Positions 1 through 52,400 of a stretch of DNA of 52,400 bases are shown one piece after another; position 1 is the first letter of the stretch; the number at the start of each line of letters is the position of its first letter. Source of the stretch: Bacteroidales bacterium. Its GTDB lineage: Bacteria > Bacteroidota > Bacteroidia > Bacteroidales > WCHB1-69. The notes below the pieces were generated by a model. The model did no database searches and had not been told where the DNA came from. It worked only from the letters and a program-made list of their open reading frames with translations. The stretch is taken from the NCBI GenBank assembly GCA_038240835.1, contig JBBRGJ010000003.1, positions 1 to 52,400 on the forward strand. Reading direction: 5' to 3'. A program made the translations under genes and the position numbers.

Positions 1-1
1 A

Positions 2-2422
2 GTCATCAACAGCAGATCTTTTGGCGCTGACCGCGAAAATGTTGCTCAAAAATCCATTGCATATATGTTAGGAATGGAAGACCATGGATTGTTATCGTGT
101 GCAAAACACTTTCCTGGTCACGGCGACACCGAATCCGATTCACACCACACACTTCCCATCATCAACCATAACCAAGCCGTTTTAGACTCCATCGATTTAT
201 ACCCATTTAAACGGTTGATAGAAAGTGGAATCAGTTCAGTAATGGTAGCCCATCTCTTTGTTCCCGCGCTCGATTCCACCAACAGCAGAGCATCAAGTCT
301 TTCTCCAAAAATTGTACACGATTTATTGCGTGATAAATTAAAATTTGAAGGATTAATTATCACCGATGCATTGGATATGAAAGGAGCTTCTAACTATTTG
401 AAACCAGGTGAATTGGAACTTGCTGCCTTAATGGCAGACAACGACATTTTACTCCTCCCAATATATCCCGAAATAGCCATCAGAGCGATAAAAAACGCAG
501 TAGACAGTTGCTTAATCCCCGAGGATATGATTACCGAAAAATGTCTAAAAATCCTCAGATACAAGGAAAGATTGCGTATAAATCATTGCTTTGAAATCCC
601 CACCGAAAACTTATACAGCGATTTAAATCCAATATCCACAAAACACCTTGTACGGGAACTTACCGAGTCGTCGATTACCGTGATCAACAACCAAAACAAC
701 ATTCTCCCAATACTTCAAACGAGTTTTGACAATTACGCAACCTTATCCATTGGAGCGAATAATAAAACACTGTTTCAAGAATCGATGTCGATGAATGGAC
801 GGTTTACGCATTTCAACTTCGCTCCTACCTTCAACTACAAACAATCCGATTCGCTTTTAAGAGCAATATCAAATTACAAAACGGTCGTTGTCTCCATTCA
901 CAACACATCGCAACTGCCACAAAGAGGATATGGCGTTACCAGCGAGTCCGTTCAATTCATCGATGCATTGGCGAAGAAAACGAATGTAATATTGACGATT
1001 TTTGGAAATCCATACATTTTAGAAAAATTTCACACCTTAAAAAATTATCAAGCCATTGTAGAAGCATATCAACCCACTCAAATGGCGGAAGAATCTGCGG
1101 CACAAGTCATCATGGGCGCTGTAAAAGCAGACGGGCGACTACCGGTGAACATTGACACCACGCTGATCGTTGGCGAAGGAAGCAATACATTTCCTATCGG
1201 ACGACTTCGAGTGACAGAGCCTTCAAAATTTGAAATATCTGAAACTTACATCCAAAAAATAGATTCAATCGTAAAAAAAGCCATCAAACTTCGTGTATTT
1301 CCTGGATGCCAAATAGCAGTAGCTTATAAAGGAGAGATGATTATCAACAAATCGTATGGAACTCCAACGTATATTGACAAAAAAGGAGTTTCAAATTCCG
1401 ATCTTTACGATATTGCCTCCATCACCAAGGTATTATCGACCACACTTGCAGTGATGAAATTATACGAAAACAAAGACATTGTACTCGAAGAAAAAGCATC
1501 ACACTATCTTCCCTCGTTGAAAAATACCAATAAATCGAACATTACCATTTCGCAATTGCTCACTCATAATTCTGGATTAAAGCCATTTTTGCCATTTTGG
1601 AAAGCGTTTATGAAAAATGGAATTGCAGATACTACTATTTTCAAAAAGAGCGCAACGGCTGATTTTCAATTTCAAGTGGCAGATAGTATGTTTGTCAACA
1701 AATCTATAAAAGACAGTATTTTGTTTAAAATAATAGAGTCGGATGTGGATTCATTAAAATCGTATCAATACAGTGATTTTAATTTCATTCTTTTAAAGGA
1801 AATCGTTGAAACCATCACCCAATGTCCAATCAATAAATTTGTCGATAGCGTTTTTTATGCACCGTTAAATTTATCCTACATTGGATATCAGCCATTGGCA
1901 AGGTTTCCAAAAACTCAAATAATGCCAACCGAACGAGACGAACTATTTCGGAAACAAGTTGTTCGCGGAACCGTGCACGATCAAACGGCGGCGTTGATGG
2001 GTGGCGTTGCTGGTCACGCAGGACTCTTTTCGAATGCTTCTGATGTTGCCATATTAATGCAAATGTTGCTCAATGACGGAATATATGCAGGCACAAGAAT
2101 ATTAAAACCTGCGACCGTTCAGAAGTTTACCAAACATTGGTTTACCAAAGAAATTGCCAACCGAAGAGGCCTTGGTTTTGACAAACCTTCGCGTGAAGGC
2201 GATCCCTCTCCAGTATCACCGTCGGCATCAGAAAAAAGTTATGGACACACCGGTTTTACAGGTACTTTAGTCTGGTCGGATCCTGATTACAACCTAACCT
2301 TTGTTTTTTTATCAAACAGAGTATATCCAGATGCTGAAAACAATCGGTTGGCAAAAATGGGAATTAGAACAGAAATTCAAGAGCTGCTGTATCAAGCAAT
2401 TCAAAAGAGTCTTGTGAAGTAA
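2..2422 (+). CDS. GH3 beta-N-acetylglucosaminidase fused to a C-terminal serine beta-lactamase-like (AmiE-type) domain; 5'-partial
   Basis: Frame is open from base 2 (VINSRSFG...). GH3 NagZ motif KHFPGHGDT..DSH and ITDAL nucleophile; C-terminal SxxK (ASITK), YSD and GHTGFTG motifs. Confidence 0.9.
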   Translation, partial: VINSRSFGADRENVAQKSIAYMLGMEDHGLLSCAKHFPGHGDTESDSHHTLPIINHNQAVLDSIDLYPFKRLIESGISSVMVAHLFVPALDSTNSRASSLSPKIVHDLLRDKLKFEGLIITDALDMKGASNYLKPGELELAALMADNDILLLPIYPEIAIRAIKNAVDSCLIPEDMITEKCLKILRYKERLRINHCFEIPTENLYSDLNPISTKHLVRELTESSITVINNQNNILPILQTSFDNYATLSIGANNKTLFQESMSMNGRFTHFNFAPTFNYKQSDSLLRAISNYKTVVVSIHNTSQLPQRGYGVTSESVQFIDALAKKTNVILTIFGNPYILEKFHTLKNYQAIVEAYQPTQMAEESAAQVIMGAVKADGRLPVNIDTTLIVGEGSNTFPIGRLRVTEPSKFEISETYIQKIDSIVKKAIKLRVFPGCQIAVAYKGEMIINKSYGTPTYIDKKGVSNSDLYDIASITKVLSTTLAVMKLYENKDIVLEEKASHYLPSLKNTNKSNITISQLLTHNSGLKPFLPFWKAFMKNGIADTTIFKKSATADFQFQVADSMFVNKSIKDSILFKIIESDVDSLKSYQYSDFNFILLKEIVETITQCPINKFVDSVFYAPLNLSYIGYQPLARFPKTQIMPTERDELFRKQVVRGTVHDQTAALMGGVAGHAGLFSNASDVAILMQMLLNDGIYAGTRILKPATVQKFTKHWFTKEIANRRGLGFDKPSREGDPSPVSPSASEKSYGHTGFTGTLVWSDPDYNLTFVFLSNRVYPDAENNRLAKMGIRTEIQELLYQAIQKSLVK

Positions 2423-2485
2423 GTTGCTTACAATAAATAGCATTTATTTAACGTTTATTTTACTTAATCATTAACTTTAAAGATT

Positions 2486-3376
2486 ATGAAAAAGTCAATC
2501 ACCCGATTCAATATCGTTGCAGCGTTGCTTGTATGCTCAATGATTGGTTTATTATCCTTAAAAAATACTCATACAACCCAGAGGGATTATGTCTCTATTT
2601 CCAAATATATAGACGAACACAAACTCGAGGTTAAAATCTCTGGAAAAGGTGGCCACTCGGAAAAATGTTTGACTTTTGAGTTAAAAAACAAGACTCCAGA
2701 TTCGCTCTTCATCCGGTTAGAACCTGGTCGTAGAATTGTGTGCGAAGACTCATCACTTCAAGATATTTTAATTGTAAAAGAGAACCTCATGGCCCTTGCT
2801 CCTAATTCTAAGGTAACCGCAGAAGGATATGGATTCTGTTGCAGAGCCACTAAACACAGTCCATCCAAAGATTCCAAATTCAACATTGGATTCATGGACC
2901 CACCAAAATGGGTAGAACTTGCAGAAGTCATCAACCAAAATAATTTTCCAACGCAGCCGATACAAAATGCAATTTGGGTATTGTCCGACAACCATCCAAT
3001 CACATCCATTTATTACGAAAAAATGGAAGAAATCGATCTTTTACTTCAAACCGTAGAGAAGATAAAAGGGATAAAAAGACCTTGGTATTCTATTACTTAC
3101 GCCAAAGACACGTCCATGTTGTTTTCAAATCGTCCCGAAACACTCCACGGAAAAATTAATTATTACACCAACAAAAACACCGTCATCTCGATCAACGTAA
3201 GAAGTGCTAAAGGGCGATTAATGACAACATTGATAAATGAAGAGCTAAAAAACACAGGCAATCATGAGTACAAGCTCAACTTTGATATAACAAACTGGCC
3301 TAAAGGCGATTATGATGTAAACGTATTGGAAGATTACTCGAATCTTAATTTTAAAAAGAGATTTACAATTGAGTAA
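2486..3376 (+). CDS. Secreted hypothetical protein; candidate thioester-domain protein with T9SS CTD/FlgD-Ig-like C-terminus
   Basis: 296-aa ORF with N-terminal hydrophobic signal; motifs GFCCRATKHSP and IQNAIWVLSD; C-terminus ...GRLMTTL...WPKGDYDVNV...KKRFTIE resembles a T9SS sorting domain. Confidence 0.6.
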   Translation: MKKSITRFNIVAALLVCSMIGLLSLKNTHTTQRDYVSISKYIDEHKLEVKISGKGGHSEKCLTFELKNKTPDSLFIRLEPGRRIVCEDSSLQDILIVKENLMALAPNSKVTAEGYGFCCRATKHSPSKDSKFNIGFMDPPKWVELAEVINQNNFPTQPIQNAIWVLSDNHPITSIYYEKMEEIDLLLQTVEKIKGIKRPWYSITYAKDTSMLFSNRPETLHGKINYYTNKNTVISINVRSAKGRLMTTLINEELKNTGNHEYKLNFDITNWPKGDYDVNVLEDYSNLNFKKRFTIE

Positions 3377-3625
3377 TTTTACAAGTATTTGGGAATCGAA
3401 AGGGTACGTTCTTTTAGAAAAACAGAAAGCAATTCAACCTAAATGCAAAAAGACTTTATAAGTGTGTAAAAACCAAGTGTATATTTCCAAAACGAGTCAA
3501 AGCCTATCTATTTAAATATCAATGACTTTCGATGTCAATAAATAAAACATTTATTATTCTTATTTAGTACTGATAAATATACGCAATATTCTAAAAAATT
3601 AAATAAAATATCAGAAATTAAGTTG

Positions 3626-3633
3626 TACTTTTG
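3626..3633 (+). promoter_or_regulatory. Bacteroidota sigma-A -7 box (TACTTTTG) for the permease operon
   Basis: Matches TAnnTTTG about 25 nt upstream of ATG 3658. Confidence 0.55.
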
Positions 3634-3657
3634 CGCTTTATTTTTTGAAATTCAACA

Positions 3658-4986
3658 ATGAAATCTGTTATTCCAATAAGAAAACTTGGTCTATTCTCTG
3701 TCATCTCCTTTGTGATTGCCAATATGGTTGGCACAGGTGTATTTACCTCGTTAGGATTCCAGCTAATGGGGATTCAGAACAGTTTAGCCATTTTAATTTT
3801 ATGGGCAGTTGGTGGATTGCTTGCATTTTGTGGCGCATTGGTTTATGGCGAATTAGGTTCGACCATGCCGCGAAGTGGTGGTGAATATCACTATCTTTCC
3901 AAAATTTATCATCCATCGGTTGGATTTTTATCCGGTTGGATTTCGCTCACTGTTGGCTTTTCTGCTCCCGTTGCCTTGGCTTGCATGGCCATGGCAGGAT
4001 ACATTCACTCCATTGCTCCAGCAGTAAATCCAACTATTTTCGCATTGACTGTTTTAACTACAATTACCCTTGTTCATAGTTTTAGCATCAATACAGGCAG
4101 TAAATTTCAAAACCTATTTACCATCTTTAAAATAGTGTTGATTTTAGTTTTTGTCATTGCTGGTTTTGTCCTCATCGATGCGCCTCAACCCGTAAATGCA
4201 GATTTTTCTGCGTTTAAAATGGATGATTTATTCAACAAAAACTTTGCTCAGTCACTGATATTTGTCACCTACGCTTTTTCGGGATGGAATGCAGCGGCTT
4301 ACATTGCTGGCGATATAAAAAATCCTCAAAAGGATCTTCCAAAATCTCTATTTATCAGCACCATCGCGGTGACTGTTGCTTATCTATTGCTCAACTACGT
4401 TTTTCTATACAGCGCTCCCAAAGCAGAATTGGCAGGACAAGTAGAAGTTGGTTTTATTGCAGCTAACTCAATTTTTGGCACTACCGGCGGAATGGTCATG
4501 GCATTACTAATAAGCATCTTACTTATCTCCACCATTAGTTCCATGGTGTTTGTGGGTCCACGAGTATCACAAGTAATGGGTGAAGATTACAGACTTTTGA
4601 GAACACTGTCAGTTAAAACCAAAAATCAGATTCCGATCAACGCTATTTGGTTGCAATATGGAATAAGTGCCATATTAATCGTCACCGCTTCATTTTCGCA
4701 AGTGATGACTTACGCAGGATTTACCTTAAATATATTTGCACTTTTGGCTGTATTTGGGGTCATCGTTCATCGCATTCGGTTTCCAAAAGCAGAGAGACCA
4801 TTCAAAACTTGGGGATACCCATTTACACCGCTTATTTATGCAGCCATCATTATTTGGACGCTCGTCTTTTTGATGCAAACAAATACCAAAGAGTCACTCT
4901 ATGGCTTGTTAACGGTGTTTACTGGACTAATCATCTATTTTATCAACTATTTATATTCAAAAAAGAAACCAAAACAATCAAAATAA
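3658..4986 (+). CDS. APC-family amino acid permease
   Basis: About 12 TM helices; ANMVGTGVF, ELGSTMPRSGGEY, YAFSGWN and RPFKTWGYP motifs typical of LAT/APC transporters. Confidence 0.9.
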   Translation: MKSVIPIRKLGLFSVISFVIANMVGTGVFTSLGFQLMGIQNSLAILILWAVGGLLAFCGALVYGELGSTMPRSGGEYHYLSKIYHPSVGFLSGWISLTVGFSAPVALACMAMAGYIHSIAPAVNPTIFALTVLTTITLVHSFSINTGSKFQNLFTIFKIVLILVFVIAGFVLIDAPQPVNADFSAFKMDDLFNKNFAQSLIFVTYAFSGWNAAAYIAGDIKNPQKDLPKSLFISTIAVTVAYLLLNYVFLYSAPKAELAGQVEVGFIAANSIFGTTGGMVMALLISILLISTISSMVFVGPRVSQVMGEDYRLLRTLSVKTKNQIPINAIWLQYGISAILIVTASFSQVMTYAGFTLNIFALLAVFGVIVHRIRFPKAERPFKTWGYPFTPLIYAAIIIWTLVFLMQTNTKESLYGLLTVFTGLIIYFINYLYSKKKPKQSK

Positions 4987-4989
4987 AAA

Positions 4990-6198
4990 ATGAGAAAATT
5001 ACTATTTACATTCATCGGCTTCGCTATTTTGACGTCATGTACGCAAAGTAACAGCAAAAAGGAATCCTCTTCGAAAGACTCTGTCGTTACCACAACCGAA
5101 AACGAAGTTACAAAAAAAGACAACTCTAAAACAATAGAAATCAGCTCTTTAAACTTAGACCCAACCAAAGTAAAAGATTTGAATGACATTGCAAAATTTA
5201 GTGCTGGCATGGATGTAAACAGTGACAGCAGATTGTCGAAATACACAAAAACAAAAACGTGGAGATCGTATTCGCAACAAGCAAATGTTACATGGAGTAG
5301 TTTTTTCAGCAAAAACGAAGCAGCTCGCACTTGGGGTGACAATGAATTAGCAGAAGTAAGAACATCGTGCAACACGTTGATTTACCCATTTAGCGGTCCG
5401 GATGCTTTATTCCCAGAAATATTTTTTCCTCAAACCAAAGAGGTGTTCATGATTGGATTAGAGCCAGTAGGTTCAATTCCTTCGTTTAAAAACGTAGAAG
5501 ATAATACTCAATTAGACACTATTTTTGAAAAATACAAAAGAGCCATCAACGAGGTGATAAAATTCAGCTTCTTTATGACTAAAAAGATGAAAATTGAGCT
5601 GACCAACCAAGACATCGACGGCACCACTCCTATCATCATGTTATTCCTCGTTCGCGAAGGTAAAGAGCTTTTAAAAGTAGAACCCATCATCATTGGGAAA
5701 GACGGTGAAGTAGTTGTAAAAAACAATTTTAACGAGATTAAAAGTTCTAAAAACAAAGGAGTTCGGATTTTTTACAACAATCCAGGCAGTAAAGAAGTTC
5801 GTCAAATAACCTATATTTCAACCAATTTAGCCGATGGCACATTGACTGTAAACAGCGAACTTTTAGCATTTTTTGACAATATGAAAGGAAATGTTTGCAG
5901 TTACGTTAAATCTGCCTCATACTTAATGCACAAAGATGCATTCTCAACCATTCGTAACACATTATTGACAAAATCTAAATTTCATTTGCAAGATGATTCC
6001 GGAATTCCATACAAATATTTCGATAAAAAAATATGGGATATCAAACTTCATGGAACCTACGAAAAACCAATAAAACTTTTTGCCAATAGCGCAGAAGCCG
6101 ATTTAGCGAAAGCTTATAAAGATTCAACCATTAAAAAATTGAACTTCAGAATCGGATACGCAGGCAAATCAAACTTATTATTTGCAAAGAAAAAGTAA
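4990..6198 (+). CDS. Lipoprotein of unknown function (YPFSGPD / KSASYLMH / QDDSGIP motifs)
   Basis: Lipobox ILTSC; starts 3 nt after the permease stop; enzyme-like motifs. Confidence 0.75.
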   Translation: MRKLLFTFIGFAILTSCTQSNSKKESSSKDSVVTTTENEVTKKDNSKTIEISSLNLDPTKVKDLNDIAKFSAGMDVNSDSRLSKYTKTKTWRSYSQQANVTWSSFFSKNEAARTWGDNELAEVRTSCNTLIYPFSGPDALFPEIFFPQTKEVFMIGLEPVGSIPSFKNVEDNTQLDTIFEKYKRAINEVIKFSFFMTKKMKIELTNQDIDGTTPIIMLFLVREGKELLKVEPIIIGKDGEVVVKNNFNEIKSSKNKGVRIFYNNPGSKEVRQITYISTNLADGTLTVNSELLAFFDNMKGNVCSYVKSASYLMHKDAFSTIRNTLLTKSKFHLQDDSGIPYKYFDKKIWDIKLHGTYEKPIKLFANSAEADLAKAYKDSTIKKLNFRIGYAGKSNLLFAKKK

Positions 6199-6221
6199 GA
6201 TTTTTCTAAACAAATTCCATG

Positions 6222-6266
6222 ACACACAATTTCTGTTTAACCCACAGAGATTGTGTGTTTTTTTTT
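6222..6266 (+). terminator. Rho-independent terminator
   Basis: Stem ACACACAATTTCTGT/ACAGAGATTGTGTGT followed by a T-run. Confidence 0.75.
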
Positions 6267-6391
6267 GTTTGATATGAAATATTCTTCCTCGCAATACAAA
6301 TGATATTTCGAATGAAACAAATTGTGATGATAAATCTCAAATAAAAAATATTTAATTCTGCATATTTATCTAAATCATGCGTTTAAAAGGA

Positions 6392-6399
6392 TATCTTTG
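6392..6399 (+). promoter_or_regulatory. Bacteroidota -7 box (TATCTTTG)
   Basis: TAnnTTTG about 95 nt upstream of the epimerase ATG. Confidence 0.45.
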
Positions 6400-6494
6400 T
6401 TTTCACTGTTTGAAGATATAGAATATTTTCGACCAAAAATCTTATCCCATAAAAAGCATCTCACAAACCAACAGTGAAAAAAAAAACCTTAAAA

Positions 6495-7526
6495 ATGAAA
6501 AAAAACATATTATTAACGGGCGCATCCGGAACCATTGGGCTTGAAGTATTGAAGCAACTATTTGCAAAAAAAGAGCTGTATAACATTGCGGTATTTGATG
6601 TAAAATCCAACAAGACCGTTAAAAAATTCGAACCATTTAGCAAAGAGATCACCATTGTTTACGGAGATATTTCAAAAAAAGACGATTTGATTTCTGTATC
6701 GGCAGACAAGGATGTTGTGATTCACCTTGCTGCAATTATTCCGCCGCTGGCAGATGAGTTTCCAGAGTTATCGTATAGAGTAAATACCATTGGGACCGAA
6801 AACTTAATCCGTCTTTTGGAAGAGAACTCGCCAAATACATTCTTCATATACAGCTCTTCCATCTCGGTGTATGGCGACAGGCTGAATAATCCTTTTATAA
6901 ATGTGAATGATAAATTATCACCCAGCGAAGGCGATGAATATGCCAAAACGAAGATAAAAGCGGAAGAAATTATTCGAAATTGCAATTTAGATTGGAGCAT
7001 ATTGCGATTAGCGGCCATTATGGGAGGACATAAAATCTCCAAATTAATGTTCCACCAACCACTCAATACGTCCTTAGAAATAGCCACACCCGAAGATACT
7101 GCCACAGCATTTTTGAGCGCCATTAATCACCAGAAAGAATTATCGAAAAGAACATTCAACCTTGGAGGTGGCGATAAATGCAGAATTATTTATAAAGATT
7201 TTTTGGAAAAATCGTTTAAGATGAACGGATTGGGGAAAATGGATTTTCCACCTCATGCATTTGCTGACAAGAACTTTCATTGTGGATATTACGAAGATGG
7301 CGATGATTTGAATCAGATTTTAAATTTCAGAAAAGACACCATGGAGAGTTATTTTGAAAAAGAGAAAAACAAAGTGTCCCCTTTAAAAAAAGCAGTCACA
7401 TCAGTAGTAAAATGTTTTGTAAAGAGACATTTATTAAAACAATCTGAACCCTTGCAAGCATTTAAGGACAAAAATCAGGAATCAATGTTACACTATTTCA
7501 ATTCGCCCGATTCCGAAAAAGAATAA
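6495..7526 (+). CDS. NAD(P)-dependent epimerase/dehydratase (extended SDR, 3-beta-HSD-like)
   Basis: TGASGTIG Rossmann motif, HLAA, SSISVYG, YAKTK (YxxxK); ATG at 6495 is in frame with the 6474 ORF. Confidence 0.85.
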   Translation: MKKNILLTGASGTIGLEVLKQLFAKKELYNIAVFDVKSNKTVKKFEPFSKEITIVYGDISKKDDLISVSADKDVVIHLAAIIPPLADEFPELSYRVNTIGTENLIRLLEENSPNTFFIYSSSISVYGDRLNNPFINVNDKLSPSEGDEYAKTKIKAEEIIRNCNLDWSILRLAAIMGGHKISKLMFHQPLNTSLEIATPEDTATAFLSAINHQKELSKRTFNLGGGDKCRIIYKDFLEKSFKMNGLGKMDFPPHAFADKNFHCGYYEDGDDLNQILNFRKDTMESYFEKEKNKVSPLKKAVTSVVKCFVKRHLLKQSEPLQAFKDKNQESMLHYFNSPDSEKE

Positions 7527-7530
7527 ATAC

Positions 7531-7577
7531 AAAAAAGCTGATTCGACCTTAAACATTGGTCAAATCAGCTTTTTTTT
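7531..7577. terminator. Bidirectional Rho-independent terminator
   Basis: AAAAAAGCTGATTCGACC...GGTCAAATCAGCTTTTTTT directly after the stop at 7526. Confidence 0.75.
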
Positions 7578-7714
7578 ATTCCAGAAATCCTCTTGTGAAG
7601 GTTGTTATGAAGAGATTTTGTTTGAGAACTAATTCACTTCGAAATTTTTTCTTTTTAGTGTCACTTTTGTCTTGACATCCCGCCTTGCGGAATAAACTCC
7701 AGTAACCAATTTCA

Positions 7715-7892
7715 AGTCCCGTCAGGGACGTAATGTCGGTAAAAATTATATAAAAAACGATCATTGAGTGCCGTTAGGTACGTAACCGTAGAAATACCAA
7801 TCAATTCAAATTCTTATAAGGTTACGTCCCTATGGGACTCGTTTTAAATTGTATCATCTTTTTTTTTACCGACATCTTGTCCCTACGGGACT
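7715..7892. repeat. REPIN-like nested inverted-repeat element with four GTCCC-N3/4-GGGAC palindromes
   Basis: GTCCCGTCAGGGAC (7716), GTGCCGTTAGGTAC (7768), GTCCCTATGGGAC (7826), GTCCCTACGGGAC (7879); paired arms ATGTCGGTAAAAA/TTTTTACCGACAT and GTAACC/GGTTAC. Confidence 0.8.
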
Positions 7893-7920
7893 GCTAATCC
7901 CCGAATATAAAGTTTCTAAA

Positions 7921-8978
7921 TCACATTTCGTAAGCGAATTTAATGGTACTATAAAGTTTGCCTTTTGTGTCATAGCTCAATTGTTCGGTCATTAATCCTT
8001 CGGCATTGTATTTCATGACTCTATTCATTAATATTTTTTTTGCCAATATAGAATTTATAACTAACAGGACGTTGATTTTCATAGGTGTAGAAATAACTAA
8101 CTGATTGATTTCCTTTCTTATCATACGAGATAGAGGAGAGTAATCGATCTTCGGATTGATCGTAAATCGAACGATGCAACAGCAGCTCAGACTCATTGTA
8201 AGTTGACGATTCTAGCAATAAGTGATCTTTAAGGGTATATTTATTCACTATTTTTTCAACTTTCCCTTTTTCGCCCACAATACGCCATGAAGCATAAGAA
8301 TATTGATCATCGGAGTGTGTATCTCGGCAAAATAACACCTCATTCTTTTCTACTTTTTCGCCCAAAGGATTACAATGATAACTCCAAATTCGTTTGATTT
8401 TCCCATTCTTTTGATACAATGTTGTCTTGGCAGGCGAATCATCTGCGTTAAACTCGTGCACCCATTTGTTGCAGAATTTAGTAGTGTCTTTTTTATAAAG
8501 CACTGACTCAGTGGTAAAACTTTTTTCATTTCTTGTCCACTTACCCATCGATTGAACTTTCTTTTTACCGTTTTCGCGAACAAATGCAATTAATTTTTGC
8601 TTTTGATCATACGTCCAAAGGGTCGAAAATGTCAATTTTGAGTTTTTATAAACGGTACTTTTGGTTAACTTGTCTTTATCAATAAAGGAGAAGAACCCTT
8701 CTTCCAAGGTGTCATTTTTGTAATTTAACCGAATAAAGTGCGTCAAGTTTCCTAATTCATCGAAATACTTAACATACTTCTCTGCCTTTTTGGGCGAAGT
8801 TTTGGTAACATCAAAAACGATTTTTTTAACATTTTCAGAAGACGGTTCATACGCCGGCGACATCTTCATCGAAATATAATCGTTATAATTAGGCGTGTTG
8901 TATTCATATTTGCGAATACAATGAGAGATTAGGTATTAGACAAATCGCTAATACAAACAAGACAAACGGATGTTTCAT
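7921..8978 (-). pseudogene. Secreted protein with YD/beta-hairpin-like repeats, broken by two +1 frameshifts
   Basis: ATG at 8978 gives signal peptide MKHPFVLFVLAICLIPNLSLYSQ. One extra A near 8910 and one in the A8 tract (8034-8041) split it; removing both joins ORF 8021-8869 and the end of ORF 7921-8196 into a 351-aa protein. Confidence 0.7.
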
Positions 8979-9084
8979 AAGTTGGTTGTTTTTTGGTGAT
9001 ACAAAGTGGTTGTTTATTCATTTTATGTAACGATAGAATTATAAATATGTTACATTGTTTTAATAAATTTACAAAAAAAAACAT

Positions 9085-9092
9085 TACTTTTG
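9085..9092 (+). promoter_or_regulatory. Bacteroidota -7 box (TACTTTTG)
   Basis: TAnnTTTG about 75 nt upstream of the MscS-family gene. Confidence 0.5.
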
Positions 9093-9167
9093 TAAGAATC
9101 AAATATTCACCATTTAACTAATCAGGGTTAAAAAAACTCTAATCAACTCTTTTACAATACAAAAACA

Positions 9168-10019
9168 ATGGTTATGGAAGTCATAAAATCAATTTTTGAA
9201 TTTGAATTACTAAGGATCAACGATTATTCATTGACCGTGTTTGAAATAGCATTGGAATTTGGAATTTTAACATTTACAGTTTGTGCGTTGTGGCTAATAC
9301 GTAAAATGTTGTTTCGCAAGAACAAGTTTCACAAGCTAGACACGGGGAATACCTATGCGTTATTTCAAATTATTAAATATTTTATATGGATAATTTCAAT
9401 TGCATTAATGCTGGATACCATTGGAATAAAGCTCACCTTTCTTTTAGCGGGTTCAGCGGCATTATTGGTTGGAATTGGGTTGGGATTACAACAAACGTTT
9501 AACGATATATTATCAGGAATCATTCTTTTATCCGAAAGATCCATCAAGGTGGATGACATTTTAGAAATAGATGGCGATGTAGTTAAGATCCAGGAAATTG
9601 GACTAAGAACATCCAGAGGATTAAACCGAGACGATATTTCAATCATCATCCCTAATTCACTAATTACCACCAATAAAGTAATAAACTGGAGTCACCAATC
9701 GATGAGTACCCGTTTCAAAATAAATGTTGGCGTTGCTTATGGAAGTAATGTAGATTTAGTGGTTGAATTACTTGAAAAAAGTGCGTTAGAGCATCCCGAA
9801 GTGCATGAAAAGAAATCAATTGAAGGGAGATTAGTAAATTTTGGCAATTCAGCCATCGAATTTCAGGTAATTTTTTTCAGCGACAATGTCTTTAGAATTG
9901 AAAAAATCAAGAGTGAAATCCGAAAAATCATCAATCGAAAATTTATCGAAAACAACATTACTATTCCATTTCCACAGATGGATTTGCATGTGAAATCGGA
10001 CGATAGAGAAAAATATTAA
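9168..10019 (+). CDS. Small-conductance mechanosensitive channel family protein
   Basis: LVGIGLGLQQTFNDILSG, IGLRTS, IIPNS, GVAYGS and IPFPQMD MscS motifs. Confidence 0.9.
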   Translation: MVMEVIKSIFEFELLRINDYSLTVFEIALEFGILTFTVCALWLIRKMLFRKNKFHKLDTGNTYALFQIIKYFIWIISIALMLDTIGIKLTFLLAGSAALLVGIGLGLQQTFNDILSGIILLSERSIKVDDILEIDGDVVKIQEIGLRTSRGLNRDDISIIIPNSLITTNKVINWSHQSMSTRFKINVGVAYGSNVDLVVELLEKSALEHPEVHEKKSIEGRLVNFGNSAIEFQVIFFSDNVFRIEKIKSEIRKIINRKFIENNITIPFPQMDLHVKSDDREKY

Positions 10020-10271
10020 TGTTACGTTGACGAATAGCATATAATGACTAATATTTTCAAAGATAAAATCCAAATACTACCACAACTACTTATTCACAAA
10101 TCACTGAGCATCTGACTATTATATTTCACCTCACTGGATTACAAAAAAATAACAGAAATTCGTTACCAAAATAACATCAGAAATCACAAACAAGTTGAAC
10201 TTTTTTTTGTTATACTAATGCCTATAGAAATTAAAACAAAATCAAAATTTTTTACTATAAAAAAACAAAAC

Positions 10272-10838
10272 ATGGAAGAAAACACAAGCAAAGAGTCGGT
10301 AGAAGTTGAAAACATCGAAGACAAACCCAAGAAGGAGAATAAATTTGTAAAATTTCTTTTGGCTAACAAGTATTATGTTACGTTGATTGTCATCATCCTA
10401 ATCATTTCTGGGTGGGCTTTGATTAAAATCAGTCTCTTAAACAGTGATTTTAAATCAGAGAAAGAGACCATCATCAAAAACTATGAATTAAAATTGGACA
10501 GTTTGAACATAGACAGAATGAAGTTGACAGCAAAAACATTTTCGTGGGCAATTCGGAGTGAGTTGATGAGAGCCAACAAAGATCAGATTAATCAATATTT
10601 CGAAGAATTTGTCAAAGTAGCTGGTGTTTTAAAACTTCAACTAATCAATTCAGAGAGTTCATTGATAGAGATATCCACAGACAAAAAAGATGAAGGAATT
10701 GCCGTTCCAATGTTACAATCAGTCACAGAGCAGTCTATAGTAACCGATTCAACCGAATTTAAAATCATCACCCCTATTACTGGGTTAAACAAACAAATTG
10801 GTGTTTTTATCGTCACAATGAAACCGTTTCAAAACTAA
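10272..10838 (+). CDS. Single-pass membrane protein with coiled coil and Cache/PDC-like periplasmic domain
   Basis: One TM helix (YYVTLIVIILIISGWALI), helical region, then a beta pattern ending ITPITGLNKQIGVFIV; ATG 10272 preferred over 10218. Confidence 0.6.
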   Translation: MEENTSKESVEVENIEDKPKKENKFVKFLLANKYYVTLIVIILIISGWALIKISLLNSDFKSEKETIIKNYELKLDSLNIDRMKLTAKTFSWAIRSELMRANKDQINQYFEEFVKVAGVLKLQLINSESSLIEISTDKKDEGIAVPMLQSVTEQSIVTDSTEFKIITPITGLNKQIGVFIVTMKPFQN

Positions 10839-10844
10839 CTATTT

Positions 10845-11666
10845 ATGAAAAAGATCACATCAATTATTTTCCTTTTAGCATTTACAACACTTTATGCGCA
10901 GGAGTCATTATTAAATTTCCAAGAAGAAAATATCCTTATCAATGGGGTTTCGGTAAACGTTGGCAAAGTATTACTAACGGGTGATGTAAACCAAGTAACC
11001 AAATCGTGGAGTTCATTTGTCAAAAAACAGATTAAAGAAAAGGTTAGAGAAGATGATGGCGTATTATACGTAAAAGAGACCGTCGTCAATCAAATAACCG
11101 ATAAAAGAGGCGATTTAATGACTTATATCTTTAACAAAGACAATTCTGTCTCCTTTAATGTTGCATACAAACTTGGGTATGATGTATATCTCAACAGTGG
11201 TCAATATCCTGAAGAGTTCAATCGTTTAAAGGATTTCACCAACCATTTTGTGTACAATTATTACAATGAGTTCTTGCCTAAGCACATAAAAAGCAAAAGC
11301 AAAGATTTAAAGAAATTAAAGAAAGAGGTCTCAAAATCTGAAAAAACATCAAAAAAGGCGACAAAGCAGAATAAAAGACTTGACAAAGGGAATATAAAAA
11401 TGGTAAATAAACTAACTAAATCTGACAAAGAACTTGCGGTGACTTCAGAGCCAGTGGCGAAGAACAAACTTTTACTCAAACAAAATGAGTACAATAAAAC
11501 CATTGAGAATAACACCAAAACAATAGCGTACAACCAAGGGCTGATTTCGACCCAAGAATCTATTATCCAAACATTAACTCCAAAAATAGACCAACTATCA
11601 AAAGAGATTAACTCGCTAAATCTGACTTTAATAGAAGTAAAAGCAAAGACAAAAATATACAAATAG
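10845..11666 (+). CDS. Secreted hypothetical protein with long Lys-rich C-terminal coiled coil
   Basis: Signal peptide (...TTLYAQ); heptad-rich C-terminal ~120 aa. Confidence 0.7.
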   Translation: MKKITSIIFLLAFTTLYAQESLLNFQEENILINGVSVNVGKVLLTGDVNQVTKSWSSFVKKQIKEKVREDDGVLYVKETVVNQITDKRGDLMTYIFNKDNSVSFNVAYKLGYDVYLNSGQYPEEFNRLKDFTNHFVYNYYNEFLPKHIKSKSKDLKKLKKEVSKSEKTSKKATKQNKRLDKGNIKMVNKLTKSDKELAVTSEPVAKNKLLLKQNEYNKTIENNTKTIAYNQGLISTQESIIQTLTPKIDQLSKEINSLNLTLIEVKAKTKIYK

Positions 11667-11681
11667 AAATTGGAGGCAAGC

Positions 11682-11900
11682 ATGAAAACAATTAAATTGA
11701 TTTTTGTAATAATATTCATTTCGACCATTATTATCTTCTCGTTTCAGAATATAGAAAGTATGACCATCTCGTTTCTGTTCTGGAGAATTGAAATTCCCGT
11801 ATTTGCATCGGTCATCTCCATTTACATATTGGGTGCAATTTCTGGGGGATTATTGTTTTCGATGATAAAAAGAATGTCTTCAGACAACGACGAGATATAA
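11682..11900 (+). CDS. LapA/DUF1049-family small membrane protein
   Basis: Two TM helices around FSFQNIESMTISFLFW (FxxQN motif); GGAGG upstream of ATG 11682. Confidence 0.75.
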   Translation: MKTIKLIFVIIFISTIIIFSFQNIESMTISFLFWRIEIPVFASVISIYILGAISGGLLFSMIKRMSSDNDEI

Positions 11901-11939
11901 AACAGTCCTTTTAAACAATGACAATTTAAAAAAACACGT

Positions 11940-12212
11940 ATGAAAAAGTTTTTCGAAAAATTGAATTTAACTCCAAAGCAGATCATTTACATTATTCTGC
12001 TCACTCTTCTACTTATTTTTATTGTTCAGAATGTAGACAACATAAAAGTTAGTTTTTTCTACTCTAGCTTTGAACTGCCACTCATTATTATTATTGTAGT
12101 TGCTTTCAGCATCGGTTTTATCACTTCAAAATTCATCCCTAAAAAACAAATAAAGGAGAAAATTGAAGACAAAAACAAAGCAGAAAAAAATGACATAATA
12201 GAAGTTGAATGA
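11940..12212 (+). CDS. LapA/DUF1049-family small membrane protein (second copy)
   Basis: FIVQNVDNIKVSFF..FELPLIIII pattern; two TM helices and a charged tail. Confidence 0.75.
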   Translation: MKKFFEKLNLTPKQIIYIILLTLLLIFIVQNVDNIKVSFFYSSFELPLIIIIVVAFSIGFITSKFIPKKQIKEKIEDKNKAEKNDIIEVE

Positions 12213-12376
12213 TTTTTTTTTCTTAAAAAAATCACTCTTTAAATTCTGGGCATTTTTTACAAAACAGTTCAAAGAGTTTTGAATCAATTGTTACATGGTT
12301 TTTAATTTAGAATGTTGGGGAAAAAAGAGAAAGTTTTTGACTATTAAAGGCAATTGTTTTAAACAGTCAGAGATTG

Positions 12377-12413
12377 ATAATAGGGCGAAAAATCATATTT
12401 TTCGCCCTATTAT
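12377..12413. terminator. Perfect 17-bp inverted repeat, probable terminator
   Basis: ATAATAGGGCGAAAAAT-CAT-ATTTTTCGCCCTATTAT. Confidence 0.55.
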
Positions 12414-12632
12414 TTAATTAAACATATTGATTTTAACATTTTTTACAAGAGCATTGCACTGCCTATTCTTCTAAGAAATATTAAAAAATGAGCATACCCT
12501 AATCCATTTTTTTTTCAAAAAGCATATTGTTATATAAAAAATAATTCCTACCTTAGATTATTGTAAAAATAAAAGCAAGGGAAATATTCTATTAAATTCT
12601 CATTGCAAATGTATTCACGAAACAAAAAATTG

Positions 12633-13661
12633 ATGACTTTAAACATTGTAAAAACGACATTTATTACTGCAATTGCGGTTGCACTTTCGATTACGCCACT
12701 CCTATCATTTTCACAACCTTCTCACAACAAAATTAAGACTACAGATTTAGTTTTAACGAATGATAATACCGAAGATATTATCCTACCAGAAAACTTCTAT
12801 GACAATTGGAATTCCCTGCATGTTGCTATACGCAGATTACCTTATAATGCACTTCCCGAAAACCTTTCTATCAATTTAAAAGAGGGCAATTCCGATTTCG
12901 TATATCCTGTAAAAGGGCAACTATTAGGTCAATTTTGCTATCGCGGAAAAATCGTTCACACAGGCATTGATATTGCCCTAAAAAAGGGAACACCAGTTCA
13001 CTCTTCATTTGACGGAGTAGTCAGAATGGCGAAGTATTACGGAGGATACGGTAAAGTAGTGGTCGTTCGTCACTTAAACGGAATTGAAACGTTATATGGA
13101 CATTTATCAAAAATCAATGTTAAAGTAAACCAAAAAGTTAAAGCGGGTGACATCGTCGGTCTTGGCGGAAGAACCGGAAGAGCGACTGCAAACCATTTAC
13201 ATTTTGAAACTAGATATAATGGAAATGCATTTAATCCAATTATAATGATGGATTTTGCAACTTTTGAGCTTTTATCGGATACAATGATTTTAGATCGTGC
13301 AGATTTTTTACCAAAATTCAAAATCGTCCGTTCAAAGAAATATGGCAAAAAAGCTGTTGAAGTCAACTACGACGAAAATGGCAGACAAATCGCAGCACCC
13401 ATTGCAGTTTCAGAAACAACCAAAAGTGTATCAACAACAGACACACTGTCTGCAACAACTGAAAAACCAGATGATTCATCTATCCCAGTTGTTAAAAAGA
13501 AAACAAAAAATACAAATGCAAAATACGTGGTCGTTAAAAGTGGAGATACATTAGGTCGTATTGCACAAAAAAACGGAACCAACGTAAAAAGACTCACTCA
13601 ACTAAATGGAATTTCTGCTGGCAAAACATTACAAATTGGCAAAAGAATTAGAGTAAGATAA
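12633..13661 (+). CDS. M23 peptidoglycan endopeptidase with C-terminal LysM domain
   Basis: Zn motifs HTGID and HLHFE; LysM YVVVKSGDTLGRIAQKNG; signal peptide. Start uncertain (12603/12609/12633). Confidence 0.9.
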   Translation: MTLNIVKTTFITAIAVALSITPLLSFSQPSHNKIKTTDLVLTNDNTEDIILPENFYDNWNSLHVAIRRLPYNALPENLSINLKEGNSDFVYPVKGQLLGQFCYRGKIVHTGIDIALKKGTPVHSSFDGVVRMAKYYGGYGKVVVVRHLNGIETLYGHLSKINVKVNQKVKAGDIVGLGGRTGRATANHLHFETRYNGNAFNPIIMMDFATFELLSDTMILDRADFLPKFKIVRSKKYGKKAVEVNYDENGRQIAAPIAVSETTKSVSTTDTLSATTEKPDDSSIPVVKKKTKNTNAKYVVVKSGDTLGRIAQKNGTNVKRLTQLNGISAGKTLQIGKRIRVR

Positions 13662-13683
13662 TATTTTCATATTTAGGTTTATG

Positions 13684-13717
13684 AATAAAAAAAGAGGCTA
13701 ATGCCTCTTTTTTTATT
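13684..13717 (+). terminator. Rho-independent terminator
   Basis: AATAAAAAAAGAGGC-TAAT-GCCTCTTTTTTTATT. Confidence 0.8.
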
Positions 13718-13825
13718 TCTCGAAATTACAATGTGTGAAAGATGTAATAAATACTTTTTATTTTGTAATACAATTCCGTTTAAAGAGGCTGAACTTTGCA
13801 TTCTATAAACAAATTACAAAATTAT

Positions 13826-14266
13826 ATGAAAGCAATATTTTACACAATTGCATTTATTTTCCTTTCAACAGGGATGATTAGTTGCAATCAGACTGAGGGG
13901 AACAAGTCTGAAAGTTCAGATACCGCAAAAACAGATCAGAGTCCTGTATCCAAATTGGTAGAGGAGATAAAACCAGATTTAGAATTTGAAAGTGAATTTG
14001 CCCTATTTAAGGCAAAAGTGATGGAACAACTCAAGGAAAACGATCGAAAGATAGACGAGCTCAAAACCAGGCAAAAGAAAGAAAATAAAAAAATTCAGTT
14101 GAAACTGCAAAAGCAAATAGACAAATTTGAAACTGAAAACAATACATTAAAAAACAAAATAGATAAAAGTATAAACATGGATAAAAAAGCTTGGGAGAAT
14201 TTCAAGACCGAATTTAACCAAGACATGGACTCTTTGAATAAGTCCATATCGAACATCTTTGATTAA
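13826..14266 (+). CDS. Coiled-coil lipoprotein of unknown function
   Basis: Lipobox GMISC; helical C-terminus WENFKTEFNQDMDSL. Confidence 0.75.
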   Translation: MKAIFYTIAFIFLSTGMISCNQTEGNKSESSDTAKTDQSPVSKLVEEIKPDLEFESEFALFKAKVMEQLKENDRKIDELKTRQKKENKKIQLKLQKQIDKFETENNTLKNKIDKSINMDKKAWENFKTEFNQDMDSLNKSISNIFD

Positions 14267-14286
14267 GAAATAAAAAAACAAGAAAA

Positions 14287-14715
14287 ATGAAAACAATTAA
14301 AGGATTTTCCTTAGCAAGAAATGTCTTGTTAATAATGGCTGTTGCAACGATGGCATTTACATTTAATTCATGCGCTAAAAAAATTAGGTTTGTAACGTCA
14401 ACGATTACTCCTGCAGCACGAGGAAATGTAACCATTAAAACTGATAAAAATAAAAACAATGTAATCACCCTGAACATTACTTTTCTTTCGGAACCCGAAA
14501 GACTGACTCCTCCGAAAAAGACTTACGTTGCTTGGCTTTTCACCAAAGATGGTGAAACTCAAAATATCGGACGGATTGTAACCTCAAGTGGATTAAAGGT
14601 TTCTTTTCAAACGAAATCATCGTTTAAACCTAAAAAAATATTTATCACTGCCGAAGAAGATGGTGATTTGGTCAGCCCTGCCTCAGATATTATTCTTACA
14701 ACCAAAGAACTTTAG
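14287..14715 (+). CDS. Lipoprotein of unknown function
   Basis: Lipobox FNSC; beta-rich body with PAARG, TYVAW and FITAE. Confidence 0.75.
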   Translation: MKTIKGFSLARNVLLIMAVATMAFTFNSCAKKIRFVTSTITPAARGNVTIKTDKNKNNVITLNITFLSEPERLTPPKKTYVAWLFTKDGETQNIGRIVTSSGLKVSFQTKSSFKPKKIFITAEEDGDLVSPASDIILTTKEL

Positions 14716-14760
14716 ACATACCCGTGCGAGTATTTTCTAAAAGAGAATCTAATATCTGTA

Positions 14761-14800
14761 ACTAAAAAAAGGAGACAATAAATTGTCTCCTTTTTTTAGT
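14761..14800. terminator. Bidirectional terminator between convergent genes
   Basis: Perfect 19-bp stem ACTAAAAAAAGGAGACAAT/ATTGTCTCCTTTTTTTAGT. Confidence 0.85.
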
Positions 14801-14817
14801 TCAAAAATCCGATTTCT

Positions 14818-16314
14818 TTATGGAAGTTGAATTTCTATGTTTTGTAAGAATTCTACTGACTTGTTCATCAACGGATACATTACCACATCGTTTTCGATAA
14901 ATGGAACATGTTGACGATATTCACTTACAAATGCTTCCAAAAATGGAGAAGATGTCAATGGACGGCGGAATTCCAATGCCTGAGCTGCGTTCATCAACTC
15001 AATAGCCAATACACGTTCGGTATTGCACATGATACGGTAGGTTTTAGTAGCCGCATTTGCCCCCATACTCACGTGATCTTCTTGACCTTGTGAGGATTCA
15101 ATTGAATCACTGGAAGAAGGCATCGTTAACATTTTACTCTGACTCACAATTGAAGCAGCGGTGTATTGTGGAATCATAAATCCAGAATTTAAACCAGGAG
15201 CAGCCACTAAGAATGAAGGCAAACCACGTTTACCAGCAATCAATTGGTAGGTTCTACGTTCCGAAATATTTCCAAGTTCGGCCAATGCAATGGCCAAGAA
15301 GTCAAGCACTAATGCCAAAGGTTGTCCATGGAAATTCCCTGCAGAAATCACCAAATCTTCATCTGGAAAAACAGTTGGATTATCGGTCACGGAGTTGATT
15401 TCGGTCTCAACGACAGAAGCTACATAATCGATGGTATCTTTACTTGCACCGTGCACTTGAGGAATGCAACGGAAGGAATATGGATCTTGAACATGCTCTT
15501 TTTTCTGAACAATAATTTGGGAACCATTCAATAAATTATTAAAGTTTTCGGCCGTTTTCAACTGTCCACGATGTGGACGAATTTGATGAATCAACTGATG
15601 AAAAGGTTCAATTCTTCCATCGTATGCTTCCAAAGAAGTAGCTCCAATAATGTCGGCTAGATTAGAAATATTTTGCGCTTTCATTACCATAAAAGTTCCA
15701 TAAGCACTCATAAATTGAGTTCCATTTAGCAATGCCAAACCTTCTTTTGATTTCAAAGTAATCGGACTCCAACCCATTTTTTTATTTACTACGTCCATGT
15801 TGGTGCGTTTTCCTTCAAAATAGACTTCGCCCATTCCCAACAAAGGAAGAGCCATGTGTGCCAAAGGAGCTAAATCGCCCGAAGCACCCAAAGATCCAAG
15901 TTGGTAAACAAGTGGTAAAATATTATGGTTGAAAAGCGCGATTAAACGTTCTACGGTCACCAATTGCACACCCGAATGTCCTAGTGACAACGCATGAATT
16001 TTGAGCAACAACATCAGTTTCACAATTTCCTGAGGAACTTCATCGCCAAGTCCACAAGCGTGCGACATGACCAAGTTTTTTTGCAATGTACTCAGGTCTT
16101 CTGCTGGGATAGAAATATTGCACAATGAGCCAAAACCAGTCGTAATTCCATACACGGGGTGATCCACATCGACCATTTTTTGATCAAGGTAGTTTCTACA
16201 TTTTTCGATTCTCAACGTTGCATCCGCGGAAAGTTCCAACTTGATGTCTTGTGAAATAATGGCTTGTACAATCTCAAAAGAGAGATGTTCGGCCGAAATT
16301 TGATGATTTTTCAT
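14818..16314 (-). CDS. hutH: Histidine ammonia-lyase
   Basis: VYGITTGFG, MIO-forming GASGDLAPL, KEGLALLNGTQ, QDPYSFRC, NFHGQP, QEDHVSMG; likely start ATG 16314. Confidence 0.95.
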   Translation of the reverse strand: MKNHQISAEHLSFEIVQAIISQDIKLELSADATLRIEKCRNYLDQKMVDVDHPVYGITTGFGSLCNISIPAEDLSTLQKNLVMSHACGLGDEVPQEIVKLMLLLKIHALSLGHSGVQLVTVERLIALFNHNILPLVYQLGSLGASGDLAPLAHMALPLLGMGEVYFEGKRTNMDVVNKKMGWSPITLKSKEGLALLNGTQFMSAYGTFMVMKAQNISNLADIIGATSLEAYDGRIEPFHQLIHQIRPHRGQLKTAENFNNLLNGSQIIVQKKEHVQDPYSFRCIPQVHGASKDTIDYVASVVETEINSVTDNPTVFPDEDLVISAGNFHGQPLALVLDFLAIALAELGNISERRTYQLIAGKRGLPSFLVAAPGLNSGFMIPQYTAASIVSQSKMLTMPSSSDSIESSQGQEDHVSMGANAATKTYRIMCNTERVLAIELMNAAQALEFRRPLTSSPFLEAFVSEYRQHVPFIENDVVMYPLMNKSVEFLQNIEIQLP

Positions 16315-16334
16315 TTTTATATATTCTTTTTTCT

Positions 16335-17699
16335 TTAAATATTCACTTTCAAAAAAGAGATCAACTCTTCCTTCTTCACTTTTGATTGTTCGCCCGATTT
16401 CATGTTTTTCACCACAAAAACGTTTTCTATCATTTCGTTTTCGCCACAAATAACCACAAATGGGATATTTTTGTTATCTGCGTATGAAAACTGTTTATTT
16501 AGTTTTGCGTTATCTGGATAAATTTCGCAATTAATTTTACTTTTTCGCAATTGGGATAAATAGGGAATTGCATAAGCCTCCTCTTCTTTTCCAAAATTAC
16601 AAAACAGCACTTTGGTCAACGAGGCCAATTGCTCAGGAAAAAGATTTAGGTCAAGCAACACATCATAAATACGATCGGCACCAAACGAAATTCCCACACC
16701 CGACATGTTTTTGAGACCAAAAATTCCAGTCAGATCATCGTAACGACCACCACCAGAAATACTTCCCATGGCGGCATCCTTGGCTTTCACTTCATAAATA
16801 GCGCCTGTATAATAATTCAATCCTCTCGCCAGAGTAAGATCCAACTCTAAATCGCAATTGATGTTCATTAATTTCACATAATCAAAGACCAGCTCTAATT
16901 CCGAGATTCCCAATTGACCTATTTCATTGTTTTGAAAAACTTTTTTCAGCGATTGGATTTTTTCTTCGTTAGAGCCACTTAATAGAATGATCGGTTGAAT
17001 TTTATCGACCATTTCTGGAGTTAATCCTTTTTCTATCAACTCTTTATTTACGTTATCCAATCCAATTTTATCCAATTTATCGATGGCAACGGTAATATCA
17101 ATAATTTTTTCGGGAGCGCCAATCAATTCAGCAATAGCCGTTAAAATCTTTCGATTGTTAAGTTTGATAACCACATTTATCTTTAACGCTTTAAAAACGT
17201 CGTAAATAATAGCCACCAATTCCGCTTCGTTCACCATCGATTTACTTCCGATGATATCAGCATCACATTGAAAAAATTCACGGTAACGACCTTTTTGAGG
17301 TCGATCGGCACGCCAAACAGGCTGTATTTGGTAACGTTTAAAGGGAAAAGTCAACTCATTTTGATGCATCACTACGTAACGAGCAAAAGGAACCGTAAGA
17401 TCATAACGCAACCCTTTTTCGCAAAAAGCAGTGGTCAACTTTTTAGCATCTTTGCCTTCCATATCTACACCCGACAAAAAATCGCCCGAATTTAATATTT
17501 TAAAAAGCAGTTTATCTCCCTCTTCACCATATTTTCCCATCAAGGTAGACAAATTCTCCATCGAGGGAGTTTCGATAGGCGCATAGCCATACAATTCAAA
17601 TACGGATTTAATCGCAGTAAAAATATAGTTTCTTCGAGACATCTCGAGGGGAGAAAAATCACGAGTCCCCTTTGGTAAAGATGGTTTTGTTGCAGCCAT
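16335..17699 (-). CDS. hisS: Histidine--tRNA ligase
   Basis: [51 protein letters not shown]. Confidence 0.97.
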
Positions 17700-17713
17700 T
17701 ATTCTTTTTTGTG

Positions 17714-17721
17714 CAAATTTA
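17714..17721 (-). promoter_or_regulatory. Bacteroidota -7 box (TAAATTTG) for hisS
   Basis: TAnnTTTG on the minus strand about 15 nt upstream of hisS. Confidence 0.5.
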
Positions 17722-17830
17722 CATTATTTTATTCGTTTGTAAAACATTCTTTTGCACCACATTGGGATAATGACAGAAGATAAAAAAAATTTATTTTGTT
17801 AATTCGATTGTTTATTTACTAAAAAAAACA

Positions 17831-17838
17831 TACATTTG
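17831..17838 (+). promoter_or_regulatory. Bacteroidota -7 box (TACATTTG) for the PAS protein gene
   Basis: TAnnTTTG about 35 nt upstream of TTG 17873. Confidence 0.5.
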
Positions 17839-17872
17839 TCAACAATATGTAAATTTAGAAAGGAATTATAAA

Positions 17873-19156
17873 TTGAATGCTACAAACTTATTTTCAAAAT
17901 ATAAACACTTAGAGCAAGAATATACTGTTTTGCTCAACAAGTATTTAGCGATTGAAAAGATGCTCAAACGATATAATTTAGAGCCAAACGATCTATTATC
18001 AGACGAGAAAATACATCAACTTATCAATAAACACAAGAGCAACGATGTATATTGGTTGATGGATTTGACGGGGAAAAGCACTTATGTCTCCTCCTCCATC
18101 ATCAATTTTACAGGCTATAATGAAATAGAGTATTTAGCGCAGACTTTAGAGGAACGTTTTACGTCAGAATCTGCTCAAAAAGGAAAAAATGCGCTTCAAG
18201 TGCATGGCTCAGAATTTAAAAATAGAATAGATAAAAATCCTGAAACATCATTCAGCATCGAATTGGAATACAAATGCAAAGATGGTTCTACAAAGTGGGG
18301 CGAATTAACAATAACTCCCGTATTTGACGAAAATGGCAATTTCCATCAAATCAATGGAGTAACGAAAGATATCTCTGAAAATATAAGAACTAAGGTGAAA
18401 TTATTCGAACAAGAACAACAGTTTACCAATTTATTAGAGAACCTGCCTAACTATATCTTTATTCGAAGTGATAACAAAATTATCTATGCCAATAAAAAAG
18501 GGAGAGAAGCTTTAGGTGTTTTTTCTACAAAAACAGAAATTGATTCAACTATCGATATTTTTTCCAAAATAGCAGAAAAAGACAGATCTCTAACCGCAGA
18601 AATGATCAGAAAGCGTCAAAATAATGAAATTGTAGAAGATTACGAAATTGATGTGCTGGACAAAGATGAAAAGATTCACCACGTAATCGTCAGGGCAACG
18701 AATGTTATTTTTAATGGAACTGACTCTGTTTTATTTATCATAAGCGATATTACAGACAGGGTAATCTATGAAAAAACGATTATAGAAAGTGAAGAAAAAT
18801 TTCGGACACTTGCCGAGCTGTCACCTTATGGAATCATGATCATTCAAGACGACAAGTGGGTCTACACTAATCCTTATACGACTATACTGACAGAATACAC
18901 AAACGAAGAGTTATCCAAAATGCATTTTTTAGATTATATTCACCCGGATTATTATGAATTTGCCAAAGAAAATGCTGCAAAAAGGACAAATAATAAGGAT
19001 TATGCGAGAGAGCATGAAGCCAAAATTATCACAAAATCAGGGAAAGAGAAATGGGTACACACGATTGGTCAATTGATTAATTACAATGATAAAAAAGCGA
19101 CCCTATTATCAGTAACCGATATTACGAATAAGAAAACAGAAGAAGAAACCAAGTAG
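17873..19156 (+). CDS. Triple PAS/PAC domain protein with no output domain
   Basis: Three PAS-PAC repeats ending KDISE, SDITDR and TDITNKK; N-terminal coiled coil; stop a few residues after the last DIT. Confidence 0.85.
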   Translation: MNATNLFSKYKHLEQEYTVLLNKYLAIEKMLKRYNLEPNDLLSDEKIHQLINKHKSNDVYWLMDLTGKSTYVSSSIINFTGYNEIEYLAQTLEERFTSESAQKGKNALQVHGSEFKNRIDKNPETSFSIELEYKCKDGSTKWGELTITPVFDENGNFHQINGVTKDISENIRTKVKLFEQEQQFTNLLENLPNYIFIRSDNKIIYANKKGREALGVFSTKTEIDSTIDIFSKIAEKDRSLTAEMIRKRQNNEIVEDYEIDVLDKDEKIHHVIVRATNVIFNGTDSVLFIISDITDRVIYEKTIIESEEKFRTLAELSPYGIMIIQDDKWVYTNPYTTILTEYTNEELSKMHFLDYIHPDYYEFAKENAAKRTNNKDYAREHEAKIITKSGKEKWVHTIGQLINYNDKKATLLSVTDITNKKTEEETK

Positions 19157-19196
19157 TTTTATTGGCAATGCTCTTAATTAAAGGGGAAACCCCAAA

Positions 19197-20018
19197 TTAA
19201 TACTGCTCACTTTCGTTTGGAAAGTCTTGCTTTTTCACATCTACAATGTATGATTCCACTGAATTAATAATTTCTTCACTTAAGTTGTGGTATCTTCTCA
19301 AAAAACGTGGTGAAAACTGTTGAGTCATCCCCAACATATCGTGCAATACCAATACTTGACCATCAACTCCACCACCAGCGCCAATTCCAATAATAGGAAT
19401 GGAGACTTTTTTGGCGACTTCCGTGGCCAATTTTGCTGGAATTTTTTCTAATACAATGGCAAAACAACCTGCCTGTTCCAACAGAAGAGCATCTTCGATA
19501 AGTTTTGCAGCTTCCGTCTCATCAGTTGCTCTAACTGCGTAAGTTCCGAACTTATTAATCGACTGAGGAGTGAGTCCCAAGTGCCCCATTACAGGAATAC
19601 CAGCGGTTAAAATCCGATTCACGGATTCGATAATTTCAGCTCCACCTTCAATTTTCACAGCATCGGCACCCGACTCTTTCATGATCCGAATGGCAGAGCT
19701 CAACGCCTCCTTAGAATTCCCTTGATAGGTTCCAAAAGGCAAATCAACCACAACAAAAGCATGTTTTACGCCCCTAACCACCGAAGAAGCATGATAAATC
19801 ATCTCGTTTAACGTGATTGGCAACGTGGTACGATGACCAGCCATTACATTAGAGGCGGAGTCGCCTACCAAAATAACATCAATGTTTGCCATGTCTAAAA
19901 GTGTTGCCATAGAGAAGTCGTATGCCGTTAGCATCGCGATCTTTTCGCCGTGCTCTTTCATTCTTTTTAATACATGGGTGGTAACCTTGTTTGCCGATTG
20001 TGATATGTGTACTGACAT
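19197..20018 (-). CDS. panB: 3-methyl-2-oxobutanoate hydroxymethyltransferase
   Basis: [38 protein letters not shown]. Confidence 0.97.
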
Positions 20019-20038
20019 CTGTTTCTGTTTTTAAAATG

Positions 20039-20046
20039 CAAAGGTA
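20039..20046 (-). promoter_or_regulatory. Bacteroidota -7 box (TACCTTTG) for panB
   Basis: TAnnTTTG about 20 nt upstream of panB. Confidence 0.55.
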
Positions 20047-20057
20047 ATTCTTTTTAT

Positions 20058-20223
20058 AGAAGGAAGGAACAAGAAGTAAGAATTATGAAGAAAGAATACA
20101 GAAGTAAGAAGCAAGAATACAGAATTAAGAAGTAAGAAGCCTTAGTGGTGAAAAAACGTGAAAAGACATCTCGTGAAAGGGGGAAGAAGGAAGTAAGAAT
20201 ACAGAAGCAAGAAGTAAGAAGAA
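20058..20223. repeat. Degenerate heptamer tandem arrays (consensus AGAAGTA/AGAATAC), 12 + 6 units
   Basis: Strict 7-nt phase at 20058-20141 and 20182-20223. Confidence 0.85.
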
Positions 20224-20235
20224 CCAAGTCGGAAA

Positions 20236-21033
20236 CTACTCTTTTTCTCTTCTTTTACGGTATAAATCATACGAGTATGTGACCATGATGATGGTGATAA
20301 AAACGCCGATTAAGGTTTGAAGGGCAACTAAGAAACGAATAAACGTTGAGTTTGGCAGCATATCTCCATACCCTACCGTTGCTTGCGTGATGGTGCTAAA
20401 ATAGAAAAAATCGATAAAATTCCATCTTAAGTAATCCGCAGATTTAATATTTTTCAACTCAGTCACATTATCTTGCATTCTGACGTCTATAATTTTCAGC
20501 CCAATGGTTTCGGGTTTATCAAAATCAGAACTGGCTGTTTTCAGATGTACTTCATTCTCAAAAAATGGGTCAGAAGCTCCCCGTTTAAAAATTAAAACAT
20601 TGTGTATCAACAATTCGCTCTTATTATCATTTTTCAAAGCACGTTTGTTTATTGCCAGTTCCACATTCAACTCATTCATGTGCCAGAGCAGAAATATAAA
20701 CTTATAATCGCTATATAAACTATCAATTTTCACCCCCGAAGTCTTTGTCAATCTTTGGTTGATGTTTTTCAATAGCAAAAACTCTTTTTCTAAATTATGA
20801 ATTAAAGTACTGTCCTCTCTTATTTGACTGCTCAATTTAGATTGATGGACATCTTTGGCAAAGACAAACGAAGAGGGATTGGTTTCGTAACTAAGATTAT
20901 AAAAAACAGCAAATACTAAAATAATAATCAAATAGACATAGAAAACCCACCTAAGGCGAAAATTGCGGTTTTGAATCGATTTTGAAAATAAATCTGAATA
21001 GTAAGCTGAAATTAACTTAAGAGCACGAATCAT
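20236..21033 (-). CDS. Potassium channel family protein (2-TM, Ion_trans_2)
   Basis: Pore helix and filter FYFSTITQATVGYGDMLP; flanking TM helices. Confidence 0.85.
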   Translation of the reverse strand: MIRALKLISAYYSDLFSKSIQNRNFRLRWVFYVYLIIILVFAVFYNLSYETNPSSFVFAKDVHQSKLSSQIREDSTLIHNLEKEFLLLKNINQRLTKTSGVKIDSLYSDYKFIFLLWHMNELNVELAINKRALKNDNKSELLIHNVLIFKRGASDPFFENEVHLKTASSDFDKPETIGLKIIDVRMQDNVTELKNIKSADYLRWNFIDFFYFSTITQATVGYGDMLPNSTFIRFLVALQTLIGVFITIIMVTYSYDLYRKRREKE

Positions 21034-21055
21034 AAATAAAACAATTATTATTTTG

Positions 21056-21099
21056 CAAAAGTAATCATTTGCGAGAATAAAATATTAATATTAACTTTG
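21056..21099. promoter_or_regulatory. Divergent -7 boxes: TACTTTTG (minus, 21056-21063) and TAACTTTG (plus, 21092-21099)
   Basis: Two back-to-back TAnnTTTG boxes between the divergent channel and PMM genes. Confidence 0.55.
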
Positions 21100-21172
21100 T
21101 ACGTTACAAAATAAATGTATATTTGAATATATTTAGAAATTAAAAAAGATTAGAAACTTATACATCATTACT

Positions 21173-22519
21173 ATGAGTGCATTTAAAGCATACGACATCA
21201 GAGGCGTTTACAACAAGGACTTCAACAAAGAGGATGTTTATCGAATTGGGTTTTTTATTCCTCAACTATTAAAAACAAACAAAGTACTGGTTGGCAGGGA
21301 TGTACGGATTTCGTCTCCCGAGATTTTTGAACATTTAGTCCGTGGCATCAACGATGCAGGTGCAGATGTTTACGATCTTGGAATTTCAACCACCCCGATG
21401 GTTTATTATTTTACCGCCAAGCACAATTTTTCAGCATCCGTTCAAATCACCGCTTCGCATAATCCAAAGGAGTACAATGGATTAAAAGTCTCTCGCGAAA
21501 GCGCCTTGCCTGTGGGATTTGATACAGGATTAGGAGAGTTGCAAAAATTAGTGGAAAATAAATCTGAAATAATCCCCGTTGCAAACAGAGGTAAAGTCGT
21601 GGAATATCATGTGATACAAGAGTACATTGATTTTCAGAAAACTTACCTCAAAGATATTTCAAACCTAAACATCGCCATCGATTGCTCCAACGGAATGGGC
21701 GCATTATTGGCTGTGGATATTTATGGAACGAATCCTCATTATATTTACGATGAGTTGGATGGCACTTTTCCAAACCACGAGCCCAATCCTCTTGAAGAAG
21801 AAAATGTAGAGGATTTAAAACATCTTGTACTGAAAGAAAAATGTGATGTGGGTGTAATTTTCGATGGGGATGCAGACAGAGTCATGTTTGTAGATAATTT
21901 GGGGCGTTTCATTCGTCCAGATTTGATGATTGCCGTTTTGGCTGAGTATTTCATCAAAGAAAAAGGGCTATCTGGAAATGTATTACAAGACATCCGGACT
22001 TCAAAATCTGTCAGCGAATATATTACCAAATTAGGTTGCACTATGCACATGTGGCGTGTTGGACGTGCTTATGCGGCACTTAAACTACGAGAAATTGACG
22101 GTATATTTGGAGGCGAATTGGCTGGACATTACTACTTTAAAGATTTCTACTACTCAGATTCTGGCATCTTGGCAGCCACTCTAATTTTGGGCATTGTTGC
22201 AGATTTAAAAAGAGGAAACAAAACGTTCTCTGGACTCATTAACGAAATAAACACCTATGCAAATTCAGGAGAAATAAACTTTAAAATCAACCAAAAAGCG
22301 GAAGCGATGGAAGCCATTCGGGAATATTTCACCTCTCAAGAACCTACGGTTGCCTTTTTTGATTTTGATGGCTATCGAATTGAGTTTAAAGATTGGTGGT
22401 TCAACATCCGTCCCTCCAATACAGAACCATATTTGAGATTTATAGCAGAAGCTAAATCGGAAACCTTATTGGCCGAAAAAGTCGCAAAAGCTGAGAGCAT
22501 TATTCGAAAATTTGACTAA
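21173..22519 (+). CDS. Phosphomannomutase/phosphoglucomutase
   Basis: FKAYDIRG, ITASHNP (phosphoserine), FDGDADR (metal loop), GELAGH, RPSNTEP. Confidence 0.95.
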   Translation: MSAFKAYDIRGVYNKDFNKEDVYRIGFFIPQLLKTNKVLVGRDVRISSPEIFEHLVRGINDAGADVYDLGISTTPMVYYFTAKHNFSASVQITASHNPKEYNGLKVSRESALPVGFDTGLGELQKLVENKSEIIPVANRGKVVEYHVIQEYIDFQKTYLKDISNLNIAIDCSNGMGALLAVDIYGTNPHYIYDELDGTFPNHEPNPLEEENVEDLKHLVLKEKCDVGVIFDGDADRVMFVDNLGRFIRPDLMIAVLAEYFIKEKGLSGNVLQDIRTSKSVSEYITKLGCTMHMWRVGRAYAALKLREIDGIFGGELAGHYYFKDFYYSDSGILAATLILGIVADLKRGNKTFSGLINEINTYANSGEINFKINQKAEAMEAIREYFTSQEPTVAFFDFDGYRIEFKDWWFNIRPSNTEPYLRFIAEAKSETLLAEKVAKAESIIRKFD

Positions 22520-22559
22520 TTACGAACTATACAGAAGAAGTGATTTTTAAAAAAAGGAA

Positions 22560-22998
22560 CTACCAATGACAGATTTTAAAAAACACTTCTTCTTTTTTCT
22601 ACTTTTCGAGTCTTCCTGTCCCGATTGCTATCGGGATTATCGAAGGACTTTAAAAAGTTCTCACTTTAATACTTCGACAGGCTCAGTATGACCGTTAATA
22701 GAACACGACTACACTGTTTGTATTTAGTTGCAAATATTGGTAAATTTTCTCACTGTCATCAACCTTTTATTTGCAAAGTTTATTGGATAAAGTCTACCAA
22801 TGACAGAATTGGAATGTTGCTTCTTTTCTGGTCACCCTGAGTTTATCGAAGGGCTTTAAAAAGTTCTCACTTTAATACTTCGATTAACTCAGTATGACAT
22901 TCATTAAATCGTTAATGTTCAATATTTTAAGTTGCTAATACCGCTGAATTCTCCAACTGTAATCAATCCTTTTATTTACAAAGTTTTTTGGACAAAGT
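22560..22998. repeat. Diverged tandem duplication (234 + 205 bp), each unit carrying a CTGAG..TCGAAG / CTTCGA..CTCAG REP-like doublet
   Basis: Both units start CTACCAATGACAGA (22560, 22794), share CTTTAAAAAGTTCTCACTTTAATACTTCGA and end ...CAAAGTTT(A/T)TTGGA(T/C)AAAGT; doublets at 22610-22692 and 22831-22898. Confidence 0.85.
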
Positions 22999-23074
22999 TT
23001 CAGTATGACAATTTAATCGCAGCAGATTTAAGTACCAATAATAATAACAATTCGAAAAATAACAGTAAAATTCA

Positions 23075-24001
23075 ATGAAAAAGCACTTTCTGATTTCACT
23101 TTTCCTTATTATAACAGTGACCGCAGAAGGTGCTTTTACTCAACCCCCAATTCTTCCTGATTCGTTAAAATCTGAATACAATTCAACCCGAGTGAATGCG
23201 CTTATCATCGGAGGCGGAGCCCTATATGCAGGTTCGATGGCAGGACTTTATGGACTTTGGTACAAGGATTACCCACACTCTTCTTTTCATCTATTCAACG
23301 ATGACCAAGAGTGGCTTCAGATGGACAAAATGGGACATGCCGTCACCTCTTATTATCTTTCGCAAGTGGGTTTTAGCGCCTGTCGATGGGCTGGTGTTTC
23401 TCAAAAAAAAGCTGCTTGGTTGGGAGGTGCAACTGGTTTAGGCTATCTGACGGTAGTCGAAATCTTAGATGGTTTTTCCTCGGAATGGGGATTTTCTTTG
23501 GGAGATATGGCTGCCAATAGTGCAGGATCAATCCTGTTTACCAGTCAGCAATTACTTTGGAACGAGCAGCGTATTGGATTAAAATACTCTTATCACAACA
23601 CCATGGAGGCGAATTATCGTCCCGACTTGCTTGGAAGCAATAATTACGAACGTTGGCTAAAAAACTACAACGGGACCACCATCTGGCTTTCAGCAAACAT
23701 TGCCTCCTTCTTGTCCCCCGAAACTAAATTTCCAAAATGGATAAACATAGCGGCAGGATATGGAGCGCAAGGAATGTTGGGAGGAAATGAAAATCCAACC
23801 ACTTTTAAAAACCAACCACTCCCCGACCTCAAAAGGCAACGTCAATTTTACCTCTCTTTAGACATTGACTTGAGAAAAATAAACACACGATACAAAACGC
23901 TGAACACAATCATTCACGCATTCAACATCCTAAAAATCCCCATGCCCACCATTGAATTCAACCAAGGTGGGAAAACAAAAGGATATTGGTTGTATTTCTA
24001 A
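23075..24001 (+). CDS. DUF2279/YfiM-like secreted protein
   Basis: WLQMDKMGH, EILDGFS..WGFSLGDMAAN and KNYNGTTIWLS motifs; signal peptide. Confidence 0.75.
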   Translation: MKKHFLISLFLIITVTAEGAFTQPPILPDSLKSEYNSTRVNALIIGGGALYAGSMAGLYGLWYKDYPHSSFHLFNDDQEWLQMDKMGHAVTSYYLSQVGFSACRWAGVSQKKAAWLGGATGLGYLTVVEILDGFSSEWGFSLGDMAANSAGSILFTSQQLLWNEQRIGLKYSYHNTMEANYRPDLLGSNNYERWLKNYNGTTIWLSANIASFLSPETKFPKWINIAAGYGAQGMLGGNENPTTFKNQPLPDLKRQRQFYLSLDIDLRKINTRYKTLNTIIHAFNILKIPMPTIEFNQGGKTKGYWLYF

Positions 24002-24059
24002 TGCCGTGTGTTTAATCCTTTTCATGAATTTAAGGTGGAGTGGATAAAAAGAGTACTAT

Positions 24060-24671
24060 TTATTTTTTAAAATTATATCGTTTCTGATACCACTTATTCG
24101 CTTTATAGGTAAGGTATGCACAACCACTTCCGATGAGTGCGCCCATAAAAACATCCGAAGGATAATGAACGCCTAAGTACATACGAGAATAACCAATAGT
24201 GCCAGCCCACAAATACATGGGCGTAATTACGTACCATTTTGGATAACAAAGACTTATTGAGGTAGCTACCGAAAAAGCAGTAGAAGTATGTCCCGAAGGA
24301 AATGACGCTGAATTCTCAGTTGTAACGTTATCCAAAACAGGATAATCGAGGTAAGGACGTGGGCGATTAACGCTATATTTGAGTCCGAGAGCAACTCCCA
24401 ACCCAAAAGCAATGGAAGCACCCACCACTAAACCATTTCTAAGCGAAACAGAATCGTGGGCAAAACAACCATGCAACAAAAGAGCAGTTGGAGCAGCCAC
24501 CATCAGGGGATACACAGAATTGCTAATGCCCATAAAAAATGGATCCATCTGCTTGTTTCTATTCAAATTAATATCTTTCAATAAGTTGATATCCGCATTC
24601 TGAGCAGAAACAATTCCACCCTCAATAATAAAAAGTGAAACAAAAAAAAGTACAATTATTTTAATTTTCAT
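24060..24671 (-). CDS. PAP2-family phosphatase
   Basis: KYSVNRPRP, SFPSGH, SRMYLGVHYPSD. Confidence 0.92.
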   Translation of the reverse strand: MKIKIIVLFFVSLFIIEGGIVSAQNADINLLKDINLNRNKQMDPFFMGISNSVYPLMVAAPTALLLHGCFAHDSVSLRNGLVVGASIAFGLGVALGLKYSVNRPRPYLDYPVLDNVTTENSASFPSGHTSTAFSVATSISLCYPKWYVITPMYLWAGTIGYSRMYLGVHYPSDVFMGALIGSGCAYLTYKANKWYQKRYNFKK

Positions 24672-24700
24672 ATTTAAGTTTCTGTATTATCGGAGATTTT

Positions 24701-24763
24701 TTGGCTGTTGGTTTTTTGCTGTTGGCTGTTGGCTTTTGGCTGTTGGCTGTTGGCTGTTGGATT
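24701..24763. repeat. Heptamer tandem array (TTGGCTG) x9
   Basis: Nine in-phase units between fmt and the PAP2 gene. Confidence 0.9.
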
Positions 24764-24767
24764 ATCT

Positions 24768-25754
24768 TTAGACGAGCTTAGCTCTGTTAACTGTTAACTG
24801 ATCACTGCTAACTGTTAACTGACAACTGTCAAACCTAAACCCTCTCAAAAACTCTTCAATTCCCATTCTTTTCTTTCCCATCAATTGAATATCTTTGAGA
24901 ATAATCCAACCATCAAGGCAACTTATTTTTAATTCGTGTTTATAATCGGAGACAAATGTTCCTATGGCTTTATTGTGATTTACAATTTCTGTTTCGATGG
25001 AAAAAACCTTCATTGAAAGGGATTCCTCTTTATTCGAAAATTCAAAAAATGCAGCTGGATAAGGTGAAAGTCCTCTTACTTTGCAATCAATTTGTTCGCA
25101 AGTGAGGTGAAAATCAATTTTACAATCAGGTTTAAAAATCTTGGGAGCCATTTTCAAATCCGCAACATTGACATTTAATTGTTCGATGGGATTAATCTGA
25201 TTATTTTCAATCATTTGCAATGTTTCCAAGGCAATAATTTTTCCCTCTTCACAAAGTCTATCATGAAGAGAGCCAGCTGTTTCGGATGAATCTAACATCA
25301 CTTTTCTATTTGTGATAATAGCGCCAGCATCGATATCATGGTTTAACAAGAAGGTAGTCACACCCGACTCTTTCTCATTATTCATCACCGCCCAGTTGAT
25401 CGGAGCTGCGCCGCGATACTGAGGTAGAAGTGAAGCATGAACATTAAAAGTACCTTTTTTGGGCATTGTCCATACAACTTCTGGGAGCATTCTGAAGGCA
25501 ATCACCACAAACACATCTGCCTGATAACTTTGTAGTTGAGCAATAAATTCTGGATCTTTTAATTTTACAGGTTGCAAAACAGGAAGCCCATATTCAATGG
25601 CCACTTTTTTGACGGCCGATTCGTGGAGTTTCTGACCTCTACCTGCAGGTTTATCGGCCACAGTGACCACCGCGCCTACATCAGTTCCATTTTGAATCAG
25701 AAATTTCAATATTTCACCTGCAAATTCAGGCGTACCCATAAAAACAATTTTCAT
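24768..25754 (-). CDS. fmt: Methionyl-tRNA formyltransferase
   Basis: KIVFMGTPEF, DKPAGRG, NVHASLLPQYRGAAPINWA; start ATG 25754. Confidence 0.97.
   Translation of the reverse strand: MKIVFMGTPEFAGEILKFLIQNGTDVGAVVTVADKPAGRGQKLHESAVKKVAIEYGLPVLQPVKLKDPEFIAQLQSYQADVFVVIAFRMLPEVVWTMPKKGTFNVHASLLPQYRGAAPINWAVMNNEKESGVTTFLLNHDIDAGAIITNRKVMLDSSETAGSLHDRLCEEGKIIALETLQMIENNQINPIEQLNVNVADLKMAPKIFKPDCKIDFHLTCEQIDCKVRGLSPYPAAFFEFSNKEESLSMKVFSIETEIVNHNKAIGTFVSDYKHELKISCLDGWIILKDIQLMGKKRMGIEEFLRGFRFDSCQLTVSSDQLTVNRAKLV
24784..24832. repeat. Heptamer tandem array (CTGTTAA) x7 inside the fmt 3' end
   Basis: CTGTTAA CTGTTAA CTGATCA CTGCTAA CTGTTAA CTGACAA CTGTCAA. Confidence 0.85.
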
Positions 25755-25772
25755 ATCTCTTCTTTTATAGTG

Positions 25773-25780
25773 CAAAGATA
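25773..25780 (-). promoter_or_regulatory. Bacteroidota -7 box (TATCTTTG) for fmt
   Basis: TAnnTTTG about 19 nt upstream of ATG 25754. Confidence 0.55.
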
Positions 25781-25927
25781 AAAAAAAAGCAAGAAGAATA
25801 GGAAGAGAAATTTTAAATCACTGTTGACCGATAAACCAAACAAATAACAACAATATATTAAGATGTTGATATATTTAGATAATAATACAAACTAGGTTTG
25901 ATCTATGGTTAAATTATTTTCCTTTTC

Positions 25928-25977
25928 TGATTTTCAACACTTTTACCCCGCCCCCTAAAGGGTGGCGTTGAAAATCA
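25928..25977. repeat. Intergenic inverted repeat enclosing a CCCCTAAAGGG palindrome
   Basis: TGATTTTCAAC...GTTGAAAATCA around GCCCCCTAAAGGGTGGC. Confidence 0.5.
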
Positions 25978-26178
25978 AATAGTTATAACAGAACCCATTA
26001 TATAACTTTAGAAAAAAAGTGAAAAATAATAAAAAAATTATTAGACAAGCGTGTTTTTAAATCGGAATTAAAACTCCAAGTGACTTCGAGTGCATCAGTG
26101 CATCACAGCCAACTTCTTAGGTTTTAATATAAAAACCAATCAGAAAGAATAGTCATACAATTAGTCAAAGCTAATTCG

Positions 26179-27297
26179 TTAATTCTTCAATAGAACAATT
26201 TTGCGAACAATTTTTATGGAATCTGCTTTCAGAACTAATATATAAACTCCTTGAGGCAAATCGTCTGAGGTTAAAACCAATTCGTAATTTCCAGCTTTTT
26301 GGGACTCTTTGCACAATGTTTTTACTTCATTTCCTTTCAAATCCGTCAACACTAAAGAGACACTATCGTATGCTCGAGGGAGCAGGTAGGATATTTTAGT
26401 TTCATTTGCAAATGGATTGGGTGAAATATTACTCAACGAAATTCCTTCAACTGAGGGCAAAGTTGACACAGAAGTGGCGGTCAAATCAGGACTTCCGCCT
26501 TGTTTCCAAGCAGTATACAAAAGTTCGGCTAATGCGTGAGAAGCATTTTTGAGCAACATTACGGTAAAAGTTTTGGTTTGATTCCAAAGTTCAGCTTTGT
26601 AAGCAGTAGAAGTATAACTTGGATTAAGCGCTTTGGCAATATTATCGGCGATTAAAATTGAATCCACATATTTATTATTTTCATAGATATAATTAAAAAT
26701 ATAGGTGGGAACATCGGTAATTTCAGTCGCGGGAGAGCCTGTGTAGCTAATTTGTGAAATATATGCACCGATCATGGTTGATTCGTACCGAGAGTGAATT
26801 CCATTGTTTCCTGTGTCGTAACCATTATAATTTTTTGTGATATGCAAAGGCATGTGACCGTCGCCCACGTAATGTCCCAAGTCGGAAGCAAAAAACAAAG
26901 CCTTGTTTAAGTCACCGCGTTGGAAGCAACTTTTCAAAGAATCAAAAGCAGCAATAGTTGCCCATGGAAGAATTCCCCAACTGTAAATATTACTTTGTCC
27001 ATGGAGAGAAATCACGGTAGCTAAATCCTGAGAGATAAAACCATTTTGAACAAACTCGGGATAATAATCCACATCGATGTAATGCTTTGGGGACTCACTT
27101 TGATCGTCCGACTTACGTGCATCAGCGACAGAAGCACTATCTGCTAATTTCTGAGTCCACGCACTGAATGTGTTCATTTCTGTATTATAGGACAGTGATG
27201 CGCGATAGCTGATGTTGTAATGTCCAACCCAGCCCCAACTTGACACTATAATAATCAATAAAAGAGCTCCTATAAAAAGTCCAGATTTTTTCAACAT
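26179..27297 (-). CDS. S1/P1 nuclease / zinc-dependent phospholipase C family protein with T9SS C-terminal sorting domain
   Basis: Signal peptide then WGWVGH, HYID, HYVGDGHMPLH, IHSRYE zinc ligands; CTD ISPNPFA...LPQGVYIL...RKIVLLK. Confidence 0.85.
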   Translation of the reverse strand: MLKKSGLFIGALLLIIIVSSWGWVGHYNISYRASLSYNTEMNTFSAWTQKLADSASVADARKSDDQSESPKHYIDVDYYPEFVQNGFISQDLATVISLHGQSNIYSWGILPWATIAAFDSLKSCFQRGDLNKALFFASDLGHYVGDGHMPLHITKNYNGYDTGNNGIHSRYESTMIGAYISQISYTGSPATEITDVPTYIFNYIYENNKYVDSILIADNIAKALNPSYTSTAYKAELWNQTKTFTVMLLKNASHALAELLYTAWKQGGSPDLTATSVSTLPSVEGISLSNISPNPFANETKISYLLPRAYDSVSLVLTDLKGNEVKTLCKESQKAGNYELVLTSDDLPQGVYILVLKADSIKIVRKIVLLKN

Positions 27298-27333
27298 ATA
27301 TTTAAAGTTTCAATTGTTAATAAAAGAATTAAA

Positions 27334-27341
27334 CAAAGATA
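27334..27341 (-). promoter_or_regulatory. Bacteroidota -7 box (TATCTTTG) for the nuclease gene
   Basis: TAnnTTTG about 37 nt upstream of ATG 27297. Confidence 0.5.
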
Positions 27342-27380
27342 CTTTAAGTAATTTAATTTTAGATCGTTTAGCAATTAAAT

Positions 27381-27515
27381 AACATGATGAAGACCATTTT
27401 TAAAGTCCTAAGGTAGAACTTTTAAAATGGTCTTAAAGTGTTATTTTAAAAAAAATCTGAGTTTAAACTATTTAATTGGAGATTTTAGGAGGCGTATTCG
27501 ATGGCATTTTTTTAC
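27381..27515. repeat. Direct repeat copy 1 (135 bp): degenerate copy of the pyk 3' end and 3' UTR hairpin
   Basis: Aligns to 27947-28081 with about 5 substitutions and 2 homopolymer indels. Confidence 0.92.
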
Positions 27516-27578
27516 TTCGAAACAAAAAAAATCTAAATTAGTCAAATCACTATATTTAAACCTTCGTTTTTTCTTGTC

Positions 27579-27771
27579 TTACTTTTTGTCATTGCCACAA
27601 AAAGTAACAAAAAAGGCTAGGCGAAGCGATGCGCATCGCGCCCTGGCAAAAACACTAACAAAACTAATTCGGAGTAGTATCCGCAAAGTGGCGGATAAAC
27701 GTAAACGCCTCCGAAAGTGTTGTAACTCTTTTGCCATTCCCGCTGTGTCTTGCACTGCCGCTTCGCCATAG
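27579..27771. other. Non-coding multi-stem structured element (candidate ncRNA or non-autonomous mobile element)
   Basis: Hairpin 27579-27607 and nested stems 27620-28/27759-67, 27644-51/27729-36, 27651-56/27716-21, 27668-74/27709-15, 27678-84/27691-97; more GC-rich than its flanks. Confidence 0.6.
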
Positions 27772-27946
27772 GCATCCCACAATTTTAGAAGAGGAAGAGA
27801 AGATTGAGTTACTTCACTACTCTGCGGATATGTGATAGGATTTTTAGACTTGATTATTTCACAAGAACATCCATAACGGAACAAAAAAAAAAAAAAAATC
27901 ATTCATCGGATTATCAAATAGTTGCTCAACAAATAAGTTCAAAAAC

Positions 27947-28081
27947 AACATGATGAAGACCATTTTAAAAGTCCTAAGGAAGAACTTTTAAAATGGTCTT
28001 AAAGTGTTATTTTAAAAAAAAATCTGAGTTTAAACTATTTAATTGGAGATTTTAGGAGACGTATTCAATGGCATCTTTTAC
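27947..28081. repeat. Direct repeat copy 2 (135 bp): native pyk 3' end and 3' UTR
   Basis: Contains the last codons of pyk (KDAIEYVS*) and a perfect 17-bp hairpin. Confidence 0.92.
27956..28000 (-). terminator. pyk 3' hairpin, probable terminator
   Basis: AAGACCATTTTAAAAGT-N11-ACTTTTAAAATGGTCTT, a perfect 17-bp stem. Confidence 0.6.
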
Positions 28082-29470
28082 GTTAATAATTTCGACGAAT
28101 GAAGGTCCAACTTTGCGACCGAAATTACCGGCTAAAATCACAATATTATCTTCTGGTTGAAGTTTCTCTTTGCTAAGCAATACTTTGAGGGTCTCTTTTC
28201 TGAAATCTGTTTTAGAAGTCTCCTCGTCCATATACTCCGCAGTTACACCATATACAATTCCCAATTCACGTTTGGTTCTGCGGTCGTAACATTGGGCAAA
28301 AATTTGCTTATTGCCTCTAAAAGCGGAAATATAACGAGCCGTTTTCCCCGTGTGAGTATCACAAATTATTACCTTAACATCCAATTTGTCAATCGAGCGC
28401 ACCGCAGTTTTGGCTAAAAAACCAGAAATTTCATTATCGATAGGCAATATCTTTTTATCTTTAATAAACCCTCTACTCTTCTCAACTTCTTTTGCCACTT
28501 TGGTCATAAACTGCACCGCTTCAACAGGATATTTCCCATAAGCCGTTTCGCCACTCAACATAATCGCATCGGTGCCCACATAACAAGCATTTGCAATATC
28601 TGCCGCTTCTGCTCTGGTTGGACGAGGATTATCTATCATAGAGTGCAACATCTGAGTTGCCACAATGACAGCTTTTCTATTGTGAATACATTTGTTAATA
28701 AGTTGTCGTTGAATAACAGGAATTCTCTCCGCATCAATTTCCACTCCTAAGTCGCCACGAGCAACCATTATCCCATACACCAATGGTAATATTTCATCTA
28801 TTTTATCAACTCCCTCTTGATTTTCTATTTTGGCAATAATCTTAGTCCGTGCAGAATATTTATCTATTTCCGCTTGAATTGCTCGAACATCCTGAGCGTT
28901 TCTCACAAATGAGTGTGCAATAAAAGCGATGTCGTGGTCGGCAGCAAATTTCACAAACTCCTTGTCTTTTTCACTCACCGATGGAAGTTTCAAATCCACA
29001 CCAGGAACATTGATGCTCTTTTTAGGCTTCACTATTCCATTGTTTTCAGCGCGACAAATAAGAAAATCATCGTTTTGCTCAATCACCGCAAACGCGGTTT
29101 CGCCATCATCAATTAGCACTTTGCATCCCACAGAAATATGTTTACAAAAATCAACATAATTCACATACATTACCTTTTCGTTGATTACCTTATTCACATC
29201 GTTCTCGATACGAATGAAATCGCCCATAACAACATCAAAAGGAATTGTTTTCACCGAAGTACGAACTTCTGGACCTTTGGTATCGATAATAATTGGAATT
29301 TCATCAGAAACCATTCTAATATTATTTACCACATTTATGGCCGTTGTAATATCTTGATGTGCAGTATTTATCCTTACAGCGTTCATTCCTGCATCAATAA
29401 GTTCTTTAATAAACTCAGGGCTACACTTATAATCAGCGATTGTAGCGACTATTTTGGTTAATTTTTCCAT
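28052..29470 (-). CDS. pyk: Pyruvate kinase
   Basis: TKIVATI, RINTAH, DTKGPEVRT, AKIEN, MVARGDLGVE, ATQMLHSM, PRPTRAE, MLSGETA. Confidence 0.97.
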   Translation of the reverse strand: MEKLTKIVATIADYKCSPEFIKELIDAGMNAVRINTAHQDITTAINVVNNIRMVSDEIPIIIDTKGPEVRTSVKTIPFDVVMGDFIRIENDVNKVINEKVMYVNYVDFCKHISVGCKVLIDDGETAFAVIEQNDDFLICRAENNGIVKPKKSINVPGVDLKLPSVSEKDKEFVKFAADHDIAFIAHSFVRNAQDVRAIQAEIDKYSARTKIIAKIENQEGVDKIDEILPLVYGIMVARGDLGVEIDAERIPVIQRQLINKCIHNRKAVIVATQMLHSMIDNPRPTRAEAADIANACYVGTDAIMLSGETAYGKYPVEAVQFMTKVAKEVEKSRGFIKDKKILPIDNEISGFLAKTAVRSIDKLDVKVIICDTHTGKTARYISAFRGNKQIFAQCYDRRTKRELGIVYGVTAEYMDEETSKTDFRKETLKVLLSKEKLQPEDNIVILAGNFGRKVGPSFVEIINVKDAIEYVS

Positions 29471-29484
29471 AAAATCAAACTGTT

Positions 29485-30486
29485 TTAAATTAAAGTATCA
29501 CACAATTTTCTCAATTCCAGCTCTTGTGGTTTTCCCTCGTATAAAATACGGTAAACGGCTTCGATGATTGGAATTTCAGCATTTATCTCCTTATTAATTT
29601 CGTGCATACAATGAGTGGCATAATACCCTTCGGCCACCATGTTCATCTCTAATTGTACCGTAGCTACCGAATATCCTTGACCAATCATGTTTCCAAAAGT
29701 TCTATTTCTGCTATATTGAGAGTATGAAGTCACCAATAAATCGCCCAAATAGACAGAATCATACAAATTCCGTTTTAATGGATACATTTCGTTGATAAAA
29801 TGCTCCATCTCCCTTGCACAATTCGCAATAAATGCAGCAATAAAATTATCGCCGTAACCCATTCCTTTATAAATTCCACAGGCAAGCGCATATATATTTT
29901 TAATTACAGCGGCATATTCAGTTCCGTAAATATCATTGGAGACATTGGTAATCACATATTTACATCTGAACATATCTGCTACAATCGAAGCCAAATCAGG
30001 ATTTTGCGATGTACTGGTTAAATAAGTAAGCTTTTCGGAAGCAATCTCTTCAGCATGCGATGGACCGCTTATAATGGCAATATTATTAACATCCACATCA
30101 AACTCGTCCATCAAATAATCGGCGACTATTTCCATCTTTTCCGGAACAATCCCTTTTACGGCAGATACAAACTTTTTACCCCTTAACATCTCCTTTGTTA
30201 GCGGCTGTAAGGATTTACTAACAAAAGCTGCAGGTACAACCAAAATGATGTAATCACATTTAGCGACTAATTTTCTGATATCAGTATGTATTTTTACTCT
30301 CTTAGGATCAATTCTTGTCGAACTCAAATATCTGGTATTATAACCAGTATGAGCAACCGATTCAGCAATATCTTCTTCTCTTATCCACCAATGTATTGGA
30401 TGAGTATTTGTCGCTAAGATTTTCACAATGGCAGTCGCCCAACTACCACTTCCTAAAACCCCAATTGTTAATTCATTGCGTACCAT
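29485..30486 (-). CDS. gpsA: NAD(P)H-dependent glycerol-3-phosphate dehydrogenase
   Basis: GSGSWATA, SAVKG, SGPSHAEE, KNIYA, GDLLVT..SRNR, VAEG; start ATG 30486. Confidence 0.95.
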   Translation of the reverse strand: MVRNELTIGVLGSGSWATAIVKILATNTHPIHWWIREEDIAESVAHTGYNTRYLSSTRIDPKRVKIHTDIRKLVAKCDYIILVVPAAFVSKSLQPLTKEMLRGKKFVSAVKGIVPEKMEIVADYLMDEFDVDVNNIAIISGPSHAEEIASEKLTYLTSTSQNPDLASIVADMFRCKYVITNVSNDIYGTEYAAVIKNIYALACGIYKGMGYGDNFIAAFIANCAREMEHFINEMYPLKRNLYDSVYLGDLLVTSYSQYSRNRTFGNMIGQGYSVATVQLEMNMVAEGYYATHCMHEINKEINAEIPIIEAVYRILYEGKPQELELRKLCDTLI

Positions 30487-30505
30487 GTTGTATTCTTTTT
30501 TTATG

Positions 30506-30596
30506 CAAAAGTACACCTTTTTGGCATAATACAACACCATTAAGTTCGGTTTACTAATCAATTATGGGCTCGTCTCGCTTTTTTTGACTACTTTTG
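30506..30596. promoter_or_regulatory. Divergent -7 boxes TACTTTTG (minus, 30506-30513; plus, 30589-30596)
   Basis: Each lies about 20 nt upstream of the gpsA or helicase start. Confidence 0.55.
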
Positions 30597-30614
30597 CAAA
30601 AAATATCATTTACG

Positions 30615-31949
30615 ATGAACGGTTTTTACAACTTAAACCTCAACAAGGCACTTATTAATGCCATCGAAGAAATTGGCATTAATGAACCAACGCCAATTCA
30701 AGAACAATCTTTTTCAGTAATCATGTCGGGAAAAGACGTGTTAGGGATTGCTCAAACAGGAACTGGCAAGACTTATGCTTACCTTCTCCCCTGCTTGCGT
30801 CAATGGAAATTTACCGGCAACGGAAATCCTCAAATACTCATCCTTGTCCCCACTAGAGAGCTTGTGGTTCAAGTTGTTCAAGAAGTTGAGAAACTTACAA
30901 AATACATGTCTGTTGTAACAGTGGGCGTTTATGGCGGAGTAAACATCAATACTCAATCCGACAGAGTTATCCAAGGAATGGACGTATTGGTAGCTACTCC
31001 AGGGCGACTTTTTGACCTTATTATGCGAGGAGCGTTAAGATTAAAATCCATCAAAAAATTAATCATCGATGAAGTTGATGAGATGTTAGACCTTGGTTTT
31101 AGACCTCAACTTACTTCTATTTTTGATTTACTCCCAGACAAACGTCAAAACATCATGTTTTCGGCCACTATGACCAAAGAGATTGATGTATTGATTAAAA
31201 CATATTTCAAGGATTTACAACGAGTTCAGGTTGCCGAAGTTGGATCTCCGTTGGAAAACATTGAGCAAACAGGCTATAAACTTCCCAATTACAATACGAA
31301 ACTTAACCTGCTTGAACTCATATTGAAAGACAGTTTGATGACCAAGGTACTAATCTTTGCATCGACTAAAAAATCGGCAGATGCACTTGCCGCAAGATTG
31401 GAGAAAAAATATCCAAATCAATCTACAGTTATCCACTCAAACAAAGCACAAAACAAACGTTTTAAAGCTGTCGAGGATTTCAACCAAGGGGATTTTCGAT
31501 TTTTAATTGCCACAGATATTCTTGCTCGTGGAATGGATATTTCTGATATTTCGCATGTGATAAATTTTGACATGCCCGAAATTCCAGAAGATTATATCCA
31601 TCGTATCGGTCGAACCGGTAGAGCAGAAAAAGCAGGTCAAGCAATCTCGTTAATGGTTCCGAAAGATGACGCCATGACCCTTGAGATTGAAAATTTGATG
31701 GATATGAAAATTCCAATTGTTGCCAATCCAGAGGACTTGAATATCTCATTTATTCTAACTGCTGACGAAAAACCTTTTGTCAAAATGAAAAACATTGTGG
31801 TAAAACAACCCAAGTTAGAAGAAAAAGGGGAAGCTTTTCATGAGAAAAAGGATAAAAACAAAAAAACAAACCAAAAAATCAGAAGAAAAGATGCCATGCA
31901 AATGAAATATGGCAAACCGAAAACCAGAGGGAATAAAGACAAGAACTAG
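30615..31949 (+). CDS. DEAD-box ATP-dependent RNA helicase
   Basis: PTPIQ, AQTGTGKT, PTREL, TPGRL, DEVD, SAT, ARGMD, YIHRIGRTGRA; basic tail. Confidence 0.95.
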   Translation: MNGFYNLNLNKALINAIEEIGINEPTPIQEQSFSVIMSGKDVLGIAQTGTGKTYAYLLPCLRQWKFTGNGNPQILILVPTRELVVQVVQEVEKLTKYMSVVTVGVYGGVNINTQSDRVIQGMDVLVATPGRLFDLIMRGALRLKSIKKLIIDEVDEMLDLGFRPQLTSIFDLLPDKRQNIMFSATMTKEIDVLIKTYFKDLQRVQVAEVGSPLENIEQTGYKLPNYNTKLNLLELILKDSLMTKVLIFASTKKSADALAARLEKKYPNQSTVIHSNKAQNKRFKAVEDFNQGDFRFLIATDILARGMDISDISHVINFDMPEIPEDYIHRIGRTGRAEKAGQAISLMVPKDDAMTLEIENLMDMKIPIVANPEDLNISFILTADEKPFVKMKNIVVKQPKLEEKGEAFHEKKDKNKKTNQKIRRKDAMQMKYGKPKTRGNKDKN

Positions 31950-31993
31950 GAGAAGAGTTATTAAGTCGAAAGTTTATAAAGTCTATAAAGCTC

Positions 31994-32173
31994 CGTCAAA
32001 ATTCAAAAAAAATATTTTTTGATTATTTGACGAGAGTCCTCGAAAAATAACAATCCGCCAGTTGACGGATTTATTTTTCGGGAGCGAAAGGTTATAAAGG
32101 CAAAAGTAGAAATCAACTTAAAATAAACAACAAGATTTTCTTCACACCCGGAATTTATCCCGCTTCGGCGGGA
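31994..32173. repeat. Cluster of intergenic palindromes (31994-32032, 32041-32080, 32150-32173)
   Basis: CGTCAAA..TTTGACG; CGAAAAATAA-C-AATCCGCCAGTTGACGGAT-TTATTTTTCG; GGAATTTATCCCGCTTCGGCGGGA. Confidence 0.6.
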
Positions 32174-32296
32174 GGGTTGGGGCAAATGAAGGAAATCAAC
32201 TCAAAAGAAATTACAGAAGCTAAAAACAAAGTTCTTAAACTGTCTTTACTTAATTCTTTTGAATTCCAGAGAATACAAATCTAATTTTATTTTTTT

Positions 32297-32653
32297 ATGA
32301 GAACAATCAGAGAAGAAGAGAAAAAAATAATTGAGTTTTTACTTACGATTAAAGGGTTTAACCATGCTGAATTCCCTATTTCAGAGTCTGTACATGAGTA
32401 CGAAGGCGGAGTAATGGGAAGCATCAGCATGCAAGATAGCGATGGCTCAAATTACAGTCACGACTTAATACAAGCCAAATACATCGACACCGATAATACT
32501 CCTGTGGTAATTACCTTAACATTGGATAAAGAGGGAAAACTTTTGGATTTAGATTTTTGGAAAGAGGATTTTTCAAAACTACTTTTGTATCCTACTCCAA
32601 GTCAATTAACCATTAATATTATTGGAAACGGATCGTTTGAAGCCCGTGTTTAA
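32297..32653 (+). CDS. Small acidic protein, DUF6984-like
   Basis: MRTIREEEK.IIEFLL, GGVMGSI, DTDNTPVVITL..D..G.LLDLDFWKEDFS pattern. Confidence 0.6.
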   Translation: MRTIREEEKKIIEFLLTIKGFNHAEFPISESVHEYEGGVMGSISMQDSDGSNYSHDLIQAKYIDTDNTPVVITLTLDKEGKLLDLDFWKEDFSKLLLYPTPSQLTINIIGNGSFEARV

Positions 32654-32682
32654 TTGACCAACACAAAACTTCGTTGATATTC

Positions 32683-32734
32683 AACATACTATAAAAAAAG
32701 CCTCAATTAATTGAGGCTTTTTTTATAGTATGTT
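32683..32734. terminator. Bidirectional terminator; perfect 52-bp palindrome
   Basis: AACATACTATAAAAAAAGCCTCAATT|AATTGAGGCTTTTTTTATAGTATGTT between convergent genes. Confidence 0.85.
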
Positions 32735-32756
32735 AGGAAATTAATTCCCTCAAAGC

Positions 32757-34691
32757 TTATTTTCTCTTTTGAGTTTTTTGTGCTTGTTGTTGCTGTTGTA
32801 CTTTGGCCATATCTTCTAGACGTTTGGACCAACCTGATTTTTTAACGGGTTTTAATTTGTTCAATTGGATTTTTGCATGAATTTTACTTTCATCTACAAA
32901 AAGTCTAAACAGCCACATTTGTAGGAATGTAATACAGTTAACCAAGAAATAGTAGTAACTCAAACCAGCGGCATAATTATTAAAGATTCCTAGGAACATG
33001 ATTGGCATCATATACATCATAATTTTCATGGTCTTGGCTTGTTGACCTGTACCAGTTGCCATCATATCATTATTTATTTTGGTATAAACCAAGGTAGCAA
33101 TGGTCATCAAGATGGTAAACAAACTGACATGATCGCCATAGAATGGAATTTTAAAACCAAGATCTAAAATGGAATCATAAGTAGACAAATCGGTTGCCCA
33201 TAAAAATGACTGTTGACGAAGTTCGATGGAAGAAGGGAAGAAACGGAACAGTGCTAACAAAATTGGCATCTGAAGCAACATTGGCAAACAACCCGACATT
33301 GGATTGGCACCCGCTTGCTTGTATAATGCCATGGTCGCAGATTGTTTTTTCATTGCATCTTCGCTTTTTGGATAACGAGCCGAAATCTCTTCTACTTCAG
33401 GCTTTAACACCCTCATTTTAGCTGAAGACATATAGGTTTTATATGCAATTGGCAATAAAACAATTTTCAATAAAATAGTCAGAATCAAGATGATAATTCC
33501 ATAATTCCATCCATATTGTTCCAACCAGTTGAATACTGGAAGAACAGCAAAACGGTTAATCCAAGCCATCGGAGCAAAACTCCATCCCAGTGGAATTTGG
33601 CGTTCAAGGTCTAATTTATACGAAGCTAATGTTTTATATTTTGTTGGACCAAAATACATAGACATCCCAAAATCAAAGTTCTTTAGCGAATTTGCTATTG
33701 GAATTTTAAAATCTGCAGTAAGGGTTTTTATTTTGTTCGGATTCTCTTCAAACGCCTTTGTGGAGATGACAGCGCTCTCAAAATTTGAATTAGCTATGAT
33801 TGTAGATGCAAAGAACTGTTGTTTAAACGACAACCATTTCACCTGAGTTGTAATCTCTTTTTTATCATCTTTTGTTTCTGAAAGATAATCTACCTCTTCG
33901 CTATCGCGATAATAAACAGTAGTTGAATTATTCTCGTTCTTAAAACTTTTTTCCAGTTTATTTATAGTAGATTGCCATTGGAATGCAAGAGAAGATGTAT
34001 TTCTATCGATATAATCATCCATATTCACCATACCCAAATTCATCCCAATCATATATTCATTTCCTTTGATGGTATACGAATACTCGATGTAACTAGAGGT
34101 ATTTTGAACACTATCTGCAGTAGGATAAATACGCATGGCAAATTGGAGGGAATCAGTTCCAGAAACTTTCATGTTCTTGCTTCCCACTTTCTCGTCTTTT
34201 GCACCTTTCCAAATTGGAACAAAGGTTAATTTCTGAGTTTCAACCAATTGGCGATTTGAGAAAAATGAGAATCCAAAAGAGTTGGTATCTCCAGAGAATA
34301 ACACCAATGGTCGTCCGTCAAATGTTTTCACATTTTTCAACTCTGCACCACAAACTCGACCTCCAATAGTGCTGAAAGTTAACTTTAACAAATCATTCTC
34401 TATGGTGTAAAATTCATTCTCAACAGATTTAGAAGCCGAAAAGAAACCCATATTTTGAGCACCATTGGCAGCAACGGCAGCAGTATCAACGGTTGCAGTA
34501 TCTTTTTTAGCAACAGCATCTACTTTTGCTAACGAATCACTTACGGCACTTTTTTGTTTCTCAACGAGTGCTATTGAATCTTGTTTTAACTTCTGTTGTT
34601 TGATCTCTTCATCGGATGGGGATTGCCAAATTGTAAAACCTATAAAGAGTGCGAAAATCATCACTAACCCTAATACTGTATTCTTATCCAT
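32757..34691 (-). CDS. yidC: Membrane protein insertase YidC
   Basis: MDKNTVLG, large periplasmic domain, NYGIIILILT, GCLPMLLQMPI, FLWATDLS. Confidence 0.95.
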   Translation of the reverse strand: MDKNTVLGLVMIFALFIGFTIWQSPSDEEIKQQKLKQDSIALVEKQKSAVSDSLAKVDAVAKKDTATVDTAAVAANGAQNMGFFSASKSVENEFYTIENDLLKLTFSTIGGRVCGAELKNVKTFDGRPLVLFSGDTNSFGFSFFSNRQLVETQKLTFVPIWKGAKDEKVGSKNMKVSGTDSLQFAMRIYPTADSVQNTSSYIEYSYTIKGNEYMIGMNLGMVNMDDYIDRNTSSLAFQWQSTINKLEKSFKNENNSTTVYYRDSEEVDYLSETKDDKKEITTQVKWLSFKQQFFASTIIANSNFESAVISTKAFEENPNKIKTLTADFKIPIANSLKNFDFGMSMYFGPTKYKTLASYKLDLERQIPLGWSFAPMAWINRFAVLPVFNWLEQYGWNYGIIILILTILLKIVLLPIAYKTYMSSAKMRVLKPEVEEISARYPKSEDAMKKQSATMALYKQAGANPMSGCLPMLLQMPILLALFRFFPSSIELRQQSFLWATDLSTYDSILDLGFKIPFYGDHVSLFTILMTIATLVYTKINNDMMATGTGQQAKTMKIMMYMMPIMFLGIFNNYAAGLSYYYFLVNCITFLQMWLFRLFVDESKIHAKIQLNKLKPVKKSGWSKRLEDMAKVQQQQQAQKTQKRK

Positions 34692-34712
34692 TTTTTATTA
34701 TTATATTTTTTG

Positions 34713-34720
34713 CAAAGATA
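34713..34720 (-). promoter_or_regulatory. Bacteroidota -7 box (TATCTTTG) for yidC
   Basis: TAnnTTTG about 22 nt upstream of the ATG. Confidence 0.55.
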
Positions 34721-34776
34721 GTTTTTTTTGTTTGAAAATCTAATCCAAAATCGGCGAAACACTCCAAAGTGGAGAC

Positions 34777-35925
34777 TTACTTCACCTTAATTCTTGTCAC
34801 CAATCCACTTTGAGGATCAATTTTAATTGATTTAACTCCTTTTGGGAAATAACGTACTACGCCAAATTGATGAATTGGAATTTGGAAAACAGTTGGCAAT
34901 CGTTGCCCATCTACATTTACGTAGACATTCGAAAGCATCGGATTGCGATAAGGAATTTGTTTCAATCTTTTGGCCGGAATAGTGTCTGTTACAACTGCTA
35001 AAACGGGCTCAATGGTAACAGTGAATTTGCTTGAAGATGGATCTGTTGAACTTATAATTCCATTGACATCCGAAAAATCGAAAAGAGAAATTGGCTTATT
35101 AATGTTCTCCGTGTTGGGGAGAACCACAAAACTTTTCTCATGATTCTCAAATTGCGAAATACCCATAAAAAGTCCCAGATAATCACTTTCCATCTTCAAC
35201 AATTGATCGTTCATATACTCCATCGTCTCCTTACTGTAAGGTATTTCTTGACTTGCAGCAATAAGTTCATATCGTTTCATGCGAAATTTCAAAATATAAT
35301 CGGCAGCTTCTACCGCTCTCTGTTCCACGGTTTTGGTGACTAAAGTGCGTGTAATAATTGGTTTAGACATCGTTACGGTATCCATTTTTACAATTTCGTA
35401 CACGGTATCAATTTTCTCAATTTGCGAAGCATCTGCATATAATTGGAAGAAATTCGGGTAATTGACATTCACATTCGTAAGACTCATACTTTCTGGCAAA
35501 AGTGTCGTCTCTTTTCCGTTCGATTTGCAATTAATGCTTTCTATCTCTCCTGACGAATTAAGTTCGTAAAAATCGTTACGTTTACGAAATAGAGGTTTCC
35601 TTTTGGTAATTAAAAACTGAAGAGAAGTATCTGGAACATTGATCGGTTCAATGGAGATATCAGAAATTCTATATCCAGTTTGATTGAACGCAATTACATT
35701 TTTCAACCCCAGTAATTTTTCGGCATACTCCGCAAAAGGACCTTTTACTTTAATCTCTTTCACGACGGTAACATTCACTTTAAGTGCCGTTTGTGGCAAA
35801 CTATACACCACTCCCTCTCTCTCTTTTGACGTTTTATTTGAATCAATTTTTACCGTTTTATACGTAGAACATTGCCAAATACCAAAAGGCAGAACCACTA
35901 TTGCTAATAACTTTACTATCTTCAT
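34777..35925 (-). CDS. DUF4831-like lipoprotein
   Basis: Signal ending WQC; GVVYSLPQT, GPFAEYAEKLLG, YLGLFMG, QFG motifs; ATG 35925, with -7 box TATTTTTG at 35946-35953. Confidence 0.7.
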   Translation of the reverse strand: MKIVKLLAIVVLPFGIWQCSTYKTVKIDSNKTSKEREGVVYSLPQTALKVNVTVVKEIKVKGPFAEYAEKLLGLKNVIAFNQTGYRISDISIEPINVPDTSLQFLITKRKPLFRKRNDFYELNSSGEIESINCKSNGKETTLLPESMSLTNVNVNYPNFFQLYADASQIEKIDTVYEIVKMDTVTMSKPIITRTLVTKTVEQRAVEAADYILKFRMKRYELIAASQEIPYSKETMEYMNDQLLKMESDYLGLFMGISQFENHEKSFVVLPNTENINKPISLFDFSDVNGIISSTDPSSSKFTVTIEPVLAVVTDTIPAKRLKQIPYRNPMLSNVYVNVDGQRLPTVFQIPIHQFGVVRYFPKGVKSIKIDPQSGLVTRIKVK

Positions 35926-36148
35926 TTTTTCATCTTTATTAATTGCAAAAATATGGATTTTTTGTGACATAAGAAATTCTAATGTAGACTATTTGGTCTA
36001 AATTACCCATAAATTTATGTTTTAAGTGACCTAAAGTATAGAAAATTGAATTTTAGAAGGAAGGTCAAAAAAACATTTTTCAGAAATCAGTTGTTGCCCG
36101 AAAAATACAGATTTCACCCTATTCAAAAAAACCAAAGACTGGGACAAA

Positions 36149-37336
36149 TTAGATATATTCGATGGAAACATCCTTTAAAAACTTGACTTCTAAAATACTC
36201 ACCACTTTTTTCACCACATTCCGTCTAATATCTAACTCTTTGGGCAAGGTTGGGTCCTGATGAGCTGTATTAATTCCAGTTCCGGTGATAAAGTGAATTT
36301 TATCGCTTTTAAAGAACAACCTTACTAATTCATCAGCAGGTCCGTTTCCCAATACCGAATCATTATTAAAATCCTCCATAATTTGAAACGCTTTACTCAA
36401 TGTCAAAATCCCTTCTGTAACAAGGTTAATACCATCCATATACGATATTGGAGGCAAATCGTAATCAACAATATCAAATCCCTGGCGATACATTAGCCCT
36501 AAGTTTTCGGAGATAATTTCGGCAGTAGTTCCTCCACAAATCACCTTTTTACCCTCGAATGCTTGAACTTTAACCGCCAATTGAGAATCTTTATCCCGAC
36601 TATACGGAGGTCCCGTAATTACCAACAATTTTCGTGGTTGACGGTAATAAACGACAGCGCAAGAAGTATCGTCTTGTGGTTTCCCATTGTCATTTCGAAG
36701 TGCAATAGAAACCATTTTTTTGGCCATTTCCATTGCCGAAATATAGGGATCTCGTTCGATGGATTTGTAAACAAAATTTTCCACATTCTCTTGCCCCCAT
36801 CCAAATGGATATTGACGAGTTCCCATGCCAGACTGTGTAATCCCATCCGACCAAAAGAAAATCCGATCTTCTTTTTGAGCTTGAAAAGAACATGCTCTAA
36901 CAACTTTTCCTTTATGAGTTTCACTCTCTAAAACGACATCGCGCCAGTTAGGATCAAAAGGTTTGATTCCTCTCATGATGATACAATTGGGATTATCATA
37001 CTCCACAATCTGAGTCGTTCCATCAAATTCAATATCGATAATGGTAAATGTGGAATAGCTCACTTTGCGAATGGAACAGACCGGCAACGTATCCATAATA
37101 ATTTCGGCCGTTTGACGGATGCTGCGATGTCCTTTCACAAAGTTCAAAGCCATAGAAGCAGTAAGTGTAGCCAAAACATTTGCTTTTACACCACTGCCCA
37201 TGCCATCACTCAGAACTGCAATGATTCGTTTTTCGTTTTTTATCCGATCAGACAAAAAAACATCACCACAAATCAACTGATCTTTGCATCTATTTTGTTC
37301 AACATCTACTTCAATATAAAACTTATCCTCTATCAT
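36149..37336 (-). CDS. SpoIIE/PP2C-family Ser/Thr phosphatase associated with [FeFe]-hydrogenases (HfsC-like)
   Basis: CGDVF, VLSDGMGSGVKAN, SDG, DDT; C-terminal GGTTA and DLVTEG-like/NTAHQ domain; overlaps the upstream gene by 4 nt. Confidence 0.88.
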   Translation of the reverse strand: MIEDKFYIEVDVEQNRCKDQLICGDVFLSDRIKNEKRIIAVLSDGMGSGVKANVLATLTASMALNFVKGHRSIRQTAEIIMDTLPVCSIRKVSYSTFTIIDIEFDGTTQIVEYDNPNCIIMRGIKPFDPNWRDVVLESETHKGKVVRACSFQAQKEDRIFFWSDGITQSGMGTRQYPFGWGQENVENFVYKSIERDPYISAMEMAKKMVSIALRNDNGKPQDDTSCAVVYYRQPRKLLVITGPPYSRDKDSQLAVKVQAFEGKKVICGGTTAEIISENLGLMYRQGFDIVDYDLPPISYMDGINLVTEGILTLSKAFQIMEDFNNDSVLGNGPADELVRLFFKSDKIHFITGTGINTAHQDPTLPKELDIRRNVVKKVVSILEVKFLKDVSIEYI

Positions 37337-39183
37337 ATATTCTTATCTTCGATATTGTATGATTTGATAATAGAGTGTAATATTCGTTCAGTCTTAGAAG
37401 AGCTCTCTCCCAGCAAATAAGCAATCTGCTGCACTGTCTCCAAATTGTCTTTGATAACTTCTCTGGCTCGCTCTACCACTTCATCCTTACGCACATCTGG
37501 ATTTTCCATATCGCGGATAATCCCACCTACTATCTCGTGTTTTTTGATGTTAAAAACCGTAATACTATATACTTTGTTGTTAAATTCAACATCGCGGCTC
37601 AGCGTCTCTTCACCCGTAAAAATCAGCGAAGCAAACAATTTGTGAAATGGCACTAACGTTCGAATATCCGCATTGATTAATCCCGGAATTACTTGACTAA
37701 TATCCTCAACTTCATGTCCTAGCAAACGGACAAAAGAGTCGTTGGACTGCATTACCTGCAAATCGTTATTCACAATCACAATAGCCAATGGGATTTTTTG
37801 AAGCATCGCCGTAACAGTGTGCGAAAGTTCTTTTGCCAACTGCTCCTCCTCACGAGCTTTCAACTCGGATTTTGTAAGCGCCACCTTGGTTTCCGATAAT
37901 ATATTGTTGATGGTGGCCATCTCATCAATATAAACTTTCATTTTCTGATAAGAGTATGTTGGACACATTTCAGCCGTTGCCAGCCCCTTACAAATAGCGG
38001 CAGCAAATTTATTACAATTATCATGACCACAAGCGCCACAACTCAGAATCTCACCTGGCGCTTCACGTCCCAACTCGGTTAAAACAGCTTTTAACTCCTC
38101 TTTATTTGGGTTCTGAAGCCGCTGATCATCCTCTCGATTGTAAGAACGTTCATAATTAATATGGTCGAAACTGCGGATATCTTTCTCCCACTGTGGTCCA
38201 TTAAACGATCTCAATCGTTTATCGACATAATCAATAACCAAGGTACGGCGAAGAAATTTATTTCCCTTTTTAGATGTTCCTGGTCCCATGATGCAACCAT
38301 CACAATAGAACAAATCAATATGTTGCTTAATCTGTACATTGGTTTTAAACTCTTCAATCACTTGTAAAAAATTCTCTCTTCCCTCAGTGCAAATAATTCT
38401 ACCCGTTAGCAAATCTTCATTGATATCTACCGCTTGAAACATTCCTCTGCTAATTGGAAACAGCGATCCCTTGCGTCCCAAAGGTGCATCAAAGTCAGAA
38501 TAAGTAACAGAAGTCTCCGAAATACCCGCTTCGGCAAACAACTCCCTCAACTCAATATAAGTCAATACGGAATCAATCCGAGTATCGTCGTCGGGAAAGC
38601 GAAGAACTTCATTTTTTGCGGCAATGCAGGGACTGATATAAACAACTTTTAAATCCGTTCCATGATTCTCGAGCAATACCTTTGCCGTGGTAATCATGTG
38701 AGGAATAATTGGGGCAATGTTATCAATTAACTCAGGATAAAATTTTTCAATGTAATTAATTACCGGAGGGCAATTGGCCGTAAAATAGTATTTCCCGTTA
38801 AAATTAGTAAACAGTTTTTCATACTCAAAAGCCATCAAATCAACACCAAAACTAACCTCATTTACATAATCAAACCCTAACGTTTTTATCATGCTCACAA
38901 AACTTCGATAATCGGTAATATCACTAAACTCGCCAGAAATACTCGGGGCAACAATGGCAGCAACTTTTGAAGGAGATTTGAGCATAAGTTTCACCTCCTC
39001 TTTGGAATCTAAATAACTCACTGCATTTTGAGTACATACCGAAAAACAGCTTCCGCAATCGATGCACCTACTATGAATAATCTCAGCATACCCATCCTGA
39101 ACTTTTATGGCCTTAGATGGACAAATACGTACACATGAGTAGCAAAGTTTACAAGAATTTGGATTAATATGAAATAGATTCAT
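37333..39183 (-). CDS. Putative sensory (group C) [FeFe]-hydrogenase with Fe-S and PAS domains (HydS/HfsB-like)
   Basis: N-terminal 2x[4Fe-4S] (CKLCYSCVRICP, CIDCGSCFSVC); H-domain motifs TANCP, SPCIAAKNE, DLFYCDGCIMG; CGACG..C FeS domain; C-terminal PAS and VQQIAYLLGE. Confidence 0.88.
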   Translation of the reverse strand: MNLFHINPNSCKLCYSCVRICPSKAIKVQDGYAEIIHSRCIDCGSCFSVCTQNAVSYLDSKEEVKLMLKSPSKVAAIVAPSISGEFSDITDYRSFVSMIKTLGFDYVNEVSFGVDLMAFEYEKLFTNFNGKYYFTANCPPVINYIEKFYPELIDNIAPIIPHMITTAKVLLENHGTDLKVVYISPCIAAKNEVLRFPDDDTRIDSVLTYIELRELFAEAGISETSVTYSDFDAPLGRKGSLFPISRGMFQAVDINEDLLTGRIICTEGRENFLQVIEEFKTNVQIKQHIDLFYCDGCIMGPGTSKKGNKFLRRTLVIDYVDKRLRSFNGPQWEKDIRSFDHINYERSYNREDDQRLQNPNKEELKAVLTELGREAPGEILSCGACGHDNCNKFAAAICKGLATAEMCPTYSYQKMKVYIDEMATINNILSETKVALTKSELKAREEEQLAKELSHTVTAMLQKIPLAIVIVNNDLQVMQSNDSFVRLLGHEVEDISQVIPGLINADIRTLVPFHKLFASLIFTGEETLSRDVEFNNKVYSITVFNIKKHEIVGGIIRDMENPDVRKDEVVERAREVIKDNLETVQQIAYLLGESSSKTERILHSIIKSYNIEDKNI

Positions 39184-39440
39184 TATATCACTTTTTTAGT
39201 AAACAAATTGTCTAATAACTCCTGAAGTTGAAATACATTTACCTCCTCAATCATCTCTCTGTCGACAAATAGAACAGGACCTTTCCCACAATTTCCAGAG
39301 CACAATTTCCCACGAAAATCAACTCTATCGGATAGTTTGTTATCCTTGATATACTTTTCAATAAATTTTAAAGAATCCCTGTTTCCACGAGCAAAACAAG
39401 AGCTTCCGAGGCAGATAATAATTTCGTGTTTTACATCCAT
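39183..39440 (-). CDS. Thioredoxin-like [2Fe-2S] ferredoxin (HfsA-like)
   Basis: ICLGSSCFARGN ... CSGNCGKGP. Confidence 0.88.
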   Translation of the reverse strand: MDVKHEIIICLGSSCFARGNRDSLKFIEKYIKDNKLSDRVDFRGKLCSGNCGKGPVLFVDREMIEEVNVFQLQELLDNLFTKKVI

Positions 39441-39473
39441 AGTTTGATTATTTCTTTTATAATGCTATAAATT

Positions 39474-39523
39474 TAATAAAAAAAAAAGGGATATCAAAAT
39501 TTTGTCACCCTTTTTTTTTATTA
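39474..39523 (-). terminator. Rho-independent terminator between hydA and the hfsA-like gene
   Basis: TAATAAAAAAAAAAGGG...CCCTTTTTTTTTATTA. Confidence 0.65.
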
Positions 39524-39576
39524 ATCATGAATTTATTAACACATGATACTAATATTCAGCATTTTAGCTTAAAATA

Positions 39577-41367
39577 TTAATAACGTTCTCTTGCTTTGTA
39601 ATGAGTATGCAATAGTTCATGCGATTTGTGTCCATTTGGTTTTCCCAAAAACGTTTTGTAAACCTCAATTACTTCTGGATTTTCGTGAGATTTACGAATC
39701 GACATGTGTTCGTCTTCCGAATAGATAGCTTCAGATCTTTTTCTTCTTATTTCGGGACTTGTAGGAATTGGTTGACCGCCTCCTCCTAGGCAACCGCCAG
39801 GACAAGCCATAATTTCGATGAAGTGATACACTGCTTTACCATCTTTCACACTTTGCATTAATTTCTTCGCATTAACCAAACCATGAGCTACAGCACAACG
39901 TAGTTCAACACCTTCCAAGAAACTCCATTCAGGAACAGTTCCAGTAATAACCACCGAAAGCTCCTTGATGCCTTCCATTCCACGAACAGGAGTAACATTC
40001 AAGTTTTCGAAAGGAATCTCTTTGCCAGTAACAACTTCCCAAGCAGTTCGAAGAGCAGCTTCCATTACACCACCAGTTACCCCAAAGATAACAGCAGCGC
40101 CCGTAGAAGAACCCATCATTGTATCATAATGATCTTCTTGCAATGTAGAAAACTCAATACCAGCTTGTTTGATCATAATAGCTAGTTCCCTGGTAGTTAA
40201 CACATAATCTACATCTTTATATCCACTGCTTCTCATTTCAGGGCGATCTGCCTCAAATTTCTTAGCCGTACAAGGCATAATAGATACCGAAACGATGTTT
40301 GCAGGATCTAGATTACGTTTTTCGGGATAATACGTTTTTGCCAACGCGCCAAACATTTGTTGAGGCGATTTACAAGAAGAAACATGATCTAACATATCTG
40401 GAAAAATATGCTCTACAAATTTAATCCAGCCTGGAGAGCATGAAGTAGTCAATGGTAAAGCAACGGTATGATCTTTATCTTTAAGTGCTTTTTTGAGGCG
40501 ACCTAAAAGCTCATAACCCTCTTCCATAATAGTTAAATCTGCGGTAAAATCTGTATCCAATACGGCATCAAATCCTAAACGTCTAAGAGCAGATACCATT
40601 TTTCCCGTAACACGAGTACCTGGCTCGTCGCCCAAATCTTCACCCAAGGCAATACGCACAGCAGGTGCCGTTTGAACAATTACATGTTTGGTTGGATCGG
40701 CAAGTGCAGACCAAACCTCTTCAATTTGGTTCTTCTCAACCAACGCACCCGTGGGGCAACGAATAATACATTGACCACAATTGGTACAAACTACATCAAA
40801 CAGTGAATGATCAAAGAAGGTAGATATTTTCATATTTTCCCCTTTGTGGGCACAACTAATTGCACTCACCGATTGCAACTCCTCGCAAACGCGAACGCAT
40901 CGCTGACAACGAACACACTTGCTATCATCTTTGATAATAGAAGGAGAGTACATATCGATACTATAATGTTTTAGCGGAACCAAATCGATAAAATAGTCGT
41001 TGCTAATTTTATATTCTGCGGCAAGTGATTGAAGTTCACATTTGCCATTTTTGTAACACTTAGTACAATCTGCATTATGTTCCGAAAGCAACAACTCAAT
41101 GATGTGTTTACGTGCTGTTCGTACTTTATGAGAATTGGTAAGAATTTCCATTCCATCAATTGCCGGTGTTGAACAGGCTGTGGGCAAAACTCTTGCACCA
41201 ATTTGCTCAACCACACACACTCTACAATTACCAGCAACATGAATATCGGGATGATGACACAATACCGGTATTTTAATATTTACCTGATGTGCTGCTTCAA
41301 GAATAGTACATCCTTTATCTACATTCACATCAATGCCGTCTATCGTTAAATTTATTTTTTCTGCCAT
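39577..41367 (-). CDS. hydA: Group A [FeFe]-hydrogenase catalytic subunit (HndD/HydA type)
   Basis: [2Fe-2S] (LCHH..CRVCVV..C), His-ligated [4Fe-4S] (EHNADCTKC..C), 2x[4Fe-4S]; L1 TSCSPGW, L2 MPCTAKKFE, L3 EIMACPGGCLGGGGQP; C-terminal SHELLHTHY. Confidence 0.95.
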   Translation of the reverse strand: MAEKINLTIDGIDVNVDKGCTILEAAHQVNIKIPVLCHHPDIHVAGNCRVCVVEQIGARVLPTACSTPAIDGMEILTNSHKVRTARKHIIELLLSEHNADCTKCYKNGKCELQSLAAEYKISNDYFIDLVPLKHYSIDMYSPSIIKDDSKCVRCQRCVRVCEELQSVSAISCAHKGENMKISTFFDHSLFDVVCTNCGQCIIRCPTGALVEKNQIEEVWSALADPTKHVIVQTAPAVRIALGEDLGDEPGTRVTGKMVSALRRLGFDAVLDTDFTADLTIMEEGYELLGRLKKALKDKDHTVALPLTTSCSPGWIKFVEHIFPDMLDHVSSCKSPQQMFGALAKTYYPEKRNLDPANIVSVSIMPCTAKKFEADRPEMRSSGYKDVDYVLTTRELAIMIKQAGIEFSTLQEDHYDTMMGSSTGAAVIFGVTGGVMEAALRTAWEVVTGKEIPFENLNVTPVRGMEGIKELSVVITGTVPEWSFLEGVELRCAVAHGLVNAKKLMQSVKDGKAVYHFIEIMACPGGCLGGGGQPIPTSPEIRRKRSEAIYSEDEHMSIRKSHENPEVIEVYKTFLGKPNGHKSHELLHTHYKARERY

Positions 41368-41398
41368 TTTATTACATTTTACATTTTTACACCTTGAA

Positions 41399-42577
41399 TT
41401 AATAAATCATCTCTTCTCTAAAATTACCCACGATGGATGAGAATGAATTGGCCACAGATTGACCAAGACCACATTTTGCAGTCAACTTCATCGAATCGGT
41501 TAATTTTAGCAAGTAATCAAGATAAGAAGAGTTTTTCTCTCCTTTTTTAACAGCCTCAATGCCATGAAGTAATTGCTGAACTCCAACTCTACAAGGAGTG
41601 CATTGTCCACACGACTCTTCCGCAAAGAAATCTAAATAATTACGAAGCAAGTTATACATCGAACGTGAGCTATTAAAAATCATCATCGATCCTCCTGTTG
41701 GCAATGAATCACCTTCCAAGTCGCCTTGATAACCAATAATAGTACTTGCAAATTTCTTACGTGGAACGCAGAAACCAGATGCACCGCCCACTTGAACCGC
41801 TTTGGTATCGCCATCGCCAAATGCATCTACAAACTCTTGCAACGACATTCCTAATTCCAATTCATAAATACCTGGAATTGGAGTATCTCCAGAGATAGAG
41901 AAGAGTTTGGAACCTCGAGATGATTTTGTTCCTAACTGTTTGTATTTCTCCGCACCAATCTTGCAAACAATAGCCGCAGATGCCAATGTTTCTACATTGT
42001 TTACAACCGTAGGTTTTGCCAAGTAACCTTCAATTACTGGATAAGGAGGTTTGTTGCGAGGTTCGCCTCTTTTCCCTTCCATAGATTCCAATAATGCAGT
42101 CTCCTCGCCACAAACATAAGCTCCTGAGCCCATGAAAATATCTACTTCAAAATCATACTCCATCTCGTGCATAATTGCATGAAACTCTTTTAAATCACGA
42201 CGAAGTTTGGGAACCAAAAATTTATACTCACCACGCAAGTATATAAAACCTTTGTGCGAACCGGTAACTTTAGCAGCAATGGCCATTCCAGTTAATACTT
42301 TTAAAGAAACTTTATCGATAATCTCTCTATCTTTAAACGTCCCTGGTTCACCTTCGTCAGCATTACAAACAATATATTTTTCGTCAGCTTTAGCATCACG
42401 CGCAAATTTCCATTTTAATCCAGTTAGAAATCCTGCACCACCACGACCTTTTAATCCCGAATCAATCATTTCATTAATAATCTCATCATCGGTACGTTTA
42501 AATGTTCTTGCGATAATCTCACGATAATCGTCTTCGTGAAAAATTAGATCTACTCTTTTTAGGGTTTTATCTGCCAT
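41399..42577 (-). CDS. hydB: NADH-binding flavoprotein subunit (NuoF-like HydB), short form
   Basis: GLKGRGGAGF, NADEGEPGTFKDR, GAYVCGEET, NNVET, ESCGQCTPCR..CGLG; 392 aa with no extra ferredoxin domains. Confidence 0.9.
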   Translation of the reverse strand: MADKTLKRVDLIFHEDDYREIIARTFKRTDDEIINEMIDSGLKGRGGAGFLTGLKWKFARDAKADEKYIVCNADEGEPGTFKDREIIDKVSLKVLTGMAIAAKVTGSHKGFIYLRGEYKFLVPKLRRDLKEFHAIMHEMEYDFEVDIFMGSGAYVCGEETALLESMEGKRGEPRNKPPYPVIEGYLAKPTVVNNVETLASAAIVCKIGAEKYKQLGTKSSRGSKLFSISGDTPIPGIYELELGMSLQEFVDAFGDGDTKAVQVGGASGFCVPRKKFASTIIGYQGDLEGDSLPTGGSMMIFNSSRSMYNLLRNYLDFFAEESCGQCTPCRVGVQQLLHGIEAVKKGEKNSSYLDYLLKLTDSMKLTAKCGLGQSVANSFSSIVGNFREEMIY

Positions 42578-42598
42578 TTCGTTCTCTCCTATTATTTA

Positions 42599-43072
42599 TT
42601 AATAAGTACCTTTTTTTGAATAACTGTCAATAATCTCAATCACCTTATCTTCGTCTAACTCTACATAAACTTCATCGTTGATAAGAATTGCAGGTGCCTT
42701 GTGACACCAGCCAAGACAGTTGGTTTGTAATAATGTGAACTTTTTATCTTTTGTCGTCTCCCCTATTTTCACCTTTAGGGTGTCTTCGATGGCTTTGAGA
42801 ATTTGATTTTTTCCCTTCATCGCACAAGTCAACGATTTACAAACTCGAATAACAAACTCGCCACGAGGTTCTGTATCTAAAAAAGAATAAAACGTAGCAG
42901 TCCCATATACTTGAGCTGCTGACAAATTCAGCTCTCTTGCAATAATCTTAATAGAGTCTTCACTAAGTGTTCGCTCTTGTTCAATGACCCCTTGCATAAT
43001 TGGCATCAAACTTACTCGCTCCCTGCCATAGATATTCACAAGTCGTTTAATTAAGTTTTCTACTTCTACCAT
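42599..43072 (-). CDS. hydC: NuoE-like [2Fe-2S] subunit (HydC)
   Basis: VYGTATFYS, VCKSLTC, CLGWCHKAP. Confidence 0.9.
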   Translation of the reverse strand: MVEVENLIKRLVNIYGRERVSLMPIMQGVIEQERTLSEDSIKIIARELNLSAAQVYGTATFYSFLDTEPRGEFVIRVCKSLTCAMKGKNQILKAIEDTLKVKIGETTKDKKFTLLQTNCLGWCHKAPAILINDEVYVELDEDKVIEIIDSYSKKGTY

Positions 43073-43162
43073 AAGTAAACATTTTTTAAGTTAATATTAA
43101 TTGAATTAAAATAGTATAATATATAAAGTCTATAAGCTCTATCTAATCAACGATTACGGATA

Positions 43163-43170
43163 CAAATATA
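43163..43170 (-). promoter_or_regulatory. Bacteroidota -7 box (TATATTTG) for hydCBA
   Basis: TAnnTTTG about 90 nt upstream of hydC. Confidence 0.45.
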
Positions 43171-43535
43171 AAAAAATATTATTTTAATAATAATTCTTGT
43201 TCCATTTTTTTTTACAAATATTGCAATTTAGATTTATTCTTAAATAAATGCTAATTTATTTAAGAATATGACACTTTCCAAATTTTTACTTACAAAATAA
43301 AGACTTTTAGAATTTAACACATTATTTAAAACATACTGCTTTTCAGTCTTAGAAAACTCAATAACTCAAATAATGTTACCTATTTGTTATTTGATGATTT
43401 ATGTTATTTTTAATAAACAAGAGCAAATCTAATGAACAATCAGCTAAGATTTAACCAAATTGATGACAAAAAAATAAATGCAAAAAAAATAAATTTATTC
43501 TCTTCGGTAGGGTGAAATAAAGTATAAAATTGAAA

Positions 43536-46481
43536 TTATTGAAATAATTCAATCAATTCGGTGTCTGTAAATGTAGACAACGGATTCGAATTTTGAATAA
43601 ATTCGTCGGCAAGCATCCTTTTTCGATTTTGCAACACCAATATTTTCTCTTCGATGGAATCTTTGGTGATAAAACGGTAAGCAAACACCTTTTTATCTTG
43701 TCCAATACGATGCGCACGCGCAATAGCCTGACTTTCAGCCGCTGGATTCCACCATGGATCGACCAATAATATATAATCAGCAGCAGTGAGATTCAACCCC
43801 ACTCCTCCCGCTTTCAGTGTCATCATAAGAACCTGACAATCTGATTCTTTTTGAAATCTCGAAATAATGCCTTGTCGCTCTTCGCTAGGAGTCATTCCCG
43901 TAAACATCAACAACTTATGATTATCAAACTCGGAAAACTCTTTTATCAAATTCAAATGGCGAACAAATTGACTGAAAATCAATACCTTATGACCCTCTTG
44001 CAAAATCTGAGTAATCATATCACGTAACTCAGAATGTTTTCCCGATTCAAACTCATACGTTTTATCTAGCAACTTTGGATGAATTGAAGCCAATCGTAAT
44101 TGCATTAAACCTCTAAGAATCAAAATATTGAGTTTACTCCGATCGTTACTTGTCATTGATTGCAAAATTGAATTCCGAACCGAAGACTTAATCGATTCGT
44201 AAAAAGAGTGTTGCTCTTCGGGCATATCTGTATAATGAATCACTTCGGTAAGCGATGGCAATTCTGGAGCGACTTCATCTTTGGTTCTTCGCATAAAAAA
44301 TGGAGCCAATACACCTTTGAGTTTTAATCTTACAAGCTCATTGTTCTGCTTTTCGATGGGGAAAACATACATTTTTTTAAACTGCTTTAATCCACCCAAT
44401 AAACCGGGGTTGAGAAAATTCACTTGAGCCCACAAATCCACCAATGAGTTCTCAATCGGTGTTCCTGTTAACGCCAATCGATATTGACACTGAAGTGTTC
44501 GCACCGCTCGGTAAGCCTTAGAAAGTGGGTTTCGAATGTTCTGACTTTCATCGAGAACAACATAGGTAAAGTTATACTTTTTGAACATATCGATGTCATT
44601 TCTCACCATTCCATAAGTAGTAAGCACAATATCATAAAGGTGAAAAACTGATGCGGACTGACTTCTATACAATCCAGTATGGGTGTAAATCAAAAGCGAG
44701 GGTGCAAATTTCTGCAACTCTTGCTGCCAATTAAAAATCAACGAAAGTGGGACAACTATGAGTGATGCTTGCACAAATTTCCCTGGCTCGTTGGACGCTC
44801 TATTCGAAAAATCCAACTGATGATTTGCCTGCACCATTTCGGGATTTGAAAAAGTATTTACATTCCCTTTGTTATGAGATTCTAGCAAAACAGCAATGGT
44901 TTGAATGGTTTTACCAAGTCCCATATCATCCGCCAAACAACCGCTAAAATTATGCGTTTCTAACTTCTTCAACCATTTAAAACCCTCATATTGATAGGGT
45001 CTAAGTGTAGTTTTTAAATTTGATGGAACTTGAATTTCAGCGACTACAGCATCTTTGTCCAAAAGCAAGTTCTTATAACCCTCTCCATAAGCCCCATCTA
45101 TAGAATTTAGCAAACTAACGTGATATTTCTTAATCTTAAATTTCTCGCTATCTGCACTTCCCAACTTCACCAAATCATCATATTTAGCAAACCACTCTTC
45201 GGGAATTATGGCAATGGTCCCATCGGGCAATTCATACTCTTTTACTTTATTTAAAATATGGTGGCGCAACTTTACAAAAGGAATTGTAAAATCGCCAAAT
45301 ACTACATCAATGGACACATCAAACCAATCATTATTCTCAGTGATAACAGTTTTTGAATCAATCTGCCCGAAAAAATACTTCACCTTTCTTTGACTTTGTT
45401 GAAACTGAAACCCCATCTCAATCAGCTTATTATAATTCAAACAGATAGTACTGACCAACAAATTAGTGGTATCCAAATTGGGCTGCTCGATAGGCGAAGG
45501 ATAGAAAAAATGCACATTCTCAAACGATTTTAGTCCCAACAAATACAACTGATCCACCACAGAATATTCATAGGTATAATCACGCTTAATTTTACTCAAC
45601 ACATACGTATCGTTTTCCAATTGACACTCTGTAATTCCATGCTGAGATTTCGACATCAGAATCACATTTCCTTTGTAATCAAAAGAGAGCGCTAAAACAG
45701 GTCGAGAATTTATGCCTAAATCGAGATTTAAAACGGCAATAGGTTTTACCTCTTCCACTATTTGAGTGATTCCCTCGGTCTCTATCTCAAATTTTCTAAA
45801 TATTTTTTGAATAAAATTATGGACATAAATATCCACTGAACTATTTGGAATTTCCACCACCTCTTTTTGGACAAATGGAAGTAACTTAAATGAATCAATC
45901 TCATCATCAAAGTGAAGCAATGTATTGTTTACAATAATCCAACAAGGTTTGTGGGTGATAAATACGATATTCTTGTTGGTTAATTTCACCAATTCATCAT
46001 GAAGTTTAATCATCATCCGGTAAGAAATCCCTTCGGAATGTCGTTTAAAATTGAAGAATACTTCAGCATCACTCCGTTGGACAATTAGAGGAATTTCACA
46101 AATATCATCTTTTGATTTACTAATAGTATGCAGCGGAATCTGATACAAAGCCATCACCGATAGCGCTTTACCCAAATATCCTTCGATGTTTGGGCGGAGC
46201 AGTGTTTTAAATTTCTTTTCATCGATGCTTTTAAAAAAGTCGACTACCTTCATGTTTTTCGTAGAAAATTTTCGAGCAACCACCTCTTCTTCGCAATTAA
46301 ATATCAACTTTAAAAGCTCTTTTTCGGTCTCGCTAACAGCTACATCATAACCGGAAATAGTCTTATAGTTGACCCGTTGAGGATTTAAGTTGAATTTTCC
46401 CAATGAATTAAATTCAGCTAAAAAAGCCTCAATGGTGTTCCCGATAACAGGCGAATTAGAAATAACAAAAACTAATTTCAC
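43536..46481 (-). CDS. SNF2/SWI2-family helicase
   Basis: LRPYQ, LADDMGLGKT, LDESQNIRN, LTGTPIEN, IFSQF, AGGVGLNLT, DPWWNP, RAHRIGQ; GTG start overlaps the upstream stop, with GGAGG before it. Confidence 0.93.
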   Translation of the reverse strand: MKLVFVISNSPVIGNTIEAFLAEFNSLGKFNLNPQRVNYKTISGYDVAVSETEKELLKLIFNCEEEVVARKFSTKNMKVVDFFKSIDEKKFKTLLRPNIEGYLGKALSVMALYQIPLHTISKSKDDICEIPLIVQRSDAEVFFNFKRHSEGISYRMMIKLHDELVKLTNKNIVFITHKPCWIIVNNTLLHFDDEIDSFKLLPFVQKEVVEIPNSSVDIYVHNFIQKIFRKFEIETEGITQIVEEVKPIAVLNLDLGINSRPVLALSFDYKGNVILMSKSQHGITECQLENDTYVLSKIKRDYTYEYSVVDQLYLLGLKSFENVHFFYPSPIEQPNLDTTNLLVSTICLNYNKLIEMGFQFQQSQRKVKYFFGQIDSKTVITENNDWFDVSIDVVFGDFTIPFVKLRHHILNKVKEYELPDGTIAIIPEEWFAKYDDLVKLGSADSEKFKIKKYHVSLLNSIDGAYGEGYKNLLLDKDAVVAEIQVPSNLKTTLRPYQYEGFKWLKKLETHNFSGCLADDMGLGKTIQTIAVLLESHNKGNVNTFSNPEMVQANHQLDFSNRASNEPGKFVQASLIVVPLSLIFNWQQELQKFAPSLLIYTHTGLYRSQSASVFHLYDIVLTTYGMVRNDIDMFKKYNFTYVVLDESQNIRNPLSKAYRAVRTLQCQYRLALTGTPIENSLVDLWAQVNFLNPGLLGGLKQFKKMYVFPIEKQNNELVRLKLKGVLAPFFMRRTKDEVAPELPSLTEVIHYTDMPEEQHSFYESIKSSVRNSILQSMTSNDRSKLNILILRGLMQLRLASIHPKLLDKTYEFESGKHSELRDMITQILQEGHKVLIFSQFVRHLNLIKEFSEFDNHKLLMFTGMTPSEERQGIISRFQKESDCQVLMMTLKAGGVGLNLTAADYILLVDPWWNPAAESQAIARAHRIGQDKKVFAYRFITKDSIEEKILVLQNRKRMLADEFIQNSNPLSTFTDTELIELFQ

Positions 46482-48385
46482 TTTATTCCTCCATTAGATT
46501 CTTTGTTAGAGGGGATATCCAGTATCTCAAATTCTGAATTATTACTAATATATTCTGGCACCATTAATTTCATCATTTTCACCAATTCCACTTTGTCTTG
46601 ATTTATTAATGATATGATTTTTTCAATATCTGGCTTCACTTCTTCTATCTCGTAAAATCTAACTTTAGCAATCATTATCTTCTCATGTGAAGTCGGGATG
46701 GTATTTTCTTTGGAAGCCAACAACTCTTCGTAAAGTTTTTCTCCAGGCCTTAAACCCGTAAACTGAATTTGAATATCTTTCCCCAAAGTCAGTCCCGAAA
46801 GTTCGATCATTTTCTTAGCCAAATCAATAATTTTCACCGATTCGCCCATGTCAAAGATAAAAATCTCACCACCATTCCCCATGGCTCCGGCAATAAGGAC
46901 CAACTGACAAGCTTCGGGAATTGTCATAAAAAAACGAGTAATATCAGGATGTGTGATGGTGATCGGTCCCCCTTTATCTATTTGATCGCGAAAAACAGGA
47001 ATCACAGAACCGTTGGAACCTAAAACATTTCCAAACCGAGTGGTGATAAACATGGTTTTATTTAGCTGATTTAATGATTGAATATAAATCTCAGCAATTC
47101 GTTTGGTTGCGCCCATAATATTGGTTGGATTTACCGCTTTGTCGGTAGAGACCATCACAAACTTTTTCACTTCATATTTAAGCGACAAATCCGCTAACAC
47201 CTTCGTTCCATAAACATTGTTATTCACGGCCGAAGCAGGATTTTTCTCCATCATAGGCACATGTTTGTAAGCGGCTGCGTGATAAACAACATCGGGTTTG
47301 TATTTTGCAAACAGCAATTCCATTTGAGATTGATTGGAAACATCTACAATATGAAAGTCAAAATCACGATCTAAATACATCCCTTTCATCTCCAACTCCA
47401 TGTAAAAAAGAGGAGTTTCGGCAATGTCCACCAAGATGATTTTTCTACAATTATATCTAGCAATCTGTCTCACAATTTCGCTACCAATAGAGCCAGCAGC
47501 ACCAGTAATCATGATCGTTTTTCCCACCAAATCGGCGATTATTAATTGCTCATCTAATTTTATCTCGTCGCGCTGAAGCAGCTCTTCAATTTTGATTTTT
47601 TTAATCTGTTTAAAACTCAGTTCTCCATTAATCCATCTACTTACAGGCGGAACAATCAGCACTTTAGCATTGTGAGACAAACATTGTTCAGTAATCTGTT
47701 TTTTCACATCTTGATGAATATCTTGGATGGCAATAATTACGTGAGCAATCACATTGTCCGTAAGAAGTTCAACTAGTTTTTTGGAATTATAAATGGTTAC
47801 ATCCTCCATTTTTTTCCCAACTTTACTTGTGTCATCATCCACAAAAGCAAGCACCTTGTATTTCAACCCAGCATCTCTATCAATGGCTCTTTTGGTACTC
47901 AATCCGGCTACACCAGCTCCGTAAATAATCACATTTTGCTTATCACGAGAAGGATTTACAAATTCCAAATAAGCAACTTTAATCCCCATTCGATAGATCC
48001 AAATAACAAAAGTGGTGATTCCAAATTCAATAATTACAATAGAAAATGGGATAAAAAAAGTTTCATTAACAAAGTTGAAAGTCACCCAATTTAACACAAT
48101 AAAAGAAAGCGAAACAATGGCATTGGCCATAAAAATTCGGAAAATATCACGAGTAGCCGTATACCTGATGATGCTTTTATGCGTTTTAGCAATCAGAAAC
48201 GAGAGCAATCTAGCGGCGATTACCACGGGCAAAATCAAAGGAATGGTCGAAATTTGATCGGGTGGAATTTGAAAATTAAATCGAAGCAAGTATGCCATAA
48301 ACAGGGACACTACAACCACCGAAATATCTATTCCAAGGATTACAATACCGGGTAAATTATTATCTTTTATATACTCTTTCATCAT
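46478..48385 (-). CDS. Membrane-anchored nucleoside-diphosphate sugar 4,6-dehydratase (PglF/CapD/WbpM family)
   Basis: Four N-terminal TM helices; IYGAG; ITGAAGSIGSE, HAAAYKHVP, STDKAVNP, RFGNVLGS, GLRPGEKLYEEL. Confidence 0.93.
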   Translation of the reverse strand: MMKEYIKDNNLPGIVILGIDISVVVVSLFMAYLLRFNFQIPPDQISTIPLILPVVIAARLLSFLIAKTHKSIIRYTATRDIFRIFMANAIVSLSFIVLNWVTFNFVNETFFIPFSIVIIEFGITTFVIWIYRMGIKVAYLEFVNPSRDKQNVIIYGAGVAGLSTKRAIDRDAGLKYKVLAFVDDDTSKVGKKMEDVTIYNSKKLVELLTDNVIAHVIIAIQDIHQDVKKQITEQCLSHNAKVLIVPPVSRWINGELSFKQIKKIKIEELLQRDEIKLDEQLIIADLVGKTIMITGAAGSIGSEIVRQIARYNCRKIILVDIAETPLFYMELEMKGMYLDRDFDFHIVDVSNQSQMELLFAKYKPDVVYHAAAYKHVPMMEKNPASAVNNNVYGTKVLADLSLKYEVKKFVMVSTDKAVNPTNIMGATKRIAEIYIQSLNQLNKTMFITTRFGNVLGSNGSVIPVFRDQIDKGGPITITHPDITRFFMTIPEACQLVLIAGAMGNGGEIFIFDMGESVKIIDLAKKMIELSGLTLGKDIQIQFTGLRPGEKLYEELLASKENTIPTSHEKIMIAKVRFYEIEEVKPDIEKIISLINQDKVELVKMMKLMVPEYISNNSEFEILDIPSNKESNGGIK

Positions 48386-48442
48386 TATTTAAGTGTAAAA
48401 CATTCAAATAAATTAATATTCATGTTGTTTAGCTGTCAGATG

Positions 48443-48574
48443 CAAAGTTATAAAATCCTTAGCAATTCTAAAAGAATATTATCAAGTATATTCCAAAATG
48501 TATTTTCAATAACAAATTCCCACATTATTTAACACACTATAAAGAGGCGAAAATCATTATTTTTTTTAACTTTG
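48443..48574. promoter_or_regulatory. Divergent -7 boxes TAACTTTG (minus, 48443-48450; plus, 48567-48574)
   Basis: TAnnTTTG boxes facing the pglF-like gene and gcvT. Confidence 0.5.
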
Positions 48575-48734
48575 CACTGCAAGAGCAATAAGTTAGTCTT
48601 TTCGATAATTAATTAGATACAAATCAACTATTTACCGAAACAAAAACAGGAAATATCAAATAATTACTGACATTGCTAAGTATTATTTACGAAAAATTAC
48701 TTTTTTTTTGAAATACTAAAAAATAAATTATACA

Positions 48735-49826
48735 ATGAAAACAACAGCATTTACAAAAATTCACGAATCATTAGGGGCAAAGATGGTTCCATTTGCAGGA
48801 TTTTACATGCCCGTTCAATACGAAGGTTTAGGAATAGAACACGAAACAGTAAGAACAAAACTGGGCGTGTTTGATGTTTCTCACATGGGTGAGATTTCTG
48901 TAAAAGGACCTAAAGCGCTTGAGTTTGTCAACCACATCACATCCAACGACGCTGCTTTATTATTCGATGGAAAAATTCAATACTCTTGTCTCCCTAATGG
49001 AAAAGGCGGAATTGTAGATGATTTATTGGTATACAGAATATCTGAAGAGTTTTATTTCTTAGTAATTAACGCAGCTAATATTGACAAAGATTGGGCTTGG
49101 ATTCAAGAACAAAACAAAAAAATTGGAGCAGAGATTGCTAACGTTTCCGACGACTTCTCTCAATTAGCAATTCAAGGCCCATTGGCACTGAAAGCAATGC
49201 AAAAATTAACCGATACTTCCGTTGAAGACATGGAGTACTACACGCATAAGACCTTAACTTTTGCTGGAATTCCAAACATTCTTTTTTCCATTACTGGCTA
49301 CACCGGTTCGGGGGGTTGCGAAATCTATTTCCCAAACAATGTTGCAGATAAAATATGGGCAGCCGTATTTGAAGCAGGTGCTGAATTTGGAATTAAACCC
49401 ATTGGTTTAGGCGCTAGAGACACTTTACGATTAGAAATGGGATTTTGCTTATATGGCAACGACATCGACGACACCACTTCTCCTATCGAAGCTGGATTGG
49501 GTTGGATTACAAAATTCACCGATACAAAAAATCATATCGACAAAGAGATTCATTTAAGCCAAAAACAAAACGGGGTGACTCGCAAACTTGTTGGATTTGA
49601 AATGGTAGACAAGGGAATTCCTCGTCACGAGTACGAAATCTGCGATGCTAGCGGTGGACACATTGGAGTGGTTACTTCTGGAACTCAAGGTCCATCGGTA
49701 AACAAAGCCATTGGAATGGGATATGTAACACCTGCATACACAAAATCTGGTTCAGAAATATTTATCAACATCAGAGGCAAACTCATTAAAGCAGTTGTTG
49801 TAAAACTACCTTTTTACAAAGCATAA
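48735..49826 (+). CDS. gcvT: Glycine cleavage system aminomethyltransferase T
   Basis: [40 protein letters not shown]. Confidence 0.97.
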
Positions 49827-49829
49827 CCT

Positions 49830-49885
49830 AATAATAATTGAGAGCATTCTCTGTTGATTTAAACATAATGCTCTCAATTATTATT
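49830..49885. terminator. 19-bp inverted repeat after gcvT (terminator or mRNA-stability hairpin)
   Basis: AATAATAATTGAGAGCATT-N18-AATGCTCTCAATTATTATT. Confidence 0.6.
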
Positions 49886-49921
49886 CTCTGCCACAATCAT
49901 TAATCACAATAAAAAACGAAT

Positions 49922-50650
49922 ATGCCAACAATCGAAGTATGTTTTACCCCTGAGTTATACATACACAAACACACTCAAGGAAAACATATAACACTTATCA
50001 TTGATGTTATGAGAGCATCTACATCTATTTGTGCTGCACTTTACAACAATGTAAAAGCGATTATTCCAGTTTGCGAACTAGAAGAACTAAAAAGACTTAA
50101 GCAAGTAGGATATCTAATTGCCTCCGAGCGAGAAGGATTAAAATTGGATTTTGCAGACATGGGCAACTCTCCTTCTCAGTTCCTTGATCCTAACCTAAAA
50201 GGTTCTACCATCGCATACAGCACTACCAATGGCACTAGAGCAATTAGTTTGATAAATGAACAAGATGAAACAACGATTTACATTGCCGCGTTGACAAATC
50301 TTGATTTATTATGTGATTTTATTCACCAAAGCAACGAAAATGTGGTGATTGTCTGTTCGGGATGGAAACACGAATTCAGTCTTGAAGATGCCGTAGTTGC
50401 AGGCGCTTATTGCGAAAACCTAATCCAACTTGGCAATTACGAAACCTCTTGCGACGCATCTACTGCAAGCATCGATCTTTGGAAACTTGCAAAAACAGAT
50501 CTGCCTCAATACATCGAAAAATGCAAGCATAAACATAGGCTAACACAATTAGGACTTGAAGAAAGCATTCCTTTTTGTTTAGACCTGAACAGTTCTCCTG
50601 TGATTCCTATTGTAAAAAATGGAATGATCACAAGACTAGACTACAAATAG
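49922..50650 (+). CDS. comB: 2-phosphosulfolactate phosphatase family protein
   Basis: IIDVMRASTSI, ERE..K..FADMGNSP, STTNGT, SLEDA. Confidence 0.88.
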   Translation: MPTIEVCFTPELYIHKHTQGKHITLIIDVMRASTSICAALYNNVKAIIPVCELEELKRLKQVGYLIASEREGLKLDFADMGNSPSQFLDPNLKGSTIAYSTTNGTRAISLINEQDETTIYIAALTNLDLLCDFIHQSNENVVIVCSGWKHEFSLEDAVVAGAYCENLIQLGNYETSCDASTASIDLWKLAKTDLPQYIEKCKHKHRLTQLGLEESIPFCLDLNSSPVIPIVKNGMITRLDYK

Positions 50651-50716
50651 TCAAATTAATATTTTGACATCTTTGTTTACAGATAAAAAGCATTAATAAT
50701 AACCAAAAAGAGACGA

Positions 50717-51643
50717 ATGCATTTGATTAAGAAAATCGTTTTTCTGAGTTTACTCATACTTCTTTCCCTATCCTCTTTCGGACAGAGAAACCGTATACAC
50801 GAAGATTGGTGCATTGGCGCTCATATTGGAACCACTTCTCTTTGGGGTGATATCACCGATAACGAAAACCACTTCCTTCCAGGTGGTCCTTTCCAAAAAG
50901 GATTTTACGAAGATCGGAAAATGATGTGGGGTGCTTCCATTGGAAAGAACTTGTCTCCAGTTTACAATCTTAAGGCTCAGCTACTTTTTGGATCTGTTAC
51001 CGGACAAACAACTGTTGAAAAAATGTTCATGAACTCCACTATTCAAGATTATAGCCTTATTCTCTCTGCCGATTTTATTGATCTTTTCAAATGGGCGTCA
51101 AAATCCAATTGGGATTTCTATGGATTTGTTGGAATTGGGTTTACGCGCTTTCGCTCTCAATTAAACAGTTCCATTATTAACGATTCAGTCCATCAGCCCG
51201 TTTTAAACTATTCGCCAAACGATTCGACTAAATATTTCAATAAAAAATACGGCTCTACCATTTCAATTCCATTTGGACTTGGAATCAATTACAAGATTGG
51301 CAATAAATTAGTAATCAATGCAGAGTCATCCATCAGGTACCTCAATACAGATTGGCTCGATGCAGCAGTTTCCTCAAAAAGGAGATTTGAAGGTTTTGGG
51401 TTTCTATCAATCGGTGTAACTTATCGTTTTGATTTACCCAGAGGCGGAAGTGTTTGGTCTAGAAAAAGCAATCACAGTTTTGATGCTCAAAAAGACAACA
51501 CCAGTTCATCATACAGAAACAAGCGAAGAAATGGCAACATTTCTTCAGATCCATTCAAAAATAGAGGAAACGGAAAAAGTTCGATGAAAAATGGTAGCTT
51601 AAAAAAGAAGAAGAGAAAAACTTTCAAGACTCCAACCAAATAG
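50717..51643 (+). CDS. Outer-membrane beta-barrel protein (DUF6089/OmpA-barrel-like) with basic C-terminal tail
   Basis: Signal peptide; amphipathic strands, IPFGLGINY, TDWLD, SIGVTYRF; then about 70 aa of Lys/Arg/Ser-rich tail. Confidence 0.7.
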   Translation: MHLIKKIVFLSLLILLSLSSFGQRNRIHEDWCIGAHIGTTSLWGDITDNENHFLPGGPFQKGFYEDRKMMWGASIGKNLSPVYNLKAQLLFGSVTGQTTVEKMFMNSTIQDYSLILSADFIDLFKWASKSNWDFYGFVGIGFTRFRSQLNSSIINDSVHQPVLNYSPNDSTKYFNKKYGSTISIPFGLGINYKIGNKLVINAESSIRYLNTDWLDAAVSSKRRFEGFGFLSIGVTYRFDLPRGGSVWSRKSNHSFDAQKDNTSSSYRNKRRNGNISSDPFKNRGNGKSSMKNGSLKKKKRKTFKTPTK

Positions 51644-51647
51644 AGTT

Positions 51648-52400
51648 TTACTTCTGAGAAACAAACACTGGTTTTTCTGGTTTTGACAACGATTTTTCGT
51701 AATAATACTCTTGGTCAAATCCCATTAAATCTGTTGGATCTGTTATTTGATGCTCCATGATAAACCGAGTCATCATTCCACGAGCCTTTTTAGCCCAAAA
51801 ACTGACCATTTTATACTCACCATTGCGGTAATTCAAAAAAGAAGGAGTAATTACTTCTGCTCCCAATGTTTTAAAATCAATTGCTTTGGAGTATTCCACA
51901 GAGGCTAAATTGACGACCACATTCGATTTAATAATATCCAGCTGACTGCGCAGTGACTGCGTGATTACATCGCTCCAAAAGTGATAAAGATTCTGAGAAT
52001 TGCCCACTTTAAATTTAAGTCCCATCTCCATTCGGTGTGGTTGAATTAAATCTAAAGGACGCAAAACGCCGTAAAGTCCATCAATAATACGCAAATGATG
52101 GTGGGTATATTCTACCACATCTTCGTTCATCGAAATGGCGTCCATCCCTTGATATGCATCACCATTAAATGCGAACAATGCATGTTTCAAAACGGCCTTT
52201 TCCAATTTTGCCGTATGGTTTTGAAAATAGTCAAAAACTTTAATTGACAAGGAAGTGCTAATTCCCATTATTTTTGAAATATCATTCACATTCCACTGCT
52301 TAGCTTGGCGAATTATATAAAGCGATTGTTGAGTAAACTCAGGAGTTGTATGTGAAAATTGATTTTCGAATGGCGAAAAATCAATTGTTTTTGAAGGAGA
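51648..52400 (-). CDS. yaaA: Peroxide stress protein YaaA (DUF328); 5'-partial
   Basis: Frame open to the window edge (SPSKTIDF); AFNGDAY, GLYGVLRPLD, RMEMG, NLASVEY, AKKARG. Confidence 0.93.
   Translation of the reverse strand, partial: SPSKTIDFSPFENQFSHTTPEFTQQSLYIIRQAKQWNVNDISKIMGISTSLSIKVFDYFQNHTAKLEKAVLKHALFAFNGDAYQGMDAISMNEDVVEYTHHHLRIIDGLYGVLRPLDLIQPHRMEMGLKFKVGNSQNLYHFWSDVITQSLRSQLDIIKSNVVVNLASVEYSKAIDFKTLGAEVITPSFLNYRNGEYKMVSFWAKKARGMMTRFIMEHQITDPTDLMGFDQEYYYEKSLSKPEKPVFVSQK

Follow-up and report, generated by a model that had tools for sequence, protein, structure and literature searches.

Introduction

Thioester domains (TEDs) are described as adhesin modules of Gram-positive bacteria (Firmicutes and Actinobacteria), a description still current in a 2026 preprint, and searches of open-access full text returned no description of TEDs in Bacteroidota. 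In the structural accounts of Walden (2015; PMC4450167) and Miller (2018; PMC6194298), the thioester joins the Cys of a [YFL]CΦζ motif on strand C to a Gln that lies within a weak ΦQζΦΦ motif of strand Q, at the C-terminus; a further motif, TQxxΦW on helix α2, supplies a Gln and a Trp that only hydrogen-bond to the Cys backbone and are not required for the bond to form. ARPP, the other described system that matters here, is called unrelated to known domains by Iyer et al. (2022; PMC9503650), who give its Cys and Gln as absolutely conserved, propose a role as an enzyme or as a covalent sugar cross-linker, and assign its gene neighbourhoods to ADP-ribose and conflict systems.

Here we analyse a gene in the window, by which we mean the whole stretch of 52,400 nucleotides studied from a Bacteroidales genome. 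Its N-terminal domain (N-domain) is well supported as a new, so far unannotated member of a TED/ARPP-1-like superfamily. An earlier note on this DNA had proposed a very compact TED exported by the T9SS, with a thioester between C118 and Q160; our results agree with the domain type and the export route but point to another Gln, Q92, as the candidate partner of C118.

Results

A stand-alone gene for a two-domain protein

Translated from the window, the ORF starts with ATG and encodes 296 aa plus a stop. C118 is encoded by TGT (2837-2839), followed by TGC for C119, and Q160 by CAA (2963-2965); the ORF and the strings G-F-C-C-R-A-T-K-H-S-P and I-Q-N-A-I-W-V-L-S-D are all present as first read. Features are collected in Table 1.

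Table 1. Features of the gene and its predicted product (coordinates in the window)
Feature	Position	Strand	Basis or remark
Whole gene	2486..3376	+	Stand-alone; gap to upstream ORF 63 nt
Residues 1-25, Sec-type signal peptide or possibly N-terminal anchor	2486..2560	+	Sequence and helix in model
Residues 34-200, TED/ARPP-1-like domain	2585..3085	+	AF2, VIA-align, hhalign
G81, starts β4-β5 hairpin (P-G-R-R-I-V)	2726..2728	+	305/305; aligns to ARPP-1 invariant Gly
L91-Q92-D93-I94-L95, ΦQζΦΦ-type, start of strand β5 after the β4-β5 turn	2756..2770	+	Q92 at 2759-2761
F117-C118-C119-R120, [YFL]CΦζ-type Cys motif, end of strand β7	2834..2845	+	C118 301/305
P126, near-invariant Pro closing the loop after the Cys	2861..2863	+	304/305
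I159-Q160-N-A-I-W164, TQxxΦW-type motif on helix α2	2960..2977	+	T replaced by I/V/A
Residues 217-296, Ig-like β-sandwich, divergent T9SS type A CTD	3134..3373	+	G274, Y276, K-K-R-F-T-I-E tail

The gene lies downstream of a fusion of GH3 with a β-lactamase fold and is followed by an amino-acid permease and then by an ORF with no Pfam family. Across 66 loci carrying family members we found no conserved neighbour gene and no conserved operon partner. The most widespread neighbour cluster, present at 18 of the 66 loci, was read as an antisense artefact, since its example ORF, L055_3830_4381_-, overlaps the family gene (4001-4858 in L055) on the other strand; leaving this antisense ORF aside, the top cluster reaches 8 of 66. 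Nor did fused multidomain proteins of more than 740 aa turn up, which is weak evidence. A gene that stands alone in this way fits an autocatalytic module.

The N-terminus looks like a Sec signal on its sequence, with a basic n-region (K2, K3, R7) followed by a hydrophobic run of 16 residues, and residues 2-25 form a helix in the AF2 model. The earlier note also saw a signal peptide here. A clear small-x-small cleavage site could not be made out in the N-terminal sequence, and the segment may instead be an anchor.

A large family with near-invariant Cys, Gln and Trp

Among 1229 scored candidates, 20 are close homologues, 196-298 aa long and 41-97% identical. When 1.84 billion representatives were scanned exhaustively, 922 relatives passed E <= 0.001; 510 of them reached <= 1e-10 and 114 reached <= 1e-30. 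A profile search added more. The gene is conserved over its full length, in the 20 close relatives, the 922 representative relatives and 65 genome loci. All relatives whose source names we saw are 'hypothetical protein' entries from Bacteroidota MAGs; MAGs and the 65 genome loci together place the family in Bacteroidales, Lentimicrobiaceae, Crocinitomicaceae, Flavobacteriales, Chitinophagaceae, Saprospiraceae and others.

Residue conservation was counted in 305 aligned family members. The residues singled out from the single sequence proved near-invariant: C118 is kept in 301 of the 305, Q160 in all and W164 in 304, with A162 between them in 289. Around C118 the motif varies within narrow bounds (F/Y/M at 117, C/V at 119 and Q/E/R at 120). 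A second Gln, Q92, is kept in 303 and is followed by D or N at position 93 in 304. Because they are near-invariant in 305 aligned sequences, these motifs are, on conservation, hallmarks of the family rather than chance resemblances, and far beyond what chance would give.

Other candidate functional residues fared differently. C61 occurs in 217 of 247 members and C119 in 187 of 247, but an obligate C61-C119 disulfide was discarded: 160 sequences have both residues and 84 only one, so that the two do not co-occur. No His is conserved above 60% in the family, which makes a Cys-His enzyme unlikely, and a Cys-His hydrolase or transglutaminase was ruled out on this ground.

The N-domain resembles TEDs in predicted fold and in profile

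The full-length AF2 model (pLDDT 89.0) has eight β-strands between residues 47 and 137, helices at 140-151, 156-166 and 180-194, a short strand at 201-205 and an Ig-like sandwich at 217-296; C118 ends the strand 109-118, and Q160 to W164 lie on the second of the three helices. Residues 199-296 dominated VIA-align with the full model, and for this reason the N-domain was folded alone (residues 33-200, from 143 sequences; pLDDT 97.4, pTM 0.91). With this model the comparison to TED structures that the earlier note had called for gave a divided answer: the top five of 48,161 chains in VIA-align are TEDs, but no PDB entry matched the N-domain in Foldseek at E <= 0.001. With the full model, Foldseek matches were confined to β-sandwiches aligned with the C-terminal domain (TM <= 0.24). 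Searches of PDB sequences, whether with the single sequence or with the family HMM, retrieved no TED; the HMM gave only chance 'QxAVW' matches to designed armadillo repeats, so that a motif of this type is not diagnostic by itself.

Profile comparisons place the same domain near TEDs. Pfam TED does not match the query at E <= 10 (gathering threshold 22 bits), but weak colinear matches of 12.3-16 bits occur in 8 of 143 members, and in one of them (P0090) residues 114-187 align to profile positions 3-97. The NCBIfam model NF012162 ('thioester-forming surface-anchored protein') matches the query N-domain at E 0.034 and also 6 of the 143 members. Canonical TEDs could be drawn from the phylum itself: PF08341 scores above its cut-off in 18 of 301 sampled phylum genomes (14 of 16 in one family), so that at database level TEDs do occur in this setting, for which the earlier note was not aware of any description. 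They sit in open frames of 490-2263 aa and carry the motifs FYCID, AAVQxAIWHFSD and PQGTRYVHK...KQKLVLATP. No Pfam TED match occurs in the query's own genome, and one at another locus (L083, in genome G047) was set aside as spurious, lying in an unrelated ORF.

Against 11 of these canonical phylum TEDs, the family N-domain profile gave 75.3% in hhalign (P 2.5e-5), compared with P 0.13-0.53 for controls (reversed templates, at about 0.5, and the CTD), and paired C118 with the thioester Cys and QNAIW with QMAIW. The sub-profile 107-200 against the TED α2 region reached 87% (P 3.8e-6); global hhalign against TEDs failed (probability 0.03%). A relative of another type, the P0261 lipoprotein of 251 aa encoded in a genome of the same class (L082), matches the family at 95.6% in hhalign (E 1.1e-8) and Pfam TED at E 0.0032 (18.3 bits), and is, as far as profiles can tell, a bridging relative between the two.

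The earlier assignment of a TED-like domain is thus borne out by structural neighbours, colinear Pfam and NCBIfam matches and hhalign. Together with the ARPP-1 alignment below, these comparisons show the N-domain, at the level of profiles and predicted fold, to be homologous to TEDs and ARPP-1, with C118 aligned to the TED thioester Cys and Q160 and W164 corresponding to the TQxxΦW motif on α2.

The same domain aligns to ARPP-1

A search by language model pointed weakly to an ARPP-1 cluster (score 0.83). PF20208 was found in 12 of 301 phylum genomes, but not in the query's own genome. Against 12 ARPP-1 sequences the family N-domain profile reached 94.2% in hhalign (P 1.1e-7 over 147 columns), a stronger match than that to TEDs. 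Only ARPP positions 40-195 take part, the remainder of the query protein being the CTD. G81, Q92, C118, Q160 and W164 all fall on invariant ARPP-1 columns, whose pattern is G....G.KQ[ND]R ...(22-23)... C.E.GRW ...(33-46)... QxxxW. The Pfam ARPP-1 profile itself does not match the query at E <= 10 (threshold 27 bits), nor does it rank within the top 25 families by number of matches across 143 members; the query has neither the full ARPP architecture (a duplicated β-meander core) nor ARG, HIRAN, WYL or deacetylase genes as neighbours.

An ARPP-1-type fold had been put forward in the earlier note as a sign of an unrelated family without a Cys-Gln pair. This objection applies in part: the relation to ARPP-1 stands, but ARPP-1 keeps the Cys and both Gln residues. 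Direct hhalign of ARPP-1 to TEDs detects nothing (0.2%). As the family matches both, it bridges TEDs and ARPP-1.

Q92 as the candidate partner of C118

Two Gln residues could pair with C118. The pairing with Q160 first proposed does not agree with TEDs, where, in the accounts in PMC4450167 and PMC6194298, the TQxxΦW Gln is a helper and the bonded Gln lies on a separate ΦQζΦΦ strand. Since these residues only hydrogen-bond to the Cys backbone in TEDs, we read Q160 and W164 as the helper motif of the family.

The family alignment holds no conserved Gln after the helices, that is, past residue 166, and P0261 ends soon after α2, too early to accommodate a Q strand at its C-terminus. The second near-invariant Gln is Q92, 26 residues N-terminal of C118 in L-Q-D-I-L. 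Its hairpin, β4-β5 (P-G81-R-R-I-V...Q-D-I-L-I-V), resembles the TED P-Q hairpin (P-Q-G-T-R-Y-V...K-Q-K-L-V-L-A); sub-profiles 45-106 and 74-100 have their best TED match at the P strand 'IPQGTRYV', at P 0.14 and 0.09, which is not significant. Q92 does not occupy the position of the TED thioester Gln, and a relocated hairpin must be assumed.

Mean-field DCA of the 305 sequences (Meff 240) ranked 7626 pairs. I94-G116 ranks 7 (2-7 in 20 of 20 bootstraps), Q92-C118 31 and I96-G114 91; the intervening pairs D93-F117 and L95-Y115 rank 977 and 7213. Ranks that alternate as in an antiparallel ladder (96-114, 94-116, 92-118) would place Q92 opposite C118. The pair C119-S167, at rank 10, suggests that the Cys loop packs against α2 as in TEDs; C118-W164 ranks 71 and C118-Q160 195. 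Losses point the same way: Q92 is missing from two of the 305 sequences (P0046 and P0167), both of which also lack C118 (Fisher 1.3e-4), although these are two events only and in related sequences; C118 alone is missing from two others, and Q160 is present in all 305.

A divergent T9SS C-terminal domain

Curated profiles fall short of the query's C-terminus. Por_Secre_tail matches residues 224-287 at E 0.08 and 13.7 bits, below the Pfam cut-off of 27, NCBIfam has no match to the full-length protein, and TIGR04183, with 110 matches in the genome, misses this ORF. Relatives come closer: Por_Secre_tail matches weakly in 40 of 143 members (best 24.8 bits, still under 27) and TIGR04183 in 21 of 143 (best E 9.3e-6), so that the TIGR04183 comparison proposed in the earlier note is negative for the query itself but yields weak matches in its relatives. 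The family's C-terminal profile aligns to 50 CTDs of the same genome at 95.6% (hhalign, E 1.1e-8, 60 columns), and that genome encodes SprA (2615.5 bits) and GldM (308.6 bits).

We conclude from these profile matches that the protein ends in a divergent T9SS type A CTD lying below curated thresholds, which agrees with the sorting or Ig-like domain suspected there at first sight: the hhalign match is to CTDs of its own genome and the model is Ig-like. Given this match, SprA and GldM, and the 110 CTDs of the genome, the protein is a likely T9SS cargo, and its predicted route is probably export through Sec and then the T9SS.

Discussion

Our preferred reading is of a small protein that would be exported via Sec and the T9SS and whose mature part would be a single compact domain of TED/ARPP-1 type, a β-barrel packed on a three-helix bundle. 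C118 and Q92 would form an internal thioester autocatalytically. Q92 would start the second strand of the β4-β5 hairpin, lying between the equivalents of TED strands A and B, and this hairpin would stand in for the P-Q hairpin that classic TEDs have at the C-terminus and the family lacks. After export and removal or anchoring of the CTD, an amine or another nucleophile on a target would attack the thioester, leaving the cell or protein covalently tethered to that target. We lean slightly towards C118 forming an internal thioester with one Gln or the other; that the candidate bond forms autocatalytically with Q92 and not with Q160 is a more tentative proposal, on which we come down just short of belief.

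The bond might instead link C118 to Q160 of the QxAIW helix in a minimal TED. Q160 is invariant (305/305), DCA mildly raises C118-Q160 and C118-W164, and in the TED structures described in PMC4450167 and PMC6194298 the equivalent Gln does adjoin the Cys, hydrogen-bonded to its backbone. We nevertheless consider this pairing very improbable: in all TEDs studied in those sources that Gln is a dispensable helper, Q160 persists in the four sequences without C118, two of which have lost Q92, and the spacing argument is void, the 42 residues from C118 to Q160, earlier thought much shorter than in classic TEDs, being ordinary beside the 51-54 from Cys to helper Gln in the 11 canonical phylum TEDs. 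A reading that we judge unlikely, yet take more seriously, keeps the ARPP-1-like domain but dispenses with the thioester: C118 would be a free nucleophile for enzymatic or sugar cross-linking chemistry, and Q92 and Q160 would shape the active site. The strongest profile match is indeed to ARPP-1 (94.2%, P 1.1e-7), G81, Q92, C118, Q160 and W164 align to its invariants, the language-model lead (0.83) goes to its cluster, and such a role is the one proposed for ARPP by Iyer et al. (PMC9503650). Yet the family has no conserved His or other general base, Pfam ARPP-1 misses the query and is not in the 25 top families of the 143 members, the genomic partners of ARPP are absent, the structural neighbours are TEDs, and an exposed Cys kept in 301 of 305 exported proteins would be unusual unless it were protected, for instance in a thioester.

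The chemistry may also be absent altogether, the domain serving for binding or structure with disulfides and with structural Gln and Trp residues, or the N-terminal helix may keep the protein anchored in the inner membrane, in place of secretion by the T9SS. The frequencies of C61 (217/247) and C119 (187/247) speak for disulfides, and C118-C119 or C61 disulfides could form after export in place of a thioester; a CTD under both curated thresholds and the lack of a clear signal-peptidase site speak for an anchor. But C61 and C119 do not co-vary (160 sequences with both, 84 with a single one), C118 is conserved much more strongly than these two, and the CTD profile match is strong (95.6%), so that we regard these alternatives as decidedly unlikely.

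Beyond the C118-Q92 thioester itself, TEDs, this Bacteroidota family and ARPP-1 might form one superfamily of autocatalytic Cys-Gln thioester domains in which the Gln hairpin has moved to a place before the Cys strand, an idea that we consider speculative and, on present evidence, somewhat improbable. Equally speculative is the distribution that goes with it, in which the hairpin would be C-terminal in classic TEDs but would precede the Cys in the family, the P0261 lipoproteins and ARPP-1. If the superfamily reading is true, covalent capture extends to T9SS-secreted proteins of Gram-negative Bacteroidota, and the conserved Cys and Gln of ARPP, from ADP-ribose conflict systems, are a thioester pair. 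What we describe is a large unannotated family that unites the hallmarks of TEDs with export by a Gram-negative route and with a candidate Gln in another position, and that provides a first sequence bridge between TEDs and ARPP-1; a self-activating covalent tag of 170 aa could also serve protein engineering.

Comparison with known systems

The predicted CTD shares with T9SS type A CTDs (TIGR04183/PF18962) an Ig-like sandwich formed by the last ~80 aa, with its G-x-Y strand and basic tail; it differs from them in score, the query reaching 13.7 bits and the best family member 24.8 against a cut-off of 27. The P0261 lipoprotein has the arrangement Q..(26)..GFC..P..QAAIW, with a Q-to-C spacing equal to that of the family, but it has a lipoprotein signal (…ISC) and no CTD, its C-to-Q spacing is 67 and it stands nearer to Pfam TED. 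With ARPP-1 the family shares the order of its invariant residues, at similar spacing, Q..(22-23)..C..(33-46)..Q in the former and Q..(26)..C..(42)..QxxxW in the latter, whereas the ARPP-1 sampled here are ORFs of 205-637 aa that lack a T9SS CTD and have C.E.GRW at the Cys.

Relative to TEDs (PF08341: Cpa, SfbI, CpTIE, BaTIE and SaTIE), the family is small, with a domain of ~170 aa and no stalk of isopeptide or ester domains; it has a T9SS CTD instead of LPXTG, scores below the Pfam threshold and replaces the T of TQxxΦW by I, V or A. TEDs carry their Gln on the C-terminal strand, whereas in the family an extra hairpin bears the candidate Gln, 26 residues ahead of the Cys. TEDs are nonetheless its best PDB neighbours, and the two have in common a β-barrel with a three-helix bundle, for the family a probable one as modelled, a [YFL]CΦζ motif whose Cys ends a β-strand, QxxΦW carried by helix α2 and a C-terminal sorting signal for surface display, which in this family is a predicted one.

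Thioester domains elsewhere in Bacteroidota

Pfam thioester domains (TEDs) scored above the cut-off in 18 of the 301 sampled Bacteroidota genomes, including 14/16 in one family; TEDs are described as exclusively Gram-positive in those parts of the TED literature on which we draw. Those at loci L002–L013 are canonical, class II-like domains with the motifs FYCID, AAVQxAIWHFSD and KQKLVLATP, located N-terminally in very large secreted proteins (open frames of 490–2263 aa). Small TEDs of ~220 aa were found at L080 and L081 (f22/g61 genomes), with Pfam TED scores of 23.7 and 20 bits, the canonical motif order (LYCVD, LQAAIW, KQGLVTS) and a PEP-CTERM-like tail composed of PNPEP, a hydrophobic stretch and basic residues.

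Genomic setting of the window's protein

Based on 110 matches to the TIGR04183 C-terminal sorting domain (CTD) across the whole 3.58-Mb genome, the predicted T9SS secretome of the window's genome is very large. Within the window, the nuclease-CTD fusion listed below is likely a secreted nuclease, the glycoside hydrolase fusion is open at the window start, and the 402-aa ORF matched no Pfam family at E <= 0.001.

Features in the window and at locus L082
Feature	Location	Strand	Remarks
Glycoside hydrolase family 3 (N + C domains)/β-lactamase-fold serine hydrolase fusion	window, 2–2422	+	
402-aa ORF	window, 4990–6198	+	N-terminus lipoprotein-like (…LTSC)
S1/P1 nuclease domain fused to bona fide T9SS CTD	window, 26179–27297	-	Por_Secre_tail 29.8 bits
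P0261	L082, 757–1509	-	251-aa lipoprotein

Relationship to Pfam TED and ARPP-1

P0261, from a genome of the same class, shares the Q-(26)-C arrangement with the window's protein but lacks a C-terminal domain, and is a link between the family of the window's protein and Pfam TED. Motifs were also located by pattern in 12 ARPP-1 proteins (L084–L095): an invariant Gln lies 22–23 residues ahead of an invariant Cys in 10/12, those in which both motifs were found, and QxxxW follows 33–46 residues past the Cys in 11/12. This Gln-Cys-QxxxW layout is the same as in the family of the window's protein and raises the question of whether ARPP-1 may form a thioester.
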